From Vulcanimicrobiaceae bacterium (GTDB taxonomy: Bacteria; Vulcanimicrobiota; Vulcanimicrobiia; Vulcanimicrobiales; Vulcanimicrobiaceae), in assembly GCA_046262595.1 (NCBI GenBank), contig JBHEMM010000059.1:1-10360 (forward strand): a stretch of DNA of 10,360 nt, written 5' to 3'. Under the pieces are notes generated by a model, which was not told the DNA's origin, made no database searches, and saw only the letters and a program-made list of their open reading frames with translations. A program made the position numbers and the translations under genes. Below, piece by piece: positions 1 to 10,360 of this stretch. The number at the start of each line of letters is the position of its first letter. Within the stretch, counting starts at the first letter, position 1.

Positions 1-1677
1 ACGCTGGGCGGTGACGAGTTCGCGGTGCTGCTTCCCGACCTGGTCGACGGTGACTCGGCGCGTGCGGTGGCCGGCCGGATCACCGATGCCGTCAGGGCGC
101 CGATCCGGCTCGACGGCGTGCCGCTCGCACTCGAGCTGGCCGCTGCGCGCGGGATGTCGATGTCGCTCGCAGACCTTCTGGCAAGCCTGCGAAATCATCT
201 CGAGGCGCTGACCGAAGGTTTGCGCGTTGGGGTTCCGCGGCATCGCTCAGCGCGCGCTCTCATCGACTGGAGTTTCGAGCTGCTGACCGATGAAGAGCGG
301 CAGGTCTTCGTGCGACTCGCAGCTTTCATGGGATCATTCGATGCGATCGCGGTTATCGCGACCTGCGTGGACATTTCGACGGCACGTGCCGTCTCGGACA
401 TCCTTGCGGGACTTGTGCGCAAATCGCTCTTGATCGCTGATACCTCGGGCGCGGTCACACGGTTCCGCATGCTCGAAACGGTTCGTCAATACGGCGCAGC
501 AAAGCTCGCCGAAAGCAGTGATGCCGGCAGCGCTAAGCAACGACACGCGCTGTATTATTACGACATCGCCCTTCGTGTGGCGCTCGCTCACGGCACGGAC
601 CACCAAGACCTTGCGCTGCGCAATCTTCAACCGGACATACCGAATTTACGGGAAGCGCTCGAATGGTCCACGAGCGCCAGCCACAACGTCTATCTTGCAG
701 CCGCGATCGCTGCCCAGCTGGTAGAGGTGTGGGAAGCGCGCGGTGAGTTCGTCGAGGCGGAACACTGGCTACGCCGCTCGTTGGAATCCGAGACCGAGTT
801 GCTGACGCTCCTTACCCGGGCAAAGCTTCACGAGGGTCTTGCCCTTGTAACGTATCGGCGTGGACGGCTTGCCGAAACCGTGAGCGAGGCGACACGTGCG
901 TTAGAAAGTTACGCGCTCCTTGACGATGCGTGCGGAAAACTGCGCGCGCGCGCTCTCTTGGGATTAGCTGCGATGGGTGCTGCGCATATCGACACTGCGC
1001 GAGATCAGTTCGAGGCGAACTTGACCGAAGGCCGTGCGACGAACGATCTTCGTGCGATCAGCGCCTCGCTCAACAATCTGGGCCGGGTGTTCGCGGAGCA
1101 CGAAGGCCGCTTCGATGCGGCGATGCCGCTCTTCGTCGAAAGTCTCGAAGCTGCTTGGGAAACACGATCGCTTTCACAAGTGTTGACCGCGCTGACGAAT
1201 CTGTCGGATTGCGCGTTGGGCTTAAAGCAGCACGCTGCCGGGCTGACATACGCGCGTCTCGGGATAGCTGAGGCGCACAAGCTCGGTAATCGCGAGGCCA
1301 CGGCAGATCTGGCCTTGCAAGCAGTCGCGCACCTTCTTCGTAGCGACGGCCTGGCAATTGCGCAAGACGATGCCTTTGCCGCTTGGCAAGCCGTCGGCAA
1401 CGTGCCGTTTCGACCGCTGATTGCCGATCGTTTGGATGCCGTCGGACTCGCTTTGCACGCCGCGGGGCAGCCGCGCCGCGCGGCGGTTCTGCTCGGCGCG
1501 ACCGATGCCTTTCGGCGCCGCGGCGAGGTACTTGCAAGTTTTCTTTCCGACGAACGGCGCCGTGTCACGCGAAAGAACATCAGTGAGACCCTCGCGCCCG
1601 GCGAAGGTGAAGCTCTCTATGCGCGGGGCGCGTCGCTTGGGTTGCAGGAAGCGTTTCGAGAGGCACTACTCGACTAG
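1..1677 (+). CDS. 5'-truncated STAND/NB-ARC-like ATPase with winged-helix and TPR repeats (COG3903-like regulator); first ~40 codons are GGDEF-like
   Basis: Frame 1 is open from base 1 to TAG at 1675-1677. It carries motifs typical of this family: RLDGVPLALELAAAR, PRHRSARALIDWSFELL, LVRKSLL, RFRMLETVRQYG and NLREALEW, followed by TPR-like helices (ASLNNLGRV, ALTNLSDCAL). It ends without a LuxR HTH. The start lies outside the window. Confidence 0.85.
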   Translation, partial: TLGGDEFAVLLPDLVDGDSARAVAGRITDAVRAPIRLDGVPLALELAAARGMSMSLADLLASLRNHLEALTEGLRVGVPRHRSARALIDWSFELLTDEERQVFVRLAAFMGSFDAIAVIATCVDISTARAVSDILAGLVRKSLLIADTSGAVTRFRMLETVRQYGAAKLAESSDAGSAKQRHALYYYDIALRVALAHGTDHQDLALRNLQPDIPNLREALEWSTSASHNVYLAAAIAAQLVEVWEARGEFVEAEHWLRRSLESETELLTLLTRAKLHEGLALVTYRRGRLAETVSEATRALESYALLDDACGKLRARALLGLAAMGAAHIDTARDQFEANLTEGRATNDLRAISASLNNLGRVFAEHEGRFDAAMPLFVESLEAAWETRSLSQVLTALTNLSDCALGLKQHAAGLTYARLGIAEAHKLGNREATADLALQAVAHLLRSDGLAIAQDDAFAAWQAVGNVPFRPLIADRLDAVGLALHAAGQPRRAAVLLGATDAFRRRGEVLASFLSDERRRVTRKNISETLAPGEGEALYARGASLGLQEAFREALLD

Positions 1678-1809
1678 TGCTGAGAGCGAGCCGCGCGCGA
1701 CGCGCGCCAAAGCGGACGCCCGAATTGTCCGAAATGTCCTTGTCCGGATCGCGGGCTCTTCGTAAGCTCGAGATCGAGCCGCCGCATTGCTCGCGCGAAG
1801 TCCGCAGGC

Positions 1810-1993
1810 GACCCCTTAGTGTTTAAAAGGCGATTCTGGGATAGAGAATAAGACATCTTTCGACCGTTCGGCTACGTGCTGCATTGCGGCGCTGCGTGGA
1901 CCGTGCAATCCACGCGTCTGTTGTGACCGTTAGGTTTTAAAAGGTCCGCTCCGCTCGCCGCCGGAGAAATCCACACAGCCGCTGCGACCGTTA
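1810..1993. repeat. Imperfect direct repeats / candidate operator sites upstream of the operon
   Basis: GACCCCTTAGTGTTTAAAAGG (1810-1830) resembles GACCGTTAGGTTTTAAAAGG (1925-1944). GACCGTT occurs at 1862, 1925 and 1986. Confidence 0.4.
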
Positions 1994-2129
1994 CGTTACC
2001 AGGAAACTCGTCCGCGGCGCGACGTGGGTTTTGTGCACGATGCGCTCGCGCGCTTTTCTACATTCGTGGTTGCATCAGCCGACCATACCAACCGCAATGC
2101 CGCCCTCGAGCGGCGCGTCTCGTTTATCT

Positions 2130-2135
2130 AGGAGA
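2130..2135 (+). promoter_or_regulatory. Shine-Dalgarno site for the first operon gene
   Basis: AGGAGA lies 6 nt upstream of ATG 2142. Confidence 0.8.
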
Positions 2136-2141
2136 AACTGC

Positions 2142-2924
2142 ATGAAATATCGTTCAGGCGCGCTGGGCGGAATCGTCGCTTTGGCGTTGGCCGTTTCGGC
2201 AATTGCCTATACTGCGCTGCCCGTGCGCAGTTCCGACCACCAAGATTCGCCGTTGACGGTAGCGCGACCGGCAGCCGACATCACCGACGTCTACGTTTTT
2301 CCAGCCGCCGACCCATCGAAGGTCGTGCTGGAGATGAACGTCGACACGTCTCTTACGCCCGGCGCGAATTTGGCCGCACTGGATCCGGCCGTCCTGTACC
2401 AATTCAAAATCGCGCACGGCAAAGCGGGCGCCGAGGACATGGTTATCCAGTTGTTGCCGCAAGGCACCGGCGCGTCACAAACAATCAACGTCTACGGTCC
2501 TTTCACGCCGGCCAATACCGGAACGGTAAGTTCCGACGGCCCGTTCATGGGCAACGTTCCGTTTAACCAACCGGCAGGTACCGTGCTGGCGAATGGTCTG
2601 AAAGTTTTCGTCGGGCCGCGCGCTGATCCGTTTTTCTTCGATCTCGCGCAGTTCATCAAGATCATTCCCGATCGCGATTACAAGCAACAGCCGTCTCCGC
2701 CGCCACCGTTGGTGCAGGCGACCGGCTTCCGCGGTTTCTCCGCTGCATTCAACGCCGCGAACGGGACCAGTTGCGACACCTCGCCCGCCGTCGACGCGCT
2801 ATCCGCGAACAAGGCAAACGTGGTCGCGATCGTGATCGAAGCGCCGCGGAGCTTGATCGCTCCGAGCACGGGTTCGCAAATCATCAACCTCTGGGCAACG
2901 ACGTCCACGCAGTCGGGAAGCTAA
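2142..2924 (+). CDS. Secreted DUF4331-like protein, N-terminal half only (260 aa)
   Basis: Start reassigned from 2031 to ATG 2142 because of the SD and the signal peptide MKYRSGALGGIVALALAVSAIAYTALPVRS. DUF4331-type motifs: SDHQDSP..ADITDVYVF, FVGPRADPFFFDL, NVVAIVIE, INLWATTS. Confidence 0.85.
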   Translation: MKYRSGALGGIVALALAVSAIAYTALPVRSSDHQDSPLTVARPAADITDVYVFPAADPSKVVLEMNVDTSLTPGANLAALDPAVLYQFKIAHGKAGAEDMVIQLLPQGTGASQTINVYGPFTPANTGTVSSDGPFMGNVPFNQPAGTVLANGLKVFVGPRADPFFFDLAQFIKIIPDRDYKQQPSPPPPLVQATGFRGFSAAFNAANGTSCDTSPAVDALSANKANVVAIVIEAPRSLIAPSTGSQIINLWATTSTQSGS

Positions 2925-2934
2925 GGAGCACATC

Positions 2935-3531
2935 ATGCGACGAACATTCATTACCGGCGTTTCCTCGATCTGCGCGCTCCTGCTCGGAGCGGCCGGCTGC
3001 GGCGGCACGACCAACTCCCCGGTCACCGTTCCAGGCGGCGGTGCAAGCACCGCCGGATACGTTCAAGTCGAGCGTCTCGCACGTCCCGCCATCAAAGAGG
3101 CGACCGAAAACTTCGCGAACCATGACGCGACGAACCGGGTGTCACCGACCAACGATACCGTGCTCGCGACGTCGATTCACGATTTCGCGAGATTCGTCGG
3201 ACGCGATGAAGCGCACGCGACGACGCTGGTGAAGGTTTTGATTCCCGACGAAATGTCGGCCGATCTCTCGAAGGCTGATGCCGCGGGCTACCTCGGAATT
3301 GAAACCGGCGGCGCTGCCGGCCCGATCAAGAGCAGCTTCGGTGGGCGCGGTCTCACCAACGACGCGGTCGACACGGACCTATACGCGGTCTTCGGCACGG
3401 CGCTCAGCGATCTCAAGCTCGTCGCGCCGGATAACGCGCAACTCCCATGCTTGACCACGGACAACGTGAACGCGCCGGGACCCGGCAATAACATCACCGC
3501 GACGTTCCCCTACGTCGGAACTCCGCGGTAA
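2935..3531 (+). CDS. Lipoprotein carrying the C-terminal half of a DUF4331-like protein (198 aa)
   Basis: SD AAGGAG (2923-2928) overlaps the upstream stop. Lipobox-like LGAAG-C with Cys22 at 2998-3000, then a G/T/P linker. Motifs QVERLARPAIKE, FGGRGLTND and TFPYVGTPR match the C-half of 4921..6279. Confidence 0.85.
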   Translation: MRRTFITGVSSICALLLGAAGCGGTTNSPVTVPGGGASTAGYVQVERLARPAIKEATENFANHDATNRVSPTNDTVLATSIHDFARFVGRDEAHATTLVKVLIPDEMSADLSKADAAGYLGIETGGAAGPIKSSFGGRGLTNDAVDTDLYAVFGTALSDLKLVAPDNAQLPCLTTDNVNAPGPGNNITATFPYVGTPR

Positions 3532-3534
3532 CTT

Positions 3535-4860
3535 CTGAACACGCGGACGCTGTGGCTCGTTGCCGCGAGTGCGATCGTCGCACTCGCGGCATGGCCGTTT
3601 TGGGTGAGCGCCCGGACGGCGTCCGTCAGCGGGACCGATCCAATCGCGCGGATGACGCCGGCGCCGGTAAAGCCCGACTACCGATTCCGCGACAAGACCA
3701 TCACCTTTTTAGAATCACGGTACAAGAAAGATTCCGTCGACATGATTACGCCGCGGATGCTTGCGGGTGAGTATCTGCAGCGCTACCGGGAGCACGGCGA
3801 CATCGGCGACGTCCTTCGAGCCGAGGCCGCCGCGAAAACATCACTCGCGGCATTTCCGCGCTACGTTCCAGCCGACTTAACGTTAGCGGGCGTCGAGGTC
3901 ACGCTCCACCGGTTCCGCGAAGCCAAGGGGTTGATTCGTAGCGCTTCGCTTGGCCGAGCAGGCGACCCGAGCATCGCGCTGGATGAGGCTTCAGTCGATC
4001 TCGAACTCGGCGCCTACGATGAAGCGCGCAAGCTCATCGAAGCAACCCGTGGGAAAGCGCCGATTGCCTCGGACGTCGTCATCGCACGCTGGGATGAGAT
4101 TTCCGGCGATTTACGCGAGGCCGAGCCGTTGCTCGAGCGCGCGATGCGCTACGCCGACAGCATCTACGACGTTCCCGCGGAGCGCCGCGCCTGGTATCAC
4201 TTCCGGCTCGGCGAACTTCGTTACCTGCGCGGCGACAACGAGGGCGCGCTGGCTGCCGAGCGGGACGCACTCACGATCTATCCAGACGATCTCAATGCGT
4301 TGCAGGCACTCGCCCGCATTGCGCTCGCGAACAAAGCATACGACGTCGCTGAAGACGCCGCCAAGCGCAGTGTCGCGATCGTTCCGTCGCCCGAGACGCT
4401 GGGAATCCTCGCCGATGCCCAAGAGCATTTCGGAAGAACCGCGGAAGCCGCTGCGTCGCGGGCCGAAATCGACGCCGTCGAGAAGATCGGCAACGCGCAA
4501 CACGTCAACGATCGCCTTATCGCCGTGTACCTCGCGGACCACGGCGTTCGCGTCGACGACGCTTACGCGATAGCGAAGCGCGAACTTGCCCTGCGGCGCG
4601 ATGTCTACGCCGAGGATACGCTCGCATGGTGTGCGGCGAAGGCGGGCCATTGGAACGAAGCGCGCATCGCAGCGCGCAAAGCGCTGCGTTTTGACACAGA
4701 GGATCCGCGTATTCAGTACCACGCGGGCGTCATCGCGCAACAGGCGGGCGACACGAGTGAAGCGCGTAAGCGCTACGAACGTGCGCTTGCGCTCAATCCT
4801 CGTTTCTCCGCGACGGGCGCTGATGACGCCCGCGCGCGCCTCGAAGCAATCCAAAAGTAA
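3535..4860 (+). CDS. Signal-anchored/periplasmic tetratricopeptide repeat protein (441 aa if CTG start)
   Basis: Multiple TPR-like repeats (AWYHFRLGELRYLRGDNEGA, DTLAWCAAKAGHWNEA, IQYHAGVIAQQAGDTSEARKRYERALALNPRF). The frame stays open upstream of GTG 3604 and encodes a hydrophobic signal (NTRTLWLVAASAIVALAAWPFW) beginning at CTG 3535. The start codon is uncertain. Confidence 0.85.
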   Translation: MNTRTLWLVAASAIVALAAWPFWVSARTASVSGTDPIARMTPAPVKPDYRFRDKTITFLESRYKKDSVDMITPRMLAGEYLQRYREHGDIGDVLRAEAAAKTSLAAFPRYVPADLTLAGVEVTLHRFREAKGLIRSASLGRAGDPSIALDEASVDLELGAYDEARKLIEATRGKAPIASDVVIARWDEISGDLREAEPLLERAMRYADSIYDVPAERRAWYHFRLGELRYLRGDNEGALAAERDALTIYPDDLNALQALARIALANKAYDVAEDAAKRSVAIVPSPETLGILADAQEHFGRTAEAAASRAEIDAVEKIGNAQHVNDRLIAVYLADHGVRVDDAYAIAKRELALRRDVYAEDTLAWCAAKAGHWNEARIAARKALRFDTEDPRIQYHAGVIAQQAGDTSEARKRYERALALNPRFSATGADDARARLEAIQK

Positions 4861-4920
4861 CGCTTCGCCGTCTAGATATACGGCCCGCTTGCCGCCGTCA
4901 CGGCGTATCAGGAGTTTTGT

Positions 4921-6279
4921 TTGCAGAAGTTCTTCTCATTGCTTGCAGCAGCCGTCGCAACGTTTGCGGTCGCGCTGACGCTTGGCCTGTACGGCAATGC
5001 TCATGCGCGAGCGTCGGATCATCAGGATTCGCCGCTCACCGTCAGCCGGCCCGGGGCGGATATTACGGACGTGTTTGTTTTCCCGGCCGCCGATCCGAAC
5101 AAAGTGGTTCTCGCCATGGATGTTTGGCCGCTGATACCGTCGGGGCTCGGGGCCTCGACGTTCTTCGATCCCGGCGTCATGTATCAATTCAAGATCGCGC
5201 ATGGCCAAGTGCCGGTCGAAGATCAGGTCATCCAGTTCAAAGCCAACGCGGCCGGCGTTAATCAGCAGATACAGATGTTCGGCCCCGCGCGCCCGGCGCT
5301 AACCGGCACAAGTGCGACCTTCGTCAAGCCGTTTGGCGCGATCCCGTACAACAAGGTCACCGATCTCGGTGGCGGCGTTACAGTGTTTGCGGGACCGCGC
5401 GAAGACCCGTTCTATTTCGACTTGGCGCAATTCTTTCGCATCATTCCGGACCGCAATTGGGCAAATCAGCCGAATGCGCCCGCGAACACGGCGACGTGCT
5501 TCCGTAAAGATGCGAAGGACTTTCTCGCCGGATACAACGTTCTCTCGCTCGTCGTCGAGATGCCGCGTTCGATGTTGGCGGATCAAGACGGTCATCTCGA
5601 GCGCATCAACGTTTGGGCGACGACCTCACTGCGGACAACCGATCCTGACGTTGCGCGCGACGCACCGCTGGCGTCGCTGAGTACGATGCTGCAAAACTTC
5701 AACTCGAAGATCGGCGCGGCGAACACGGATGCGTCGGGAACGTGGACGCAAATCGAACGGCTCGCCCGACCGGCGGTCAAAGAGGCGACTGAGTCGTTCC
5801 GCAACCACGATACGACGAATCGCAGCACGCCGTACGACGATGCGGTGCTTGCAAAATCGGTCAAAGAATTCATGATTCACAGCGCGGGGCGCTCGGAGGC
5901 CGTCGCGGATGCCGCCGTCAAGGTGCTGATCCCCGACGAGATCGAGGCAGACTTGAGCGCGCACGGTCCGGCGCGTTATCTGGCCGTCGAAACGAACGGA
6001 AAATCGGGGCTGCCGATCCCCGTCGTGCGGCTCGTGCCGCCGAACGGCATCCGGGGCATCAAGCTCGCACTCGGCGATCCGTATCGTCACTTCGGCGGGC
6101 GCGACCCGCGCAGTCCCGCGATCGATCTTTCGCTGGGAGCGATCTTCGGTAGCCTCATTCCAAAACTCGGACTCGCTCCAGACGATAATCGCGAAACGCC
6201 GTGTCTCGAGAGCGACTACACCACACCCGCGGAGAAGCACCCCTTGCCTACATTCCCGTACATCGGTGATCCGCGATGA
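4921..6279 (+). CDS. Secreted full-length DUF4331-like protein (452 aa), fused paralog of 2142..2924 plus 2935..3531
   Basis: SD AGGAG (4910-4914), TTG start, signal peptide ending AHARA. Motifs: SDHQDSP..ADITDVFVF, FAGPREDPFYFDL, INVWATTS, QIERLARPAVKE, TFPYIGDPR. Confidence 0.88.
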   Translation: MQKFFSLLAAAVATFAVALTLGLYGNAHARASDHQDSPLTVSRPGADITDVFVFPAADPNKVVLAMDVWPLIPSGLGASTFFDPGVMYQFKIAHGQVPVEDQVIQFKANAAGVNQQIQMFGPARPALTGTSATFVKPFGAIPYNKVTDLGGGVTVFAGPREDPFYFDLAQFFRIIPDRNWANQPNAPANTATCFRKDAKDFLAGYNVLSLVVEMPRSMLADQDGHLERINVWATTSLRTTDPDVARDAPLASLSTMLQNFNSKIGAANTDASGTWTQIERLARPAVKEATESFRNHDTTNRSTPYDDAVLAKSVKEFMIHSAGRSEAVADAAVKVLIPDEIEADLSAHGPARYLAVETNGKSGLPIPVVRLVPPNGIRGIKLALGDPYRHFGGRDPRSPAIDLSLGAIFGSLIPKLGLAPDDNRETPCLESDYTTPAEKHPLPTFPYIGDPR

Positions 6280-7205
6280 TGGTCGCCACCGTATTGCTCG
6301 CAGCGCTCGCCGTCGCGCAGCCGTCACCGTCGCCCGGAACGGCAATGACTCCCAAGCCGACCACCACGATGACGGCATCGCCGGCGCCGGCCGGGTCCGC
6401 ACAGCCGACCGTAAGGCGGCCGCTCGGCCCCGCCGCGGCGCCGGTTCCCGGCTCGCAAGCGTCCGGTCCCGCGATCGCCCCGGGGGATTCCGGCAACGGC
6501 TTTACGGCTTCCGGACCCCTCGGCCCGCAACGGAATCCGGGCAAAGCCGTCCCGCATTATCTTCATTACGTCGCGGCGGACGCGATTGCTCCGCCGCTCG
6601 TCTACAACGAATTCTCGCCGGGCAACAAGGGCAGCAACGGCCGTTCGTACGCGGCACGCGCAGCCGTCGAGTTTCCGCTCGCAAACATCGGCTTGATGGC
6701 CGGCGTCGATGGACGCCGTTATGTTTACCCGACGAATGGATCGATCGTGTCGGGTATCGCCGGAACCGGCCGGTTCTTTTTTCCGGCACAATCGCTCAGC
6801 GAGTCCGACATCGACGGCCGAGTGGCTGTGAAGCTGATCGATCCGCGCATTTACGCCGGGGTCTCGTATCTCTCCGTTAATAACAATTACACGTTTCCGC
6901 GCTTACGCGGGATCGGCTACGGGATCGAGAAGCTGCCCGACCTCGACCAGAACTTTTCGCTGCACGGCAGCGCGTTCTATTATCCAAACGTCGGCGGTAA
7001 TTATACCGTGACCGGTGCCGGCTCAGGCCAACGGACTCTCTCGTATCGCGTGCTCAAGTACGCGTTCGGCGCCTCCTTTCAACTGCAGCACACGCCCTTG
7101 TTCGTCGACGCAGGGTATCTCGGCGACCGCGGCCGCCCGCGCACGAACGCCCCGATCCAGTACCAACACCAAGGTCCCTATGCCGGCTTCGGCCTGCACT
7201 TCTAA
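6276..7205 (+). CDS. Putative outer-membrane beta-barrel protein with a Pro/Thr/Ala-rich N-terminal extension (309 aa)
   Basis: ATGA overlap with the upstream stop. Short signal peptide, low-complexity P/T/A/G segment, then alternating amphipathic Tyr/Gly-rich strands and a terminal GPYAGFGLHF (C-terminal Phe, BAM-signal-like). Confidence 0.7.
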   Translation: MMVATVLLAALAVAQPSPSPGTAMTPKPTTTMTASPAPAGSAQPTVRRPLGPAAAPVPGSQASGPAIAPGDSGNGFTASGPLGPQRNPGKAVPHYLHYVAADAIAPPLVYNEFSPGNKGSNGRSYAARAAVEFPLANIGLMAGVDGRRYVYPTNGSIVSGIAGTGRFFFPAQSLSESDIDGRVAVKLIDPRIYAGVSYLSVNNNYTFPRLRGIGYGIEKLPDLDQNFSLHGSAFYYPNVGGNYTVTGAGSGQRTLSYRVLKYAFGASFQLQHTPLFVDAGYLGDRGRPRTNAPIQYQHQGPYAGFGLHF

Positions 7206-7250
7206 TCGCGCTTGGCTGGTGACGTGATGTTCGTCGCAGGAAGTTCCCGC

Positions 7251-8804
7251 ATGTCGCTCCGGCGCCTCGCGTTCCTCGTGCTCATCCTGCTGGCGTTGCC
7301 GGCGGTGGCCGTTGCCCACCCACTTGGAAATTTCACGACGAATCATTTGACGCGGCTGACGGTGCGCGACCAGACGGTCACGCTTCGATACGTGCTCGAT
7401 CTCGCGGAAATTCCGACGGTCGCGCTCGATCGGACCCTTTCGCCGGACGGACGACCGAGTCAAGCCCAGTATCGCGCCTGGGCGTCCGCGCATGCCGCGG
7501 AGATCGTACCGGCCTTGCAACTGTCCGTCGACGGTGCGCCGCTTGCCCTTGGTCCGGCGCTGACGACGGTGGCAATTCGGCAAGGCGCGGCCGGGCTGCA
7601 TCTCGTGTACCTGACCGCGACCTACCGCGCGGCGCTGCCGGCCGGCGCGCGCGGCCTGACATATCACGACCGCACCGAAGCTGGTCGACTCGGCTGGCGC
7701 GATGTGGTGCTTTCCCCGGCATCCGAGCCGACTCGCGAGCTGACGGTCTATCCGAGCGCGCTCGTCGGATCACCGCGCGCCCGAACGGATCTTGAGGCAA
7801 CAATCGCCGGCGGCGTCGCGCATACGCTCGTGCCGCCGGCCGTTGACGGCAGCGCTGCGGCGCCGTCCGTCGCTCGTTCGAACGCGCTCTCGGATCTGCT
7901 CGCGCGTGACGGCAGCGGTCCCCTCTTTCTTTTCGGCGCTTTGCTGCTTGCGCTCGGCCTGGGCGCGCTGCACGCCCTCGAACCAGGCCACGGAAAGACC
8001 CTGCTTGCGGTTTCCCTCGTCGGGGCGCGCGCCACCGCGTCGCAGGCACTGATCTTGGCCTCTTCGCTCACCGTCGCACATACGATCGGCGTGCTTGCGC
8101 TTGGTCTGGTCGTGCTGTTTGCGACGCGCTGGATCGTCCCCGAAAGTATTTATCCCTGGGTCACGCTCCTGTCCGGCATTCTGGTGGCCGTCCTTGGAGC
8201 GCGCGCACTTGCGGCGCAAGTCCGGCGGCGCCGGCCGGTCGCGCACGTTCACCCGCACGTTCACCCGCACGCGCATCCGCACGACCACGATCACGCGCAC
8301 GGCTTCGGCATCGAGGAGCATCACGACCACGCATCGCTCGACGAGAGCGCGCACGCCCTCGCCCACGCCGTTCCCGGGACGGCTCCGCTCACGTTCCGCA
8401 CGGCGGTTTTCGCAGCCGCGAGCGGCAACATCGCGCCTTGTCCGGCCGCCCTCGTCGTATTGCTGGCGGCGATTTCGCTGCACCGGATCGGTTTCGGCCT
8501 GACACTCATCGTCGCGTTCAGTGTCGGACTCGCGGCGACACTGACGACGCTCGGCATCGCCGTGGTTCGCGGCGCTGCTTGGCTCTCGCGTCGCCCGCAC
8601 TTCGAGCGGGTCGCGCGCTATGCGCCATTCGCGTCTGCCGGCGTCATCGCGGTGATCGGCGCGGTCATGCTGAGCGAAGGTTTGGCCGCGCAAGGCGTAC
8701 CCGCGCCGATGCCCTTCCTCGTTGGGCTCACGCTGCTGGCGATCGTCGGATATGCGTTTGCGTTGCCGCACCGGCATGGCAACCCCGGAACGGCGCGTGC
8801 ATGA
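7251..8804 (+). CDS. RcnA/NicO-family Ni/Co transporter with exported N-terminal domain and His-rich loop (517 aa)
   Basis: ATG 7251 follows AGGAAG. Signal peptide ending AVA, then HPLGNFTTNH. The membrane domain has the RcnA-type motifs GALHALEPGHGKT, TVAHTIGV and PCPAALVVLL, plus a His-rich loop at 8244-8366. Confidence 0.88.
   Translation: MSLRRLAFLVLILLALPAVAVAHPLGNFTTNHLTRLTVRDQTVTLRYVLDLAEIPTVALDRTLSPDGRPSQAQYRAWASAHAAEIVPALQLSVDGAPLALGPALTTVAIRQGAAGLHLVYLTATYRAALPAGARGLTYHDRTEAGRLGWRDVVLSPASEPTRELTVYPSALVGSPRARTDLEATIAGGVAHTLVPPAVDGSAAAPSVARSNALSDLLARDGSGPLFLFGALLLALGLGALHALEPGHGKTLLAVSLVGARATASQALILASSLTVAHTIGVLALGLVVLFATRWIVPESIYPWVTLLSGILVAVLGARALAAQVRRRRPVAHVHPHVHPHAHPHDHDHAHGFGIEEHHDHASLDESAHALAHAVPGTAPLTFRTAVFAAASGNIAPCPAALVVLLAAISLHRIGFGLTLIVAFSVGLAATLTTLGIAVVRGAAWLSRRPHFERVARYAPFASAGVIAVIGAVMLSEGLAAQGVPAPMPFLVGLTLLAIVGYAFALPHRHGNPGTARA
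8243..8282 (+). repeat. 12-nt coding tandem repeat encoding (HVHP)2-HAHP-H
   Basis: GCACGTTCACCC occurs twice exactly, followed by the degenerate copy GCACGCGCATCC and GCAC. Confidence 0.75.
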
Positions 8805-9619
8805 TCGCGTTCTCCGCGTTTACCGTATTTGCGTTAGGGCTGCGCCATGGCGCGGATCCCGACCATCTTGCGGCAATCGATAACATCACGCGGAACGCTT
8901 ACGCAAAGGCTCCTATGTTGAGCCGCTTCGTCGGCACCATGTTCGCAGGCGGGCACTCGATCATGGTGCTGGCACTGTCTGCGCTCGTCGGTTTGCTTGG
9001 AGCGCGCTTTTCGGCACACGGCGCAACGGTCGAATTGATCGGAACGTGGGTCAGCGTGTTGGTACTCGTAGCCATTGCGGCGATGAACATTCGACAACTG
9101 CGTTTTGGCGATACGAGCCGCATCGCGGGTGCGAAGACGCGCTTACTGCCGCGCGCGCTGCGCGAGGGGACGAACGCCTTGTTGGCAATCCCGATCGGTC
9201 TGCTCTTCGGCTTCGGCTTCGAGACGTCGAGCCAAGTAGCAACCTACGCGGTCGCTTTCGGCGCGGGAGCCGGCGTCTGGGGCGCCGTCGTCGTGGGCTC
9301 CATGTTTTGTCTGGGAATGTTCGTCACGGGAACGCTGGACAGCATCCTCGTGCATCGATTGATTTCCTACCGGTCAAACGGCCTGCCCGCGGTGATGCGC
9401 GCTTGGATCGGCTCCGTTACGGCTTTAGCGCTGATCGTCGCGGCGTACGAACTCGCTTTACTGCTCGGTTGGAAACCGCCGTTCACCGATTTGGATGTGA
9501 GCGCGGCGCTCGTCGTATCCCTGGGATTCGTCTTCGTCTACGTGTTCGCGCGCACACGGCAAAGTCGGGTGAAATGTGAGCCGGCCGGCGTGCCGGAGCT
9601 TACGCCGGGCGACCGCTAA
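8801..9619 (+). CDS. HoxN/HupN/NixA-like (NiCoT) nickel/cobalt permease (272 aa)
   Basis: ATG 8801 overlaps the upstream TGA (ATGA). NiCoT signatures: LGLRHGADPDHLAAID (cf. RHAxDADHI), FAGGHSIMV (cf. FSLGHSTVV), GLLFGFGFETSSQ (cf. FGLGFDTATE). Multiple hydrophobic helices. Confidence 0.88.
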   Translation: MIAFSAFTVFALGLRHGADPDHLAAIDNITRNAYAKAPMLSRFVGTMFAGGHSIMVLALSALVGLLGARFSAHGATVELIGTWVSVLVLVAIAAMNIRQLRFGDTSRIAGAKTRLLPRALREGTNALLAIPIGLLFGFGFETSSQVATYAVAFGAGAGVWGAVVVGSMFCLGMFVTGTLDSILVHRLISYRSNGLPAVMRAWIGSVTALALIVAAYELALLLGWKPPFTDLDVSAALVVSLGFVFVYVFARTRQSRVKCEPAGVPELTPGDR

Positions 9620-9922
9620 AAAGCGCCGCGCCGTTTGCGGAAAGTAGCAAAGCGCTAACCCGCTGACAGTCCGCGTTGCCTGTTGTTTAGGCTCCCACGT
9701 TTTCGGGCGCCCTCGACATCGCACGCTATCCCGATGTCCGTGATGCGTTCCAAGACGTGCGCTCTGGCGGGGAGGGCGGCGCGCGAGTAAGCGCCGCGGC
9801 CGCGTCGAACGCATATTCATGGCCGGCCGGCTGCAGCGTAGACAAACGATTTTTCCGACGCTACGCCGCCGCGACGCGTGGTGTACGCGTGCGCCGCACG
9901 CTACCGTGCGCGAGGTCCGGCG

Positions 9923-10360
9923 GTGAACGCGCGCGCGCGGCCGCCCCTGCGGTCGCTCGTGCGCTATTTCTTCGTGCTGGGCGCGACGGGCTTCGGCGGT
10001 CCGGTCGCTCTGGCGAATTACATGCGCCGCGACCTGGTGGAACGCGACGACTGGCTCAGCGAAGAGGAATACGACCGCGGCCTTGCGGTCGCGACCGCAT
10101 GCCCGGGACCGATGGCCTATCAGCTCGGCGTCTATTGCGGCTACGTAACGCACGGCGCGGTGGGCGGCGCACTGGTGGCGTGCGCCTTTGCGTCCGCACC
10201 GTTCGTGCTCGTCACGGCGATCGCCGCGCTGTACGTGCGGTTCGCCGGCGCGCCGTGGCTGCACGCGCTCTTTTATGGGATCGGCCCCGTGGTCGTCGCG
10301 CTGATCGTGAAAGCGTCCTGGAACCTCGGCAAGAAAACGCTGCGCGCCGAGGTCCCCGCG
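9923..10360 (+). CDS. chrA: Chromate ion transporter (CHR family), 3'-truncated
   Basis: Not in the ORF track because there is no stop in the window. SD GAGGT (9912-9916), GTG 9923. Translation: MNARARPPLRSLVRYFFVLGATGFGGPVALANYMRRDLVERDDWLSEEEYDRGLAVATACPGPMAYQLGVYCGY..., with the CHR motifs FGG, WLSEEE and PGP. Confidence 0.9.
   Translation, partial: MNARARPPLRSLVRYFFVLGATGFGGPVALANYMRRDLVERDDWLSEEEYDRGLAVATACPGPMAYQLGVYCGYVTHGAVGGALVACAFASAPFVLVTAIAALYVRFAGAPWLHALFYGIGPVVVALIVKASWNLGKKTLRAEVPA

Follow-up and report, generated by a model that had tools for sequence, protein, structure and literature searches.

Few nickel proteins are known, and the nickel hook of NiSOD is formed by His1, Cys2, and Cys6 of a His1-Cys2-x-x-Pro-Cys6 motif on a helical bundle. 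A protein end with a free amine and the sequence X-X-His forms a four-nitrogen (4N) Cu/Ni chelate in vitro by default. Examples of this ATCUN motif (NH2-X-X-His) include serum albumin, histatins, and neuromedin C (PMC7701195, PMC3945884, PMC12509749), and Asp or Glu at positions 1-2 lower its affinity for Cu(II) (review, PMC7701195). In NikM, Ni is bound via the free N-terminal Met1-His2 with an ATCUN-like square-planar geometry (PMC3945884). The His1 'anglerase' domains Ang-1 and Ang-2 on HupE/UreJ-2 bind both Cu and Ni, with Cu preferred; the available portion of that report does not mention ATCUN or X-X-His and contains DUF4331 only as counts of 1-2 in three neighbourhood tables (PMC12537917). 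In addition, UreH adjoins SodN (PMC2667541).

Here, we have analysed DUF4331, a family found in many bacterial phyla, two copies of which are encoded in the window, i.e., the whole 10,360-nucleotide stretch of DNA examined. No main text naming DUF4331 was found in the library searched. Like ATCUN proteins, DUF4331 has a predicted free amine made by processing, a His in what is predicted to be the third position (His3), and no Pro at positions 1-2. Whereas the ATCUN examples named in PMC7701195, PMC3945884, and PMC12509749 are eukaryotic proteins or peptides, DUF4331 is a folded bacterial family with restricted residues 1-2, invariant Asp nearby in sequence, dedicated permeases, and putative binding. 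The use of a free N-terminus as a planar Ni site, putative in DUF4331, recalls the ECF-type Ni/Co transporters NikM/CbiM (PMC3945884), but NikM employs Met1-His2 plus His67 in a membrane protein, whereas DUF4331 would employ His3 on a predicted soluble beta-sandwich. As described in PMC12537917 for anglerases, DUF4198, and DUF6702, signal cleavage is predicted to make the DUF4331 site; anglerases and DUF4331 also have the same permease family as neighbour, and the window's permease bears an analogous predicted His1 domain. However, those proteins use His1 (mono-His brace) and DUF4331 His3. SodN likewise combines a processing-generated N-terminal metal site, putative in DUF4331, with clustering beside Ni permeases (UreH/HupE-type), but a NiSOD-type hook was rejected for DUF4331, in which no Cys is conserved and the predicted fold is another.

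Ser-Asp-His sites and the His3 register

All features described below lie on the + strand. The split copy of DUF4331 comprises an N-half (2142..2924; 260 aa; PF14224 E 1.8e-24), whose ATG is preceded by GGAG and which has a predicted Sec signal at 2142-2231, and a C-half (2935..3531; PF14224 positions 249-421), a predicted lipoprotein because of Cys22 (2998-3000), which we take to be lipobox-like. The fused copy (4921..6279; 452 aa; TTG start; PF14224 E 2.1e-43) has a predicted signal at 4921-5013. PF14224 bit scores of 87.2, 47.3, and 149.6 exceed the gathering cut-off of 27 and place the products in DUF4331. The initial annotation had noticed Ser-Asp-His behind a signal-peptidase-like site in both copies, and both the coordinates and the (-3,-1) sites were confirmed: the mature chain is predicted to begin behind V-R-S in the split copy (TCCGACCAC, 2232..2240; residues 31-33 of ORF 2142-2924) and behind A-R-A in the fused copy (TCGGATCAT, 5014..5022; residues 32-34 of ORF 4921-6279). 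The signal-peptidase sites are predictions based solely on hydropathy and the (-3,-1) rule. Conservation between the paralogs had been said to begin at the Ser; in ungapped register, identity indeed rises from 6/30 before it to 26/30 after it, and position 1 of the Pfam DUF4331 model aligns to the Ser codons 2232 and 5014.

Among close DUF4331 homologues, 117/120 have a predicted His3, the other three being truncated. As a background, of 356 candidate cut sites called heuristically in the genome that contains the window, 8 (2.2%) are followed by His at the third position, two of these eight proteins being encoded by DUF4331 genes; the same holds for 0/157 Met-small-x starts. His3 is commoner in DUF4331 than expected by chance. 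A genome scan with the pattern His..Pro..D-x-T-D-x-[YF]-[AV]-F, in which nothing upstream of His is fixed, gave 134 distinct matches. The residue at His-3 was A/G/S in 112 and an ATG-encoded Met in 22 (versus a background of 4.1% of upstream codons), with no other residue observed; this Met was followed by Ser (21) or Thr (1), and a hydrophobic stretch lay upstream in all 111 measurable A/G/S matches. The (-3,-1) rule for His3 was satisfied in 117/117 close relatives and 111/112 signal-type scan matches, and, with the 22 Met-x-x-His starts, no other register suits every subfamily; in the 112, His-5 was never charged or aromatic, while His-4 was so in 56%. HMM-found N-domains had His3 in register in 45/49 cases (32 after A/G/S, 13 after Met), six rows of this set having been re-read by eye.

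On a 109-row tree, the signal-less state requires 3 changes, as against a mean of 19.5 after shuffling, and well-supported branches make at least 2 of them unavoidable, suggesting that the switch between signal cleavage and Met removal happened at least 2-3 times. Both routes are predicted to leave His third, and sequence comparison shows that the His3 register was retained when the signal peptide was lost or gained. The proposal that His is consistently mature residue 3 is thus borne out, at the level of prediction, for most of the family and by two independent processing routes. Paralogs without His3 make up 17/111 N-complete 50%-identity representatives and, because several of them keep the same register, the DUF4331 front end appears to be constrained even without His. 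No Pro occurs at positions 1-2 in the 134 scan matches, the window having Ser-Asp-His with available backbone N-H; the residues allowed are S/A/T/G at position 1 and S/D/H/N/G at position 2. His3 is the sole His/Cys/Met conserved at 70% or more in diverse DUF4331 rows, so there is no second His-brace partner within the chain. Many Asp and Arg are invariant, including D16 and D19, with D131 and D136 nearly so; D16-x-x-D19 (mature numbering; 5059..5070 in the fused copy), which supplies the two invariant columns of a 149-row alignment, offers candidate extra ligands or amine partners.

The alternative that the fused copy might be cut at AHA|RA, giving His5, was rejected, as this cut fits 7/117 close relatives versus 117/117 for His3. 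A cut one residue later, giving His2, fits 45/117 close relatives and 46/112 scan matches and was rejected as a general site, the low fit being due to the frequently charged or aromatic His-4. Cutting after A-S-S to give His1 fits formally in 98/112 scan matches but is impossible for SDH/ADH and Met-initiated forms; the window's copies fall outside the His1 class (LPMO, CopC, anglerase) because Asp precedes His and cannot be the -1 residue. The invariant Ser/Thr/Cys nucleophile at position 1 of Ntn hydrolases is also lacking: position 1 is Ala or Gly in 15/134 scan matches and Ala in 25/94 diverse rows. Tat export of the window's copies is unsupported, strict S/T-R-R-x-F being found in 0/120 near homologues and 0/112 signal-bearing scan matches; RR is present near the start in 47/120 near homologues.

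Predicted fold, partner, and permeases

The mature-chain model of the fused copy has a pLDDT of 93.1 and a pTM of 0.92, and its residues 1-10 are partly ordered (mean pLDDT 78 versus 93 overall). Solved structures were searched by sequence, using the protein itself and profiles built for DUF4331, for the permease, and for one HupE/UreJ_2 neighbour; nothing meaningful emerged, and DUF4331 had no solved relative. Atlas returned only DUF4331 clusters. Foldseek yielded no match to the DUF4331 model at E 0.001 or better, and VIA-align with the whole model (>400 residues) none at Z 8 or more. There is weak fold likeness to CBM9/DOMON-like beta-sandwiches, namely Sas6 (7uwu; Z 7.3, the best; rmsd 5.2, 200 aligned), the C-terminal part of glucodextranase (1ulv; Z 5.3, rmsd 4.0, 156 aligned), and 4jpq (Foldseek E 1.2e-3), but such scores, with Z below 8, are common without kinship, and DUF4331 matches no solved chain in sequence.

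The predicted DUF4331 partner is a TPR protein with an N-terminal hydrophobic anchor (3535..4860; TPR families), whose gene probably starts at the CTG at 3535 (the listed ORF starts at 3604). Docking of DUF4331 on this protein is predicted by a complex model with a score of 0.76, the best of three controls reaching 0.40; the mark used was reached by 116/157 solved complexes and 2/215 mismatched pairs, counts that apply to the present case only approximately. At least 79% of contacts recur between runs, the partner pLDDT is at least 88, and DUF4331 residues 1-3 and TPR His102 lie outside the named interface residues. The His of an H-x-F motif in the TPR protein (3907-3909) occurs in 53/54 aligned rows.

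Downstream are genes for a predicted outer-membrane beta-barrel protein (6276..7205; no Pfam/NCBIfam match, outer-membrane barrels as Atlas look-alikes), an RcnA-like Ni/Co permease with a His-rich loop (7251..8804; NF007454 E 2e-38, under its cut-off; NicO weak), and a NiCoT/HoxN-type Ni/Co permease (8801..9619; PF03824 E 7.9e-17; TIGR00802 E 1.8e-19, under cut-off), in which 8843-8866 is presumably the His-rich TM2 signature of NiCoT permeases. The exported N-terminal domain of the RcnA-like permease has a predicted His1 start (7317-7319, after A-V-A), and its initial His-Pro-Leu-Gly is conserved among the aligned sequences. No sigma-70 promoter match was found in 1650-9900.

The linkage of DUF4331 to Ni/Co transporters, pointed out in the initial annotation, holds across phyla and with two different permease types. 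A Ni/Co-type permease lies within 8 kb in 27/37 signal-bearing loci (HupE/UreJ_2 in 9, RcnA-like in 18, never both), and neither type does so in 10/37 signal-bearing and 13/13 signal-less loci; NiCoT itself was searched only within about 4 kb. Among 16 genomes of the window's family, the permease is present in 8, each time adjoining a His3 DUF4331, 7 have neither permease nor DUF4331, and in the remaining one, which gave no permease match, the sole DUF4331 is His-less; outside this family, the permease also occurs away from or without DUF4331 in 7 genomes. In 4 signal-less loci, the TPR gene also lacks its anchor and no permease is nearby. No copper-homeostasis or nickel-enzyme genes were seen beside DUF4331 loci. 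ECF sigma/RskA or ChrR genes often adjoin these loci, and signal-less forms have DyP-like peroxidases, RoxA-like cytochromes c, and a ferrochelatase as neighbours. A [NiFe]-hydrogenase large subunit is encoded on another contig of the genome and hence has no direct link to DUF4331.

A putative N-terminal metal site

The reading that we prefer, and whose chances we consider about even, is that the freed N-terminus and His3 of DUF4331 likely hold a single Ni(II) or Cu(II) ion in the manner of an ATCUN motif, the protein being predicted to dock on the TPR protein and the metal likely arriving via the co-encoded permeases. It builds on the family-wide His3 register, its retention despite signal loss or gain, and the gene linkage, all established from sequence, and has precedents in NikM and the anglerase domains. 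Points against it are the representatives without His3, the narrow choice of residues 1-2 and the reduced Cu(II) affinity with Asp or Glu there, the signal-bearing and signal-less loci with neither permease, the permeases away from or without DUF4331 outside the window's family, the complex control at 0.40, and the position of residues 1-3 outside the named interface. Signal cleavage would free the Ser-Asp-His amino end in both copies, and the amine, two backbone amides, and the His3 imidazole would form a four-nitrogen site holding one metal ion at the tip of DUF4331, a predicted folded protein docking on its TPR neighbour. The Ni/Co-type permeases would likely supply this metal, and DUF4331 would be their client, a metal-using or metal-holding protein, not only their antenna. 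Given that anglerase domains prefer Cu to Ni and that no copper-homeostasis or nickel-enzyme gene was seen beside the loci, the metal could be either. Since any free X-X-His binds Cu/Ni chemically, in vitro binding alone would be no proof of function.

Residues 1-2 are restricted beyond the needs of a free ATCUN tail, suggesting a site held in the fold. The amine and His3 may bind metal not in a self-contained 4N site but together with carboxylates (D2, D/E5, D16, D19, D131, D136) and perhaps a TPR His, a Ni, Co, Zn, or Mn enzyme site being possible. We regard this, the main alternative to a classical ATCUN site, as unlikely, although it would suit the invariant or nearly invariant Asp residues, the always small position 1 and restricted position 2, the partly ordered residues 1-10, the nearly universal TPR His, and the precedent of NikM, anglerases, and DUF4198, whose processed N-termini recruit distant ligands; the default 4N chelation by free X-X-His ends, the lack of a second conserved His, and the absence of TPR His102 from the named interface speak against it.

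A role of DUF4331 solely in periplasmic capture, in which its tip takes Ni/Cu and passes it on for import by the permeases, appears improbable. Signal-less forms retain His3, including the 4 loci with an anchor-less TPR gene and no permease near, a fold of 420 residues in which many Asp and Arg are invariant exceeds the needs of a carrier, and the permease already bears its own His1 domain. On the other hand, the window's gene order (outer-membrane barrel, His1-domain permease, NiCoT importer), the restriction of permease linkage to exported forms, and the anglerase precedent (PMC12537917) would agree with capture. Quite improbable is a role of the exact N-terminus in structure or metal-free chemistry (an amine salt-bridged to an invariant Asp, or a Ca2+ site made by the acidic motifs), with His3 serving in hydrogen bonding and a shared regulon accounting for the permease linkage; the x-D-x-x-D register of His-less paralogs, the many acidic motifs, the weak likeness to CBM9/DOMON-like Ca-binding sandwiches, and the adjacent ECF sigma/RskA or ChrR genes would fit, but the same gene slot is taken by Ni/Co-type permeases of two different families and, in a single case, the only genome of the window's family with just a His-less copy lacks the permease. 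Finally, an axial ligand of heme or a related cofactor (cytochrome f uses its N-terminal amine in this way, and some DOMON domains bind heme) is very improbable for the amine or His3 despite a weak match to the heme-binding ethylbenzene dehydrogenase gamma chain (Z 4.4, rmsd 4.0, 142 aligned; Z under 8 being common without kinship) and the peroxidase, cytochrome, and ferrochelatase neighbours of signal-less forms, as there is no conserved Met or second His and the linkage seen for exported forms is with Ni/Co permeases rather than with heme transport.

Implications for the DUF4331 family

An extension of the preferred ATCUN-type reading, which we consider somewhat unlikely, is that DUF4331 and the TPR protein constitute a phylum-spanning Ni (or Cu) enzyme with an X-X-His hook as active site, the first genetically conserved bacterial ATCUN-type centre, with exported forms loaded by dedicated His1-domain permeases and with cytoplasmic and Tat-escorted versions retained as well. 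So far, His1 has been the target of searches for metal sites generated by processing (PMC12537917), and a His3 class would extend the signal-cleavage principle of such searches beyond His1. It would also explain what many orphan HupE/UreJ_2 and RcnA-like permeases serve, and the function of DUF4331 is reduced to a specific question about one residue, one metal, one partner, and one permease class.

The amino-terminal histidine register

The window, which is the whole contig (10,360 bases), comes from a genome with close relatives that carry the label Eremiobacterota/Vulcanimicrobiota. Three of its ORFs match DUF4331 above the Pfam cut-off, namely 2142-2924 and 2935-3531 (the latter the C-half of a split copy) and the fused copy at 4921-6279. 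As the initial annotation had it, Val-Arg-Ser is followed by Ser-Asp-His at 2232-2240 and Ala-Arg-Ala by the same tripeptide at 5014-5022, and conservation between the paralogs begins at this Ser (6/30 residues identical upstream, 26/30 from Ser on); both serines occupy position 1 of the Pfam model. A second cluster in the same genome (L027, G000:C12:5701-12627) comprises a fused DUF4331 gene, a His1-domain permease, a split DUF4331 copy, a TPR gene and a NiCoT-like gene, and Ser-Asp-His begins all four DUF4331 N-domains of this genome.

The proposal that His is consistently the third residue of the predicted mature chain (His3) was borne out in the best 120 of 1033 homologues of the fused copy, where x-x-His was present in 117, after Ala (93), Ser (22) or Gly (2), and the other three were truncated. 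It also held for 45 of 49 N-domains among profile-found copies in the genomes of the scan below and their relatives (51 rows including two frameshift fragments, with a few copies shared with the scan), with His3 after A/G/S in 32 and after Met in 13, and four copies without His. It did not extend to every one of 150 representatives at 50% identity: 94 carried x-x-His (90 after A/G/S), 17 had no His, 21 missed the N-domain and 18 were truncated or without the Asp16 anchor. For background, a heuristic count in the window's genome placed His third at 8 of 356 candidate cut sites and at none of 157 Met-small starts.

We also scanned 185,579 species genomes with a pattern selecting for His (Pro at +4, then D-x-T-D-x-[YF]-[AV]-F) and leaving the upstream sequence unconstrained. 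At least 134 distinct matches at no fewer than 132 loci were found in many phyla, and the third residue before His was, among the matches listed, only Ala (100), Gly (7), Ser (5) or an ATG-encoded Met (22), ATG making up 4.1% of upstream codons.

Other registers fitted the (-3,-1) rule far less well and were rejected. The caveat that cleavage might instead leave His at position 5 fitted 7 of 117 close homologues, compared with 117 for His3, 45 for His2 and two for His4; among 112 scan matches listed, the figures were 111 (His3), 98 (His1), 47 (His5), 46 (His2) and 17 (His4). The His1 register is formally allowed by A-S-S-H, but not by the window's S-D-H. His-less paralogs at four loci and in six representative proteins keep the cut-site register, and at two of these loci (L019, L022) such a paralog shares a cluster with a His3 copy.

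Two predicted processing routes

Two routes converge on His3. In the 112 A/G/S matches listed, predicted signal cleavage would free it: a hydrophobic stretch was present in all 111 that could be measured, and charged or aromatic residues never occurred at His-5 and made up 56% at His-4. In the 22 Met matches listed, an in-frame stop lies just upstream in 13, the other nine have no hydrophobic stretch, and 15 have a Shine-Dalgarno-like motif. Met is normally removed when the next residue is Ser or Thr, and here it is followed by Ser in 21 and Thr in one. On a 109-row tree (quick method, unrooted), the signal-less state required three changes, compared with 19.5 on average after shuffling, and starred branches forced at least two of them. 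Repeated loss or gain of the signal has thus left the three-residue end unchanged.

About 300 nt upstream of signal-less SSHREAP-type copies lies a small ORF that combines a twin-arginine-like signal with a short C-terminal domain of conserved sequence. The signal is present at 8 of 11 such loci and the domain alone at two more, which suggests piggy-back Tat export of these copies. At four other loci, both the DUF4331 protein and the neighbouring TPR protein have no N-terminal signal or anchor.

Permeases, putative TPR partner and other neighbours

Downstream of the window's DUF4331 genes are a predicted outer-membrane barrel, an RcnA-like permease (7251-8804) whose exported domain has a predicted His1 start, and a NiCoT-type permease (8801-9619), followed by the start of a chromate-transporter (ChrA) gene (9878-10360). 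The suggested linkage to Ni/Co transporters was surveyed by searching the genomes of 50 long-contig loci out of 80 with flanks. It stood for signal-bearing copies, 27 of 37 lying no more than 8 kb from either HupE/UreJ_2 (9) or an RcnA-like permease (18) and none from the two together, and not for signal-less ones (0/13). In the window's family, DUF4331 occurs in 9 of 16 genomes and the permease in 8, each adjoining a His3 copy, although the profile was partly built from these loci and the kin are not independent; the ninth genome has a His-less copy only and no permease match. In seven genomes from elsewhere in the phylum, the permease gene lies on a different contig from DUF4331 or DUF4331 is missing.

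DUF4331 genes flank the window's TPR gene (3535-4860) on both sides, and a TPR relative is present at 62 of 98 DUF4331 loci (duplicates counted). The predicted complex of the mature fused copy with this protein scored 0.76 (best control 0.40). Of 157 solved complexes, 116 attained this mark, as did 2 of 215 mismatched pairs, figures that apply only roughly here. The runs shared at least 79% of contacts with partner pLDDT of 88 or more, and the model supports binding between the two proteins. The modelled interface takes in DUF4331 residues 13 and 137-142, adjoining the D131-D136 motif; neither residues 1-3 nor the TPR His is among its named residues. This His, in an H-x-F motif (window 3907-3909), is near-invariant (53/54 aligned rows), which is unusual among TPR proteins, and it may act as a metal ligand or in hand-off.

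ECF sigma factors adjoin DUF4331 at eleven loci, in several cases together with an anti-sigma gene of the RskA or ChrR type, and DUF4331 is listed for the contexts of ECF18s13 and ECF214s1 in a supplement (PMC7826278). The ORF open at the contig edge (1-1677) matches a GGDEF fragment over its first ~40 residues and a TPR-bearing regulator thereafter, and could reflect a chimera at the contig end or the remnant of a fusion.

A putative metal site at the DUF4331 tip

DUF4331 had no sequence match among solved chains. The mature chain (pLDDT 93.1, pTM 0.92) is predicted to form a single beta-sandwich from both halves, with a possible weak likeness to CBM9/DOMON-like domains, for which the best match had Z 7.3 and rmsd 5.2 over 200 aligned residues and none reached Z 8. 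Residues 1-10 (mean pLDDT 78) are modelled as a partly ordered tip. His3 is present in 92 of 94 diverse rows, mostly chosen as His-bearing, and 70% conservation, which many Asp and Arg attain there, is reached by no further His and by no Cys or Met.

Because a free alpha-amine would sit exactly two positions ahead of the sole conserved His, an arrangement reached by two routes and found in clusters with two unrelated Ni/Co-type permeases, a transition-metal site is the best explanation of the tip, and a physiological metal site of some form is quite probable. An ATCUN-type site on a client protein has about an even chance. Among the 134 scan matches listed, position 1 is Ser in 118, Ala in 14, and Gly and Thr in one each, and position 2 is Ser in 104, Asp in 19, His in 6, Asn in 4 and Gly in one; this range is compatible with ATCUN chemistry yet narrower than it requires. 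A fold-anchored site of amine, His and Asp, favoured by the invariance of Asp16 and Asp19 in a 149-row alignment and by the partly ordered tip of the model, is rather unlikely. Metal-free or heme roles seem improbable given the Ni/Co-type permeases; signal-less SDHISG/SDHFSG copies adjoin DyP-like peroxidase genes and SDHIDG copies RoxA-like cytochrome c genes (six loci). Pure metal capture for uptake is slightly less probable still.

Ni is favoured by the permeases and Cu by ATCUN affinity and by anglerase domains, with Kd values of 74 nM (Cu) and 220 nM (Ni) (PMC12537917); no Cu-homeostasis gene occurred among 252 neighbours scanned. The searched literature, which lay outside subscription journals and bioRxiv supplements, contained no main text naming DUF4331 (PF14224, IPR025566) and no bacterial ATCUN family of its kind, and the supplement portions of PMC7826278 and PMC12537917 name it only as a gene neighbour. 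The tip is proposed to act like ATCUN sites (PMC7701195, PMC12509749), NikM (PMC3945884) and His1 metalloproteins (PMC12537917), although DUF4331 differed from the last in the His1 test, from NiSOD in the hook test and from Ntn hydrolases in the Ntn test. The His3 pattern is real, family-wide and testable, and gives DUF4331 a putative role in metal binding.
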